Of a stretch of 64,000 nucleotides of DNA, positions 1 to 64,000 are shown piece after piece. The stretch spans positions 1-64,000 of the forward strand of contig CALSPG010000005.1 in NCBI GenBank assembly GCA_943788175.1, written 5' to 3'. How positions within the stretch are numbered: position 1 is the stretch's first letter; each line of letters opens with the position of its first letter. The notes under the pieces were generated by a model that saw nothing but the letters and a program-made list of their open reading frames with translations, was not told where the DNA came from and did not search any database. Source of the DNA: an uncultured bacterium. GTDB lineage: Bacteria > Fidelibacterota > Marinisomatia > Marinisomatales > UBA1611. Both the position numbers and the translations under genes were made by a program.

Positions 1-169
1 AGTTATAAAAATTTAATCCTAATTTATCTTTTATAAAGCTATAGATACAATAAACAATTAGGTGCTAATTGATGCACTTTATGGTAATTGTTGTTTTATC
101 TTTGAAAAAATCAATTATTGATTTAATTCTTAATTAATCAGATCCTTTTAATTTTTTCATACATATTAA

Positions 170-400
170 TTAGCTAACAAAGCTCCAATTATTTGACCAG
201 TTTATAAAATAGACTACAAAAGAAGGGTTTATTCCTGTAAATGTATCTGTAAATATTCTTGCAATTGTAACTGTAGGGTTCGCAAAAGAAGTTGAAGAAG
301 TAAAACCAATATCCAGCTGTAATAAATAAGGCGAACAATACTCATATTCAAGCATCTGCAAATATTGACAATGTTGAAATTTGTAAATTTCGATTTTATC
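170..400 (-). pseudogene. Degraded/partial MIP aquaporin (AqpS-like), C-terminal half
   Basis: FTSSTSFANPTVTIARIFTDTFTGI matches the second NPA-loop region of arsenic-associated aquaporins. The upstream part is garbled; boundaries approximate. Confidence 0.65.
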
Positions 401-481
401 TAGATAGTTATTAATTAAAAAAATCCTTGAAGAGGAGTTTTTTAAAAATTAAAATAATAGATTAGTCGTAGTTTAATTGTT

Positions 482-887
482 TTAGGATTGAATTAAATCA
501 GAAATGATTTTACTCTTTATTAGATTTCTAATTTTATTAAAGTTGTTTTGTTCATATCTTTTTTGGATCGGGTTATGTTTCCATTTCCAATATTATTGAA
601 ACCAGGTATAACTGGGGCATTTATCACCACACCCCATTCCAACTACATAATCAAAATTTGGTGTCTAAGAAATCATTGATTGATTTATTTTGGCCTCTGT
701 GTATTTATCCCAATATCTTTTAATGATTCTATCGCTTTCGGATTAACCTCAGTACTTGGGTTTGGATCCTGCAGAATAAGCAATTATTTTGTTAGAAAAA
801 TAAATTATTAGATATGGCCTCAGCAAGCTGGCTTCTACAGGCATTTTCGATACAGACAAATAAAACTTTTTTAATTTTCTCCTTCAT
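482..887 (-). CDS. arsC: LMW-PTP-fold arsenate reductase (frameshifted)
   Basis: Manual translation from ATG 887: MKEKIKKVLFVCIENACRSQLAEA, with the CX5R P-loop. Later fragments YSAGS, VNPKAIESL and DPK. Multiple indels; absent from the ORF track. Confidence 0.8.
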
Positions 888-952
888 ACTCTATTCCTAT
901 TCTCACAATATTATTATAAAAATTAATCACCAAGTACGTGGTCCTCACTATT

Positions 953-990
953 AACTAGGCATAGCACTGTAATTTTTTCTATGCCTAGTT
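953..990. repeat. Perfect 12-bp inverted repeat (hairpin)
   Basis: AACTAGGCATAG (953-964) / CTATGCCTAGTT (979-990), followed by a T-run on the plus strand. Confidence 0.7.
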
Positions 991-1104
991 GATTCTTTTT
1001 TTAATAAACACTTTTTTACACAAAACAAATAAAAGTCTAATCTTTTTCTAACTTCACCAAAGCAATTTTTAACATCAGATTAATACTCTGATCCTTCTTG
1101 TTGT

Positions 1105-1142
1105 AAAAAATCAGCGGAAGTTATGCTCATGACTTCCGCTGA
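1105..1142 (-). terminator. Intrinsic terminator-like hairpin
   Basis: TCAGCGGAAGT / ACTTCCGCTGA stem followed by a T-run on the minus strand. Confidence 0.6.
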
Positions 1143-1369
1143 TAAATAAAATCTTTTATACCAGTCATGACCAGGATGGCATCGCGAAAGAGATTTTAAG
1201 ATCGATAAAATCACCTACTTCTACTAATGTTGAAAACACAAGAAATGCAACCTGTTGATCCCTTGGATACAACACAATTTATCACCTGAGCCAATCTTTT
1301 GCCCGGATGATTACATTTTAATTTAGAGTAAGACTTTTAGATAAATGTTTGAATTCTATTTAGAAACTA

Positions 1370-1398
1370 AACAGGCCTTGATCAAACAAGGGCCTGTT
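1370..1398 (-). terminator. Probable terminator of the tonB-like gene
   Basis: AACAGGCC / GGCCTGTT stem about 50 bp past the end of the tonB-like gene. Confidence 0.55.
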
Positions 1399-1446
1399 CT
1401 ATTTGTACATGCTGGCGAGCTATGGGAGAGTAAACCTATGAATATT

Positions 1447-1813
1447 TATTATTTTTCTGAAGATTATTGGGAGTTTATATTTTACAGAAATAGGTTGACC
1501 GTTGATGCTTGCCGGTACAAATTGTAATCTCTTTACTCCTTCAATCATAGCATTATCAATATACAGGTCCTAAGGATTTTTATAACTGTTATATCTGTTA
1601 CCTTTCCATCTTTATTAATGTAAAAACTCAGCTACAGATTTACCAGTTGTAATCATATATTGATCCATCATTATTTTTTGGATATTTAAATGCCTCTTGG
1701 ATTGACTTTGAACCACCAACTATTATTGGGAGTTCATTTTTTTGAACTATAGTTGAGGTTGCAAGTGAATACACACTAATAAATACCAATAAAATTTTGT
1801 TAAAACTAAACAT
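1447..1813 (-). CDS. Small energy transducer TonB (C-terminal domain) protein, frameshifted
   Basis: AAGGAG RBS, then ATG 1813: MFSFNKILLVFISVYSLA...ELPIIVGGSKSIQEAFKYP...IDNAMIEGVKRLQFVPASINGQPISVKYKLPIIF, a typical TonB_C pattern. Not in the ORF track. Confidence 0.75.
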
Positions 1814-1911
1814 TGAATCTCCTTTTTTTATATTATTATGTAATTAAAGATCTGAGATATAAAATCTCACTTTCCTATCCTTATTTACGTAAAAAAAATT
1901 GCCTAACTAAA

Positions 1912-1939
1912 ATTAGATTTCAGTTAGAGAAAAAATAGA
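1912..1939 (-). promoter_or_regulatory. Putative Pho box upstream of the tonB-like gene
   Basis: Minus strand TCTATT-N5-TCTAAC-N5-TCTAAT, 11-bp period. Confidence 0.55.
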
Positions 1940-2019
1940 AATTGATTCGAGTTTAATTGGATATTAATTATGCGAAGATTTGAATGATATGAGATTAATT
2001 TTTTTTCAATTTTATTATA

Positions 2020-2666
2020 CAAAAATTAAAGCTAGGCAAGAACCGATTAGCTGCCCTATGATAAAAGTTATCAACTGATGAAGGTGCAATTCCTGTAAAT
2101 GTATCAGTAAAATGTTCTTGCAGCTGTTACTGCAGGGATTGGCAAAAGATGTAAGAAGAAGTAAACCAATAACCAGCTGTAATAAATAAGGCGACTGCCA
2201 GATGCAACATCTTTTGGATTATATTTTTTTAACGAATAAAATTGTAATTATTAAACCAATTGTTGCAATTACTTCACTAAATATCATTTCTTATACCACC
2301 TCTATTATTAGTAGAAATTTGTATTATTTGCTGGCCAAAATAATAATGTACAGAAACCACAGATAAAAAGAGCGCCGAGAAATTGAAAAAGCACATATTT
2401 TAAAGCATCAAAAAGAGCTAATTCTTTTTTAATTAAAAAAAATTAAAGTTACTACAGGATTGAAATGCGCTCCAGATATCGATGAAAAAACTCTTTATTA
2501 AAACAAATAATATAGCGCCCAGTAGCAATTGTGTTTCCTAATAAAGAAACTGCATCGTTTCCTTGAGATAAATTTTCAGCCATTATACCAGAACCAATAA
2601 CCACAGCAGTTAAAAAAAAAGGTTCCAACGAGTTCTGATATATGAGAAGAATTAATTTTTTATCAT
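2020..2666 (-). CDS. MIP aquaporin, AqpS-like (frameshifted)
   Basis: Fragments ELVGT, FFLTAVVIGSGIMAENLSQGNDAVSLLGNTIATG, ISGAHFNPVVT, GYWFTSS and FTDTFTGIAP. Confidence 0.8.
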
Positions 2667-3273
2667 TATGCTTTTTATATTGTTCACGTGCATTTTTAAA
2701 TATTTCTAAAGCTTTTTGCTCATTCTCAAATCCATTTAGAACTATCTTCTTGGAACCTTTATAGTTAGTGAACCATATTTCAAGGATCTCTGTTATTCCC
2801 TGGTATGATTTTTTTAATTCATTAAAAGAGTCTACACTTGAGAAAATTGAATTATTAACCATCACTGCTATTAGCTTATCATCAACCTCGCCCTTGTCTA
2901 GCATTTTAAGAATTCCAATTAATTTGATTTCAACAACACTGCCTTTTTGTAATTGTTCACCTAATACTTATAACATCTAATGGGTCACCATCGCCTCCAG
3001 TTTCAGGTGATAAACAATGTTTTAGGAATCATTCCATAATTTCCAGGATAACCTATATACTTTATTTTTCTTGGAAGTCCATCCTCAATATCTTGCACTA
3101 TGTGACCGGTTTCTTTGGAAACTTCAAATTTTATCGTTTGTACCGGATGGTATTTTCAATTACTGCGTTAATATTTCCAGAAATTGAAACAGGTTTCTAT
3201 ATCATGAATGTAAGATTCAATTTTATCTAATGAATTACATGTAAAAAGAAAAAATTAATAATAATAATTTCAT
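2665..3273 (-). CDS. ppa: Family I inorganic pyrophosphatase with probable N-terminal (lipo)signal peptide, frameshifted
   Basis: Motifs GYPGNYGMIP, GGDGDPLDV, DKGEVDDKLIAV and WFTNYKG. The N-terminus is hydrophobic and followed by TCNS. Confidence 0.85.
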
Positions 3274-3324
3274 TGTAAAAAATTACATACTTCAACGTAA
3301 CCATTTTAAAAATTAACTGATTAT

Positions 3325-3358
3325 AAAAAAAGGGTCATAATTTCTTATGACCCTTTTT
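3325..3358. terminator. Bidirectional intrinsic terminator
   Basis: AAAAAAAGGGTCATAA-TTTC-TTATGACCCTTTTT. Confidence 0.85.
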
Positions 3359-3398
3359 AATGCTCATCATGAGCTTTTTATGTGAGGTGGACACATAA

Positions 3399-5018
3399 TT
3401 ATTTTTACTAATGTCATCTTACCCATAGCTGATAAATCACCAGCTTGAACTTGATAAAAATAAATCCCACTTGGAACACTAGCACCATTAGAATTAATTC
3501 CATTCCAATTGATTACCTGCATACCTGGTAAGGTGTTTGAGAAAGAAATCTCATTTACGATTTGACCCATAACATTAAAAACTGTAAAGGTTACATTATC
3601 ATGATATCCACTTAACTCAAAGTTAATTTTTGTTGATGGATTAAATGGATTTGGATAATTACCATGTAGTTTTAACTCCTGAGCTATAATGGAATTTTTA
3701 TCGTTGTCCGTACTTAACACCTCTGCAACAGATAAGTAAGACCAACCCCTCAAGCCAGTTTGAATCACTTGAAAAAGCACCTTTATAATTAGTTTGAGTA
3801 AAGAAATCATCCTCTATAACTTCATCGATATTTTCAAAAAGCTATACTGTTTAATGGTGGGTTAACATGCAAAGTTGCAGGTAGACCATTAGCATCTACT
3901 GTCATTGCCAGTCCAGCTGACTCAGATACATATGTTCCTGTCCAAGCACCATCAGTTGACTCATCAAAATCATCCCAAGGTACATCTGCTAATCCATTCA
4001 TGATCATACTGCCAGATATATATAAATAATCTGGGTGACCATGAGCCTGAGCAACAGCTAGATCTTGAGTTACAAGCTCTGAACCATTGTCATCATTGCG
4101 AACACCATCGTTTGCACCATGAATAATATAATTACGAAAATCTCCACCAGTACCTTCCCTGAGACGTAAAGCATCTTCTCCATGTGCAACAGAACTAATT
4201 ACTGTTACATTCGCAAAATGAGGGTGAGACCTTGGCTGACTATCTAGATCACCATTGGTCTTGCTATCCATCTCATGACCTTTATCACTATCATCTGCTC
4301 TTACTACAAGTAAGAAACTGACCACGGCCTTGGTATCCTGCATCTGTATCAAATGCATCATCACCTACAGCAATCACTGAACAATACTTTAGGTCAACTG
4401 TCCCACCAAACATCTCAAAGCCATCATCTAAGTTTAACCCAACTTCACAATACTCCACTGTCGTTCCACGGCCAACACCTGCAAGCGTAATACCATTGAT
4501 CTCATTATCTGGAGCAATAGAAGAACCACCATTCCAAACACGAACATAACGAAGTACGCCAGAATTATCATCTGGATCTGTACCGCCATATGGAACACCA
4601 GTTAGACCTTCTACATTTGCAGTGCCTCCATCATTTGCAATGGGAGCGTATCCATTGATGATCAAGCCACCCCAAAGACCACGACCGTTACCGTAGTTAG
4701 GATCATCTGCATCAAGCTCAGAACGAAATGTGATCGGAGCTTCCGGCGTTCCTTGTGCCATAATCATACCACCTTGTTCAACTACTAAACATGGAGCAGG
4801 ATTATCCGCAGAATAGTTCGCATCGTAACGGCCAACAACTTCGTTCCTTCTTCAATTGTTAGGGTAGCGCCATCCTTTACAAATGCTTGGCTATTGAGGT
4901 AATATGTGTTATTCGATGTCCATACTACATCAGAATTAATATCTCCATCAACTGTTATCAAATCAGCGTAGCTGATCGATAAAGCAATAAAAATTGACAT
5001 TATTAACTTATTATTCAT
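3399..5018 (-). CDS. Secreted ElpS-like / beta-helix-type protein with T9SS-type (FlgD-Ig) C-terminal sorting domain; one gene split across 4 ORFs
   Basis: Signal peptide; WGGLIINGYAP, YGGTDPDDNSGVLRYVR, NEINGITLAGVGRGT, DDGFEMFGG, GDDAFDTD. C-terminus YPNPFNPST...WNG...SGIYFY...KMTLVK. AAGGAG RBS. Confidence 0.75.
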
Positions 5019-5037
5019 TTTATCTCCTTTGGTTTAT

Positions 5038-8000
5038 TTAATTATTAAATTGAATACTTATTGAAAATGAGCGTCCAGACCATACTCCTGAGTCGTGTAA
5101 TATTTCTCGTTATAAAAATGTGCAACCCTTACAGGTTGATCTAATAGATTATTTGCTTTAAAAGAAACCTTATAAGAACCACCAATTTTTTTACTCGCTA
5201 CAAAATTCAAAGAGTGAAATGGTCTTTCCCAAAAATGACCAGCAACTTCATTTGAAATTCTTATAAGGCGCTTGCTAAAAGTATTATATGCTAAATTAAG
5301 ATCTAACCCAGATCTATTTTTAAAATTAAGACTCATATTAAAAAACAACATTAGATTGGCCTTGTAGTGGCCTTGCTCTTTTATTAGAACTATTATCAAC
5401 TGTATTTGGGAAACCAACTTGAGCGTTTAATACTGCATTATGAATAAATACGGAATCTGGGAGAGACCACTTCGGATTTACTAAGCGATAAATTTGTGTT
5501 CAAAAATAAAAAACCAAGGTTTGTTGGTAAAATATTTAACTCTTTTCTAAGTTCAGATTCTATTCCCACGATGTCAGCATATTCACCATTTTGCCATGAT
5601 TTTGTATAGGATAAACCACTAGCAGCAATTAGTGACTCTTCAATAGGATTAGTGAAATGTTTTTGAAAAAGACCAATGAAACTAATTCGACCCCCTTTGG
5701 ATAATATTCATATCTAATATCAGAGCTTTGAATGGTTGTATTTTTTAAGTGAGGATAACCTATGGTTTCATCTGCGCCAAGGAACTCTTGAAAAACATAT
5801 GGAGCATATTCCCTAAATTGTGCTCTAGCTACTGTCCTAGAAAAAGATGATCGGATTTTTGATTTTTCAGATAAAGAGTAATTTATTATTAGAGCGGGTA
5901 AAAATCTTTTAGATGAATTTATAAAATTTATGATAGATGTATCCGTCTCTGCATCTTCAAATGCCTCTCCATTATCCCAAATACCGTTGTTATTGACATC
6001 ATTAAATGTCTCACCGTCATCCCACACGCCATTAGATTCTAAAGTGTAAGGTTTATAGGATAAAACTGGGTGATAAGGATTCATAGTCATACTGTAGTCT
6101 TCATATCTTCCGCCGATACTGATTTGCAGATTTTCATTCCATGTATAATTAAACATAAGGTAAGCAGCATCTATATCTTCAGTAGCTACATAACCATCAA
6201 ACCCACTGGTTTTTTCACTAAAAACTAAACCTTCATTTATAGTTGAATCAGACTGGTTTACAGTTGCCCAGTAGTCATTATCAAGGGCGCCATTTAATAT
6301 CATCAATACTTGAAGTGGTTATTGAATCATTTGTTGCTAAAGAAAAAGAGAGTAATCCATGTATAGATAACGACGTTTAAAGTCTCTTTCTTTTCTATCA
6401 ACCTTAAATCCAAATTTTATCTTAGTGTTTTTAGTAAGTGTAATAAGATGATCATATGAAACACCGTAAATGTTTTTCTTTGCCTTTACTATTATAAGAC
6501 ACGCCGGGTTGGATCCATTTCTTAGATATAATGTGTATGAACCTGTTCTAGGGTCTAGTTCATCTCTTACATATTCCCATTCCGATTTTGCAGCAAATGG
6601 CTCATACATATCAGACTTTCCAAAAGTATATTTAAAGTCTATTTCATTTTTAATAGTTTGTAAATCAAACTTGTTCTCAATTGATAATGTTGTGAGGTTA
6701 ATCGCCTTTTCATTATATCTTTGTGAAATTAAAAGACCATTCTCATCCAAGACAGAAATTGAATCGCCTGGATCCCACTGACTATTTTGATTGCTGTCCG
6801 TATACGATTCATTTGAATCGTATATACCATCACCATCAATATCATCCCACTGCTCACCATTAAAAGAAACACCATCTAAATAGGCATTGAAATCTTTTCC
6901 AGGATATAAATTTGTGTAGTCATGGGTTAACTCACCTGACATGCCTGAAGAAGTAGTAAAATTATCTTTTGATGTATGGGTATAAACATTCCTCAATCCA
7001 AATCTCAGATTATTTCTTATTGTTAGCCCAAAACTAAAATTCATTCCAATGTTTGAGGATGTTTGATAAATATCTCTATCAAGTCCAATAAACCCTTTTC
7101 GTAGTATCTTATCATATTGGATAGTTTCTGAACCAGTTATTGGATCAACTATAACAGTTCCTTCATCATTTGGATCATTATAAGCATTGTATCGATCCAT
7201 ACGCTCTTGATTATATTTTGATTTGTTAGAATAATTTCCATCAAATAAAAACCCCATCTCGAGATCATTTGCTGATCCATATTTTGTACCATATGTAAAA
7301 CTCATGCTACCTGGCAAACTTGCTTTCTTTATAGAATTTTGAAAAGCATTAGGGAGTAACTGTTTTTCTGATAAGATTTTTCGAACCATAAATACTCTCT
7401 CATAGGTTCTGAATTCCAGCCAATTGTATCTCCTGTAAAACTGCTAACTATTGGCGTTAAAAGGTCAGAAAGAAATGTCTCTGGAAATACTACCATAGCT
7501 AATTAATTCATCCTCAAAATCAGATGGAAGGTCTCTTGATCTTTTAAGATCAAATCCAAATAAATCATTAGATCCTGACATATTTACTTTCATATCATCA
7601 CCAGGCATGATATTGCCAGATACACCCGCACCCACTTTAAGTTTATAGATAGTTTTTGATGGGTAAAGCTTGGTCCTGATGTTTACATTACCGCCTCCAA
7701 AAGCGCCTGGCAAATCAGGACGATAGCTTTTGGCAACATCTATACCAGATATAAGCGCCGTACTAAAAAGATCTAAAGGTACTGAGCGCCTATCGGATTC
7801 TGGACTAGGCATTCCAACAGAATTTAGTTGAGCGCTACTATAACGATCTCCTAATCCACGAACAACGAGAAATTTATCGTCTACTATTGTAACACCTGTT
7901 ACACGCCTTACAGCATCAGCAACATGACTATCTCCAGATTTAGAAATTTGATCAGATGAGATATTATCTTGCATCTCCAGTGCATCTTGTTTTTTTGAAA

Positions 8001-8379
8001 GAGACTCTATATCAGATCCTGTTTTCTTTTCAGCCATAACCTGAACGCCTGTTATTGAAACAACATCTTTTTTCAGACCTATATTCTTATTTATTGTCTG
8101 ATTAGGAAAAATCTCAATATCTGTAACCGCTGTGGTTTCATAGCCTATGTATGATACTTTTAACGAAATCATCCCAGGTTCAACTCCTTGGATGAAAAAC
8201 TTTCCTTCAAAATCTGTTGCTGCCCCATTTGCTGTACCACTTATAATGACATTCGCTCCTATTAAAGCTTCTTTACTTTCTAAATCCTCAATTACCCCTG
8301 TTATACTTCCAAACTCATTTGCAAAAATGCTTTCACAACATAACACAAGTAATAATATTCTCATTTTTAATTTTTCCAT
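5038..8379 (-). CDS. TonB-dependent receptor with N-terminal carboxypeptidase-regulatory-like domain; split by several frameshifts
   Basis: ALIGANVIISGT...GAATDFEG; plug VRGLGDRYS...PLDLF; barrel motifs SFSRTVARAQFRE, DIRYEYYP and ANNLLD. Reconstructed end GRSFSISIQFNN*. Confidence 0.9.
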
Positions 8380-8439
8380 GTTCACCTCACAAAAATTGAA
8401 AAATAATTAATTAATTCGTTGTGATTTTAGAATATGAAA

Positions 8440-8478
8440 ATTTGATTTTTGTTTGAGATATATTTGAAATTTGTTAGA
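8440..8478 (-). promoter_or_regulatory. Putative Pho box (4 repeats) upstream of the receptor
   Basis: TCTAAC/TCAAAT/TCAAAC/TCAAAT at exact 11-bp period, with TAAAAT (-10 like) exactly 10 bp downstream. Confidence 0.7.
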
Positions 8479-8531
8479 TAGGCTTCTAACAAAAAACAGA
8501 TGGAGTTATAGGTAAAGAGCTTTTTTAAAGG

Positions 8532-10343
8532 TTAATTGGAAATATTTTTAGGCAAAGTAAACCTAAATACCGTACTGATTTCATCACTTTTTTTAACTTC
8601 AATGGTTCCATTATGTACAATAGATATGTGCTTTACGATTGCTAAACCGAGCCCAGTTCCACCCGTTTTTTTACTTCTTGATTTGTCAACTCTATAAAAC
8701 CTGTTGAATATTCTATCATGCTCTTTTCTCGGAATTATGCTTCCTGTGTTTTCTATATCAATTGATATATTATTAGACTTTTCTTTAACTGCTAGCTTTA
8801 CACTTGAATTGTTATCTCCATATTTAATTGCATTTTCAAGTAAGTTAATTAATGCTTCTCGCAATAATTGGGAATCAATATTTGCATTAATTTTTTCAGA
8901 ACAATTACATAAAACTTTAGCATTATATTTTTTAATAGTTCCTCTAATATCTTCAATACTTCCTGCAACTACAGGTAATAGTACTTGATTAGAAAGAGTA
9001 AAGATTTCCTCGTCTTGCATAGCTTCAATTCGAGAAAGTCTTAGGAGGTCATCTATTATTGAATTTAACCGAAAATTTTGTTCAATCGCTTTTTCCAAGA
9101 ATTCATTTTTTGTTTCAAGTGGGATATCACCTTGAGCGGTTTCAATATACCCACCTATGGATGTTATTGGTGTTTTTAACTCATGACTAACATTTGCCAC
9201 GAAGACTCTTCTCATCGCTTCTAATTGTTTTAATCTTGTAACATCAGTCATTACGATAAGACACCCTACTGGCTTTGAACTTTGATTTTTAAGCATTTTA
9301 CCATTAACAATAAAAAACATTTTTTTTACTTTACCAATTTGGATCTCTTTAGTGAAAGGTCTTTGCTTTTTTAAAATTGACTTTATTATTTTTTTTAGAG
9401 ATGTGTTTTTTACTTTATCATCGAATTTTTTACCAATATCTTTTTTTCTATCTAAGTCTAAATAAGAAGCTGCTGCTTTGTTAATAGTTGAAATTTTATT
9501 ATTTAAGTCTATAGCAATTAAACCCTCTGACATTGAATATTGAATTATATTAATGTAATTCAACATATCTTTTTGCTCATTTTTTTCTTTGGTGATTGTC
9601 TCAAACCTTTTATTGAGCTCATCTGCCATTTCATTTAAAGCTATACTTATAGAGGATATTTCTTGAGTGTTAGAAAAGAATTTATTTTTAGGGATTTGAA
9701 TAGGTTTCAACATATCTCCATCCGAAATCTGTTTTGCTGCTTTTCCTATTAAAAAAAGTGGTCTTGTTATAAAACGTGAAGTGATAATCACAACGGGAAT
9801 AATGGCCAATAAAATTATCAGACTAATCAAAATGATTCTTTCACGTGCTTCATTAATACTTATTGATAGCGAAGCCATTGAATCTGATGTTCTGATAATT
9901 ATAGGTCTGCTTTTGTGATCTACTAATATCGCAACGTATAACATATCCTCGTTTATAGTTGTACTATATCTTTGCGAGCTACCAAGGCCTCTCTTAATTG
10001 CGGTCTCTATTTCTTGTCTTTTACTAACAGTTCTGTGATTCTCCATTAAGTTAGGATCTTCTTCTGAATCTGCAAACACCTTACCTGTAGTATCTATAAT
10101 AGTAATTCTGATTTTAGATAACTCACTAGATTCTTTTACAAAATCTTGCAAACTAACACTACTTTTTTTCATGTTTATTGCTGATTGGATGAGATAAGCT
10201 TTTGACGCAAGATTCTCCCTGGTCTCATCGATATAAAATTTTTCAATAAAGGGGCCTATAAAATAATATTGTACTCCCCACCCTACTATATATATAGGTA
10301 GTAGAAAATAAAGTAACTGTAGAAAAAGTGGTCTATTTTTCAT
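8532..10343 (-). CDS. phoR: Phosphate regulon sensor histidine kinase (HAMP, PAS, HisKA, HATPase)
   Basis: FVANVSHELKTPITSI, NLLENAIKY, RFYRVDKSRS, GGTGLGLAIVKH. Overlaps the phoB stop. Confidence 0.88.
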   Translation of the reverse strand: MKNRPLFLQLLYFLLPIYIVGWGVQYYFIGPFIEKFYIDETRENLASKAYLIQSAINMKKSSVSLQDFVKESSELSKIRITIIDTTGKVFADSEEDPNLMENHRTVSKRQEIETAIKRGLGSSQRYSTTINEDMLYVAILVDHKSRPIIIRTSDSMASLSISINEARERIILISLIILLAIIPVVIITSRFITRPLFLIGKAAKQISDGDMLKPIQIPKNKFFSNTQEISSISIALNEMADELNKRFETITKEKNEQKDMLNYINIIQYSMSEGLIAIDLNNKISTINKAAASYLDLDRKKDIGKKFDDKVKNTSLKKIIKSILKKQRPFTKEIQIGKVKKMFFIVNGKMLKNQSSKPVGCLIVMTDVTRLKQLEAMRRVFVANVSHELKTPITSIGGYIETAQGDIPLETKNEFLEKAIEQNFRLNSIIDDLLRLSRIEAMQDEEIFTLSNQVLLPVVAGSIEDIRGTIKKYNAKVLCNCSEKINANIDSQLLREALINLLENAIKYGDNNSSVKLAVKEKSNNISIDIENTGSIIPRKEHDRIFNRFYRVDKSRSKKTGGTGLGLAIVKHISIVHNGTIEVKKSDEISTVFRFTLPKNISN

Positions 10344-11037
10344 CCGGTGCAAACCGGTATCCTACACCTCGAACAGTCCTAATTAATTTTCCTGCGCCTC
10401 TAAGTTTCTTGCGAAGGCCCACAATTTGAAAATCTACTGAACGATCTGTAACCGGGTAATTATCACCTCTGATTTTATCAATAATTTGATAACGGGTAAA
10501 GACCCAGCCTGGATGTCCAGCAAGTAAGTATAATATCTGAAATTCAGAGAAAGTTAGATTGTCGATTACCTTATTCTCAACTCTAACTTCTCTCAATCTT
10601 GGTTTAATGCTTATACCATTTATCAAAAGAGATTTGTCAGAGTCCTGATCATATTCTTCGAACGAACGTCTTAATACAGCACTAACTCGAGCTAATAGAA
10701 CCTTAATACTAAAAGGTTTTGTAATATAATCATCTGCTCCCGTTTCAAGACCTTTAATTATATCTTCTTCTTGTCCCATAGCTGTAACCATGATAATTGG
10801 TATATCTTTAGTTTCTTGATCTGCTTTAATTATTCTGCAAACATCAAGACCATGTATCCCCGGAAGCATAAGGTCTAACAATATTAAATCAGGAAGATTT
10901 TTTCTTGCCTTTTCAATTCCAAGCTCACCGTCATTAGCTTCAAATACTTGATGGCCCTGGTTTGATAAATTAAAAGAAATTAATTTTTTAATATCTGGAT
11001 CATCTTCTACTACCAGTATATTTTTATTTTGTGCCAT
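10333..11037 (-). CDS. phoB: OmpR/PhoB family response regulator
   Basis: ILVVEDD, LDLMLPG, GADDYITKPF, RSVDFQIVGLRKKL, TVRGVGYRF. Phosphate-gene context. Confidence 0.88.
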   Translation of the reverse strand: MAQNKNILVVEDDPDIKKLISFNLSNQGHQVFEANDGELGIEKARKNLPDLILLDLMLPGIHGLDVCRIIKADQETKDIPIIMVTAMGQEEDIIKGLETGADDYITKPFSIKVLLARVSAVLRRSFEEYDQDSDKSLLINGISIKPRLREVRVENKVIDNLTFSEFQILYLLAGHPGWVFTRYQIIDKIRGDNYPVTDRSVDFQIVGLRKKLRGAGKLIRTVRGVGYRFAPDEK

Positions 11038-11058
11038 AACTAAACTTATTACCAGTTT

Positions 11059-11075
11059 ATTAGAATTACATTAGG
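11059..11075 (-). promoter_or_regulatory. Putative Pho box upstream of phoB (autoregulation)
   Basis: CCTAAT-N5-TCTAAT, then TAAGTT exactly 10 bp downstream. Confidence 0.6.
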
Positions 11076-11133
11076 AGTAATAAATAATAAGTTTTTAATA
11101 TTAATTGTTTTGTAATTGAACGAGATGTAAATA

Positions 11134-11619
11134 ATGATAGAAGTTGAACGAAAATATATTTTATCTAAGATTCCTAATTCTTTACCAAAATTGAAATTAA
11201 ACAAGGATATCTTCAAACTGATAAGGACCGTACAGTTCGCATAAGAGTCTGTTACTGATTTAAAAGGTATAATAAAAAACATTTTAACTATTAAAGGCCC
11301 TAGTAGTAAAAGCGGTATGTCTCGTTTTGAATATGAAACTAGTATCCCGAATAAAAATGCTAAAGATTTATTTAAACTGTGCTACAAACCGTTAATTGAA
11401 AAGACCAGGCATATATACATATTTGATGGTATGAAATGGGAACTTGACGAGTTTCATGAAGCGAATAAGGGGTTGTTAATTGGTGAAATAGAGCTAAAGA
11501 GTGAGTCAGTAAATTTTAAATTACCAAATTTTATTCTAGAAGAAGTAACTGGTCAAAAAAAGTATTACAACAGCATGCTACAAAAATATCCTTTTAGCGA
11601 ATGGGAGAAAGGCTCTTAA
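11134..11619 (+). CDS. CYTH domain (triphosphate tunnel metalloenzyme) protein, one frameshift
   Basis: ATG 11134 MIEVERKY (ExExK), then QGYL, RTVRIR, LTIKG, RFEYE, IEKTR, WELDEF, GEIEL. Confidence 0.85.
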
Positions 11620-11629
11620 ATAATTTTCT

Positions 11630-12769
11630 ATGCATAAAAGAATACTAGTTATACCTGATTCTTTCAAAGATAGTATTAGTTCAAATGAATTTTGTAATAT
11701 AGCAAAAACTGTTATACAAAAAATTGATGATACCACAGTTGTCGATTGTATTCCCATTGGAGATGGGGGCGAAGGTTCTTTAGAGTCATTTAAACTAATC
11801 AAAGATTGCACTTTTAAAACCATGTTGGTAAATAGCCCAATAAATGAATTAGTTAAAGCAAAATACTGTATAAATAAAAAAGAAAAAACTGGAATAATAG
11901 AATTAGCTCAAGCTTCCGGAATCCAATTAGTGCCAAAAGAATTTAGAAACCCAATAAAAACTACTAGCTACGGGACTGGAGAATTAATTACCAAAGCAAT
12001 ATCTGATGGCATGGAAAAAATAATATTATTTATTGGTGGGAGCGCTACAAACGATGTGGGCATTGGAATGCTAGATGCACTTGGGTTTTCTTTTAGAGAT
12101 TCAAAAAATAAAAAATTAAAAGCTTCCGTAAAAAATTTAAGTAAAATAGCTAAAACAGAAAAAAGTCCTCTATATGATAATATTAAAAAAATAAAATTTA
12201 TTGTAGCGTGTGATGTTGATAACCCTCTAATCGGGCCTAACGGAGCTACGCAAATGTTCGGTAAACAAAAAGGGGCTTCCGATGAAGAAATATATGAGCT
12301 TGAAGATAAGGTAATTCATTTCTCAAAAATTGTAACAAAAGAATTAAAAACAGACTATACCAAACATAAAGGAGCCGGCGCTGCGGGTGGAGTTGGGTTT
12401 GCAGCATTAAGTTTTTTAAACGCTGAATTTGAAGGTGGATTTGAATTGATATCTAAATTGTTAAACTTAAAAGACAAAATTAAAAAAGGTAATTATGATT
12501 ATATCATTACAGGAGAGGGCTGTATAGACGAACAAACTCAACATGGTAAGCTCCTAAAACAGCTAGGCTTACTTGGCTTAAAATATTCTACGCCTGTTAT
12601 TGCTTTTACGGGGCAGTTAAAAAAAGACTTATCAGTTCTTAACCTTCCAGGGATAACGGTTGCGAATCAAATTACACCCGAAAATATTAGCATAAGTTCT
12701 GCGATTAAAAACACTTCAAAAAATTTAGACAGAGCTTTAATGATTCAAATGAGCGAGCTATTAACATAA
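11630..12769 (+). CDS. glxK: Glycerate kinase (GlxK/GarK family)
   Basis: PDSFKDS, DGGEG, TTSYGTGELI, GGSATND, GAGAAGG, ITGEG. Confidence 0.93.
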   Translation: MHKRILVIPDSFKDSISSNEFCNIAKTVIQKIDDTTVVDCIPIGDGGEGSLESFKLIKDCTFKTMLVNSPINELVKAKYCINKKEKTGIIELAQASGIQLVPKEFRNPIKTTSYGTGELITKAISDGMEKIILFIGGSATNDVGIGMLDALGFSFRDSKNKKLKASVKNLSKIAKTEKSPLYDNIKKIKFIVACDVDNPLIGPNGATQMFGKQKGASDEEIYELEDKVIHFSKIVTKELKTDYTKHKGAGAAGGVGFAALSFLNAEFEGGFELISKLLNLKDKIKKGNYDYIITGEGCIDEQTQHGKLLKQLGLLGLKYSTPVIAFTGQLKKDLSVLNLPGITVANQITPENISISSAIKNTSKNLDRALMIQMSELLT

Positions 12770-12794
12770 GGTGAAAAAATAGTTACAGATAAAC

Positions 12795-13469
12795 TCACTT
12801 ATTATAACCTATAGACTCAAAAGGATTAACAACAGCGGAAGTTATATTTTTAAGGTGAGCTCCTATACGTTTTAAATATCTAGCATAAAGTGCAACCGAT
12901 GCTGTTTTATTTTCTTTCCCAATCTCAACCTCACCCGATATTGATGAGGCGACTAAGTTATCTGATAATTTTCCAAGATCATCTCTGTATGATGCTATTA
13001 ATTCATCCGCAATTCTTTCATCCATATTTTCTACAGCCTGTATCGTAGTTGAAAATCGGTTTATAACAGATTTTTCAATTATTCTCAGATCCTCTGAAAA
13101 TTTTTCTGAAACAAACTTCTTAGGATAATGCTTGGCTAGGTCTAATATATTTTTAGAATAATCACCAATACGTTCAATATCTACCACAATATTAATGAGG
13201 ACCAATCCGGAATCAATGTTGCTTACATCTTTTGAAACAGAATAGTAAGTAACAACTTTTTTTCGTATTTCACGATGATAACTATTTATTTTTTCATCTC
13301 GAAGTTTAATACTTTTTATAACCTTATTTTTTTCACCAGAGCGTAATGCGTCAACTGCATCATTGAACATTTCATGTGATAGATGAAGCATATCGTTTGA
13401 TTCATTCCATGCTTGAGAAAGACTATCCTCTGATTTCCAAATATTTACAAGATCTTTAAATACTGACAT
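12795..13469 (-). CDS. phoU: PhoU-domain phosphate uptake regulator
   Basis: DIERIGDYSKNI and YLKRIGAHLKNI repeats; follows the Na/Pi symporter. Confidence 0.85.
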   Translation of the reverse strand: MSVFKDLVNIWKSEDSLSQAWNESNDMLHLSHEMFNDAVDALRSGEKNKVIKSIKLRDEKINSYHREIRKKVVTYYSVSKDVSNIDSGLVLINIVVDIERIGDYSKNILDLAKHYPKKFVSEKFSEDLRIIEKSVINRFSTTIQAVENMDERIADELIASYRDDLGKLSDNLVASSISGEVEIGKENKTASVALYARYLKRIGAHLKNITSAVVNPFESIGYNK

Positions 13470-13493
13470 GATTCCTCCAATTAATAAGAACTG

Positions 13494-14600
13494 TTATGTT
13501 CTTCCAAAATAAATAATACATAGGGGTATAAAAACAAAAATAAAAAATAGATATAATAATGGTAAGTATTTTTTTGTTACGGCTTGCTCTGAAATAATTT
13601 CAGCACATTTTAGTGGGATATTTCTTAATACAGGGATACAATAAATAATTACGATACCAACTATATTAAAAAGCAGGTGGCTAAATGCAGCTACTAGAGC
13701 AGAAACTGTTCCTGTTATTGCGGCCAAAAGAGCTGTAACAGTTGTCCCTATATTTGCTCCAAGAGTAAATGGAAAAATTTGGCGGAGCGTCAAAACGCCA
13801 GCTCCTGCAAGTGGCACAACTAGTGATGTTGTAATCGATGAGCTCTGGACCATAACCGTAATGATAATACCAAACGCCATTGCTTTGAGAGCTGTATTAA
13901 AAATATATTGGTCAAAAAACCCCTCTATTTTTTTTAATACTAAACTTTTTAAAAGTTTTACGATACTATAAAGCATGAGGAACGTTATAAAAACGCTTAA
14001 AACAAGATAGACTATATCATTATCAAAAGTAAATTTTTGAATGAACTTAGAACCGGATTTTACTGCTAACTTTATTGGACTCTTAGCTTGAAGGACTTCA
14101 ATGTTTTCGATTTTTCCAAATATCTTTAATGCAAACCATTCTGATGTTTTTTGGAGGGGGTGAAAAATTATTTCGATTGGGAATACTATTGCTACAGCCA
14201 TAATATTAAAAAAGTCATGTACTGTTGATGCTGCAAAGGCTCTCTTAAATTCACTTCTCTTATTTATATGTCCTACAGAGACTATTGTATTTGTTACTGT
14301 TGTCCCAATATTTGCACCCATTATCATTGGTATTGAGCTTGCTATTGTAAGGCTTCCGCTGCTCACCATTCCGACAATTAAAGATGTTGTTGTTGAAGAA
14401 CTCTGAAATAATACGGTAGAAAATATCCCGATAAATAAAGCAATGAATGGATCACTAGTTGTCGTTAGTACTGTCTCTGCAAATTCTGAACCCATCCCTT
14501 TAATTGCAGATGACATCCCTGCTATTCCAACTAGAAAAAGGTAGAGTGAAGAAATAATCCCAGCTGTTTTTACAAAAATTTTAAGAGTATCGTTATTCAT
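13494..14600 (-). CDS. nptA: Na+/phosphate symporter (NptA/SLC34 family)
   Basis: Two QSSS motifs, each followed by GANIGTT. Confidence 0.92.
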   Translation of the reverse strand: MNNDTLKIFVKTAGIISSLYLFLVGIAGMSSAIKGMGSEFAETVLTTTSDPFIALFIGIFSTVLFQSSSTTTSLIVGMVSSGSLTIASSIPMIMGANIGTTVTNTIVSVGHINKRSEFKRAFAASTVHDFFNIMAVAIVFPIEIIFHPLQKTSEWFALKIFGKIENIEVLQAKSPIKLAVKSGSKFIQKFTFDNDIVYLVLSVFITFLMLYSIVKLLKSLVLKKIEGFFDQYIFNTALKAMAFGIIITVMVQSSSITTSLVVPLAGAGVLTLRQIFPFTLGANIGTTVTALLAAITGTVSALVAAFSHLLFNIVGIVIIYCIPVLRNIPLKCAEIISEQAVTKKYLPLLYLFFIFVFIPLCIIYFGRT

Positions 14601-14637
14601 TTAACCTTTTGCCCTAGAATTATATTAAAAGAGAAAG

Positions 14638-14654
14638 GTTAGATTTGTGTTAGG
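14638..14654 (-). promoter_or_regulatory. Putative Pho box upstream of nptA-phoU
   Basis: CCTAAC-N5-TCTAAC, then TAATAT exactly 10 bp downstream. Confidence 0.7.
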
Positions 14655-14665
14655 GTTTTATACAA

Positions 14666-15647
14666 TTATTTAATCCCAGTTTTTAGAATATCATGAATAT
14701 GTACAATGCCATCAGGTTTTTTTAAATCATTTGACGAATAAACAAACAGACTAGTAATATTATACTTTTCCATGGTTTCTAGAGCTGTTATTGCCAGAGT
14801 GTCTGTTGAGATAGTTTTTGGGTTTAAAGACATAAAATCTTCAGCAGTTTTATCAAATATATTGTTCCCCGCCTTTTTCAATTCCTCTTCTAATATCACC
14901 ATCTGTAATTATTCCAATTAAATTATCTTTTTCATCTAATACGCCGGTTATTCCTAACCCTTTTTCGGATATGGTTAAGAGAGCATCTTTTAGGCTAGTA
15001 TTTCTATGAACAAATGGGATTTCATTGTCTTTATGTATTAGTTGATCTACTTTAAGCAATAATTTTTTCCCTAGTGAACCTCCTGGGTGGAGCTCTGCAA
15101 AATCCTGAGCATTGAATCCTCGGCTCTCTAAAAGAGCTACAGCTAATGCATCCCCCATCGCAAGTGTTGCAGTTGTACTTGCTGTTGGAGCCAGGTCTAA
15201 GGTGCACGCTTCTTTTTCTACTGAAGTATCTAAAGCATAGTCTGTATTTTTAAATAAAGTAGAATTTTCCTTACCGACCATGCTGATAGTTGGTACTGCT
15301 TTTCGTTTTAAAGATGGAATTATCTCAAGAAGTTCATGTGTTTCACCACTATTACTAACCATCAATACAACATCTTCTTTTGTAATCATTCCAAGATCAC
15401 CATGGAAGGCATCAGCTGGGTGAACAAAATGTGCAGGGGTTCCTGTAGATGCCATTGTAGAGGCAATTTTTTGGGATATCAATCCCGATTTTCCCATCCC
15501 TAAGATAATCAATCTTCCTTTACAATTAAGAATAGCATTAACTGCATGATCAAATTCATTCCCTATTCTATCAGCTATAGCAGCAACTGCCTGAGCCTCT
15601 ATTTTGATAACATTTTTTCCAACCTCTATATTTTTTGAATTACTCAT
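14666..15647 (-). CDS. kdsD: KdsD/KpsF arabinose-5-phosphate isomerase (SIS + CBS), one frameshift near 14870
   Basis: GMGKSG, HGDLG, APTASTT, HPGGSLG, TDGDIRR. The CBS tail continues in ORF 14666..14902. Confidence 0.92.
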
Positions 15648-15694
15648 AAAATAAATTTAACGTAAAAGTATATCCATATGCGTGTTATTACTTA

Positions 15695-17251
15695 TTAATG
15701 TTTGAAACATCTCTGCCCTGTAAACACCATGGCGATACCATGTTCATTACACGCTGATATTACTTCATTATCTCTTATAGATCCTCCTGGCTGTAGTACG
15801 GCCTTTATTCCACTTCCTGCAATTTTATCAATACTATCTCTAAAAGGGAAGAAGGCATCAGAACATAGAAATGAGTCTTTAATTTCTGTCCCTGATTTTT
15901 TTATTGCTATATCAACTGAATCAACCCTACTAACTTGACCAGCACCAACCCCAACAGTTGTATTTTCTTTTACTATTAGAATACCGTTTGACTTAATATG
16001 TTTTAACACTTTCCATCCAAAAAGCATTGTATTTATTTCTTCTTCTGATGGCTCTAGTTCAGTAACTATCTCGAGTTTATTTTTGGATAAGATACTAGTG
16101 TCTGTTTCTTGGACAATCAATCCCCCAACTATATTTCTTACTTCAAGTAATTGGTCTCGAGGTTCAATATTCCCCACCTCAAGGACTCTAAGGTTTTTTT
16201 TCTTTGATAAAATATCTAATGATTTTTTTGTAAAAGCAGGAGCTAAAATAATTTCTACAAATACTTTCGATATTTCTTTTGCAAGTAAATCATCACAGGG
16301 TTGATTTATTGCAATAACACCACCAAAGGCAGATATACTATCAGCAGAAAATGCTCTTTTATAAACATCTAGCATGTTTGCACCAAGCGCAACACCGCAC
16401 GGGTTTGCGTGTTTAACAATAACGCATGCTGTTGATCTAAATTCTTTTAAACACGATAAAGCAGCATCTGCGTCCATTATATTATTGTAAGATAATTTTT
16501 TACCCTGGTGAATTTTTGCATTTAATATACCATTTGATTTATCTCCTGGGATTTGAAAAGCAGAAGCAGCTTGGTGAGGGTTTTCTCCATAACGCATATC
16601 GGAGTGTTTCTTATAGGTCAATGTAAAGTCATTTGAGAGCGTCGACTCTTTTAAATAATTATGAATTATAGTATCGTATTGAGCTGTATGTCCAAATGCT
16701 TTTGATGATAAAGAAGAACGTGTTTCAAAATTAATTTCGTTTTCCTCATTTATATTTTCCAGTACTCGCTCATAATCAGATGGGTCAATAATTACTGTTA
16801 CCCATCCTACATTTTTAGCAGCACTTCGTATCATTGTGGGGCCTCCGATGTCTACATTCTCTAAAGCTAAAGCTTGATCACAATCTATTTTTGAAACTGT
16901 TTCAGAAAATGGGTAGAGGTTGCAGATAACTAAATCAATCCATTTTATATTGTTTTCAGTAGCATCGCTCTCATGTTTATCTCTTAATCCGAGAATACCA
17001 CCTTCTATCATGGGGTTTATCGTTTTGACTCTACCATCCATTATTTCCGGGAAATTAGTGTAGTCACTTACATCGGTCACGGGAATGTTTTTTTCTCTTA
17101 AAAAACTAGCACTACCTCCGGTTGATAAAATTTCAATGCCTCTAGAGTTAAGCTCTTTACCAAGCATTGCTAAATTTGTCTTATCAAAAACAGAAATTAG
17201 AGCTCGTTTAATTTTTACATTTTCAGTGTTTAACTTTGGATTTTCTAACAT
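15695..17251 (-). CDS. purH: Bifunctional AICAR transformylase/IMP cyclohydrolase
   Basis: RALISVFDK, DGRVKT, DIGGPTM, RYGENPHQ, SDAFFPF. Confidence 0.97.
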   Translation of the reverse strand: MLENPKLNTENVKIKRALISVFDKTNLAMLGKELNSRGIEILSTGGSASFLREKNIPVTDVSDYTNFPEIMDGRVKTINPMIEGGILGLRDKHESDATENNIKWIDLVICNLYPFSETVSKIDCDQALALENVDIGGPTMIRSAAKNVGWVTVIIDPSDYERVLENINEENEINFETRSSLSSKAFGHTAQYDTIIHNYLKESTLSNDFTLTYKKHSDMRYGENPHQAASAFQIPGDKSNGILNAKIHQGKKLSYNNIMDADAALSCLKEFRSTACVIVKHANPCGVALGANMLDVYKRAFSADSISAFGGVIAINQPCDDLLAKEISKVFVEIILAPAFTKKSLDILSKKKNLRVLEVGNIEPRDQLLEVRNIVGGLIVQETDTSILSKNKLEIVTELEPSEEEINTMLFGWKVLKHIKSNGILIVKENTTVGVGAGQVSRVDSVDIAIKKSGTEIKDSFLCSDAFFPFRDSIDKIAGSGIKAVLQPGGSIRDNEVISACNEHGIAMVFTGQRCFKH

Positions 17252-17252
17252 A

Positions 17253-17825
17253 TTATTTATTGGTTATAAGGTTAATAGCTTCTATGAATGCTTTTCCTTC
17301 TAAAGCTTGAACTTTTTGTTTTAGTGTATCAATGTTGTCGTTTTGATCAACTGTGCAAGATTTTTGAACTAAAATAGGGCCACCATCAATTTCTTCAGTA
17401 ACAAAATGGATAGTGCACCCTGTTTCTTTATCGCCGTTTGCTAATACTTGTTCGTGGACATTTGTATCCATTCCTCCAGCATACTTAGGTAGAAGAGAAG
17501 GGTGGACATTTAATATTTTATCTTGCCATTGGTGACAAAACTCATTTGAGAGAATTCTCATAAACCCTATTAAGAGTATTAATTCAACATTATTTTCTTT
17601 TAATTGATCTGTTACCTCTTGATCGAACTCCTTACGCGTTTTACTTTTATGAGATATATACTTAGCACTTATGTTATGGTTTTTTGCTCTTTTAAGAATG
17701 AAAGAATTTTCTCTGTTAGATATAACGATTTTAATCGATGCATTAATTATTTTACTGTCGATTGCATCTATAACTGCTTGTAAATCAGTACCATTGGTGG
17801 ACCCTAGAACACCTATATTTATCAT
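17253..17825 (-). CDS. purN: Phosphoribosylglycinamide formyltransferase
   Basis: LNVHPSLLP, TGCTIHFV, DGGPIL. Confidence 0.96.
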   Translation of the reverse strand: MINIGVLGSTNGTDLQAVIDAIDSKIINASIKIVISNRENSFILKRAKNHNISAKYISHKSKTRKEFDQEVTDQLKENNVELILLIGFMRILSNEFCHQWQDKILNVHPSLLPKYAGGMDTNVHEQVLANGDKETGCTIHFVTEEIDGGPILVQKSCTVDQNDNIDTLKQKVQALEGKAFIEAINLITNK

Positions 17826-19132
17826 TTAATAGATATCATATGGTTTATCTTTTTTTGAATTAGCTCCGTTGTCCCAATATCTTTTCTATGAAAAAGAGGT
17901 CCCTGAACTTTTGAAATATTCTCTTCTGCAATTTGTTCAGCTTCCCATATTGATTCTCCATGTCCAACAATTGCAACAGCTCTACTCCCCATTTGAATAA
18001 GTTTTTCACTTTCTAGTTCTACAGATGCGTGATAAAGGATATCTTTATCTTTTACATTTGAAACATCAATCTGATTTCCTTTTACGGGTTTATCGGGGTA
18101 TCCATCGGGGACAGCATATTTACATACTGTAGCTAAATTCTTAAAAATTATATCCAAGTCATTGAGTTCCCCTGAAATAATTGATTTGCATACTTCTATA
18201 AAGTCAGTCTCTAATATCGATAAAACATTCATTGCCTCAGGGTCGCCAAAGCGAGCATTATATTCTATTAATTGAACTCCTGAATTTGTTGCAATGAACC
18301 CACCATATAAAATTCCTTTATATCCTTCCCCAAATTTTTGCTTTAATGCTTTTGCAGTTTGTTCATTTATTTTTTGAGCTAATTTTATATGACTGTCTTC
18401 TAAAAAAGGAAGTTTGTGGTCGGAGTCTGAATATGTGCCCATGCCACCAGTATTTGGACCAATGTCTCCTTCATAGGCTCTTTTATGATCTTGAACCGCA
18501 GGCATATGACTTAAGTTTTCACCATCGCAAAAGCTCATCAGTGAAAACTCTTCTCCTATTAACTTCCGCTCAATTAGAAAATTCCCACCTTTTTTAATTA
18601 GCTCTTCACAATAAATTAAAGCTTCATCATGGGAATGAAGATGGTCACCAGCTACTTTGACGCCTTTACCTCCAGCTAAACCATCGTATTTAACTACGTA
18701 GTTGTCTCCTAATAAAATTAAAAATTCTTTTACCCCACTCATGCTTTCAAAGGTCTTGAATTTTGGACAACCTGGAATTTTATATTCTACTAAAAGATTA
18801 CGTGTAAATGATTTTGAAGTTTCAATTTGCGCTAAGTCTTTTTTAGGACCGACTACCCCTACATTAATTTCCCATAATGAATCTGCAATCCCAGACGCTA
18901 AAGGGTTTTCAGGTCCTATTATTGCGAAATCAATTTTATGCTTTTTTGCATACTCTTGTACCGTTTTGGGATCATCAATATTATCAATTTTAAGTTCATT
19001 ACAAATACCGGATATACCTGGATTGTTATTACTGGCAAGGCAATATATTTTCTTCTTTTTCTTTGATCTTGAAAAAGATCGAACAATAGCATGCTCTCGA
19101 GCACCTGAACCTATAACTAGAATATTTACCAT
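17822..19132 (-). CDS. purD: Phosphoribosylamine-glycine ligase
   Basis: GSGAREHA, GLAGGKGV, QDHKR...GPNTGGMG, EYNARFGDPE. Confidence 0.96.
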   Translation of the reverse strand: MVNILVIGSGAREHAIVRSFSRSKKKKKIYCLASNNNPGISGICNELKIDNIDDPKTVQEYAKKHKIDFAIIGPENPLASGIADSLWEINVGVVGPKKDLAQIETSKSFTRNLLVEYKIPGCPKFKTFESMSGVKEFLILLGDNYVVKYDGLAGGKGVKVAGDHLHSHDEALIYCEELIKKGGNFLIERKLIGEEFSLMSFCDGENLSHMPAVQDHKRAYEGDIGPNTGGMGTYSDSDHKLPFLEDSHIKLAQKINEQTAKALKQKFGEGYKGILYGGFIATNSGVQLIEYNARFGDPEAMNVLSILETDFIEVCKSIISGELNDLDIIFKNLATVCKYAVPDGYPDKPVKGNQIDVSNVKDKDILYHASVELESEKLIQMGSRAVAIVGHGESIWEAEQIAEENISKVQGPLFHRKDIGTTELIQKKINHMISIK

Positions 19133-19149
19133 AATAAAATGAAGGCTTT

Positions 19150-20604
19150 TTATCTCTTAATATCTTTTCGGTTTTCTTCTAATTTCTTTAAATAGTCTTG
19201 AGTAACAAAAGGGTCACAATAAATTCCTGTAAAAACAGAATCTTCAAATTCTTTTATTTCAGGGTTCCCAATACTTGCAGATAATCTAAGGTCATCAAGG
19301 TCTTGATAAATTAATTCATCAGCCCCGATGAAATTTTTTATTTGTCTTATTGTTCTGTTATGCGCAACTAATTCTTTTGTCGCTGGCATATCAATACCAA
19401 AAACATTTTGGTGTCTAATAGGTGGACTAGCTGATGCAAAATAAACTTTTTTTGCTCCATTATCTCTTACCATTTGAATAATTTTTTTTGACGTATGACC
19501 ACGAACTATTGAATCATCAACTAGTAAAACATTCTTATTTTTAAATTCGATTTCTATAGGGTTTAATTTTTGAGCGACTGATTTTTTTCTCATGTCCTGC
19601 CCAGGCATTATAAATGTTCTTCCTATATACCTGTTTTTCATAAATCCTTCACGATATTTTACACCCAGTTTGTAAGCAACTTGCATTGCCGATGTTCGGC
19701 TAGTATCTGGTACGGGTATAACAACATCAACATCAACATCTTTATATTCATTTAATATTTTATCTCCTAAGAAGTCGCCCATTCTCAATCTAGATTTATG
19801 GACTGAGATTTCATCTATTGTTGAATCAGGTCTAGAAAAATAAACATATTCAAAAAGGCAAGGTTTATTAGAGGATCCTTTTATTGGTCTTTTTTTATCT
19901 ATAGTGCCTTTCTCATCAATAATAATAACTTGTCCAGGTTTAATATCGCCTTCAAACGCATAACCCATTGCAGATATGGCACTGCTCTCCGAAGCAATTA
20001 AAAATGAATCTTTGTTTTTCCCAAAAGACAATGGTCGTATTCCTTTTGGGTCTCTAAATGCAATTAGCCCTATTCCAGCTACAATCATTACGACTGCATA
20101 TCCCCCTGAACACTTTTGAAAAACATTTTTTAACGCTTTATAAACATGCACTTTTGTTAGGGTTCTATAATTGGTTTTATAGAGCTCATAGCAAAATTGT
20201 TTTAAAAGTACTTCAGAATCTGAATTTGTATTAAACTGACAAAAATTTATACTGATAAGTTCTTCTTTTAATTTTTGACTATTGGTTAATGTCCCATTAT
20301 GAGCTAGGGTAATATTAACTGGGTTTTCAGTAAAAAAAGGTTGTGCTTCGTTTACATTATCTCCACCCGCAGTAGGATAGCGGACATGCCCGATTCCAAT
20401 ATTACCAGAAAGATTTTCAAAGGTATCTTGATATTTAAAAACTTCTGTAACTAGACCAATTTCTTTATGGGATGATATCTTATCAGCATCTAAAGTTGAG
20501 ATTCCGGCAGCGTCCTGTCCTCTATGCTGAACCTGTATAAGAGCATCATAGACATCGCCACATGCATGTTCTTTTTTATGATATATTCCAATTATTCCAC
20601 ACAT
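19150..20604 (-). CDS. purF: Amidophosphoribosyltransferase
   Basis: MCGIIG, QHRGQDAAG, GHVRY, VDDSIVRG. Confidence 0.97.
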   Translation of the reverse strand: MCGIIGIYHKKEHACGDVYDALIQVQHRGQDAAGISTLDADKISSHKEIGLVTEVFKYQDTFENLSGNIGIGHVRYPTAGGDNVNEAQPFFTENPVNITLAHNGTLTNSQKLKEELISINFCQFNTNSDSEVLLKQFCYELYKTNYRTLTKVHVYKALKNVFQKCSGGYAVVMIVAGIGLIAFRDPKGIRPLSFGKNKDSFLIASESSAISAMGYAFEGDIKPGQVIIIDEKGTIDKKRPIKGSSNKPCLFEYVYFSRPDSTIDEISVHKSRLRMGDFLGDKILNEYKDVDVDVVIPVPDTSRTSAMQVAYKLGVKYREGFMKNRYIGRTFIMPGQDMRKKSVAQKLNPIEIEFKNKNVLLVDDSIVRGHTSKKIIQMVRDNGAKKVYFASASPPIRHQNVFGIDMPATKELVAHNRTIRQIKNFIGADELIYQDLDDLRLSASIGNPEIKEFEDSVFTGIYCDPFVTQDYLKKLEENRKDIKR

Positions 20605-21968
20605 TATTTTATATCAATCAATTTTGGAGCAATACCAATGTACTCTTGCGGTGTAAGGGTAATTAATTTGTCTTTCTCTTCTTTCGGAATGTGAAGAAGT
20701 TTTACAAACTCTACTATTGTAGATTGTGTTATTTCGGTTCCCTGGGTCATGTTCTTTAGTTGTTCGTATGCATTATCAGATCCTGTTTTTCGTAAGATGG
20801 TTTGAATAGCCTCTGCTAAAACTTCCCAGTGACTATCAAGCTCTGTTTTCATTTTAGTTTTATCGACCGTTATTCTTGCTAAGCCTTTTAAAATATTTTT
20901 ATATGCAAGGTAGCTATAACCCATAGCAACGCCTTGATTTCTGAGCGTAGTACTATCCGTTAGGTCTCTTTGCATTCTAGAGATTGGTAATTTATTTGAA
21001 AGATGATCAAAGATAGCCGTAGCTAACCCCAAATTCCCCTCAGCATTTTCGAATTGAATGGGGTTTATTTTATGAGGCATTGTAGAAGACCCAACCTCTC
21101 CAGGTATTTTCTTTTGTTTTAATATGCCTCTGCTCACATAGGACCAAATATCTCGGCATAAATCTGTTAAAATATTATTGGACCTTATAATAGAATGATA
21201 GCTTTCAACAACTGAATCATGTGGCTCTATTTGTGTTGTTATGAGGTTTGGTTCAAGACCTAATGAAGAAACAAACTTCCGCGTAAATCGAAGCCAGTTT
21301 ACTGTTGGGTAAGCAATAGAATGAGCAGCCCAAGTACCAGTCGCTCCACTAAATTTTCCCAATAGAGTATGGTTTTTCATTTGAACAGACTGTCTATTCA
21401 ACCGATGAATAAATACTTTTATTTCTTTTCCAAAAGTGGTTGGAGTAGCAGATTGCCCATGAGTAAGAGAGAGCATAGGTGTATTAGCAAACTGTTTACT
21501 AATCGTTTTTAATTTTTTAATTACTTCATTTAACTTTGGTAAAAATTCTTTTTTAAATGCCTCTTGCCACATTAAAGAATATGATAAATTATTTATATCT
21601 TCAGAGGTAAGCGCAAAATGAATCCATGGGAAGATTCGCTTTTTATTTATTTTTTCTAGTTTTTCTCTAATGAAATATTCTACTGCTTTTACATCATGAT
21701 TTGTAGCAACTTCAATTGCTTTCACTCTTTTCGAATCATCAATATTAAAAGAGGTATATATTTTTCTGAGTTTTTCTTTGTCTTTTTCAGAAAAGGGCTG
21801 CAGCTCCTGAATATCTTTTTCGATAGAAAGTGCAATCAAATATTCGATTTCTACTTTAGTTCTGTATCTTATAAGAGCGTGTTCAGAAAAATAATCAGAA
21901 AGATTTTCCGTGCTTTTTGAGTATCTCCCATCAAGAGGAGATATTGCTTTTAAAGGTTCAGACACCAA
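20604..21968 (-). CDS. purB: Adenylosuccinate lyase
   Basis: ISPLDGRY, TNHDVKAVEY, GSSTMPHKINPI. Confidence 0.97.
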   Translation of the reverse strand: MVSEPLKAISPLDGRYSKSTENLSDYFSEHALIRYRTKVEIEYLIALSIEKDIQELQPFSEKDKEKLRKIYTSFNIDDSKRVKAIEVATNHDVKAVEYFIREKLEKINKKRIFPWIHFALTSEDINNLSYSLMWQEAFKKEFLPKLNEVIKKLKTISKQFANTPMLSLTHGQSATPTTFGKEIKVFIHRLNRQSVQMKNHTLLGKFSGATGTWAAHSIAYPTVNWLRFTRKFVSSLGLEPNLITTQIEPHDSVVESYHSIIRSNNILTDLCRDIWSYVSRGILKQKKIPGEVGSSTMPHKINPIQFENAEGNLGLATAIFDHLSNKLPISRMQRDLTDSTTLRNQGVAMGYSYLAYKNILKGLARITVDKTKMKTELDSHWEVLAEAIQTILRKTGSDNAYEQLKNMTQGTEITQSTIVEFVKLLHIPKEEKDKLITLTPQEYIGIAPKLIDIK

Positions 21969-22344
21969 ATATTCTTTTGACAGCTAGCGCGCAGTTTCCT
22001 GGGTCTACAACTGTCAATACTGGTGTTTGGCTTGGCATTTGGAGTGTGGAATGAATATTAACTAACATATCAGCCTTATCAGAGAATGGTGGACATCCTA
22101 TGGTTGGAAACTCAGAGTTTGCAGCCACGAACCCAGATAAAGCATTAGATCGTCCAGCTATTGTAACATAGACAATGTTTTTATTTTTTTTATTATTTTC
22201 AAGTATTTCTAATACTTTTAATGGTTGCTTATGCGCAGAAGCTGCATGTTGTTCCCATGGAATATTGTATTCATCTAATTTGTCAGTGATTTTTTTTGCG
22301 TGAGGCTCATCAGATGTGGAGCCCATAATTAAAATAGTTCTCAT
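21958..22344 (-). CDS. purE: AIR carboxylase, class II-type PurE
   Basis: MGSTSD, SAHK, IAGRSNALSG, STLQMPS. Confidence 0.9.
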   Translation of the reverse strand: MRTILIMGSTSDEPHAKKITDKLDEYNIPWEQHAASAHKQPLKVLEILENNKKNKNIVYVTIAGRSNALSGFVAANSEFPTIGCPPFSDKADMLVNIHSTLQMPSQTPVLTVVDPGNCALAVKRIFGV

Positions 22345-23330
22345 TTAATGTGGTCTTTCAGGTTTTCTTTTATTCGTTCTGTTATTGCTTTACCTTTGTC
22401 GGGAAAAGGGAAAATACTTCCAGTTATTGTCTCGTATAAATAAATATATCTACTAGATAATTCAACAACTAATTCATCTGGCGCTGGAGGTAATATTTTA
22501 TCATTGTATGGATCGCAATTATCTACAAACCACAATCTAAGGAATTCTTTATCAATATTTTGAGGTTCTTTATTATCAGCGATAAGACCTTCGTAACTAT
22601 CACCTATCCAATAGCGGCTGCTATCGGGAGTATGAATTTCATCAATAAGAAGAATATTACCATCCTTATCTTTACCCATTTCGTACTTTGTATCTACTAA
22701 AATCATTCCATGCTGCGCTGCTTTTTTTTGGCCAAACTCAAAAAGTTCTAATGCTTTTTTACTACAATAATCCCAGTCCTGTTGAGTCATCCATTTTTCA
22801 TTTACAATATCAATAGGAGAAATTGGGCGGTCATGGTCTTCTTCTTTTGTCGTTGGAGTTAGCATGTTTTCTTCAAGTTTTTGATTTTTCATTAATCCTT
22901 CTGGAAGAATGTTACCACAATATTCACGATCTCCATTATTATATACTGTCCATAGAGATGTGCTTGTACTACCTGTTATGAAACCCCGAACAACAAATTC
23001 AATTGGAAAAACCTCGCACTTTTTTGCGATTATAACATTGGGATCAGCAACGTTTAAAATGTGATTATCAATAATGTGTTTTGTCTCTTTAAACCACCAC
23101 GCACTTGCTAGGTTTAAAACCTGACCTTTAAAAGGAATCGCTGCAAGAACCCGGTCAAAAGCACTCTGCCTATCTGTGGTTATTAACGCAAGGTTATCTC
23201 CAAGGTCATATTGGTCTCGGACTTTGCCTTTTCTTTTTGGTATAGAACCTAAATCTGTTTCGGTCAGAGTATTATTAAGCTCGGCCGAGATACGGTCTTT
23301 ATATTGATTAACTGATTCTAAAACATTCAT
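22341..23330 (-). CDS. purC: SAICAR synthetase (long type)
   Basis: GKVRD, TDRQSAFD, DTKYE, DEIHTPDSSRYW. Confidence 0.96.
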   Translation of the reverse strand: MNVLESVNQYKDRISAELNNTLTETDLGSIPKRKGKVRDQYDLGDNLALITTDRQSAFDRVLAAIPFKGQVLNLASAWWFKETKHIIDNHILNVADPNVIIAKKCEVFPIEFVVRGFITGSTSTSLWTVYNNGDREYCGNILPEGLMKNQKLEENMLTPTTKEEDHDRPISPIDIVNEKWMTQQDWDYCSKKALELFEFGQKKAAQHGMILVDTKYEMGKDKDGNILLIDEIHTPDSSRYWIGDSYEGLIADNKEPQNIDKEFLRLWFVDNCDPYNDKILPPAPDELVVELSSRYIYLYETITGSIFPFPDKGKAITERIKENLKDHIK

Positions 23331-24567
23331 GCGATAATGGGTTGTGTAGTATGTTTGTATCTAAAATGTTATCTAAAATAGATTCAAACTTAGCATTTTT
23401 TATAGTGATGTTCCATACTACACCGCGTTTTAATTCCAATAAATTTTTAATCTTAAATCTTCTTGTTAATGAATCAAATTTTTTCTGACAAAAAACATCT
23501 TCTTTTTGACGGATTAGTAATGAGTGAGTTTCTTTAGTCGCTGGAACCTCGCTTAAATACTCTTTATTCGAATTAAATAATTCACCAGTGTTTTCAATTA
23601 GCTTTAAAATATCCTCAGCATTTTCTGAATGAGTAATTTCCCAATGTTGCTGTTTTGTAACTAAAACTTCAAAACCTTTCTTCTGTAATGCATTTTGAAC
23701 CGTAATGGCTTCATTGTCTGTTATGACTAAGTCAACAATCCATGTTTTTGAATTTTTATTTTTTATGTAATGACTAAACTTTTCCTTACTATCTTGATAA
23801 GAAAGTTCCACTTTATCAAAGTGAATTTCTTTTTCAATGTATTCTTTCATCGAAGAAAATAATTTATCACCATATGAGGTTCGTTCTGGGTGTGGCATCA
23901 TTGCAAGTAGATTGCCAGAAGTATTTGATATAGCAGCAAGATTATAATCTGATCCATTTGGGTTAATTGGAAATTCATTTGATACTTTGCCATCTGAATC
24001 ACAATATCTAAAAACAGTTTGTCCATTTTGTATTAATTCATTTAATAATATTTTTGGTATAATAAATCGGCCCTCTGCATGAGCGAATGGGATATTTAAT
24101 ATTTCTTTTTCATCAAGATGTATAGTAAATGCATTGTTTTTTTTTGGCACTGAAAGCTTAAGGTTGGCCCAATCGTTAAAATAACCTGTTCCAATTATTT
24201 GACCGGACACGATTCTTTTATTATCTGCGAGTGCTACAGTTGTTTGATTATTTAGTCCACCTGGGACTAATCCGGACTCAACTAAAATTTGAGCACCATT
24301 GCATATTCCAAGTATTGGTTTCCCTTGTTCGGATTCATTTTTTAAAACATCCATTATTGGTTCAAGAGATGCTATTACACCCGCTCTAGACCTATCTTCA
24401 AATGAAAACCCACCAGATATTATATAGCCATGGCATCGTTGTATTGATTTTAAGCCTGAGTTCCACAGGATTTCAATTGGATGCATTCCTGCTCGCTTAA
24501 CAGCAAGGTATGTTTCCCTTTCTGTATTAGACCCGGGGAACTGAACAACGCCAATATTTATTTTCAT
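23308..24567 (-). CDS. purQ: FGAM synthase glutaminase PurQ with a ~150-aa C-terminal extension of two PurS-like repeats
   Basis: FPGSN, GGFS, GICNG, AHAEG, MMPHPER. Tail repeats end LFNSNKE and ILHNPLSH. Confidence 0.9.
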   Translation of the reverse strand: MKINIGVVQFPGSNTERETYLAVKRAGMHPIEILWNSGLKSIQRCHGYIISGGFSFEDRSRAGVIASLEPIMDVLKNESEQGKPILGICNGAQILVESGLVPGGLNNQTTVALADNKRIVSGQIIGTGYFNDWANLKLSVPKKNNAFTIHLDEKEILNIPFAHAEGRFIIPKILLNELIQNGQTVFRYCDSDGKVSNEFPINPNGSDYNLAAISNTSGNLLAMMPHPERTSYGDKLFSSMKEYIEKEIHFDKVELSYQDSKEKFSHYIKNKNSKTWIVDLVITDNEAITVQNALQKKGFEVLVTKQQHWEITHSENAEDILKLIENTGELFNSNKEYLSEVPATKETHSLLIRQKEDVFCQKKFDSLTRRFKIKNLLELKRGVVWNITIKNAKFESILDNILDTNILHNPLSHECFRIS

Positions 24568-24706
24568 ATACCTTAATTACAATAAATCGGTTTAGAAAGA
24601 AGGCTAAACTTAGTAATACAATATCTATGTAAAAATAAAAGTGTAAAACTAAACCAACAATGTTGAATATTTGTTTTTATTAGTAAATTTTAGACGCAAT
24701 AAATTT

Positions 24707-25540
24707 ATGATTATATATAACAGAACAAAGTATAAAGAGCTTTCCCTAAGAAGTTATCAAAAAGAGAAAAGAAGGCTTCAAATTGAACTTTTAAAATTAC
24801 AAGAGTGGGTTATACAGTCTGAAAAAAGACTCGCTATTGTCTTTGAAGGCAGAGATGCAGCGGGGAAGGGAGCAACTATTAAAAGGTTTATTGAAAACCT
24901 TATTCCTAAAACAAAAAGAGTTGTTGAGTTAGGTGTGCCGACTGCCAATCAAAACAAAATGTGGTTTAAAACATATGATAAGCTTTTACCTCAAAAAGGC
25001 GAAATTGTATTTTTTGACAGGTCATGGTATACAAGAGGCCTTATTCAACCTGCAATGGGGTACTGTACAGATAGGCAATATAATTACTTTATGAAAAAAG
25101 TTAATGATTGGGAGAAAAAGCATATTACTGATGGTCTTCTATTAATAAAATTTTACCTTTCTGTATCAAAAGAAAATCAGAAGCAACGATTTGCATTCAG
25201 GCAAAACAGCCCACTTAAATACTGGAAGCTAAGTGCAAATGATTTAAAAGCTGCAAAAGAATGGGATTTATTTACTCATTATAAAGAACAAGTTTTTACT
25301 AATAGTGAACCAAACAATAACCCGTGGGTAGTTATTAATTCTGATAATAAAATGATAGCTAGGTTAAATGCTATGAGGTATGTTTTATCTAATTATGATT
25401 ATGAAGGAAAAAAAGCACTTAAAGATAAAAAATGGACAAAAGAGATTGAAGAATATGATATAGTTTTGGATGGAGTAAAATTTAAAAACTTAACAAAAGA
25501 GCAATATGAACTTCTTTATAAATTAAAAGGAAGCACTTAA
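24707..25540 (+). CDS. ppk2: Polyphosphate kinase 2
   Basis: FEGRDAAGKG, FDRSWY, WKLS. Confidence 0.93.
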   Translation: MIIYNRTKYKELSLRSYQKEKRRLQIELLKLQEWVIQSEKRLAIVFEGRDAAGKGATIKRFIENLIPKTKRVVELGVPTANQNKMWFKTYDKLLPQKGEIVFFDRSWYTRGLIQPAMGYCTDRQYNYFMKKVNDWEKKHITDGLLLIKFYLSVSKENQKQRFAFRQNSPLKYWKLSANDLKAAKEWDLFTHYKEQVFTNSEPNNNPWVVINSDNKMIARLNAMRYVLSNYDYEGKKALKDKKWTKEIEEYDIVLDGVKFKNLTKEQYELLYKLKGST

Positions 25541-25993
25541 TTGTCTTATCAAATAAAAGCAGCTGGCGGTGTAGTCATAGATCAGGGTAAAATTCTTTTC
25601 ATTAAGAAAAACGGGCGATGGGAGTTTCCAAAAGGGAGATTAAAAAAAGATTCAAAAAAAAAGAATACAGCAATCAGAGAGATATGTGAAGAGACGGGAA
25701 TACAAAAAAAATATCTTACAATAATTAAAACATTAATTCCAACGCATAACAACATAAAGATTAATGGAAGATCGGGAGTTAAAAAAACCTTTTGGTTCTT
25801 GGTTAAATTTTCAGGTGACGAAAAGACAAAGCTTTCTCCTGAAAAAAGAGAAGGCATAACAAAGTGTAAGTGGTTAACAATTAATGAGGTTTCATCAAAG
25901 ATAAAAAACAGTCGCCCGCTGGTTCATTATTTATGGGAATATGTGTTAAATGATCCACATTTTATAAAACATTTAAAAGTTGGTAAAATATAA
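25541..25993 (+). CDS. NUDIX hydrolase (Ap4A hydrolase-like)
   Basis: AAGGVV, WEFPKG, AIREICEETGI. Confidence 0.88.
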   Translation: MSYQIKAAGGVVIDQGKILFIKKNGRWEFPKGRLKKDSKKKNTAIREICEETGIQKKYLTIIKTLIPTHNNIKINGRSGVKKTFWFLVKFSGDEKTKLSPEKREGITKCKWLTINEVSSKIKNSRPLVHYLWEYVLNDPHFIKHLKVGKI

Positions 25994-26022
25994 TTTTCTT
26001 TCCACTCTTTAATCTTTTCTAG

Positions 26023-27888
26023 TTATTGCAGTTCTTTATTTATTAGCTCTTTTTCTTCCATGAGAGAAAAATACTCATTTTCTAATTCATTAACTTCATT
26101 GAGATTGTTCTTTAATAACTCATGATTGCTAGTATTTTCAGGATTATTTATTATTATTTGTAATTCATTAATACTTTCTTCAATTTTAAAAAATCTTTTT
26201 TCTATCCAATTAATTCTATTTCTAATTTTTTTAGCATCTTTATAGTTATTTTTATTTTTCTTTTGATTATTTACTTTTAATGAAATCTTATCTTTATTTT
26301 TATTTTTCCATTCGTAATAATCATAATTCCCATTAAAAGTTATCACGGTGCCATTACCTACTTCACAGGTCATGTTTGTTACTTCATTTAAAAAATGTCT
26401 ATCATGTGAAATACAGACAATTGAACCTTTAAAAAGTGACAGACTCTTTCCTAAAATTTTTCGGCTGACCATATCTAAGTGGTTTGTAGGCTCATCTAAT
26501 AAAATTAAATGAGAAGGGACAACCAGCATTCTAGCAAGGGCTAACCTTGCTTTTTCACCCCCAGAAAGGACTTTTACTAATTTTTCTATTTCGTCACCAG
26601 TAAACATGAAACTCCCTAAATATGTTCTTGAATCTGTTTCACTCCATCCTTTTGTAACTTTTCTGAATGAATCATAAACTGTTTCATTTGGATCTAAAAT
26701 TTCTAATTGGTGTTGAGCATAATATCCTTTAGTAATATTTTCTCCAAACTGAATAGATCCATTCGTTGATTTCTCAACTCCGGCTAACATTTTTAATAAG
26801 GTTGATTTCCCGGCACCATTGTGACCAACTAATCCAATTTTTTGACCCCTTTCAACTTCGAAATCGAGACCATTAAAGACTTCTATATTTCCGTAATGTT
26901 TTTTTATATTTACACAGCTTGCTATTTTTAGCGGTGATCTCATTGGTTCTGGAATGATTAAATTAATTTTCGATTTATCTTCAGTTGGAATTTCAACTTT
27001 TTTCATTTTATTTAATTTTTTTACACGGCTCTGTACTTGTGTGGCTTTTGTGTTCTTCGATCTAAATCTTTCAATAAATCTTTCTGTATTTTTTATTTCT
27101 TTTTGTTGATTTTTATAAGCGTTTCTGTGCAGATCTAGCCTTATTTTTTTTTCATTTATGTAATCAGAATAATTACCCTGGTATAGAGTAATATGTTTTA
27201 GATCTATTTCAATGATTTGATTAACTGAACGATCAAGAAAAGTCCGGTCATGGCTAATAATAATCATAGAACCTTTCCAGCTAGTTAAGAAGGTTTCTAA
27301 CCAAATTGCAGCATCTAGATCTAAATGATTAGTCGGCTCATCAAGGAAGAGAATATCTGGCCCTTTTAATAAGATAGCTGCTAAAGCAACTCTCATTCTC
27401 CAGCCACCTGAAAATGATTCGAGCGGCTCATTAAAGCTTTCTTTTTTAAACCCTAACCCACTTAATATTGTTTCTCCTTTATTTTTTAGTTCCCAACCGT
27501 CGAGAGAATCGAACTTATTTTGATATTCACCTAGTTTTTTAACAAGAATCATATTGTTGGGATCATTTTTTATCTTTTTTGAAAGACTGTTTATTTTCTC
27601 TTCAGTTTCAATAGCCTCAGGGATAGAAGTTAAAACTTCCTCCAAAATCGATTTACCAGAGCCTGCTATAATTTCTTGTTCTAAATACCCTATTGTGATA
27701 TTTTTTTCTTTTTTGATGTTTCCAGAGTCGGTGCTTTCCTTACCTAGCATCATCTTTAGGAGTGTTGTTTTCCCCGATCCATTTTGTCCCACTAGACCGG
27801 CTCGCACACCTCTTTGAAGTGAAATGTTCACATTAGAGAACAGGGTCCCATCCGGGTAAGATTTTGAAATATTTTCAAGTTGGATCAT
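26023..27888 (-). CDS. ABC-F family ATP-binding protein
   Basis: Two ABC domains (GQNGSGKT, GHNGAGKS; LDEPTNHLD twice) and no TM segments. Confidence 0.95.
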   Translation of the reverse strand: MIQLENISKSYPDGTLFSNVNISLQRGVRAGLVGQNGSGKTTLLKMMLGKESTDSGNIKKEKNITIGYLEQEIIAGSGKSILEEVLTSIPEAIETEEKINSLSKKIKNDPNNMILVKKLGEYQNKFDSLDGWELKNKGETILSGLGFKKESFNEPLESFSGGWRMRVALAAILLKGPDILFLDEPTNHLDLDAAIWLETFLTSWKGSMIIISHDRTFLDRSVNQIIEIDLKHITLYQGNYSDYINEKKIRLDLHRNAYKNQQKEIKNTERFIERFRSKNTKATQVQSRVKKLNKMKKVEIPTEDKSKINLIIPEPMRSPLKIASCVNIKKHYGNIEVFNGLDFEVERGQKIGLVGHNGAGKSTLLKMLAGVEKSTNGSIQFGENITKGYYAQHQLEILDPNETVYDSFRKVTKGWSETDSRTYLGSFMFTGDEIEKLVKVLSGGEKARLALARMLVVPSHLILLDEPTNHLDMVSRKILGKSLSLFKGSIVCISHDRHFLNEVTNMTCEVGNGTVITFNGNYDYYEWKNKNKDKISLKVNNQKKNKNNYKDAKKIRNRINWIEKRFFKIEESINELQIIINNPENTSNHELLKNNLNEVNELENEYFSLMEEKELINKELQ

Positions 27889-28001
27889 TTTTTTATAGTG
27901 TACAGCATCTGCAGAGAGCCATCATATATTTTATTGAACGAATTAAGGATATTTCATCTTAAGCAAGGGCTGATATAATGTTTTAACTAGGTATAAAAAT
28001 T

Positions 28002-29902
28002 TTATTTTGATCTTGAGTTGCTATAGAACCACCATACAGTTCCAATTGCAGAAAAGAAAGTAAGAGTTGTTACAACATTTGGATCAAGCCCAAGACTTAA
28101 ATTTTGAATACCAGCGCTTGCGAGAAGTGCTAAAATAATGCCCATTAAAGATTCACCAGCTATGAGCCCAGATGCAAGAAGAACGCCACCTTGTAAAACA
28201 TTATCCGGGTTTTTTTCTGAATCGTTTTCAGCAAGAATAAAATGAGCGATGAGTCCGCCAATAAGGATAGGGGTGGACAGTCCAAATGGTAAATAAATTC
28301 CTACAGCAACTGGCATTAGATGTAATCGAAAAGTGCTGTTTTTAGATTCTAAAAATGAATCACCTATGAGGAGTATAACGCCTAATACTGATCCAATAGC
28401 AACCATACCCCAAGGTAAAATCTCCATCGCCAAAAAAACCATTAGCAAGACTCGCAAACAGACCTGCTTGCGGAGCAGCTAATTCTCTACCACCTATTCC
28501 TCCTGGGGTATTTTCATGTAGTAATTGCATTATTGGAGCCATTACCAAGGAAGCAACAGCAACGCCAGCTATTTGCATTATTTGTTGTCTGTATGGACTG
28601 GCGCCAACAATTTGACCAGTTTTTAAGTCATTACAAACATCGCCCGAGGTGCAAGCTGCGCAGCATACGATTGCCGCGACTCCAAGAGTTGCAACCATAC
28701 CTTCCGTACCAGAAAAGCCAAAAACATAAAGCATTCCCCCTGTGAACAGTACTGCTGTTATTGTCATCCCAGAGACAGGGCGAATTAGAATTCCCAACTA
28801 GACCAACAATATATGAAGCTACTGCGGTAAAAAAGAAGGCCATTATTATCATGATAACAGTAGTAATAGCGGTAATAGCAATATTTTTTGTTATATAATA
28901 GTATACGCCAGCAACAAGTATAATAGCAATTCCCGAAAAAATATTAATAGCTTTTGCTGGAATATCTCGTTGATTCAGTGGTATGTTTTTTTGTTTATTT
29001 CCTATCTGGCTATCTCTCAAAACCTTAATTGCGTCCACCAAACCTTTTCTAACTTTAAAAATAGATGAAATACCCCCAACGACCATTGCACCTACTCCAA
29101 TATATCGTATTTTTGTTGACCAAAGGGTCCAGGCTCCCTCAACGGGGTCTGCGGCATGCTCTATTCCATGACCCAAAAGTGGAATTCCAACAAGCCATCC
29201 AATTACCCCTCCAATGAAAATAAGTACTGCAACATTTAATCTTACAATAAATCCAACAGCTAGTAAAGCAGGTGAGATGTCTGCGCCGAAGAAAAATATT
29301 CTATTTCCGCTCAAAAAAGCATTTTCAAGATTTCCTTTTAATATACCCGCAAACGAGATAAGCCCTTTAAAAGCGCCACCTAAAAGTGCCCCTTTAACTA
29401 CTGACATCGCATTGTTAGATTCGCTTTTTTCTTGACCTGCTTCTAGAACAGATGCGCAAGCTACTCCTTCAGGATATTGTAAGTTGTCTTCATTAGAAAC
29501 AATGAATACTTGCCTCATCGGGATCATAAATAAAATACCTAATAATCCGCCTGTAAAAGCAATGACTGTCGTTAGTAGCATATCAAATTCTTTCCAAACA
29601 CCAATTAAAATTAACGCAGGCATTGTAAAAATAATTCCTGCTGCAAGCGACTCTCCCGCTGATGCTGCTGTTTGGATTTGATTTGCTTCTAAAATTGAAC
29701 CGCCGAGTGATTGCCCTTTTAGATTTCTAGCGGCCCTAAGAATTAGCATACCCACGACGGCTGCAGGAATCGATGCTGAAACTGTCATACCAGCTTTTAA
29801 ACCAAGATATACATTTGCTGATCCCATTACGACAGAAAGCATTAACCCGATAACAATTACTTTAATGTTTAGCTCAGGTACTTCAATTGATTTATTTGAC
29901 AT
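28002..29902 (-). CDS. OPT family oligopeptide transporter, two frameshifts
   Basis: YLGLKAGMTVSASIPAAV, QTAASAGES, YPEGVACA, DLKTG, APQA, ASGLIAGES across three ORFs. Confidence 0.92.
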
Positions 29903-29949
29903 AATAATGCTTTCTCCTAAAATTTTAGATTAAATCTAAGAAATGGTTG

Positions 29950-30993
29950 TTATATATAAGTTACAATATTATTACCCTTAATAACTTTTCCTATTTCATA
30001 TACCGGGGTTATAGTATTTAGAATTTTTGAAATACTCTTTGATGATTTTTGATTAACAATAAAGACCATTCCAATCCCCATATTGAAGGCTCTATACATT
30101 TCTCCATTATCAATATTCCCAAGCTCTTTTAATGTTTCAAAAATTGGGAGACTCGGCCATGAACCTACATTAATATTAACAGCACAATTTTTCGGAAGTA
30201 TGCGTGGAATGTTTTCTGTTAAACCACCTCCTGTAATGTGAGCTATCCCTTTTATTTCAACGCCCATATCTAAAGTTTTAAAAACATGATTGGTGTAATT
30301 AATATGTGGTTTTAATAAAGTATCACCAATCGTACCCCCAAGCGTTTCTAAATGTGTTTTAACATCATATTTTTTACTATCAAAAAAAACTTTTCTCGCT
30401 AACGAATAGCCATTTGTATGTAGGCCATTTGATGGTAGACCAATAAGAATATCTCCTTCAGATATTTTAGCACCTGTAATTATTTTATTTTTATCAACAA
30501 CCCCAGTTATTATTCCAACAAGATCATGTTCTCCAGGAAGGTAAGTGTCTGGCATTTCTGCTGTCTCGCCTCCAACAAGTGACACACCTGTTTCCTTGCA
30601 TGCCTTCGCCATACCCTCAACTAGTTCAGATACAATTTCAGGATTTAACTTATCATTAGCTATATAGTCTAGAAAGGTTAGGGGTTTTGCTCCCATCACT
30701 AAAATATCGTTTGCACAAGCGCTAACTAGATCTATCCCGATAGTATTAAATTTTTTCATTTTTCGCGCAATGATTGTTTTTGTTCCGACACCATCGATGC
30801 TCTGAACCATAACCGGATCTTCGTAATCTGAAATAATATTTTTTAAACTAAAAAGAGATCCAAAACTTCCGATACCTGTAAGGACATCTTTTGAATGGGT
30901 GTTTTTAACTTTTTCTTTAATTAGTTCTACAGCTTTGTTTCCGGCATCAATGTCAACTCCGGCTGATTTGTAATCTATTTTATTTTCAGGCAT
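29950..30993 (-). CDS. purM: AIR synthetase
   Basis: YKSAGVDIDAG, DGVGTK, GGETAEMP, HITGGG. Confidence 0.97.
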   Translation of the reverse strand: MPENKIDYKSAGVDIDAGNKAVELIKEKVKNTHSKDVLTGIGSFGSLFSLKNIISDYEDPVMVQSIDGVGTKTIIARKMKKFNTIGIDLVSACANDILVMGAKPLTFLDYIANDKLNPEIVSELVEGMAKACKETGVSLVGGETAEMPDTYLPGEHDLVGIITGVVDKNKIITGAKISEGDILIGLPSNGLHTNGYSLARKVFFDSKKYDVKTHLETLGGTIGDTLLKPHINYTNHVFKTLDMGVEIKGIAHITGGGLTENIPRILPKNCAVNINVGSWPSLPIFETLKELGNIDNGEMYRAFNMGIGMVFIVNQKSSKSISKILNTITPVYEIGKVIKGNNIVTYI

Positions 30994-33332
30994 TACTTAA
31001 TTTTGTCTCTAAGGCCATTAAGCCATAGATCTTTTGCTTCTTTAATATTTAAATGGATTTTATCATTAATAATTATATCATTTACTTCGGAAGTTTTTCC
31101 TATTTGGTAAATCTGCACATTATGGTTTTTGAAGATGTTTTTAAAGCTTTCTATTTTTGAGTCAGCAATCTCAACTAAGAAACCGCCTGTTTCAGAAAAC
31201 AATAATTTTTCTAAAGTGAGATCTCCTGGTATAGTTACAATACAGCCAATATTATTTTCAAATGTCATCTCAGATAATGCTACAGCAATGCCCCCATCCG
31301 AGATATCATGACACGATTGTAAAAGATTGTTATCAATACTGTCAGTAATTGCATTAATTTGATTTTTAACTTCATCTAATTCTGGGGTTGGCACATTTGC
31401 TCCAATCTCATTATAGAGGCTATAATAAAGGCTACCACCCAATTCATCTTTTCTACTACCCACCATAATAATATTTGAGTTAGATGTCTTAAAAGACATT
31501 GTTATAGCCTTTTCAACATTAACTAATTTTCCTAAGCAGCTTACAATAGGGCTTGGTGGAATAGAGCCAGATTTCGATTCATTATAAAAACTTACGTTCC
31601 CGGCTATAATTGGAATCGGAAATTTAGGGTTTTCTTTTAGTTTAATGCCTTTACATGCATCTGATACTCCCCTTACTGCTTCTACGAATTCCCACATTTG
31701 ATGAGGTTTTTCAGGGTTGCCAAAACATAAACAATCAGAAATTGCGTGTGGGGATGCTCCAACAGCTGCAACATTTCTCATCGCTTCAATTGCCGCATTC
31801 ATCCCACCTAAATAAGGATCTATTTTACTATGATTAGGATTGTGATCAGTTGAAAGCGCTATACCTGTTTTTTGTATTTCTTTTGGATAATCATCGCTAT
31901 TAAAAGGAGACATAACCCCAGCGTCGCTCATTCCAGATTCCTGAACAGTTCTTCCTTGGACTTGCTTATCATAGGATTCATAGACTACACTTCTTGAAGC
32001 AATATTTTCATGTGATAACATTGCCTTTAATATTTCATTAAAGTCGAGAGGGGGTGTAATTATTGGTTCTTCAAATTTATAATTTGGGTTTTCATATTCT
32101 CGTTCATAAAGAAAACCTTTTGTGACTTCCTCTGCTAGAGCATCAACAATTTTTTCACCATTGTTATGGACGGTATATTTTTTATTATCTCGTATTTTTC
32201 CAACTACTGAAGCTTTGGCTCCTGATGAAACTGCTGGTAAGTCATACTTTGTATTGTAATGTGACAATATTTTTTCTGTAAGGTAAGGTGGAGACACCCA
32301 CATAAATCTTTCTTGAGTTTCTGAACATAAATAAACACTAGGGTGTAAATCATTCATCCCAATGTGGACTTTATCAAGCCAGACCTCAGAGCCATACCCA
32401 GATGTTTCTGCTAATTCAACGCTTGCACAGGCAACTCCGCCCGCACCTAAATCTTTAAAACCAACACTATTACATAAATCATTATCTTGAAGGTATTTGA
32501 ATAACGCATAAGTTGATTTTAAAAGGTGTCTTTCTAAGAAAGCATTTGGTTCCTGGACAGCTCCTTTGTTTTGCTCTTTCTTTTCTTCTTCAAGCTCTAA
32601 TGAGGCAAAGCTTGCGCCTCCAAAACCGCTATTATCTGTTGGTTTTCCTAGTAAAATAAGGTCGTAATTATTAGAATTTTTTGGAGCATAAGAATGAATG
32701 ATATGATCTTCTCTTACAATCCCTAGTGTCACCAGAGTAACTAAACAATTATCATTATAACCGTTATTATAGTAAATATCCCCACCAATATTGGGCACGC
32801 CTAAAGGGTTCCCATAACCTGCGACACCAGAAACGACGCCATCGTGTATCCATTTTGTTTTATTGTTTTTTATATCACCAAATCTAAAAGAATCTGAACA
32901 GGCAATAACTTCAGCACCCATGCACAAAACATCTCGAACATTGCCCCCAACTCCTGTTGCTGCTCCCTCATAAGGAACTATTTGAGATGGGTGATTATGA
33001 GATTCGTGGCTCATCACTATACACCAACGTTTTCCACTATTATCTTTTACAATTGAAACGACGCCTGCGTCTTCTTTCGCGCCGAGTACTACATCTGGGC
33101 CATCTGTTACAAACTGTTTTAAATGATTGCGACTACTCTTGTAAGAACAGTGCTCTGAACCTTGGATAGAAAACAATACTAACTCTGCGAGTGATGGTGG
33201 CCTTCCAAGCATTTCGTCCTGAATTTTTTTCCCTTCTTCAGGCGTAAGGGCTATATTGAGGTCAGAAAGTTTTTTCTTTATTTGGGCATTATTTAACCCA
33301 GAAAGATCAATCGTTTCTTTTGTGAAACTCAT
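30993..33332 (-). CDS. purL: FGAM synthase small PurL
   Basis: SEHCSYKSS, ESHNHPS, DLGAGG, SETQERF, GNVSFYNE, HDISDGG. Confidence 0.96.
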   Translation of the reverse strand: MSFTKETIDLSGLNNAQIKKKLSDLNIALTPEEGKKIQDEMLGRPPSLAELVLFSIQGSEHCSYKSSRNHLKQFVTDGPDVVLGAKEDAGVVSIVKDNSGKRWCIVMSHESHNHPSQIVPYEGAATGVGGNVRDVLCMGAEVIACSDSFRFGDIKNNKTKWIHDGVVSGVAGYGNPLGVPNIGGDIYYNNGYNDNCLVTLVTLGIVREDHIIHSYAPKNSNNYDLILLGKPTDNSGFGGASFASLELEEEKKEQNKGAVQEPNAFLERHLLKSTYALFKYLQDNDLCNSVGFKDLGAGGVACASVELAETSGYGSEVWLDKVHIGMNDLHPSVYLCSETQERFMWVSPPYLTEKILSHYNTKYDLPAVSSGAKASVVGKIRDNKKYTVHNNGEKIVDALAEEVTKGFLYEREYENPNYKFEEPIITPPLDFNEILKAMLSHENIASRSVVYESYDKQVQGRTVQESGMSDAGVMSPFNSDDYPKEIQKTGIALSTDHNPNHSKIDPYLGGMNAAIEAMRNVAAVGASPHAISDCLCFGNPEKPHQMWEFVEAVRGVSDACKGIKLKENPKFPIPIIAGNVSFYNESKSGSIPPSPIVSCLGKLVNVEKAITMSFKTSNSNIIMVGSRKDELGGSLYYSLYNEIGANVPTPELDEVKNQINAITDSIDNNLLQSCHDISDGGIAVALSEMTFENNIGCIVTIPGDLTLEKLLFSETGGFLVEIADSKIESFKNIFKNHNVQIYQIGKTSEVNDIIINDKIHLNIKEAKDLWLNGLRDKIK

Positions 33333-33335
33333 TAA

Positions 33336-34643
<1,308 letters not shown>

Positions 34644-34713
34644 TTATAAAAATTATAAAAGTTTTGTTAAAACATCATAGAAGGTTAATCAAACTGACAC
34701 ATCAATTAAAGAC

Positions 34714-34920
34714 CTATTCATGAGGATTTTTAGATTTTTTTTTGTAGCCTGCTTTTATTTTTGCCCAATTCAATAGTTTTTTAATTGGTGGGAAATAGTC
34801 AGCAAGAATTATCAAGCCAGGAATACCGAAAAGCCAACCTTGGAAAATTGGGATTAACCCGCCAATCGCTCCGATCAGAACTAAGATGATTCCAAGGGCA
34901 ATGCGAAATGTGTGCTTCAT
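34714..34920 (-). CDS. Small two-TM membrane protein (PGPGW-like)
   Basis: GIILVLIGAIGGLIPIFQGWLFGIPGLIILA. Confidence 0.65.
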   Translation of the reverse strand: MKHTFRIALGIILVLIGAIGGLIPIFQGWLFGIPGLIILADYFPPIKKLLNWAKIKAGYKKKSKNPHE

Positions 34921-35052
34921 AGATTTCAATCTTTTAATGATTGGATTAAATTAGTAAGGTTTTTTTAATTAAACTTATACTCTTGTTTTCTTGTTAAACA
35001 ATTTTTAACCATATAGCTATATTCGAGCTAAGAAAAATAAAGATAAAACTCA

Positions 35053-35706
35053 ATGGGATTTCACAGATTAAAATATAAAAAAAAGACCAGTCAAGATATG
35101 ATAGACCTTTCTACTCAATTTATGAATATTATGACAACGAGGAGAAGTGTTCGCGGGTTTTCCGATGAAGATATTCCTGATATAGTTTTAGAAAATATTA
35201 TAAGGACAGCGATGAGTGCACCTTCTGGAGCGAACAAGGAACCCTGGCAATTTGCTATTGTTAAAGACAAGACTGTTAAAAAGAAGATTAGGAATGCAGC
35301 AGAAGTGGAAGAAAAAAAATTTTACAAGAAGCGAGCAACAGAAGAATGGCTTAAAGATTTAAATAAATTTGCAACGGATTGGAGGAAACCTTTTCTTGAA
35401 AAAGCACCAGCATTAATAGTTGTTTTTAGACAAAGTTATGATAGTAGCGGGGGTTCAAAAAGGAAGAACTATTATGTTGGAGAATCTGTCGGAATCGCAT
35501 CAGGGTTTTTAATTACAGCTATACACAATGCTGGATTAGTCTCCTTGACTCACACACCAAGTCCGATGGGGTTTTTAGAAAAAATCCTTGAGAGACCAAT
35601 CAATGAAAAAGCCTTTCTACTTATTCCAGTGGGATATCCTGAACCAAATACTCAGGTTCCGATGTTAAAAAAGCGACGATATGAAGATACAGTGAGGATT
35701 TATTAA
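35053..35706 (+). CDS. Nitroreductase-fold iodotyrosine deiodinase-like flavoprotein
   Basis: RRSVR, APSGANKEPW, EEKKFY...WLKDL...TDWRKPFLEKAP, YVGESVGIA, LTHTPSP. Confidence 0.85.
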   Translation: MGFHRLKYKKKTSQDMIDLSTQFMNIMTTRRSVRGFSDEDIPDIVLENIIRTAMSAPSGANKEPWQFAIVKDKTVKKKIRNAAEVEEKKFYKKRATEEWLKDLNKFATDWRKPFLEKAPALIVVFRQSYDSSGGSKRKNYYVGESVGIASGFLITAIHNAGLVSLTHTPSPMGFLEKILERPINEKAFLLIPVGYPEPNTQVPMLKKRRYEDTVRIY

Positions 35707-35707
35707 T

Positions 35708-36193
35708 ATGATAAAAATTTTTGTTACCGGTGGAACGTTTGATAAAGACTACGATGAAAAAAATGGTAAGCTATATTTTAAAGATACGCACATGAGTGAG
35801 ATATTGAATCTTGGTAGATCAAAAGTCGAAGTTAATATAGAAACTTTAATGATGATTGACAGTCTTGATATGAAAGAGACTGATCGAAGATTAATCGTTG
35901 ATAGTTGTGAGAGCACTAATGAAAAAAATATTATAGTAACACATGGTACGGATACTATGACTGAAACTGCAAAGAAGGTCGGAGAAAAAAATCTACAAAA
36001 AACGATTGTTCTGACTGGCGCAATGATCCCTTATAAGTTTGGGACATCTGATGGTTTATTTAATATTGCAAGTGCTTTAGCATACGTTCAAACATTATCA
36101 AGCGGTGTTTATGTGGCAATGAACGGCAGAGTTTTTACTTATGATAACGTAATAAAAAACAAAGAAACTGGTGTATTTGAGGAAATAAAATGA
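35708..36193 (+). CDS. Short (N-domain only) L-asparaginase
   Basis: TGGT and HGTDTM motifs; 161 aa. Confidence 0.88.
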   Translation: MIKIFVTGGTFDKDYDEKNGKLYFKDTHMSEILNLGRSKVEVNIETLMMIDSLDMKETDRRLIVDSCESTNEKNIIVTHGTDTMTETAKKVGEKNLQKTIVLTGAMIPYKFGTSDGLFNIASALAYVQTLSSGVYVAMNGRVFTYDNVIKNKETGVFEEIK

Positions 36194-36543
36194 AGCATTT
36201 AAAGATATATCACAATCCAAGGTGTAGTAAAAGTAGAAAAACGTTGCAGATCATTCGAGATCATGGCGTAGAACCAGAGGTGGTTGAGTACTTAAAAAAG
36301 CCACCAACTGAGAATGAGTTAAAAAAAATTTCTAACCTCCTTGGCTTAGATCCAAAACGTTTTGTTAGGGTCAATGAGAATGATTTTAAAGAAAATGGAT
36401 TATCAGAAAAAATTAGTGATAATGAGGCGATGTTTCGATTAATGGTCAAATTCCCGAAGACTATCGAAAGGCCAATTGTGGTTTCAGATGATAATGCTAT
36501 TATTGGCAGACCACCTGAAAACGTATTAAAAATATTAACGTAA
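36190..36543 (+). CDS. arsC: ArsC (glutaredoxin-type)/Spx family protein
   Basis: YHNPRCSKSR, IERPIV, GRPPE. Confidence 0.88.
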   Translation: MKHLKIYHNPRCSKSRKTLQIIRDHGVEPEVVEYLKKPPTENELKKISNLLGLDPKRFVRVNENDFKENGLSEKISDNEAMFRLMVKFPKTIERPIVVSDDNAIIGRPPENVLKILT

Positions 36544-36599
36544 TTTCACTCTCTATATATATATTGTGTATAAAAGGTCAAAAAAATACAAAATTAAAC

Positions 36600-36629
36600 T
36601 TGACAATGATTGTATTCATCGGCTAGGTT
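36600..36629 (+). promoter_or_regulatory. Sigma70-like promoter of the receptor operon
   Basis: TTGACA (36600-36605), 18-bp spacer, TAGGTT. Confidence 0.5.
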
Positions 36630-36775
36630 TGTTCTAGGTGTTATTGGGGTGATGTGGACAGACATTAGTAATCTGTGCACTATTAGGGGGTGAATAAGTT
36701 CATGTATAATGCTTTTTTTACTCGGCCCCACTAAAATAAATAAAAATTTTCTAAATGTAAATTGGAGACAGAAAA

Positions 36776-39763
36776 ATGGGAAAAATCTCAAAAATAGTCG
36801 CTCTCTCTTTGTTAATGTCTTTTGCGATTTCGCAAACGACTGGTAAGATAAGAGGAAAAGTAACTTCAGCAGACGGTCAGCCGCTTGCTGGTGCTAATGT
36901 CATCGTTGATGGTACTACGAAAGGTGCCGCTACTGATGGAGACGGAAGTTATACAATCTTAAACGTTGAGGCTGGAACATATAGTGTTACTGCTACTTAT
37001 ATTGGATACCAAAGCAGTACCGAATCTAATGTTTCTATAAAAGTTGACTTAACTACGCCACTAAATTTTGCAATGGCAACATCAGCTGTAGAAGGTGAGG
37101 TTGTTACGATTGTAGGAGAAAAAAGACTAATAGAGAAAAGTGCTACAAATTCTGTTCGTTCTGTAAGTTCTGAAGAAATTCAGAATTCTGCATCTAGAAG
37201 TGTTTCTGGTATGCTAGACATGCAGGCAGGTGTAAACATCACAAACGGTAGGTTATCCATTCGTGGTAGTAGAGCTGAAGAAGTTGCATACACACTTGAT
37301 GGTGCTTCCATTACTGACGTTGTAAATACTGGTAGAGATGTATCGGCTATTCCGGAAGCTCTTGCAGAAATATCAGTTGAGTCTGGTGGTTTTGGCGCTC
37401 ACATTGGTGGCGCAAATTCAGGTGTTGTTAGACAAACTTTAAGAACTGGTGGAAATGAAGTTATGGGTTCTGCTCGTTTTGAAACGGGTGACTATGGTCA
37501 TACAGATCTTACAGCAACCGTAGGCGTACCAATTGGTGATAAAATCAAAACATTTATTGCTCTGCGTAGCAATCACGTTGATGATTGGGATCCAACTTAT
37601 TATACAGATTTCTCAATCAATAATGGCGAAATGCTTGAAAGTACAGTCTCTGGAAGTACGCCTGATGGTGATTCAATTGCTGTAGTTTTTAATTCAGGTG
37701 GTAAAGATGGTGTTGCTCATCGTTCGCAAGATGTTCTACAGATTAATGCAACGGGAACTGTTGACCTTGGTCCATTAAACCTTCGTCTTTCAGCTGTAGT
37801 TGATAATAATACTTATGAAAGTAATGCTCTTCCTATTTATTATATGTTTAATACTGAAAGACTTCCGAAGACTGAGCGTAAGCTTGCAATGTATAATGCT
37901 AGAGCAAACTATTTTTTAAACCCAAATATGCTTTTAACAGCTGGATTAAGCACATTTAAACGTACTTATGAAAAATATGATGATGGTATGGGCAAGCCAG
38001 GCAACTTTGGTGATTTGCTAGGTCATTATGATTCAACTTCAATTGCTGCTGCTGGTCTTGATGCTTCTTACTGGGCTGGTGGAAACACTGACTATGCTAC
38101 TCCTGGAGCAACTTATAACTCTCCTGGTGCTTATTATGTAGCAAATACATTCGCATTTTCTAGACCTGGGGATATCCTAACTGACTATGACAAAAATGAG
38201 CGTAGTTCTTTTGGTTTTGATGCTGGTTTAACTTGGCAGAGAGGTGATCATGAGATCCGTACTGGGTTCGATTATAAGAAATATACTTATCGCGTTTATG
38301 AGTTAAGTACAACTGCTATGTATAACATAAATAAAGGTATTGCTGATGGGAATTACACCCGTGAGCAAGCTGCTAGTGGAGATAATGTAACAGTAACAAA
38401 TGCGCTATCTCTTTACAATAGAGATGGTCAAATTGGTTATGATGATTATGGCAATGAAGTGGATGATGGTTTTGACGGTCCTAGAGAGCCTACAGTAACT
38501 TCTTTTTATCTTAATGATAAATTTGAATCTGGTGATTTAGTAATTAGCGCTGGTGTTCGTCTTGATAATTTTATGATGGACGACTTTAAAATGAAAGACC
38601 CTGCAAATCCAGGTTGGGATCAATCTAATCAGGGAATTATAGAAGATCAGTTTGAAGATTCAGAGACAAAGAGCGTTTTACAGCCGCGTATTGGTTTAGC
38701 TTTCCCTGTATCTGATCAAATGGTTTTCCACTTACAGTATGGTAAGTTTGCTCAGATGCCTGAACTTGACCTTCCGTATGCTTCTACTAGATACATGCAT
38801 TTGGTTTGGGGTGGTCAGAACTACACTCCAGATCCAATGGGATTTGATCTTGATCCAATTGAGACAACGCAATACGAAGTTGGTATGAGCTATCAGTTCT
38901 TGCCTTCTGCTGCTATAGATGTTACAGCATTTGCTAAAAACACTACCGGCCAGGTTGTTATTGGTAAAAACGATGCTGTTGATATCAACAATACTTATGG
39001 TGTTGCACAAGATGCTTTTTACTATAAAAATGGCGATTTTACAACTGTAAATGGTTTTGAGTTCACTCTTAGAACAAGAAGAGTTAGTAATTTACAAACA
39101 TATGGGTCTTACACGTGGTCTGACGCAAGAGGAATTAATTCAGATCCAAATACTGGAGCTGGTAACATTGCTCAAGACTTATTAAGTCCTCCGCCACTAA
39201 TGATTTCACCTCTTTACTACCACAATAAGCATCGTGGTGCGGTCGCTTTAGATTATCGTTTAGGTGAAGACCAAGGTGTTTTAAGTGGACTCGGTATAAA
39301 CTTTGAATACAAGTTTAACAGTGGACATCCTTACACGTTAAGTGATGGTGGAATGGGACAAAGAGCTGCAGATGGTGGAGCTATCCTCGCAGATGCTCGC
39401 TCTCGTGAGCCTCAAGAATCAATTGGTGGCTCTACTACTCCATGGCAGTATTACTCTAACTTAAAAGTAGATTATAAGATGTCTCTAGGCGGTGTAGGTG
39501 TTACGCTTTTTGCTTATGTGGACAATCTATTTGATACTAAAAATGTAATTAACGTTTACTCTAGATCTGGTAACGCGTACGATGATGGTTTCTTAACAGA
39601 TCCAGCATTAAGCTCTGAGATTGTAGCTGCGAATGGACAAACTTATGTTGATCTATATCGTAATGTTAATCTTGAGAATAGACAGCATTACATGACAGAC
39701 TTTGGTTTTGACGTTTTTGCGACACCGCAAATTGTTAAAATGGGTGTTGCTGTTAATTTCTAA
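36776..39763 (+). CDS. TonB-dependent receptor (995 aa)
   Basis: Signal peptide, GKIRGKV...PLAGANV, plug IRGSRAEEVAYTLDG, QPRIGLAFP, NLFD, terminal Phe. GGAG RBS. Confidence 0.93.
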   Translation: MGKISKIVALSLLMSFAISQTTGKIRGKVTSADGQPLAGANVIVDGTTKGAATDGDGSYTILNVEAGTYSVTATYIGYQSSTESNVSIKVDLTTPLNFAMATSAVEGEVVTIVGEKRLIEKSATNSVRSVSSEEIQNSASRSVSGMLDMQAGVNITNGRLSIRGSRAEEVAYTLDGASITDVVNTGRDVSAIPEALAEISVESGGFGAHIGGANSGVVRQTLRTGGNEVMGSARFETGDYGHTDLTATVGVPIGDKIKTFIALRSNHVDDWDPTYYTDFSINNGEMLESTVSGSTPDGDSIAVVFNSGGKDGVAHRSQDVLQINATGTVDLGPLNLRLSAVVDNNTYESNALPIYYMFNTERLPKTERKLAMYNARANYFLNPNMLLTAGLSTFKRTYEKYDDGMGKPGNFGDLLGHYDSTSIAAAGLDASYWAGGNTDYATPGATYNSPGAYYVANTFAFSRPGDILTDYDKNERSSFGFDAGLTWQRGDHEIRTGFDYKKYTYRVYELSTTAMYNINKGIADGNYTREQAASGDNVTVTNALSLYNRDGQIGYDDYGNEVDDGFDGPREPTVTSFYLNDKFESGDLVISAGVRLDNFMMDDFKMKDPANPGWDQSNQGIIEDQFEDSETKSVLQPRIGLAFPVSDQMVFHLQYGKFAQMPELDLPYASTRYMHLVWGGQNYTPDPMGFDLDPIETTQYEVGMSYQFLPSAAIDVTAFAKNTTGQVVIGKNDAVDINNTYGVAQDAFYYKNGDFTTVNGFEFTLRTRRVSNLQTYGSYTWSDARGINSDPNTGAGNIAQDLLSPPPLMISPLYYHNKHRGAVALDYRLGEDQGVLSGLGINFEYKFNSGHPYTLSDGGMGQRAADGGAILADARSREPQESIGGSTTPWQYYSNLKVDYKMSLGGVGVTLFAYVDNLFDTKNVINVYSRSGNAYDDGFLTDPALSSEIVAANGQTYVDLYRNVNLENRQHYMTDFGFDVFATPQIVKMGVAVNF

Positions 39764-39815
39764 TCGATTGATCGGATAGATAATAATTAAAAATAAAGAA
39801 AAGGGTATAAAAACC

Positions 39816-42800
39816 ATGAAAAAGAAGAATCTAAAACTAATAGTTGCTTGTTCTATGTTTCTTGTTTCGGGCTTATTTGCAAAAGAATTAGTCCCAAGCA
39901 ATACTAGTACAAAATCAACAATGAGAGTAATGGAAAATCAAAGTCCAGGAATCTCTGTGTTAAATATTAATAATATGGCTTACTGGATAGGTAAGGATGG
40001 TGCATATACGACTGCTGGAAGTCCAAATGGTACTATGGCTGACTATCCTATTTTTACAGGTGGCTTCATATATGCCGATGGTATGTTATGGGGTGCTAAA
40101 GTAAAAGGTGATGGTCTTGGTGACGAGGTCAGAGTCGGTGGTTCTACTTACAACCATGGAATGAAGGCTGGAAGAATTATCACGGATGCTTCAGGGAATG
40201 TTTTAGGTTCAGATGATCCTGCAAATAACCATGTTTGGCGTGTAAGAACAGACTGGGCGACAGCAGATTTATCTGTTGATGCTGCAAATTATTACGGCGT
40301 TGCCGTGTCTGATGTTACGCCAGCTCAAATTGCAGTAGTAAAAGGTCAATATGAATATGATTGGATGAATTGGCCAGCAGCATGGGGCGCTCCATACAAA
40401 GATGTTGATGGTGTTGATGGTTATAATAATGCGACAGATATACCGGGTTACCCTGGTGCTGATCAAACTATGTGGACAGTAGCAAATGATGTGCCGCTTA
40501 TCGTAAACGAAGCAGGAGATAGTACTGGTTTTCTGTCAACTGCTCCTAATTTATATGGTTCTGATCCAATCGGTATAGAATTACAAATTACAATGTGGGG
40601 TTATGCTTTTGGTGCTAGTGACCCATTAGGTAACAATATTTTTAAAGAAGCTAAAATGAAGTACATGGGTCTTCCAGCGCTTGACAGCACACAAGTTGGT
40701 GTTTCTGGTTTTACAGGTACAAGTGATGGTGCTATTTTGGATTCTCTTTATTTTACGCAGTGGTCAGATCCAGATTTAGGGACTTACACTGACGACTATG
40801 TTGGTTCTGATGTTGATCTTTCATTTGGCTATGTTTACAATGGTAATAGGTTAGATGGTGTCTTTAATGGCATTTTTAACTTACCTGTACCAGCTGGTGG
40901 ATATGATTTCTTACAAGGTCCTGCTGATAATATGGATCTTGATGGAGATGGAGATTCAACAGAATTTTTAGGAATGACTTCTTTTGCTTATTTTGGAGCT
41001 GGTTCTGCAATTGATGATCCAGATCTTTCTTCTTATGAGGGAACTTTGCAGTGGTTTAATTTAATGGAAGGTTTTTTACCTAGACCTGCATATCCAACGC
41101 AGATTCCATTTTCTGATCCATCAACTGGTTTAGAAACTAAATATGCTCTTTCTGGAGATCCAACCAGTGGTGCTGGATGGATTGATGGGGTTCAACTTCC
41201 TCCAGGCGATAGAAGAATGGTAATGAACACTGGTCCTTTTCAATTAAAAGTTGGAGAAGAGGCAACAGTGGTTTTAGGTATCGCTGGTGGTATGGGACTT
41301 GATAATGTTTCTTCAGTTTCTGTTGCAAAATTTCATGACCAATATGGTCAATATGCCTATGATCAAGGCTTTAACTTACCTAGTGCTCCTTCTTCACCTT
41401 CTGTTTCTATTATAGAAATGGATGGTATGGTTGGTTTAGACTGGGGTTCTTCAGCAACTTCTGTGTCAAGCACTGAAGAAAGCATCAGCGCAGGTTTTGA
41501 ATTTGAGGGATATGTGGTTTATCAACTTCCTTCCGCTTCATCTCCGCTAAGTGAAGCTGTTAAAGTTGCTACTTATGATAAGGTTAATTTAATTCAAAAT
41601 ATTTTAGACCCTTCTATTGATCCTACAACAGGTTTGGTCGTAGATGCGCCTAAGCAAACAGGTACTGATATTGGAGTTCAAAGATTCTTTGAAACAGATT
41701 ATGATGAAGTTCGTGGTCGTCCTATGTCGAATGGTATTACATATCATTTTGCGGTTACAGCTTACAGTTACTTATCTGATAACGACGGAAGCCCGTTTAA
41801 AACATTAGAGTCTGGCGAAACTAGAGTTGCTGTTACACCGAGAACAGCTAATCCAGGTGAAACAGTATATAGTGAAATGAGTTCTGATATTGAGGTAACT
41901 CATAATGGAACTGCAAACGCATCTGTAGGAGTTACTGTACTTAATCCGTCAGCATTAAAAGATGGATCATATAAAGTATCTTTTGATACGCAAGTATTTG
42001 CTCGTGATATTAATGGAGTTTGGAATAAAGTGGTTTCTAGAAGTGCTGCAAGTGTTTCTGATGCAACAGATTGTGGAGCTTCTACAATTACTGCAACAGC
42101 CTATGCTTCATCAATAGTAGGAACAATAGACTTAGTATTAGATTTCACTCTATCATGTGCTGATGGTGCATGGATTGATGGAATACAAATGACATTCCCA
42201 ACAGGATTTGCAGCAAATGTAAATACGACTGCTGTCACTGGCGTTGGAAACATTTGTTCTTATGGAGCTGGTTCAGGCCAGGATTGTGAGAATAGTGATG
42301 GTTCATGGACTGGTGATGTGTTATTGTATGGGCATGACAAACGTACTGGGTTTGGTGCTTTCGAATCTAGTAACACATTTACGGTAAATTACACGCCTTC
42401 TAATTCTGCTACATGGGATCTCCCATTAGATATCGGATACGTAATTTACGATGACCATTATACTGACGTGAACTCAGATGGTACTGGTACAGCAACAGCA
42501 TCTAGTCAAAACTATGAAGAGAAGACAGAATACCATTGGAACTTGTCAACTGCTTCAGGTACTGTTTTGTTAGAGGATCAAACTTTTCTTGGTGGCGCAG
42601 ATCTTTATGGTGGTTCTAGTGTAGGTGGTAATTCTTCTCTACATTATAATACAGCAGCAGCTGTCACAATTGATGGATTCCAAGTCAACGTAGAAGGTGG
42701 TTATGATTCACCTACAGACTTTTTTGGATATGATATCGCGAGAGATGCCGCTAACGCAGCCCTTTATGGTGAGTCTATTTGGGATATGACTTCCTATATG

Positions 42801-43727
42801 CAACAAGGCTGGGGTCTAACTGCGAAAGCGACTGATACTTACGGAAGTGGTTTAACATCTGTTGATTATCTGCAACGCGATATTGAAGTTAGGTGGGTTG
42901 GTGAATTTGTTGATGAGCCAACAACAACCGCTGCCGGTGTTGTCTATTATGGGGCTGATACTAATTTGCCTCATTCTTATGTTTGGTTAGATGGGTCAAG
43001 AGTAGGTGCTTTAACAGATCATCCTGATGCTGGAAACCCTGGAGATGGAACGCCATTTAGAGTAGCGGTTCCTTTCGAAGTGTGGGACATAGAACATCCA
43101 GATGGTCCACAACAAATTGATATGTTCATCTATGATAGGTTACAAAGTTATGGCGCTGGTGATACTGTGTACGTATTTAACCCATTTGATCGTATGTATA
43201 CTCATTTTCTTCAACATGCATATCAAGAAGATGGTCAATACGTTGATGGTCCAACCGGACTGCCTGCCGATTGGTTAACATGGAACGTTGTTTGGTGGGA
43301 CGCGCAATTTAACCAAGGTGATGTGGTTAAATTTAAATATGCTAACCCTATCCAAGCAGGTGTTGATGAATTTAGTTTTACCACAAAAGCAAGCATGACT
43401 GCAGCTTCAAATGATGTATCTGAAGTAAGTGTATATCCAAACCCTTACTATGGAACACATGAATTAGAAGGAAGCCGTGCTGAAAAATATGTTTCTTTCA
43501 ATCATTTACCGGTTGAAGCAAAGATTGATATTTACTCTCTTGGTGGGGTATTTGTAAGAAGCATAGATAAAAGTGACGCAACACAATTTGCTCAATGGGA
43601 CTTAAAGAACCAGTATGGTTATCCTGTTGCAAGTGGAATGTATGTAGCGCGAATTAAATCAGGTGGTGAAGAAAAAATCTTAAAGATAGCTCTTGTGCAA
43701 GAAACACAAGTCTTGAAATACTATTAA
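39816..43727 (+). CDS. Large acidic exported protein (1303 aa) with T9SS-type C-terminal sorting domain
   Basis: Signal peptide, FN3-like NGITYHFAVTAY. C-terminal VYPNPYY...FNHLP...IYSLGGVFVR...WDLKN...VASGMY...KILKIA. Confidence 0.85.
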   Translation: MKKKNLKLIVACSMFLVSGLFAKELVPSNTSTKSTMRVMENQSPGISVLNINNMAYWIGKDGAYTTAGSPNGTMADYPIFTGGFIYADGMLWGAKVKGDGLGDEVRVGGSTYNHGMKAGRIITDASGNVLGSDDPANNHVWRVRTDWATADLSVDAANYYGVAVSDVTPAQIAVVKGQYEYDWMNWPAAWGAPYKDVDGVDGYNNATDIPGYPGADQTMWTVANDVPLIVNEAGDSTGFLSTAPNLYGSDPIGIELQITMWGYAFGASDPLGNNIFKEAKMKYMGLPALDSTQVGVSGFTGTSDGAILDSLYFTQWSDPDLGTYTDDYVGSDVDLSFGYVYNGNRLDGVFNGIFNLPVPAGGYDFLQGPADNMDLDGDGDSTEFLGMTSFAYFGAGSAIDDPDLSSYEGTLQWFNLMEGFLPRPAYPTQIPFSDPSTGLETKYALSGDPTSGAGWIDGVQLPPGDRRMVMNTGPFQLKVGEEATVVLGIAGGMGLDNVSSVSVAKFHDQYGQYAYDQGFNLPSAPSSPSVSIIEMDGMVGLDWGSSATSVSSTEESISAGFEFEGYVVYQLPSASSPLSEAVKVATYDKVNLIQNILDPSIDPTTGLVVDAPKQTGTDIGVQRFFETDYDEVRGRPMSNGITYHFAVTAYSYLSDNDGSPFKTLESGETRVAVTPRTANPGETVYSEMSSDIEVTHNGTANASVGVTVLNPSALKDGSYKVSFDTQVFARDINGVWNKVVSRSAASVSDATDCGASTITATAYASSIVGTIDLVLDFTLSCADGAWIDGIQMTFPTGFAANVNTTAVTGVGNICSYGAGSGQDCENSDGSWTGDVLLYGHDKRTGFGAFESSNTFTVNYTPSNSATWDLPLDIGYVIYDDHYTDVNSDGTGTATASSQNYEEKTEYHWNLSTASGTVLLEDQTFLGGADLYGGSSVGGNSSLHYNTAAAVTIDGFQVNVEGGYDSPTDFFGYDIARDAANAALYGESIWDMTSYMQQGWGLTAKATDTYGSGLTSVDYLQRDIEVRWVGEFVDEPTTTAAGVVYYGADTNLPHSYVWLDGSRVGALTDHPDAGNPGDGTPFRVAVPFEVWDIEHPDGPQQIDMFIYDRLQSYGAGDTVYVFNPFDRMYTHFLQHAYQEDGQYVDGPTGLPADWLTWNVVWWDAQFNQGDVVKFKYANPIQAGVDEFSFTTKASMTAASNDVSEVSVYPNPYYGTHELEGSRAEKYVSFNHLPVEAKIDIYSLGGVFVRSIDKSDATQFAQWDLKNQYGYPVASGMYVARIKSGGEEKILKIALVQETQVLKYY

Positions 43728-43750
43728 ACACCATTTAAACGGAGAGAAAA

Positions 43751-44779
43751 ATGAAAAAATATATAATTACAAGTATAATAATTATAGCAATTAGCTCCTT
43801 AGGTTTAGGACAGAATTCTAGAATGGGTTCTGCTTCTTCCACGCAGTTACTTGTTGTCCCTAGTGCTAAGCACCTATCTGGTGGTGGCGCTGCTGCAACA
43901 GCTACCGGAATGGACGCTACATTTTGGAACCCTGCAGGGCTTGCCATGAGCGAAAATAGTATTGACGCTATTTTCTCTAATCGTCAGTACTTTGCAGATA
44001 TCGACAACAGCTTTTTTGGCATTGCTACTGATATAGGTGAGTACAAAATGGGTGTAACAGTTAGATCATTCAATATGGGTGATATTAATGAGACAACAGT
44101 CTTCTACCCAGATGGAACTGGACAGGTGTATACACCTAACTTTTCTATTCTTGGCGGAACTATTGCTAAAAAACTTTCAGACAACACTAGTGTTGGAATG
44201 AATGTCAATTACATTAGAGAGGGTTTTGGTCGAGTTAATGCTTCTGGTACAGCCTTTGACTTAGGAGTTCAATATAAGGGACTTCTCGGCAGAGAAAACT
44301 TAGATGTTGGTTTTACTCTAAAAAACTTTGGAAGTCCTGTTAAGTATGATGGCCCTGGACTAGGTGTTTTTGCAGAGCCTTCAGATGCAGATCGTCCAAG
44401 TGAATACTATAAACTTGACGCGGCGGCTTTTGATTTGCCTTTCACTTTTGATATGGCAGTTTCATACAAAGTTGCAGGTGCTGATGTAGGAGCTACTTAC
44501 ACTAGTAACTACTACTCAACTGATGAGTTAAAACTTTCTGTTGGGTATCAGATTGAAGGCCTCGGTTCTGTAGGAGTTGGTTTACAATCATCTGGTGCTG
44601 CTCAGGAAATAGATGATGCAGATGGTGATTGGTATACAAACCCATCTGATGGCGTTTCATTCGGTGCTTCAGTAGATATGTCTAGATTTGTTGGAATGAA
44701 TATGAGTGTAGATTACTCAATGCTTCCAATGGGTGATTTTGGTACTAATTCTGTATTAGCACTTAGAGTCGCTTTCTAG
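43751..44779 (+). CDS. PorV/PorQ (UPF0164, FadL-like) outer-membrane beta-barrel
   Basis: QLLVVPSAK...FWNPAGLA, AFDLGVQY, KNFG, terminal Phe. Confidence 0.85.
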   Translation: MKKYIITSIIIIAISSLGLGQNSRMGSASSTQLLVVPSAKHLSGGGAAATATGMDATFWNPAGLAMSENSIDAIFSNRQYFADIDNSFFGIATDIGEYKMGVTVRSFNMGDINETTVFYPDGTGQVYTPNFSILGGTIAKKLSDNTSVGMNVNYIREGFGRVNASGTAFDLGVQYKGLLGRENLDVGFTLKNFGSPVKYDGPGLGVFAEPSDADRPSEYYKLDAAAFDLPFTFDMAVSYKVAGADVGATYTSNYYSTDELKLSVGYQIEGLGSVGVGLQSSGAAQEIDDADGDWYTNPSDGVSFGASVDMSRFVGMNMSVDYSMLPMGDFGTNSVLALRVAF

Positions 44780-44805
44780 TAAATCTAAACTATATTTAGT
44801 TTTTT

Positions 44806-44834
44806 AAAAGGGCAGATTTTTCTGCCCTTTTTTT
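44806..44834 (+). terminator. Intrinsic terminator closing the receptor triad
   Basis: AAAAGGGCAGA-TTTT-TCTGCCCTTTTTTT. Confidence 0.88.
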
Positions 44835-46301
44835 ATGCAAAAATTTATAGTCCATATCTTATTCATTTTTCTTTTGCCATCAGCTTTATTTGGTGAGGGG
44901 TTTCCTGGTTTAGTTCTCTTTTCACAAAGCCAAGGACAAGGACCTTCAAAGACTATTTTGTTAAATAACTTAGAACAAAAAGTTAAAATATGGAACCACG
45001 CTGAAAGTGCAATTGGGGTTCCGCATCTAAATACTGATGGGTCAATTATTTTACAATTAAAATCATCTGATCACTATTTCGGAAATACACGTGGACCGAT
45101 TGGAGGGGTATTTAAAAAATTAGATTATAGTGGCGATATTAAATGGAGTTTTGATTTTTATAATGAAAATTACCACCCTCATCATGATTTTGAAATATTA
45201 CCAAATGGTAATATTTTAACCATTGGTTGGGAAAAAAAATCTTTTTCTGAAGGAATAAATGCGGGAAGAATAAATATAGAAAATGAAATTTGGCCTTTAG
45301 TCATTCACGAAATTGAACCGTCAATTGAAGGGGATATTGAAATAATATGGAAATGGCATTTATGGGATCATCTTATACAAGATCACGATTCATCTTTAAA
45401 TAATTATGGTATTATCAAAAATCATCCAGAGTTAATAAATATAAATATCGGAGAGTTTACTAATTTAAGTGATGGTGATTGGCTTCATACAAATGCAATC
45501 GCATATAATGAACAACTTGATCAAATTATCATTTCGTCTAGACACTTAAGTGAAATATTTATTATTGATCATAGTACGACAATAGAACAGGCTAGTGAGC
45601 ATACTGGAGGCAATAGTAATAAAGGCGGCGATATATTATATAGATGGGGTAATCCAATTAATTATGGTAGAGGAACTATTGATGATCAAAAATTAAATGC
45701 ACAGCACGGTGCACATTGGATACCTCAATATTTCCCTGGAAGTGGAAATATAATTATATTCAATAATAACCCCTCTGATGCAACCGGTACAAACAATCAG
45801 TTTGGAAACTCTAGCGTAGTTGAATTAGTACCACCCATTGATGTTGGAGGTAATTATATTATTAGTGATAGTTTAGCATTTGGCCCTATTGACTATGAAT
45901 GGGAATACGGCGGTGATAATACTTTTTTTTCACATTTTCAATCTGGGGCATACAGACTATTGAATGGTAATACAATAGTAACATCTACACAGGAAAAGAA
46001 TATTTTTGAAATTGATAGTTTAGGAAATAAAGTATGGGAATACGATTTAGAGTTAAGTGATACTCATCCTGGATATACAGCAAGAGCAAAAAAATATGGC
46101 ATTGATTATTTAAATAATATAATGGGCGATATCTATATTGATAATCAAATAAATATCTATGATTTATTAATGATGCTAGAAATATTTATCTTGGATGAGT
46201 ATTTACAAAAAATAGATTTTAATAATGACAGTCAAATCGATCAGACTGATATTGACTATATGATAGGTAGAATGCTGAATCCTTTAATGGAGCTTAATTA
46301 G
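44835..46301 (+). CDS. Aryl-sulfate sulfotransferase-like beta-propeller with C-terminal dockerin-like domain
   Basis: HHDFEILPNGN, DWLHTNAI, ISSRH, LYRWGNP, QHGAHWI. Tail GDIYIDNQINIYDL...DFNNDSQIDQTD. Confidence 0.85.
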   Translation: MQKFIVHILFIFLLPSALFGEGFPGLVLFSQSQGQGPSKTILLNNLEQKVKIWNHAESAIGVPHLNTDGSIILQLKSSDHYFGNTRGPIGGVFKKLDYSGDIKWSFDFYNENYHPHHDFEILPNGNILTIGWEKKSFSEGINAGRINIENEIWPLVIHEIEPSIEGDIEIIWKWHLWDHLIQDHDSSLNNYGIIKNHPELININIGEFTNLSDGDWLHTNAIAYNEQLDQIIISSRHLSEIFIIDHSTTIEQASEHTGGNSNKGGDILYRWGNPINYGRGTIDDQKLNAQHGAHWIPQYFPGSGNIIIFNNNPSDATGTNNQFGNSSVVELVPPIDVGGNYIISDSLAFGPIDYEWEYGGDNTFFSHFQSGAYRLLNGNTIVTSTQEKNIFEIDSLGNKVWEYDLELSDTHPGYTARAKKYGIDYLNNIMGDIYIDNQINIYDLLMMLEIFILDEYLQKIDFNNDSQIDQTDIDYMIGRMLNPLMELN

Positions 46302-47025
46302 CACTAAAGATGCCTTTGAGCATACTATATAACTCTTCATACGGTAAATCTTTCCCAAGATATATTTCTTCAGAGTCTTTTTGCAGAATCATTTCCCAAT
46401 GCAAATGAGCATCCCGTCTAGTTCCGAGTGTAGATGGTTTCGTACCGGAATTACCAGTTTTACCAATAAACTGTCCAGCTTCAACTTTTGCTCCACCTAT
46501 TATATTTTTATCAATATTTGACATATGTGCATAAATTGAAATTGTTCTAAATCCAGGAATAAGATCAAAACCGTGGTCTAAAAACACTGCTCTCCCCAAG
46601 AGTACGCTATTGAAAATATCTGATGGCGTATGGCCGACTGTCCCAGATGAGCGTAGCATTTTAACTCTGAAATCTGCAGGGTATTCTTTATAATTATGGT
46701 CTGCTCTAACCACCAAACCTGGTGCAACTGCTCTTATATCTGTGCCCCAATTTGCAAAAAAATCAATCCCTCTATGAGTTCCGTTTCTGTAGCTGCGAGG
46801 AGCATTGGGTAGCCTACTAGATTTTTTTGGAAGGTTAACATTTTTGCACGGGAGTAATAATTTCAAATCTTTTACCCATTCTTGGTTGAATGAATTTGAA
46901 GGAGCAATAACTTCATCTTTTTTTGTTATTTTACTCAGGATATGAATTGGGGATGAATTCGGATTTTCAAAGTTTTGACCAAATAATATATGAATACAAA
47001 GTAAAAAGATTAAACGCATAATCAT
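46294..47025 (-). CDS. M23 family metallopeptidase
   Basis: HRGID, YAHM, GNSG, HLHWE. Confidence 0.9.
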   Translation of the reverse strand: MIMRLIFLLCIHILFGQNFENPNSSPIHILSKITKKDEVIAPSNSFNQEWVKDLKLLLPCKNVNLPKKSSRLPNAPRSYRNGTHRGIDFFANWGTDIRAVAPGLVVRADHNYKEYPADFRVKMLRSSGTVGHTPSDIFNSVLLGRAVFLDHGFDLIPGFRTISIYAHMSNIDKNIIGGAKVEAGQFIGKTGNSGTKPSTLGTRRDAHLHWEMILQKDSEEIYLGKDLPYEELYSMLKGIFSAN

Positions 47026-47450
47026 TTTTTATTAGCTAAATGATCTATCGCTGATACTATTGCTTTTAAAGGTTCACCTGAAAAAGGTTTAATTTTATTC
47101 GAAACGAGAATTGAATCTTCTTGATTAGTGCCAAGGCTGTATGATTCATCAAAATAAACAGCAGCTGTTTCTAGCTCTGTTATATTAATTGTTTCGAAGA
47201 TTGTTTGATTATATTTAGCCCAAGAAGTGGGTATTATGACTAAGCCATCTGCTGAGTTTTTATTCCGTTGTATAAAATTAATTGCTAAGTATTCTTTATG
47301 TGTTTGTATGATTTTTAGTGTAATGCCTTTATCTCTAACGTGTTTACGTATTGCACGATTAACTTTATCTAAAGTCAGTCTTTTTTTGAGCTTAGAGGCC
47401 TTCAACCCGAGTAAGTTTAGGTTAGGTCCATGTAAAATTAAAATTGTCAT
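47022..47450 (-). CDS. Type II dehydroquinase-fold protein with degenerate active site
   Basis: ILILHGPNLNLLG start and DGLVIIP; catalytic motifs replaced. Confidence 0.75.
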   Translation of the reverse strand: MTILILHGPNLNLLGLKASKLKKRLTLDKVNRAIRKHVRDKGITLKIIQTHKEYLAINFIQRNKNSADGLVIIPTSWAKYNQTIFETINITELETAAVYFDESYSLGTNQEDSILVSNKIKPFSGEPLKAIVSAIDHLANKK

Positions 47451-47845
47451 TTATCTAGTGGGATTATGTTACCTAATATATATCCAATGATAATACCAAC
47501 CAATAGAGCTAATGTCACAGTTCTACTTTTTGATAGTTCATCCACATAACCTTTTTTAATTGCTACCGCAGAGACTAGCCAACCCATTGCATTTAAAAAG
47601 TAAAAAATAGGAATAGATATAACTTTTAATATGAATGGGCCAACAAATGGAATGATTGCAATTAATGATGTTATGCCCGAAAATATTTGGGTAAAAGTTC
47701 CTAATACTAATGTAAAAAGAATAATTATTCTTTGGTTGATACCAAATTGATTCCCATAAAAAAGGGCAAGGTATAAGCATATAAAAAGAATGGACCATAA
47801 AAAGATTTTCCATTTTAATTTAGATATGATTTTTAAAGTACTCAT
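47447..47845 (-). CDS. Hypothetical membrane protein
   Basis: 132-aa hydrophobic ORF in an operon with overlapping neighbours. Confidence 0.75.
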   Translation of the reverse strand: MSTLKIISKLKWKIFLWSILFICLYLALFYGNQFGINQRIIILFTLVLGTFTQIFSGITSLIAIIPFVGPFILKVISIPIFYFLNAMGWLVSAVAIKKGYVDELSKSRTVTLALLVGIIIGYILGNIIPLDK

Positions 47846-47853
47846 TACCTAAG

Positions 47854-48942
47854 CTACTGTTTCCATTTAAACTTTCCAATTAATCCTCCAAGAGCAACGA
47901 TGGGAATGTAAAAAGGTTGTGTTAGGTTCCAGATAAAATAAGACTTTGCTGATATCCTTGTTAGAAAAGTTTTTCCTCCGATATAAAGAACAAGTGCTTC
48001 AAGGAAAAACTTTATAAGGAACAATATTATTGAAATATCTAAAAAAAGTATCATAGCTATTAAGATATTTAAGTTTGCTAAAAAAGCTGAAGCTAAGAAG
48101 CAGAAAAATAATGGACTCGTAAATATTGTAAACCTTGAATTCGATGACCAGCGTATTCTCTGATTAATATAGCCCGATAGTGTTTGTTTTGGCAAAGTTG
48201 ATACAAAGCTGTTCTTATCGTAGTTAAACGCAGCGCCTTTTATTTTAGAAATAGACTGCACAATGTACATATCATCACCTGATTCTTTATTTTTGACTGG
48301 CTTAAACCCTCCTATTTTATAAAAATCTTCTTTTTTATATCCAAGGTTTTGCCCAGAACCAGAACAGACGATACCATTTGTTAATAAGCCACCGTTCGCA
48401 GCCATTATACCTAAGAAGTCTATTTTTTGTATTTCATTAATCAGGTTGTTTTCACTTTTTATTTTTGAATATCCAATAATTACTTTGTCTTCTTTAATTA
48501 CAAGTTTTGCCATTGAAGCAACCCAAGTTTTAGGTACTCTACAGTCCGCGTCTGTAGCTAAAATAATTTCTCCACTCGATTCATCTATTGCTTTTTCTAA
48601 AGCATATTTTTTTGTGGCCATATCATATTTTTTACTAATGTGAATTGCTTTTATAAAAGAGTTTTTCTTAGCATAGCTATCAATTATATTTTTTGTATCG
48701 TCTTCAGACCTATCATTTGAAACTATTACTTCAAAATTGTTTTTATTTATATTTTGCTTTAATAGGTCCTCTAATAAATTTGAAATGTTTGCTTCTTCAT
48801 TCCGTGCTGCAATTACTACTGAAACAAATGGCAAATTTGAACTGATATCAGTCGGTTGTTTTATTCTAAAAAGTAATCCGGAAATAATGATGACAATAAA
48901 ACAAAAATATGGGCTAGACCCAACTAATAGAAATAAATCCAT
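47854..48942 (-). CDS. Glycosyltransferase family 2, membrane-bound
   Basis: VSVVIAARNEE, TDAD, SGDD, QRIRW. Confidence 0.92.
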   Translation of the reverse strand: MDLFLLVGSSPYFCFIVIIISGLLFRIKQPTDISSNLPFVSVVIAARNEEANISNLLEDLLKQNINKNNFEVIVSNDRSEDDTKNIIDSYAKKNSFIKAIHISKKYDMATKKYALEKAIDESSGEIILATDADCRVPKTWVASMAKLVIKEDKVIIGYSKIKSENNLINEIQKIDFLGIMAANGGLLTNGIVCSGSGQNLGYKKEDFYKIGGFKPVKNKESGDDMYIVQSISKIKGAAFNYDKNSFVSTLPKQTLSGYINQRIRWSSNSRFTIFTSPLFFCFLASAFLANLNILIAMILFLDISIILFLIKFFLEALVLYIGGKTFLTRISAKSYFIWNLTQPFYIPIVALGGLIGKFKWKQ

Positions 48943-48943
48943 A

Positions 48944-50314
48944 CTATATTGATAGAAAAAATCCTGCAATCATAAAATAGAAAAGAACACCTAAGATATC
49001 TATACTAGTTGTAACAAAAGGCCCTGTAGCGACAGCAGGGTCTATATCAAGTTTTCTTAGTATTAATGGAATTACAGTGCCGACTGTTGCAGCTACAATC
49101 ATCGACACACATATGCTCAGTCCTACTACATACCCAAGGTTGTCAGGTGCTCCAGGAAATGTATACCTTGCAAAAACTCCAAGTAATACGCCGTAAAGTA
49201 TTCCAAGCATAACACCGACTTGAACTTCTTTTAAAATCAACTTTATTTCTCCACCTTCATTAACTCTACCAGTAGCCATTCCTCTCACTATGATGGTAGA
49301 AGATTGTGTGGCTATATTTCCACCCATACCTAAAATAACAGGAATAAACGCAGCAAGGGCTATAATGTTTTCTAACATGTTTTCAAAAATCCCAATTAGT
49401 GAAGCGGCGATTACCCCACCAACCCAACTAGCGAATAACCAAGGGAGTCTTGCTTTTGCATTCTCCCAGCTTGATTTAAGAAGGATTTCTCTATCTTTAC
49501 CTGCACCAGCCATTTGTAAAAAATCCTCTGTTGCCTCTTCTCTAATTACGTCTACCACATCATCAACTGTAACAATGCCTAGTAATTTTGAATCAGAGTC
49601 TAATACTGGAACTGCCAAAAAATTATATTGTGCTACAATTCTAGCTACATCCTCCTGATCAGTTTCAGGTCTTATTGAATGAACATTTTTTATCATTATA
49701 TCTTTTAGATTTGTAGAAGAGGGGGTTGTAGTTAAGGCTCGTAAAGAAATAACCCCAACCAGCCTATCATCATTATCTGTAATGTATAGATAGAATACCA
49801 TTTCTGCATTTTCTTGATCTTGTAAGGTCTTTATAGCGTCACCAGCAGTAATACTTTCATGTAGTGTAAACACCTCAGTATTCATCAATGAGCCAGCACT
49901 GTCATCAGGATAACCCATTATTTCAGCTATGCCTTCTTGCTCTTCCACATTAAGTAACTCTATGACAGATTGGGCTTTATCATCATCTAATACATTTAAT
50001 ATTCCACTTTGATCATTTGTAGGTGCTTTTTCAATGATTGAAGCAATCCGTTCAAAGCTTTCATCTTCTAATAAATCATTCACTAATGCATCGTCTAGCT
50101 CTGTTAAAAACTCTGAAGTGTGTACATTTTCTTTCATTAAAGAAAATATTTCAATTTGTTCCTCCTCTGAAAAGTGTCTAAAGACCACCGCTAGATCTGC
50201 AGGGTGAGTTTTTCCATTTAGTTTTATAAGGTTAGTTTTTGCCTTTCTTCTTAACAATCGTCGATAAGTATCTCTTAGAATATTTATTTCATGGTTAAAC
50301 ATTTCTTTTCTCAT
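48944..50314 (-). CDS. mgtE: Magnesium transporter MgtE
   Basis: CBS pair, RLPWL, GGNIATQ, DPAVATGPFVTT. Confidence 0.96.
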   Translation of the reverse strand: MRKEMFNHEINILRDTYRRLLRRKAKTNLIKLNGKTHPADLAVVFRHFSEEEQIEIFSLMKENVHTSEFLTELDDALVNDLLEDESFERIASIIEKAPTNDQSGILNVLDDDKAQSVIELLNVEEQEGIAEIMGYPDDSAGSLMNTEVFTLHESITAGDAIKTLQDQENAEMVFYLYITDNDDRLVGVISLRALTTTPSSTNLKDIMIKNVHSIRPETDQEDVARIVAQYNFLAVPVLDSDSKLLGIVTVDDVVDVIREEATEDFLQMAGAGKDREILLKSSWENAKARLPWLFASWVGGVIAASLIGIFENMLENIIALAAFIPVILGMGGNIATQSSTIIVRGMATGRVNEGGEIKLILKEVQVGVMLGILYGVLLGVFARYTFPGAPDNLGYVVGLSICVSMIVAATVGTVIPLILRKLDIDPAVATGPFVTTSIDILGVLFYFMIAGFFLSI

Positions 50315-50315
50315 A

Positions 50316-51107
50316 CTAAACCTTAATTAAATTAATTTCTTCAAGTCCCTTATAGATAAAATATGCACCCAAACATATAAAAAAAGGTGATACATTTTCA
50401 TTATATAGATATATACCAAGATCAGATTCTTCAAAAATAGTAAGCACAAAAGCGGCTCCATTATTCATACTGTGTAAAATAATGCTGGGTATTATAGATT
50501 GCGTTTTCCAAGATAAGAAACCAAGAATGATGCCTAACATATATATTTGAATAGTCCAAAAAGGGTTAAAGTGAATCATTGCAAATAATAGGCTAGTAAC
50601 CAGCACGGCTCTAGTAATATCCTTCCAATGTTGTTCAAGAAATTTCTGTAAAAACCCACGAAAAACTATTTCTTCTCCTATTGGAGCCATAATTACAACA
50701 GCAAGAAACAAGAAAATATATCCAGCTGTGGAGTCAGGTTGCATAACTTGTCCTAAATCAATTATATAATCTGGAGTTGTTACGAGCCTATGAATAATCC
50801 GATCTAACGTATCAAAAATAATTAAAACACCTAGACTAAAAACTACAGAATATTTTAAGGTATTAATTGATATGCTATTTATCCGGAAGGCATTTAGAAT
50901 AGGTTTTTTCTTTATGTTTAAATAATAAATTGGGGGCAATATTATTATCCCCTGTCCAAAAAAAAATGATATATAAAGATATACTTTATTAACTTGATCG
51001 GGGGAAGACGCAAAAAGCCCCATGATGATTCCACCAACAAAAAATGCTGAAATAACGGATATTATGACAACGCCGACAACGCCGCCAACTCCTACTATAT
51101 TGTTCAT
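50316..51107 (-). CDS. CPBP (CAAX/Abi) intramembrane protease
   Basis: EEIVFRG, FAMIH, HSMNN. Confidence 0.92.
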   Translation of the reverse strand: MNNIVGVGGVVGVVIISVISAFFVGGIIMGLFASSPDQVNKVYLYISFFFGQGIIILPPIYYLNIKKKPILNAFRINSISINTLKYSVVFSLGVLIIFDTLDRIIHRLVTTPDYIIDLGQVMQPDSTAGYIFLFLAVVIMAPIGEEIVFRGFLQKFLEQHWKDITRAVLVTSLLFAMIHFNPFWTIQIYMLGIILGFLSWKTQSIIPSIILHSMNNGAAFVLTIFEESDLGIYLYNENVSPFFICLGAYFIYKGLEEINLIKV

Positions 51108-51273
51108 GATAAATTAGCTCCAGGTAATTGATTTTAACCGAATTTACGTTAATGGGGTTTTATAAAAAAAAGATGAATTTTATTAAAAAAAATAAAATTC
51201 AGGTTGTTTTGTCGACGAGAGTAGGCTATGTTAAATTAGTTATTTAATCATATAAAAATTAACCAGCACTAGT

Positions 51274-51305
51274 AAAGGGGCTTCTTTTATGAATGCCCCT
51301 TTTTT
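51274..51305. terminator. Intrinsic terminator hairpin
   Basis: AAAGGGGC...GCCCCTTTTTT at the end of the TrmH-family gene. Confidence 0.75.
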
Positions 51306-52071
51306 ATTTTTTTGATATGTCTTTCATTAATATTGATCCAGCTATTGCAACGTTTAATGATTCTCCGTATCCAACTCTTTTTATTGAAACGATTTTTTTA
51401 AATTTTTCTTTTAATGATTCATTAAACCCTACCGATTCTCCACCAAGGCAAAGTACTATTTTTTTATCATAATCAGATTTTTCAATACAATCTTCACCAT
51501 TTTGATCTGCCCCAAAAAGCTGATAATTATTTTTAATAAAGTCGTCAAAATTTAAATGTTGATGTATTTTTATATAGGCATGAGCTCCCATTGCTGATCT
51601 TACAACTTTTGTATTAAAAGGGTCTACGCACCCTGCTGATAAACCAATATTTTTAATATTGAACCAGGCAGCGGTTCTGAGAATTGTTCCAAGATTCCCA
51701 GGGTCTTTAATTTTATATAAGTAAAGCCACCTATCTGAATTGAAATCTTCTTTAATATTTATATCTATTTTACAGATACCAATTAATCCTGATGGCGTTT
51801 TAGTATCAGATATTGTTTTTAATAATTTGGGTTGAATAACAGTAAGGTCGATCTTTTTTTCATTACAAAGTTTAAGTAAATCTGTGTTCAGGCTAGCCTC
51901 AGAATCAGTAATTATTACTTGTTCTAATAATTCGCTATTTTGTAAATACTCTTTAAGTGCCCTCTTTCCTTCAATTAAAAATAAGTTCTCTTTTAATCTC
52001 CCTTTTTTTGTTTTTAAAGATTGAATTTGTTTTAATCTATTGGCACTGAGCATACATAGAATTTTATTCAA
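51304..52071 (-). CDS. TrmH/SpoU family RNA methyltransferase
   Basis: DPGNLGTILRTA, VRSAMGA, ESLNVA. Confidence 0.93.
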   Translation of the reverse strand: MNKILCMLSANRLKQIQSLKTKKGRLKENLFLIEGKRALKEYLQNSELLEQVIITDSEASLNTDLLKLCNEKKIDLTVIQPKLLKTISDTKTPSGLIGICKIDINIKEDFNSDRWLYLYKIKDPGNLGTILRTAAWFNIKNIGLSAGCVDPFNTKVVRSAMGAHAYIKIHQHLNFDDFIKNNYQLFGADQNGEDCIEKSDYDKKIVLCLGGESVGFNESLKEKFKKIVSIKRVGYGESLNVAIAGSILMKDISKK

Positions 52072-52169
52072 GTTACGTTCAAAAGAAAAAGAAAAAATCT
52101 GGCAAAGCTCTTGGCCATATCATCATAAGCCGGTAATTTTGTTTCAATAAATAGAATCACAATAATATA

Positions 52170-53633
52170 ATGAGTAAAAAACTTCCAAATATTGATTCTG
52201 ATATATCTAGTTGGTATACAGAAGTAGTCACAAAAGCTGACCTCGCAGATTATGGTCCAGTAAAAGGTACAATGGTTATTAAGCCATATGGATTTCAATT
52301 ATGGGAGAATGTAAAAGATATTTTTGATGACATGATTAAGAAAACAGGTCATACCAATGCCTACTTTCCACTTTTAATTCCAAAATCATTCCTTGCAAAA
52401 GAAGCCGAACATATTGAAGGGTTTGCTAAAGAGTGTGCAATAGTAACGCATACTAGACTTAAGTCTGAAAAAGGAAAAATAATTGTTGATCCAGATTCTC
52501 GTTTAGAGGAAGAAGTAATTATAAGGCCAACCTCAGAAACAGTTATTTGGTCAATGTATAAAAAATGGATACAATCTTATCGAGATTTACCGATATTAAT
52601 AAACCAGTGGGCCAATGTTGTAAGGTGGGAAATGAGAACCAGGCTCTTTTTAAGGACAACTGAGTTTTTGTGGCAAGAGGGACACACCGCACACCAAACA
52701 AAAGAAGAGGCGCAGAAAGAAACTTTAGATATCTTAGAATTATATAAAAAATTAGCAGAAGAATATTTAGCAATCCCTGTTTTTACTGGTTTAAAAACTG
52801 ATGCTGAAAAATTTGCGGGGGCAGATAAAACTTACTGTATTGAAGCTATGATGCTAGATAAAAGAGCATTGCAAGCAGGTACATCTCATAACCTAGGGCA
52901 AAATTTTGCTAAAGCTTTTGACGTTAAGTTTCAAACAGATAGTAATAGTGAAGAGTTTGTCTGGGCAACTAGTTGGGGTATTAGTACTCGTCTTATAGGG
53001 GGCGTAATTTTAGCTCATGGAGATAAAAATGGTTTAAGAATTCCTCCTAAAATTGCACCAATCCAAACAGTATTGATTCCTATTTTTAGAAGCGAAGATC
53101 AAAAAGATGAGATAAAAACATATATCAACCCAATAGAAGAAGAGTTGAAATCCATAGGGGTCCGATATTTTATTGATTGGAGCGACTCTTCTCCAGGATT
53201 TAAATTTAATGAATGGGAATTAAAAGGAGTCCCGGTTCGAATTGAGATTGGCCCGAGAGATGTTGAGTCAAAAAAATTAGTTATGGCACGTAGAGATAAT
53301 GGAGAAAAATTTTCTATATCTAAAAATGAATTAGGCATAAAAATAAAAACGACTCTGGAAGAAATACAAAACAATTTGTTTAATCAAGCAAAAGAATTCA
53401 GAAATGAAAACACACATGATATCAAAACGTATGATGAATTTAAAAATATAATAAATAACGGTGGATTCGTTAGATGCGGATGGGATGGTGATTCAGAAAC
53501 TGAATTAAAAATTAAAGAAGAAACAAAAGCAACAATCAGGTGTATTCCTTTTAATGAAAATCCTAAGGGGTTAAAATGCGTTTATTCAGGTAAAACAGCA
53601 AAACACGAAGTCATCTATGCTAAGGCCTATTGA
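52170..53633 (+). CDS. proS: Proline-tRNA ligase (archaeal/eukaryote-like type, no editing insert)
   Basis: RPTSET, VVRWE, EFLWQEGHT, LQAGTSHNLGQNF, C-terminal AY. Confidence 0.97.
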   Translation: MSKKLPNIDSDISSWYTEVVTKADLADYGPVKGTMVIKPYGFQLWENVKDIFDDMIKKTGHTNAYFPLLIPKSFLAKEAEHIEGFAKECAIVTHTRLKSEKGKIIVDPDSRLEEEVIIRPTSETVIWSMYKKWIQSYRDLPILINQWANVVRWEMRTRLFLRTTEFLWQEGHTAHQTKEEAQKETLDILELYKKLAEEYLAIPVFTGLKTDAEKFAGADKTYCIEAMMLDKRALQAGTSHNLGQNFAKAFDVKFQTDSNSEEFVWATSWGISTRLIGGVILAHGDKNGLRIPPKIAPIQTVLIPIFRSEDQKDEIKTYINPIEEELKSIGVRYFIDWSDSSPGFKFNEWELKGVPVRIEIGPRDVESKKLVMARRDNGEKFSISKNELGIKIKTTLEEIQNNLFNQAKEFRNENTHDIKTYDEFKNIINNGGFVRCGWDGDSETELKIKEETKATIRCIPFNENPKGLKCVYSGKTAKHEVIYAKAY

Positions 53634-53648
53634 TCCTGTTGGGTCTAA

Positions 53649-54341
53649 ATGATTGTCAGTTCCCCGGCGATTGTATTAAAAACATTTTCTTACGGCGAAA
53701 CAAGCCTTATTTCAAGATGTTTTACTAAGGACAAAGGTAAGGTTTCATTTATTATTAAAGGGGCAAAATCAAAAAAGAATTTAATTGCTCCATATTTTCA
53801 ACCACTTAGTTATATTAATATTATTTTCAATGAAAATGAAAAAAGGGAATTGCAGATTGTTTCGAAGGTTTCTTTTGAAAAAATATGGACAAAAATTCCG
53901 TTATCTCTAAAAAAAATGACTCTTTCGCAATCTATTCTTGAAATATCTGACTTTACGTTAGAAAAGAATGACCCATACCCAATATTGTTTAAGATATTAG
54001 TTGAAACACTTCAGCATTTTGAAACAGGTAGCCTTGATGAAAATATTTGTTTTTGGCATTACGAAAGTAAGCTGCTTTCAGAGATGGGTTTTTTGATTGA
54101 TATGGAAGATAAAAACTTAAATGTAGAAGATTTGGTTTCTTTAGAAAAAACAGACAATAGTTTTAAGGTGTTATCAAAGTTAATTGAGGGTAATGTGTTT
54201 GATATTGATTTTGAAAACATTTCAAAAACAGACAAAAAAAACATTTCAAAATTTTTATATCAAAAATTATGTTATTATTTTGATGGTTTTGAAAGATTGA
54301 AATCTTTTAGAGTAATTAAAGATATTTTTTACAATGGATAG
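53649..54341 (+). CDS. recO: DNA repair protein RecO
   Basis: AIVLKTFSYGETSLI...FTKDKGKV...KGAK. Confidence 0.88.
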   Translation: MIVSSPAIVLKTFSYGETSLISRCFTKDKGKVSFIIKGAKSKKNLIAPYFQPLSYINIIFNENEKRELQIVSKVSFEKIWTKIPLSLKKMTLSQSILEISDFTLEKNDPYPILFKILVETLQHFETGSLDENICFWHYESKLLSEMGFLIDMEDKNLNVEDLVSLEKTDNSFKVLSKLIEGNVFDIDFENISKTDKKNISKFLYQKLCYYFDGFERLKSFRVIKDIFYNG

Positions 54342-54397
54342 TCTAATATTTTTATACAGATTATCTCTGTTTTATTATATTATATTCAAATGAATTT

Positions 54398-55243
54398 ATG
54401 AAATATAGATTACAGTTTAATCCGGGGGAGGCTGCTTATAAGCCTCAAATATTTACAGAAGCGATAAAAATATTAATTTCCATTAATTTTGTTATTTATG
54501 TGCTTCAGTCCTTAGCGGGTAAAGAAGATATTTTTTTTAGATTATTTGGACTAGTCCCAAACGTTTTTATTTCTGAGCTAATGCTTTGGCAACCATTTAC
54601 ATATATGTTTTTCCATGCACCATATTATTCTAGCATCGGGATATCTCACATATTATTAAATATGTTAGGGTTATGGGTTTTTGGAAGAGAATTAGAACAG
54701 GCCTGGGGTAAAAGTAAATTTTTAAAGTATTATTTTTTAACTGGCATTGGTTCGGGGTTAATTACATATTTATTTCAAATAAATTCTGATAATCCAGTTA
54801 TTGGTGCTAGCGGAGCTGTTTATGGTATCCTATTAGCCTATGGTATATCATTTCCAAATAGGATGCTTTACATTTGGGGTTTGATTCCTATCCGCTCAAT
54901 TTGGCTGGTTGTTATTATGGGCTCTATTGCTTTTTTTGGATTATTAGGCAGAGCCGATGGGATTAGTCATGTAACTCATATCTCAGGAATGTTCATTGGG
55001 TATATACTTCTTAAAAAGAAATGGCAACTTGCAGATATTATATTTGCAATGAGAAAAAAGACTGTTGAATTTCAAGTGCAGAGGAAAGAAGATAGAGCTT
55101 TAAAGAAAAAAAGTATAAATAGAGATATTGATATGATTTTAGAAAAAATAAAAGAGGTTGGTTTTAGTGGACTATCAAATGAAGAGCAAAGTAAATTATA
55201 TGAGGCTAGTAAGAGCTTGTCAAAAAGCGGACAAAGAGACTAA
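54398..55243 (+). CDS. Rhomboid intramembrane serine protease
   Basis: WQPFTYMFFH, HILLNM, GASGA, HISG. Confidence 0.93.
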   Translation: MKYRLQFNPGEAAYKPQIFTEAIKILISINFVIYVLQSLAGKEDIFFRLFGLVPNVFISELMLWQPFTYMFFHAPYYSSIGISHILLNMLGLWVFGRELEQAWGKSKFLKYYFLTGIGSGLITYLFQINSDNPVIGASGAVYGILLAYGISFPNRMLYIWGLIPIRSIWLVVIMGSIAFFGLLGRADGISHVTHISGMFIGYILLKKKWQLADIIFAMRKKTVEFQVQRKEDRALKKKSINRDIDMILEKIKEVGFSGLSNEEQSKLYEASKSLSKSGQRD

Positions 55244-55273
55244 GGTTTTAGACTTAAACAAACGAGATAAGAA

Positions 55274-56152
55274 ATGAAATCACAATTTGATTTTGGTACA
55301 ATTATAGGGTTGATAGCAGGGATAGTATGTATTTTTGTTACAATGATTTGGCCAGAAGTTGATCGCGGTGAGATGATTTTAACGACAGATGGTGGATGGC
55401 GATTTGAGCAGCTATCTTGGTTCTATCAACCTCAAGCTGTTTTTATTGTTCTTGGTGGTGTTATATCTGCTACTTTAGTTAATTATCCGATTAAAGCTGT
55501 CATTAATATGGGTAATGTTTTTAAAAATGTTATTTTGTCTGAAAAATTCGATTTTTCATCTACAATTGATAAAATTGTAGTTCTTGCTGAAAAAGCGCGA
55601 AAAGATGGTCTATTATCCTTAGAAAGCGACTTAAATGATATAGATAGTGTTTTTTTAAGAAACGGTGTTGAGTTAGCTATTAATGAAAGAGACACTAATA
55701 GATTAAGAACTTTTCTTACAATGGATTTAAATAATATATCAACTCGCCATGTTAGTGCACAGGAAATTATATTATACATGGCGGCTTACGCTCCGGCCTT
55801 TGGAATGCTTGGTACTGTATTAGGGTTAATTATTATGATGAATAAATTTCAAATGTCTGGAGAAACATCATCTGTTGATTTTAATGTTGCAGATCAATTT
55901 CAATCTCTTTTAGTCGGGATGGGTACAGCCTTGATTACCACTTTTTATGGCGTGTTTTTAGCGAATATGGTTTTTTTACCTTTAGGGGGGAAATTAAAAC
56001 GGAGATCTGAAAATGAAATAATGTTAAAAAATATAGTTTTAGAAGGCATTATAAGTATTCATGGGAGAGAGCATCCAGTTTTAATTAAAGAAAAATTGAT
56101 GACTTTTGTTGCTATGTCTGAAAGAAAAACTCTTGAAACCAAAAAAGAATAA
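55274..56152 (+). CDS. motA: MotA/PomA-type stator A subunit
   Basis: IVLGG, ARKDGLLSLE, APAFGMLGTVLGLI, ALITTFYG, LPLGGKL. Confidence 0.88.
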   Translation: MKSQFDFGTIIGLIAGIVCIFVTMIWPEVDRGEMILTTDGGWRFEQLSWFYQPQAVFIVLGGVISATLVNYPIKAVINMGNVFKNVILSEKFDFSSTIDKIVVLAEKARKDGLLSLESDLNDIDSVFLRNGVELAINERDTNRLRTFLTMDLNNISTRHVSAQEIILYMAAYAPAFGMLGTVLGLIIMMNKFQMSGETSSVDFNVADQFQSLLVGMGTALITTFYGVFLANMVFLPLGGKLKRRSENEIMLKNIVLEGIISIHGREHPVLIKEKLMTFVAMSERKTLETKKE

Positions 56153-56154
56153 TA

Positions 56155-56880
56155 TTGCAAAACCAGAAAATATCACAAGAGTTAGCAAGAGCTAAAACTA
56201 CAGCCTGGGCGTTAACATTTGCGGATCTAACAACCTTATTGCTAACCTTTTTTGTATTATTACTTGTAATCTTAAATGATGCTGAAGCTCATGTTGATCG
56301 ATTAGTGAATATTATTCTAGATGAAACTGAGAGAGAATTAAGAACACTTCAACAAAATAATTTAGTAGAAATCGAGAGAGTTACTAAAGGTATAAAAATT
56401 ACTCTTACTGGGTCTAAATTATTTAAATCTTTGTCTGCAGATTTAAATCCAGAAGCAGATCCAATATTAGTTCAAATTGGTGGACTGATTCGGACATCTA
56501 CATTAATGAATATATATAAACAAAAACGTTGGAAGCCACTTCTAAGCAGAATAAGTGCAGGGCAAGACACATTAAATATAGAAATAAGAGCAGAGGGGCA
56601 TACAGACGATAAACCAATACCTATGAACTCTAAATTTAGAAATAATTGGGAATTAAGTTCTGCTAGAGCTTTGAACTTAGTCCAAAGGTTGAGTGAACTT
56701 GCAGAAATGGATCAGCACTATTTTTCTGCACTTGGTTATGGTGAATTTCGTCCCAAAATCAGTTTACGTAATATTAAAAATAGAGCTGAAATAGAAGAAG
56801 CGAGGGCTCAAAACAGAAGAGTTGAAATATATTTTGATGCATTTATCAGGTCGAAAAATGAGAGTATTAAAAATCTTTAA
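56155..56880 (+). CDS. motB: MotB-type stator B subunit with OmpA-like peptidoglycan-binding domain
   Basis: WALTFADLTTLLLTFFVLL with the ion-binding Asp; EGHTDD, NWELSSARA, NRRVEI. TTG start. Confidence 0.88.
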   Translation: MQNQKISQELARAKTTAWALTFADLTTLLLTFFVLLLVILNDAEAHVDRLVNIILDETERELRTLQQNNLVEIERVTKGIKITLTGSKLFKSLSADLNPEADPILVQIGGLIRTSTLMNIYKQKRWKPLLSRISAGQDTLNIEIRAEGHTDDKPIPMNSKFRNNWELSSARALNLVQRLSELAEMDQHYFSALGYGEFRPKISLRNIKNRAEIEEARAQNRRVEIYFDAFIRSKNESIKNL

Positions 56881-58935
56881 AAAGAGCATAACGTGCTTTT
56901 TGCTTTTTTGTCTTTGTTCTCATTTTAATATTCAGGCTCAAATACAGAGTATCGTCACAACTAATAATCAAACTCAAGACTGGATTTTTGGTGATGGGCC
57001 AGAGCCAAAATGGGTTGTTGAGCTTTTACACGGTGCTTACCAAAATGTAAAAGAGGATAATAGTTTCATTTTAAAAGTCCCAATTGCGGGGTCGGGTATT
57101 AATTATTCTGCTTCTGTTGATGGAAATGCTGAAATAAAACAAGATGGTGATTACCTAATTATTACTCCAGAAAAAGATTATCATGGGACAATATTAGTTA
57201 ATCTTAATTTAGATATGAGTTTTATATTGAATGTTCAGTCTGTAAACGATAAGCCTTCTTTGTCCACCACAGATAATAAAACAATAAAAGAAGATGAGAT
57301 ATTTAGCCTTGAGTTATCTGCGCAAGATGTTGAAGGAGATGAATTAACATACGGGGCTTCCGCTGATAATGGAGCAACTGCTAAAATCATCAAAAATAAC
57401 TTAACCATTACACCTGAAAAAAATTACTATGGTCCTATAAATATTAATCTTGCTGTTTCTGATGGTAAGTCTACCGATGAATCTAGTTTTATATTAAATG
57501 TTGAACCGATAAACGATGCACCAGTTTTAGAATCTATTTTATCTAAAACTATGGAAAACAGAAATTATGTTGATCTTCTAATGTCTGGGTCAGATATTGA
57601 TGGTGATAAATTGACTTATTCGGTCACTGGGGGTGATAATGTCGACTTTGATGTAGAAAATAATAAAATAGTGGTAAAGCCTAAGAAAAACTATCGTGGA
57701 GCTACTGCAATCAATCTCACAACCTCAGATGGGAAAAGTAGTGTGGATACTAGTTTCACGCTTATTAATCCCCTGCCTGGTTTATCTGCCTTCGCTCCTC
57801 AATCAATGCTAGAAGATGAAATATTAACTATTGTTTTGAATACAAGGGATGTTGAATTAGACCCGTTTAGATATAGAGTAAGAAAAACTGAAAATGCAAA
57901 TATAGAGATTAATGACAATGAGTTAAGTATAATTCCAGATAAAGACTATTTTGGAGAGTTGATTTTAAACTTAAACATTTCAGATGGCGAAGACTCTACT
58001 GATTTCAGTTTTAATATTAATGTATTACCACAACCTGATTTCCCTATTGCTTATGCTGGAAATGATACAACAATAAGCAATGGCTGTAATTCTAGTTTGT
58101 TATTAGATGGAAGTAAGTCTTACGATGCGGATAATGATATAGCTAGTTATAAATGGACCTTACTAAGTGACAGTAGTACTATCCTTAATGGTAAAAAAGG
58201 GATATATAAATTCAAAAACTCTAAAAAAGATTTATATCAAAAGATTCTACTGACCGTGTCTGACAGTAAAGGGCTTAAAGCCTATGATACAATAAATGTA
58301 ACCATAATAAGCGATACCCCCCCCTTAGCAAATGCCGGAGATGATTTTATAGCACCATTTGATAAGTTTGTTAGGCTCGATGGCTCAAGGTCGGTTGATG
58401 ATGATAGCGAAATAATATATTTCTGGAGCATAGTATCTGGCGATGTATCTTTTAGTAAAATTGAGAGAATAAAAAGAGAACCTGTTTTCGAATACCCTTC
58501 AGAAATTACAAAGCCTAAGAATTTTATTGCATTATTAAAAGTTCAAGATGAAAATTCTTTTTGCTTCTCGGTTGATACCGTTCTTATAACGTGCTTGCCT
58601 AATGTTGATATGGCAGATAGTACTGTTAAATATGAGATTGTCAGAGCAAGTAAAAAAGATAATAGAGTATTTATTGATCTAAATGTGACAAACAAGCAAT
58701 TCTGGCCATTTGATTTTGCAGCGTTTACTTTGATTTCTGTAAAAAACGAAGATAATAAGCTTGGTCAAATTGACCCTTACAAAGGGAGAAATACGGTAAA
58801 ATATGGAATAGAGAACGAAGAAAAAGTTGGGGTAGAATTAGTTTATAATTTTGATTCTCCACCACAAGAGGTAAGTATCGTTTGTAAGTCAAATATGGCA
58901 TTAACTGCAGATACTGTATTATTCAAGCAAAGTTT

Positions 58936-58939
<4 letters not shown>
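56858..58939 (+). CDS. Exported protein with tandem cadherin/Ig-like (tandem-95) repeats and two PKD-like domains
   Basis: Signal peptide from ATG 56858. Repeats of EDE...DVEGDELTY...TPEKNYYG...VSDG...NVEPINDAP. PKD-like PIAYAGND...LDGSKSYDAD and PLANAGDD...LDGSRSVD. Confidence 0.85.
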
Positions 58940-60560
<1,621 letters not shown>

Positions 60561-60675
60561 TTAATCCATGGTTTTTGTTCTTTTAAATTAAATTTGACTA
60601 ACTTTGAGAAACAACCAATATAAACTTGCAATTCAGAGCAGGAACTTTTAATCTGCTATTCTGTTAAAATGATTC

Positions 60676-61641
60676 ATGATTAAAGTTAAAAAATTATTAA
60701 AAAGTAATTATGCCACTTGGGACACTTTTGTTCTAAGAGCAAATAATGGAACAATTTTTCATTTAAGAGATTTTCTAAACTATCATCCTAAAGATAGGTT
60801 TAAAGATTTTAGTTTAGAATTTTACAAGAACAATAGCCTTCTATCTGTTATCCCAGCTGCAGCGGTATTAAAAAACAATAAGAAATTATTTGTTTCTCAT
60901 CCAGGGACATCATTCGCTTCTTTTGTAACAAGAGAGGATTTTTCAATTAAAGATTCATTTGAGATTGTAGAAAAGCTTATTGATTACACAAAGAATGAAG
61001 GTTTTGATGGGATTCAGTTGAAAATCCCACCAGCATTTTATTCTAAAAGGTTATCAAACTATATAGAGTATGCATTATTATCAAGCGGGTTTAATTATTT
61101 AAATAGGGAAGTAACAAGTACTCTTTTCATTGAGAAAAATGAGAAGGCGATATTAAAAAAATTCAAATCATCACACTCAAGAGCGGTAAGAAAATCACAA
61201 AATTTGGGGGTTGAAATAAAAATAACTGATCAGGTTGATGAGTTTTTTTTGATGCTTGAGAAAAATTTAAAAATTAGGCATGGCGTTTCTCCAACACATA
61301 CGATTGATGAACTAAAATTATTAATGAAAATTTTCCCAGACTCAATCAATATTTTTGGGGCTTTTTATAAAAATCAGATGATTGCAGGTGTTTTAAATTT
61401 CATCGTTAAGGAAGGTGTTGCATTAGCTTTTTACATAAGTCATAAAAATGAGTACCAGGAACTAAGGCCTCTAAATCTTTTGTTTTTCAATGTCTTTAAA
61501 TGGGCTACTAAACAAAAAATAAAAGTATATGATTTTGGTACTTTTACGGTTAGTGGTGTAGCAAATATGGGTTTAGGGAGATTTAAAGAAAACTTCGGAG
61601 CTAGCGGCGTATTTAGAGATAGTTTTCAAAAATTATTTTAA
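60676..61641 (+). CDS. FemAB-like GNAT N-acyltransferase
   Basis: NGTIFH...FLNYH, SHPG, PTHT, YDFG, FKENFG. Confidence 0.8.
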   Translation: MIKVKKLLKSNYATWDTFVLRANNGTIFHLRDFLNYHPKDRFKDFSLEFYKNNSLLSVIPAAAVLKNNKKLFVSHPGTSFASFVTREDFSIKDSFEIVEKLIDYTKNEGFDGIQLKIPPAFYSKRLSNYIEYALLSSGFNYLNREVTSTLFIEKNEKAILKKFKSSHSRAVRKSQNLGVEIKITDQVDEFFLMLEKNLKIRHGVSPTHTIDELKLLMKIFPDSINIFGAFYKNQMIAGVLNFIVKEGVALAFYISHKNEYQELRPLNLLFFNVFKWATKQKIKVYDFGTFTVSGVANMGLGRFKENFGASGVFRDSFQKLF

Positions 61642-61645
61642 ATAA

Positions 61646-63063
61646 ATGTCAATAAAAAATCTAGGTAAAGAATCGTTAATCTATGGTACTGGGCATGTGC
61701 TGGCCAGGTTAGTGACATTTTTTCTTTTACCTATTTACACTCACGTATTTACTCCTGAAGAGTACGGTGTCATTTCTCTCGCTTATGCTTTTATTGGTAT
61801 CGCTTTAATGATATATCGATATGGTATGGATACTGCATTAATGAAATATTCAGTGCAATTGAGCGACAATGAAAAAATAACGCATATTTCGACTATTTAT
61901 TTACTTCAATTATTTAGTTCTGCCGTTTTTTCAGGATTATTGTTTTTAATAAGAAATCATGTATCTGAAATTATTTTAGGCGTGGTAAAACCAGAATGGA
62001 TTATAATTTTATCAGGCATTCTTTTCTTGGATAATTTATGGAATCATCATGTTCTATTATTAAGAGCTGAAAACAAGCCCTTTCTGTATATCTTTTTTAG
62101 TCTTGGTAATGTTATTCTGACGATGGGTTTCAATATTTTATTTGTTATCAAATGGGGCATGGGTATAGAGGGCGTTTTAATTTCAAACTTAATGGCTTCT
62201 GGTTTTATTTTTATTTCTTCAATGCCAGTTGTGATTAAAAAAATAAAGCTACTCCAAATAAGATCAGAAGTAGTAAAAAATATTTTGAGCTTTGCGCTTC
62301 CATTTCTTCCTGCGGGTATTTTTACTATGATTATGGAATTATCTAATCGATATATGCTTGAATGGTTTGAGGGCACTTATGCCGTAGGTTTGTTTTCTGC
62401 TGGATACAAACTCGGAATATTTGGATTAATTATCGTTATGGGTTTAATATGGGCTGGACCCCATATTTTTTAAAACGAGTAAAAGAAAAAGATGCTAAAG
62501 TAGATTTTTCCTCAATAGCCTCTTTGTTTTTAGGGTTTTTAGGGTTTGTTGTCGTTCTGGTTTCTTTGTGGTCTTCAGAAATTGTTCGTTTTAATATTGG
62601 TACGTATCATTTGATAGGGAGCAATTATTGGGATTCAGAAAAAATTATTCCAATAGTTTTATTAGGGTACTTTTTTTTCGGGACTTACATAATTCAATTG
62701 CCTGGAGTTTATTCAAAAAAGATAACCAGGTGGGTACCAATTTTTAGAGCGATTGGGGCCATCACAAACATTTTCTTAAATATTCTTCTAATCCCTCAAT
62801 ATGGCATTGTTGGCTCTGCTTGTGCAACTGCAGTAGCTTTTTTATTAATGTCGTTATCAATATATGTAAAACTATATAAAATATATTTTGTTAGATATAA
62901 TTGGCTTGCACTTTGTTATCCGGTTTTTTTTATAGTACTTGACTTTTCTTTCTATTAATACTTTGAATATCGGTTAGCAATTACTGTTTCGTACTTGTTA
63001 GGATGGTATTATCTCGCATTAAATAATCTTGAGAGGTTAACAATTAAGAGCCTATTAAGTTGA
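61646..63063 (+). CDS. Oligosaccharide flippase (Wzx-like), two frameshifts
   Basis: SLIYG...LLPIYT...PEEYG, LIPQYGIVG. Spans ORFs 61646..62473 and 62449..62958 plus a tail to TGA 63063. Confidence 0.88.
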
Positions 63064-64000
63064 TAGCTGTAATATCATGTTCTCATTTTCCCGATGATGA
63101 AAGGATTTATCATAAAGAAATTCAAGCTATTTTAGAGCAGGGTTACTCAGTAAAATATTTCACATTTGCAGGATCAAAAATTAATTTGAGTGGTATAAAT
63201 ATTATTCATCTTAATTATGATAATTCAGAAATATCATTAAAGACATACTTAATGTTAGTTGAGGAAGAGTTGATAAATAATCCTCCAAAAGTAATACATC
63301 TACATGAACCCGAATTATTACCTTTAGCCGTTAAGCTAAAGAAAGCTTATAATATTAAGATAATTTATGATGTTCACGAAGATTACCCATCAATGATTGA
63401 TACTTTTTCTAGGTTGAAACCACCACTAAGAGATATCAAAATAAGATACTGGAAACTAAAAGAAAGAAGGTTTCTAAAATATGTTGATGAAATATTTATC
63501 GCTAGTCCTGGGGTTACTAACTCTGGTTTTTTTGAGCAGGGATTTACCCCAATACTATTGGAGAATTATCCTCTAAAAAAATTTATAAAAAAAATTAATA
63601 TAAATTCAAAAAAGAAAAACTCTCTTATTTATCATGGTAATATTGCCCCTGAAAGAGGGATATCTGAGCTAATTAAGTCATTATCAATTATTGTTAAAAA
63701 AGTGCCGGATGTTTCTCTTTCTATTTATGGAGGATTCAGAACTCGCTCATATAGAAAAGAATTATTTAAGTTGGTTGATTTTTTAAAATTACATAATCAT
63801 GTTTCTATTAATAATCATATAAAGCATGAAGATGTATGGCAGTATTTAAGAGAAAATTTAATTGGTGTCATTCCTTTTAATGATAATTCTTTAACAAAGA
63901 TAAATACACCTACGAAGCTATTTGAGTACATGGCAGCTGGGTGTCATATAATTTCATCGAGTGTAGCACCTGTTACAAGATACGACGCTAGAATAAATTT
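63060..64000 (+). CDS. Glycosyltransferase family 4 (truncated by window end)
   Basis: TTG 63060: IAVISCSHFPDDERIYHKE, HLHEPELL, IYDVHEDY, PTKLFEYMAAG. Confidence 0.88.
   Translation, partial: MIAVISCSHFPDDERIYHKEIQAILEQGYSVKYFTFAGSKINLSGINIIHLNYDNSEISLKTYLMLVEEELINNPPKVIHLHEPELLPLAVKLKKAYNIKIIYDVHEDYPSMIDTFSRLKPPLRDIKIRYWKLKERRFLKYVDEIFIASPGVTNSGFFEQGFTPILLENYPLKKFIKKININSKKKNSLIYHGNIAPERGISELIKSLSIIVKKVPDVSLSIYGGFRTRSYRKELFKLVDFLKLHNHVSINNHIKHEDVWQYLRENLIGVIPFNDNSLTKINTPTKLFEYMAAGCHIISSSVAPVTRYDARIN

Follow-up and report, generated by a model that had tools for sequence, protein, structure and literature searches.

The locus and its gene layout

The window analysed here is a stretch of 64,000 nucleotides from the genome, which is 92% complete, of an uncultured member of the Marinimicrobia (SAR406, Fidelibacterota). 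Three genes in the same orientation are of interest (Table 1): a motA-like gene (motA1), a motB-like gene (motB1) and a third gene that encodes a secreted multi-domain beta protein and overlaps motB1 by 23 nt. An in-frame TTG at 56822, located 5' of the ATG of the third gene, is the mechanical start of this open reading frame. According to Pfam, the run proS-recO-rhomboid lies 5' of motA1, while ftsB/DivIC and enolase are found 3' of the third gene in convergent orientation. Both the overlap and the upstream housekeeping setting had been described in an initial annotation of this DNA.

Table 1. Genes at the locus and regions of the third gene product, in window coordinates.
Feature	Position	Strand	Description and evidence
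motA1 (motA-like)	55274-56152	+	292 aa; ORF, Pfam MotA_ExbB
motB1 (motB-like)	56155-56880	+	241 aa, TTG start; ORF, Pfam MotB_plug + OmpA
Third gene, secreted multi-domain beta protein	56858-58939	+	693 aa from ATG (MRVLKIF...)
Putative signal peptide (MRVLKIFKKSITCFLLFCLCSHFNIQA, then Q)	56858-56941	+	read from sequence; AF2 helix at residues 2-25
N-terminal domain, no known family	56942-57244	+	conserved within genus; low model confidence
Three cadherin-like/Big_9 domains	57245-58033	+	Big_9, Cadherin_5, Cadherin_4, NCBIfam tandem-95 repeat
Two PKD-like domains	58043-58582	+	K319L-like_PKD 2e-14, PKD_4 1e-11
C-terminal beta-sandwich, weakly DUF4352-like	58601-58936	+	predicted MotB1-binding module

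A scan for promoters and terminators returned no excess over shuffled sequence (40 sites vs. 36.1, and 3 vs. 3.4). Contigs from metatranscriptome libraries of two studies span the three genes, joining motA to motB in both studies and motB to the third gene in one of them; such contigs are no proof of transcription, since DNA can occur in these libraries and one of the contigs is 8.7 kb long. In the RNA runs X7 and X8, uncovered bins lie inside the third gene, which is evidence of nothing.

A flagellar-type stator pair

MotA1 belongs to the Pfam family MotA_ExbB (2e-23) and has the architecture of its four-TM A subunits, with a large cytoplasmic domain between TM2 and TM3. Its best sequence matches in the PDB are flagellar MotA and PomA (1e-36 to 3e-13), and residues 46-286 align to the solved MotA/PomA with full-length similarity (1e-36 to 4e-26). 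The best NCBIfam matches were MotP, MotA and PomA, all under the cut-off, the top score being 178 bits against 394 for MotP. In the motif ARKDGLLSLE, the Arg and Glu align with R90 and E98 of E. coli MotA; the R90-equivalent Arg is invariant throughout the MotA alignment, and the Glu is present both in MotA1 and in MotA2, a second MotA of this genome. The TGI5 insertion is missing relative to E. coli MotA. By its sequence, MotA1 is the A subunit of a flagellar-type (TGI4-like) stator. One of its periplasmic loop insertions, WPEVDRGEMILTTDGGWRFEQ, occurs in all three rows of the same genus and in none of the 19 other rows of the alignment, one of which has a different and shorter insertion at that site; the other, an extension of the TM3-TM4 loop, is found in 18 of 20 MotA1 rows, is shorter in two divergent copies and is absent from MotA2. 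The Thr positions that we take to be Na+-linked in PomA do not separate Na+ from H+ for MotA1, because C. sporogenes MotA has them too.

MotB1 matches the Pfam families MotB_plug (7e-9) and OmpA (3e-6), as well as MotB, PomB and MotS in the PDB, and its best NCBIfam score was 97 bits against a cut-off of 259 (MotB family). It has the transmembrane Asp, plug helix and OmpA-like peptidoglycan-binding domain of a B subunit: in an alignment with Clostridium sporogenes MotB, Asp24 falls in the region of the channel Asp, and the peptidoglycan-binding motifs GHTD, NW.LS..RA and NRRVEI are invariant in 41 orthologues. Its linker is ~44 residues shorter than that of C. sporogenes MotB and ~41 residues shorter than those of the phylum's own flagellar MotB and MotB2, the B subunit that accompanies MotA2. 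A specific insertion of ~25 residues (about 114-138) is located in its OmpA-like domain in comparison with these last two proteins. In their sequences, MotA1 and MotB1 together lack none of the hallmarks of a working stator. The initial annotation had pointed to the MotB Asp and peptidoglycan-binding domain, the FliG-contact Arg and Glu, the extra periplasmic insertions of MotA and the very short MotB linker, and was right about all of them.

Orthologues of MotA1 are present in 33 of 41 related genomes, with 42-100% identity, and a MotA match was found in 97 of 121 genomes of the phylum. The MotA1 match of one relative (G029) has a stop codon inside. Among the best 120 matches of a homologous-protein search, only near-identical marine sequences were found, with no distant relatives or useful names. 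The nearest relatives of MotA1 in the MotA tree are the phylum's own flagellar MotA, with weak support (80/67). The deep branching of these two and MotA2 is weakly supported as well (80/67 and 72/38), and the tree is unrooted because E. coli MotA and the genome's own ExbB form very long branches (~10 changes per column).

The third protein and its distribution

The third protein matches Big_9 (3e-25), Cadherin_5 (3e-21), PKD (2e-14) and Cadherin_4 in Pfam, and its AF2 model is all-beta with seven domains, at a mean pLDDT of 65.7 and with low confidence at both ends. This is the signal peptide and chain of cadherin-like and PKD-like domains that had been read at first. Long forms and short orthologues alike have an invariant Q behind the putative cleavage site. 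The N-terminal domain has no Pfam match at E<=0.1, and many of its columns are invariant among seven long forms. The cadherin-like strand blocks of the model (residues 141-216, 223-306 and 309-390) are joined by conserved N-D-x-P linkers, in which N130, D131, P133, N219, D220 and P222 are invariant, and the PKD-like blocks span residues 404-484 and 504-579.

A partner with the same C-terminal beta-sandwich is encoded directly 3' of motB in 50 of the 71 evaluable species loci (7 long and 43 short), with gaps of -89 to +15 nt. When a profile of this domain was run on the 41 related genomes, all 20 matches, in 20 genomes, adjoined motA1B1, and none was obtained in the eight genomes without MotA1. 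The usual partner is ~190 aa long, and long forms (689-865 aa) occur in the window's genus only. BLASTP of the third protein against the short orthologues covered only residues 590-693; the last ~110 residues are all that is conserved beyond the genus, and the C-terminal sandwich is the sole part common to the ~190-aa partners of other genera. The cadherin/PKD chain is a genus-specific replacement of the small SH3-like domain of the partner. The synteny of the three genes is thus conserved at most of the loci, while the Ig/PKD chain is confined to one genus, and the idea that this rod forms the core of a machine is not sustained. Since 21 of the 71 loci have no partner, the partner is dispensable for whatever MotA1B1 does.

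All seven short orthologues scanned match DUF4352 (PF11611; 2e-6 to 0.05), one of them above the cut-off (28.6 vs. 25.9 bits) and the other six under it; with the C-terminal domain of the window's own protein, no DUF4352 match was obtained at E<=1. In fold searches, the short form came closest to YjhA (3cfu, 1.8e-4) and MPT63 (1lmi), and SH3_3 matched weakly in one of three short-form N-domains (E 0.006). The fold of the short partner also resembles FlaF and FlaG, stator proteins of the archaellum (E ~3e-3), which was put down to a generic likeness among beta-sandwiches.

Predicted contact between MotB1 and its partner

A complex prediction was carried out with MotB1 and the C-terminal domain of the partner. 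In the model, this domain sits on the periplasmic part of MotB1 with an ipSAE of 0.77 (0.77-0.78 in three runs), contacts that agree at >=95% between runs and a partner pLDDT of 88, compared with a best score of 0.00 for the controls. Of 157 solved complexes, 116 attain this ipSAE mark, as do 2 of 215 mismatched pairs, although the alignments used here were self-made; the score expresses the confidence of a model and is no measurement of binding. The predicted contact on MotB1 includes a helix and part of the insertion found only in MotB1. In partner-bearing lineages, the 26 predicted contact positions are conserved to a similar degree as the 174 other periplasmic positions (3.00 vs. 3.30, p=0.57). 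Between partner-bearing (33) and partner-less (21) sequences the contact positions diverge more (drop of 1.39 vs. 0.42, Mann-Whitney p=4e-6), a test that is helped by shared ancestry because in the MotB1 tree the partner-less lineages fall into only 3-4 independent groups, with 15 of the 21 sequences in a single group. Gly110 of MotB1 occurs in 26 of the 33 partner-bearing and in none of the 21 partner-less sequences.

The C-terminal beta-sandwich therefore probably docks on the periplasmic domain of MotB1, as modelled, and a role of the Ig protein as a static accessory of the stator is much more likely than one as a torque shaft. Initially, the Ig rod had been proposed to transmit force or to sense contact. 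The model sets it on MotB, the static, wall-anchored subunit with intact peptidoglycan-binding motifs, and for this reason a torque-shaft role is not supported.

Flagellar genes and the second stator

Neither flagellin (PF00669) nor FlhA (PF00771) nor rod proteins (PF00460) were found in the own genome by profile search, while all three match in four named flagellated genomes used as controls; at a genome completeness of 92%, this does not prove that a flagellum is absent. The pair had been called an orphan, which does not hold: another contig (C7) carries a second MotAB (MotA2-MotB2) together with FliF-like, FliG-like and three TPR genes. A search for flagellar genes in the whole genome thus yielded no complete set, and did yield a FliF-like/FliG-like pair with its own stator. 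In 8 of 10 loci of this type examined in relatives, the cluster is complete through the FliG-like gene; of the other two, one has MotA2-MotB2 alone and one ends at the contig end. The MotA2 type is also found in 31 of the 33 MotA1-bearing relatives, the two exceptions being 81% and 71% complete, and five of the 41 relatives have MotA2 without MotA1. In the own FliG-like protein, the torque helix is shortened by a deletion of 3 residues, and equivalents of D288/D289 are missing.

It is unlikely that the pair is a spare or relic stator that served true flagella only, and that is left over or used in rare flagellated states. The phylum's flagellar MotA, as said, is nearest in the tree at 80/67, and three of five relatives tested, all of the same order (G030, G036 and G039), are flagellated as judged by FlhA, two of them carrying MotA1; in G039 only a MotA2-type MotA was found. 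However, in two of the three flagellated relatives a separate MotAB pair lies inside the flagellar cluster with MotA1 present too. MotA1 is intact and conserved across the relatives, apart from the G029 match, and MotA is widespread in the phylum, yet no flagellin, FlhA or rod gene was found in the own genome. The dedicated partner gene, the MotB1-specific insertion and the appearance of the genes in RNA libraries also speak against a relic.

Type IX secretion and other motor families

The own genome has 77 Por_Secre_tail matches and SprA, and it had been suggested that the motor powers a T9SS-like export. According to this reading, MotA1B1 replaces GldLM in type IX secretion or gliding, with the Ig chain acting as GldM. 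No match to GldL or GldM profiles was obtained in the own genome, with negatives that are unverified since no control genome matched either; GldM_1st matched in 0 of 121 phylum genomes, which under the same failure of the controls does not establish absence from the phylum. A true GldK was not found, the only match being of generic sulfatase fold (43 bits vs. a cut-off of 350). Nevertheless, SprA is encoded by 39 of the 41 relatives. Among these are all 27 high-quality relatives, two genomes with neither MotA paralogue and only ExbB-sized MotA_ExbB proteins (G035 and G038), and all five further genomes without MotA1. Because the translocon occurs in relatives without this motor, a T9SS-motor role is not supported, and we regard it as very improbable. 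The restriction of the Ig chain to one genus, the loci without any partner and the modelled position of the partner on the wall-anchored subunit also count against it.

Several identities were rejected. The third protein does not qualify as a T9SS substrate: it contains no Por_Secre_tail domain, and of the 77 matches in the genome none falls at 58.6-58.9 kb of the window. Membership of MotA1B1 in GldLM is not supported, given the lack of GldL/GldM profile matches and an Ig chain encoded by a separate gene. Zorya was ruled out: ZorA profiles reach <=20 bits over TM3-TM4 only in this 292-aa protein, and NCBIfam ZorA2 gives 16 bits vs. 700. The ZorB profile reaches 58 bits, and the third protein has no PADLOC match. 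Regarding ExbBD/TolQR, the ExbB profile scores 19.7 vs. 135 bits, and the B subunit resembles MotB and carries an OmpA domain.

Proposed function

Marinimicrobia belong to the most common bacterial groups in the dark ocean, and few of their members are in culture. The reading that we prefer, at a probability of roughly 0.55, is that the locus encodes a flagellar-type, MotA5MotB2-like ion motor unit with a periplasmic accessory protein, in apparently flagellum-free Marinimicrobia. Ion flow past Asp24 of MotB1 would turn the MotA1 ring around the wall-fixed MotB1 dimer. Given the very short linker of MotB1, its accessory may help to anchor the stator or to hold it in position. The small SH3-like domain of the partner would serve this purpose in most genera. 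In the window's genus, a chain of six additional beta domains would do so, which may measure 25 nm and could extend as far as the outer membrane. More speculatively, torque might be delivered to the reduced FliF-like/FliG-like ring encoded on the other contig, a coupling suggested by retained charged residues and co-occurrence; against it stand the altered torque helix of the FliG-like protein, the missing D288/D289 equivalents and the presence of a dedicated MotA2B2 alongside. The three-component non-flagellar machine proposed initially would survive as a three-gene unit in a genome without detected flagellin, FlhA or rod genes, and not with the rod as its core or shaft.

A more far-reaching version, which is possible although doubtful, would be a non-flagellar rotary envelope machine with a reduced FliF/FliG ring and two kinds of flagellar-type stators, in which MotA1B1 is held by the periplasmic adaptor. 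In the window's genus, the rod, probably stiffened by calcium, would be long enough to connect this motor with the outer membrane. Secretion or movement of surface proteins might be powered in this way in the lineages that have the machine, a role raised because many type IX substrates exist in the phylum and no GldKLM was found.

Only tentatively can it be considered that MotA1B1 and its partner form a Tol-Pal-like envelope or division motor, in which ion flow holds or pulls the wall and the outer membrane, for example at the septum, without a FliG-like rotor. The own genome has only three genes of the MotA_ExbB family, namely MotA1, MotA2 and one ExbB (with ExbD, ExbD and TonB), and no separate TolQR was seen in it. 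MotB1 would bind the wall, as its motifs indicate, and the partner could reach the outer membrane in the predicted arrangement. In addition, ftsB/DivIC adjoins the pair in the relatives and species loci examined; being convergent on the other strand, it reflects shared gene order and not an operon. MotA1, however, keeps the FliG-contact residues and the large cytoplasmic domain, which are flagellar-like and not TolQ/ExbB-like, and no TolA-like or Pal-like partner was identified.

Under the preferred reading of a motor unit with its accessory, the wide retention of a flagellar-type motor and a helper in apparently flagellum-free bacteria suggests the reuse of a stator for another job, which bears on the origin and diversification of the flagellar motor. 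No description of a MotA1B1-partner system was found in the literature, including the available parts of PMC12505986 and PMC5596340; supplementary Marinimicrobia gene tables could list the genes.

Comparison with known systems

Like the TGI4 stators (MotAB of C. sporogenes and Bacillus subtilis, MotPS and Vibrio PomAB), MotA1B1 has adjacent A and B genes, and it shares with them the channel Asp, plug, OmpA-like domain, FliG-type Arg/Glu and absence of an E. coli-type fifth-helix insertion; its features match those of the flagellar stator group (FIT) as given in the available part of PMC12505986. Unlike flagellar stators, it occurs in a genome without detected flagellum genes, widely misses every NCBIfam flagellar equivalog cut-off and combines the shortened linker with the MotB1 insertion, the longer TM3-TM4 loop and a partner gene.

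MotX/MotY and FliL are further periplasmic stator helpers. In Sinorhizobium meliloti, MotC is secreted and thought to bind periplasmic MotB, which has an extra periplasmic insertion proposed for further contacts, according to the part of PMC9541039 that was available. The present system resembles it in the secreted partner, the (here predicted) periplasmic contact with MotB and the extra MotB insertion. It differs in its setting without a detected flagellum, in the lack of sequence similarity to MotC in any family search and in the partner fold, which comprises an SH3-like domain with a DUF4352-like sandwich, or a cadherin/PKD chain with the sandwich.

GldLM/PorLM is a 5:2-type ion motor linked to an Ig-like chain that could cross the periplasm, and in this link MotA1B1 is similar, as had been pointed out in the initial annotation. 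In GldM, the Ig-like domains lie within the B-type subunit, whereas here they belong to a separate protein modelled onto the wall-anchored MotB. A further difference is that MotA1 falls into the MotA_ExbB family and carries a large cytoplasmic domain.

The three-gene unit and its surroundings

ORF calling places three genes, all in one direction, in the interval studied. The overlap of the third gene with motB1, noticed in the initial annotation, was borne out by the position of its start codon relative to the motB1 stop. The unit is preceded by proS, recO and a rhomboid protease gene, and followed on the opposite strand by ftsB/DivIC and enolase. A polysaccharide-biosynthesis (flippase-like) gene in the same window is apparently split into two ORFs; in relatives it is a single gene, of 472–507 aa in most examined loci, and the split may reflect a frameshift, a fault in the assembly or decay to a pseudogene.

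Features of the stator unit, of the second stator cluster and of minor sites
Feature	Position	Size or start	Content
Three-gene unit	55274–58939	three ORFs	motA1, motB1, third gene
motA1	first ORF	292 aa	MotA_ExbB family (Pfam, 2e-23)
motB1	second ORF	241 aa; TTG start 2 bases past motA1 stop	MotB plug and OmpA-like domain (Pfam)
Third gene	ATG at 56858	23 nt ahead of motB1 stop	Signal peptide, then Big_9/cadherin-like and PKD domains
Plug helix motif HIDRVIN	about 56284–56310	MotB1 44–52	
Gln after signal peptide	56939–56944		
Flippase-like gene	61646–62958	ORFs of 275 and 169 aa	Polysaccharide biosynthesis
Second stator cluster (contig C7)	L005:11149–19061		Three TPR or carboxypeptidase-regulatory-like genes, MotA2, MotB2, FliF-like, FliG-like

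Metatranscriptome contigs from two studies cover the three genes: one of them, 2.8 kb long, extends from a point 100 nt ahead of motA1 to within the third gene, and short contigs from the second study span the rhomboid–motA1 and motA1–motB1 junctions. As such libraries may contain DNA, this coverage is only consistent with transcription.

A stator of the flagellar type

In a sequence comparison with the PDB, the best solved relatives of MotA1 were all flagellar, with MotA of Clostridium sporogenes (1e-36) and PomA of Vibrio (4e-26), and further with MotA1 of Paenibacillus and MotA of Bacillus subtilis, Aquifex and Campylobacter; those of MotB1 were MotB, PomB and MotS. None of the NCBIfam flagellar equivalog cut-offs was reached, all being far off. 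The residues first read as diagnostic of a stator were confirmed by alignment: Asp24 of MotB1 falls within the conserved transmembrane motif, and the Arg and Glu of ARKDGLLSLE in MotA1, taken for FliG contacts, are the equivalents of E. coli MotA R90 and E98. The very short linker of MotB1 was likewise recovered. E. coli MotA differs from MotA1 in carrying an extra helix in the cytoplasmic domain, the absence of which is a likeness to the four-helix kind treated in PMC12505986. MotB1 retains its peptidoglycan-binding motifs; most likely, then, MotB1 stays fixed and MotA1 turns, by analogy with flagellar stators.

The partner gene in long and short form

The order proS-recO-rhomboid-motA1-motB1-[X]-ftsB-eno was found wholly or partly in the loci of 20 of 20 relatives, where X, the secreted partner, measures 689–865 aa in the genus of the window (long form) and about 190 aa in other genera (short form). 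The three-gene synteny, whose conservation the initial annotation proposed to test, extends across species: among 80 species loci, 71 of them evaluable, 50 carry a partner gene right behind motB1 (7 long, 43 short; gaps of -89 to +15 nt), and in 21 there is no partner and motB1 adjoins ftsB. A profile of the short form gave one match each in 20 of the 41 related genomes searched, every one beside motA1B1; none lay elsewhere in the 41 genomes, and the eight without MotA1 had none. At three loci (L026, L069 and L098), motA1-motB1-partner is followed by a further motA copy, divergent in sequence, and by two motB-like genes, and at L038 two motB-like genes stand behind motA1.

In the AF2 model (pLDDT 88.8), the short form has a small SH3-like domain of five strands between its signal peptide and a beta-sandwich. 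Its fold is nearest to YjhA and MPT63, with a weak SH3_3 match in one of three N-terminal domains and a weak match of the sandwich to Pfam DUF4352. The window's protein was modelled with seven beta domains, the five central ones at medium confidence, and by BLASTP only its residues 590–693 align with the short forms, in their C-terminal half. Its cadherin-like domains are connected by invariant N-D-x-P linkers. By analogy with other domains of this type, the linkers suggest a rod stiffened by calcium, in which the six domains preceding the sandwich would span roughly 25 nm if each measures about 4 nm. The loop insertion WPEVDRGEMILTTDGGWRFEQ of MotA1 occurs in this genus only; as a single lineage has both the insertion and the Ig chain as shared derived traits, their coincidence proves nothing. 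A Gln directly after the signal peptide is invariant in short orthologues and long forms; a Gln in this position is typical of proteins exported by the Bacteroidota group, in which cyclisation turns it into pyroglutamate.

Predicted contact between MotB1 and its partner

A complex prediction, which the initial annotation had proposed for MotA5B2 with the repeat protein, was run on the periplasmic part of MotB1 (residues 42–241) and the C-terminal 112 residues of the third protein, with 41 orthologues each, and in this form returned a contact. The score (ipSAE) was 0.77 in three runs versus 0.00 for three controls, with a contact agreement between runs of at least 95% and a partner pLDDT of 88. 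Solved complexes attained the 0.77 mark in 116 of 157 cases and mismatched pairs in 2 of 215, in a calibration that is rough, own alignments having been used here. No comparable complex is, to our knowledge, among the solved structures, and for this reason recall of a known structure seems, in our judgement, unlikely.

In the model, MotB1 makes contact through residues 60–70, 100–123 and 183–184, overlapping an insertion of about 25 residues that every MotB1 carries and that neither MotB2 nor the flagellar MotB of the phylum has. The partner contributes its most conserved residues, D38, F39, G55 and P59. An independent check compared MotB1 of loci with the partner (33) and without it (21) at the 26 contact and 174 other periplasmic positions. 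Within the partner-bearing lineages both classes are conserved alike (p=0.57). The difference between groups is larger at contact positions (mean BLOSUM drop 1.39 vs 0.42; Mann-Whitney p=4e-6), in a test inflated by shared ancestry, since 15 of the 21 partner-less rows fall into a single clade; the MotB1 tree contains at least 3–4 partner losses or gains. Among partner-less sequences, contact positions are less conserved than the others (2.20 vs 3.40, p=0.001). Gly110 is found in 26/33 partner-bearing versus 0/21 partner-less sequences, and at position 70 all 33 of the former have Tyr, Leu or Trp, the latter a polar residue. The plug helix motif is near-invariant together with the partner and variable in the largest partner-less clade; positions 46, 48, 49 and 52 rank with the columns that diverge most between the groups, yet lie outside the predicted interface.

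A second stator with FliF-like and FliG-like genes

The genome (2.27 Mb, 12 contigs, 92% complete) carries a FliG and two MotA_ExbB genes beyond MotA1, one of them an ExbB accompanied by two ExbD and TonB. The description of the pair as an orphan is refuted at the genome level, because a second MotAB, with the three TPR or carboxypeptidase-regulatory-like genes ahead of it and FliF-like and FliG-like genes directly behind it, lies on contig C7. The whole-genome search for flagellar genes had a divided outcome: FliG and a FliF-like gene were found, and flagellin, FlhA and rod-protein families gave no match in this 92% complete genome, each control having matched in four flagellated genomes. The FliF-like protein has 603 aa, and its match is limited to the C-terminal ring domain. 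The FliG-like protein retains K264, lacks the HPQ of the FliM-binding EHPQR motif and has a three-residue deletion in the torque helix at the site of E. coli D288/D289, a sequence state that fits a ring lacking a switch complex. In relatives, 10 loci were examined, and in 8 of them the cluster could be followed through the FliG-like gene; one of the other two has MotA2 and MotB2 alone and one ends at a contig edge.

The MotA1 query matched in 38 of 41 relatives, 33 with the MotA1 type (42–100% identical, assigned by identity and place) and five with the MotA2 type alone (about 30% identical to MotA1). MotA2 is also present in 31 of the 33, the two exceptions being 81% and 71% complete. G035 and G038 have neither paralogue, with ExbB-sized proteins only, and G005 (63% complete) gave no match to the query. 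FliG_C was found in 36/41 genomes. Three genomes of the same order, G030, G036 and G039, are probably flagellated, because they hold FlhA and a strong flagellar FliG; in the first two a MotAB pair lies within the flagellar cluster, MotA1 and the MotA2 cluster being additionally present, and in G039 only a MotA2-type MotA and an ExbB were seen. MotA was matched in 97 of the 121 genomes of the phylum sample; several families showed MotA1-like identities of 42–63%, and the family of G035 and ten other streamlined, ~1-Mb genomes had no MotA match (0/11). In the phylogeny, which the initial annotation had envisaged, MotA1 forms a clade (support 90/75) apart from MotA2 and adjoins the phylum's flagellar MotA weakly (80/67); the tree is unrooted, the E. 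coli MotA and ExbB branches being too long to serve as root.

Type IX secretion

The stator had been put forward as a possible energiser of T9SS-like export. The genome does contain 77 sorting-domain matches and SprA. SprA is present in 39/41 relatives, also in those that have neither MotA paralogue, such as the streamlined G035, so MotA1B1 as the general T9SS motor of the order is excluded. GldM was found in 0/121 phylum genomes, and GldL and true GldK were not found, in searches that for GldL and GldM had no positive control. A paper on SAR406 sorting-domain genes does not contain the term MotA (PMC5596340).

Possible role of the stator and its partner

Literature searches returned no description of a Marinimicrobia MotA1B1-partner system, and such cases are not mentioned in the searched passages of PMC12505986. 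In Sinorhizobium, MotC is a precedent for a periplasmic MotB partner (PMC9541039). With MotB1 fixed, a protein bound to it would belong to the static side; such a position on a wall-anchored MotB1 speaks against a torque shaft, and hence against the force-transmitting Ig rod first proposed, and favours anchoring, positioning or gating as the task of the partner. Given the very short MotB1 linker, an adaptor that supplies reach is plausible. As for the target of MotA1, the retained Arg/Glu together with the co-occurrence of the two systems point to the FliG-like ring as a candidate.
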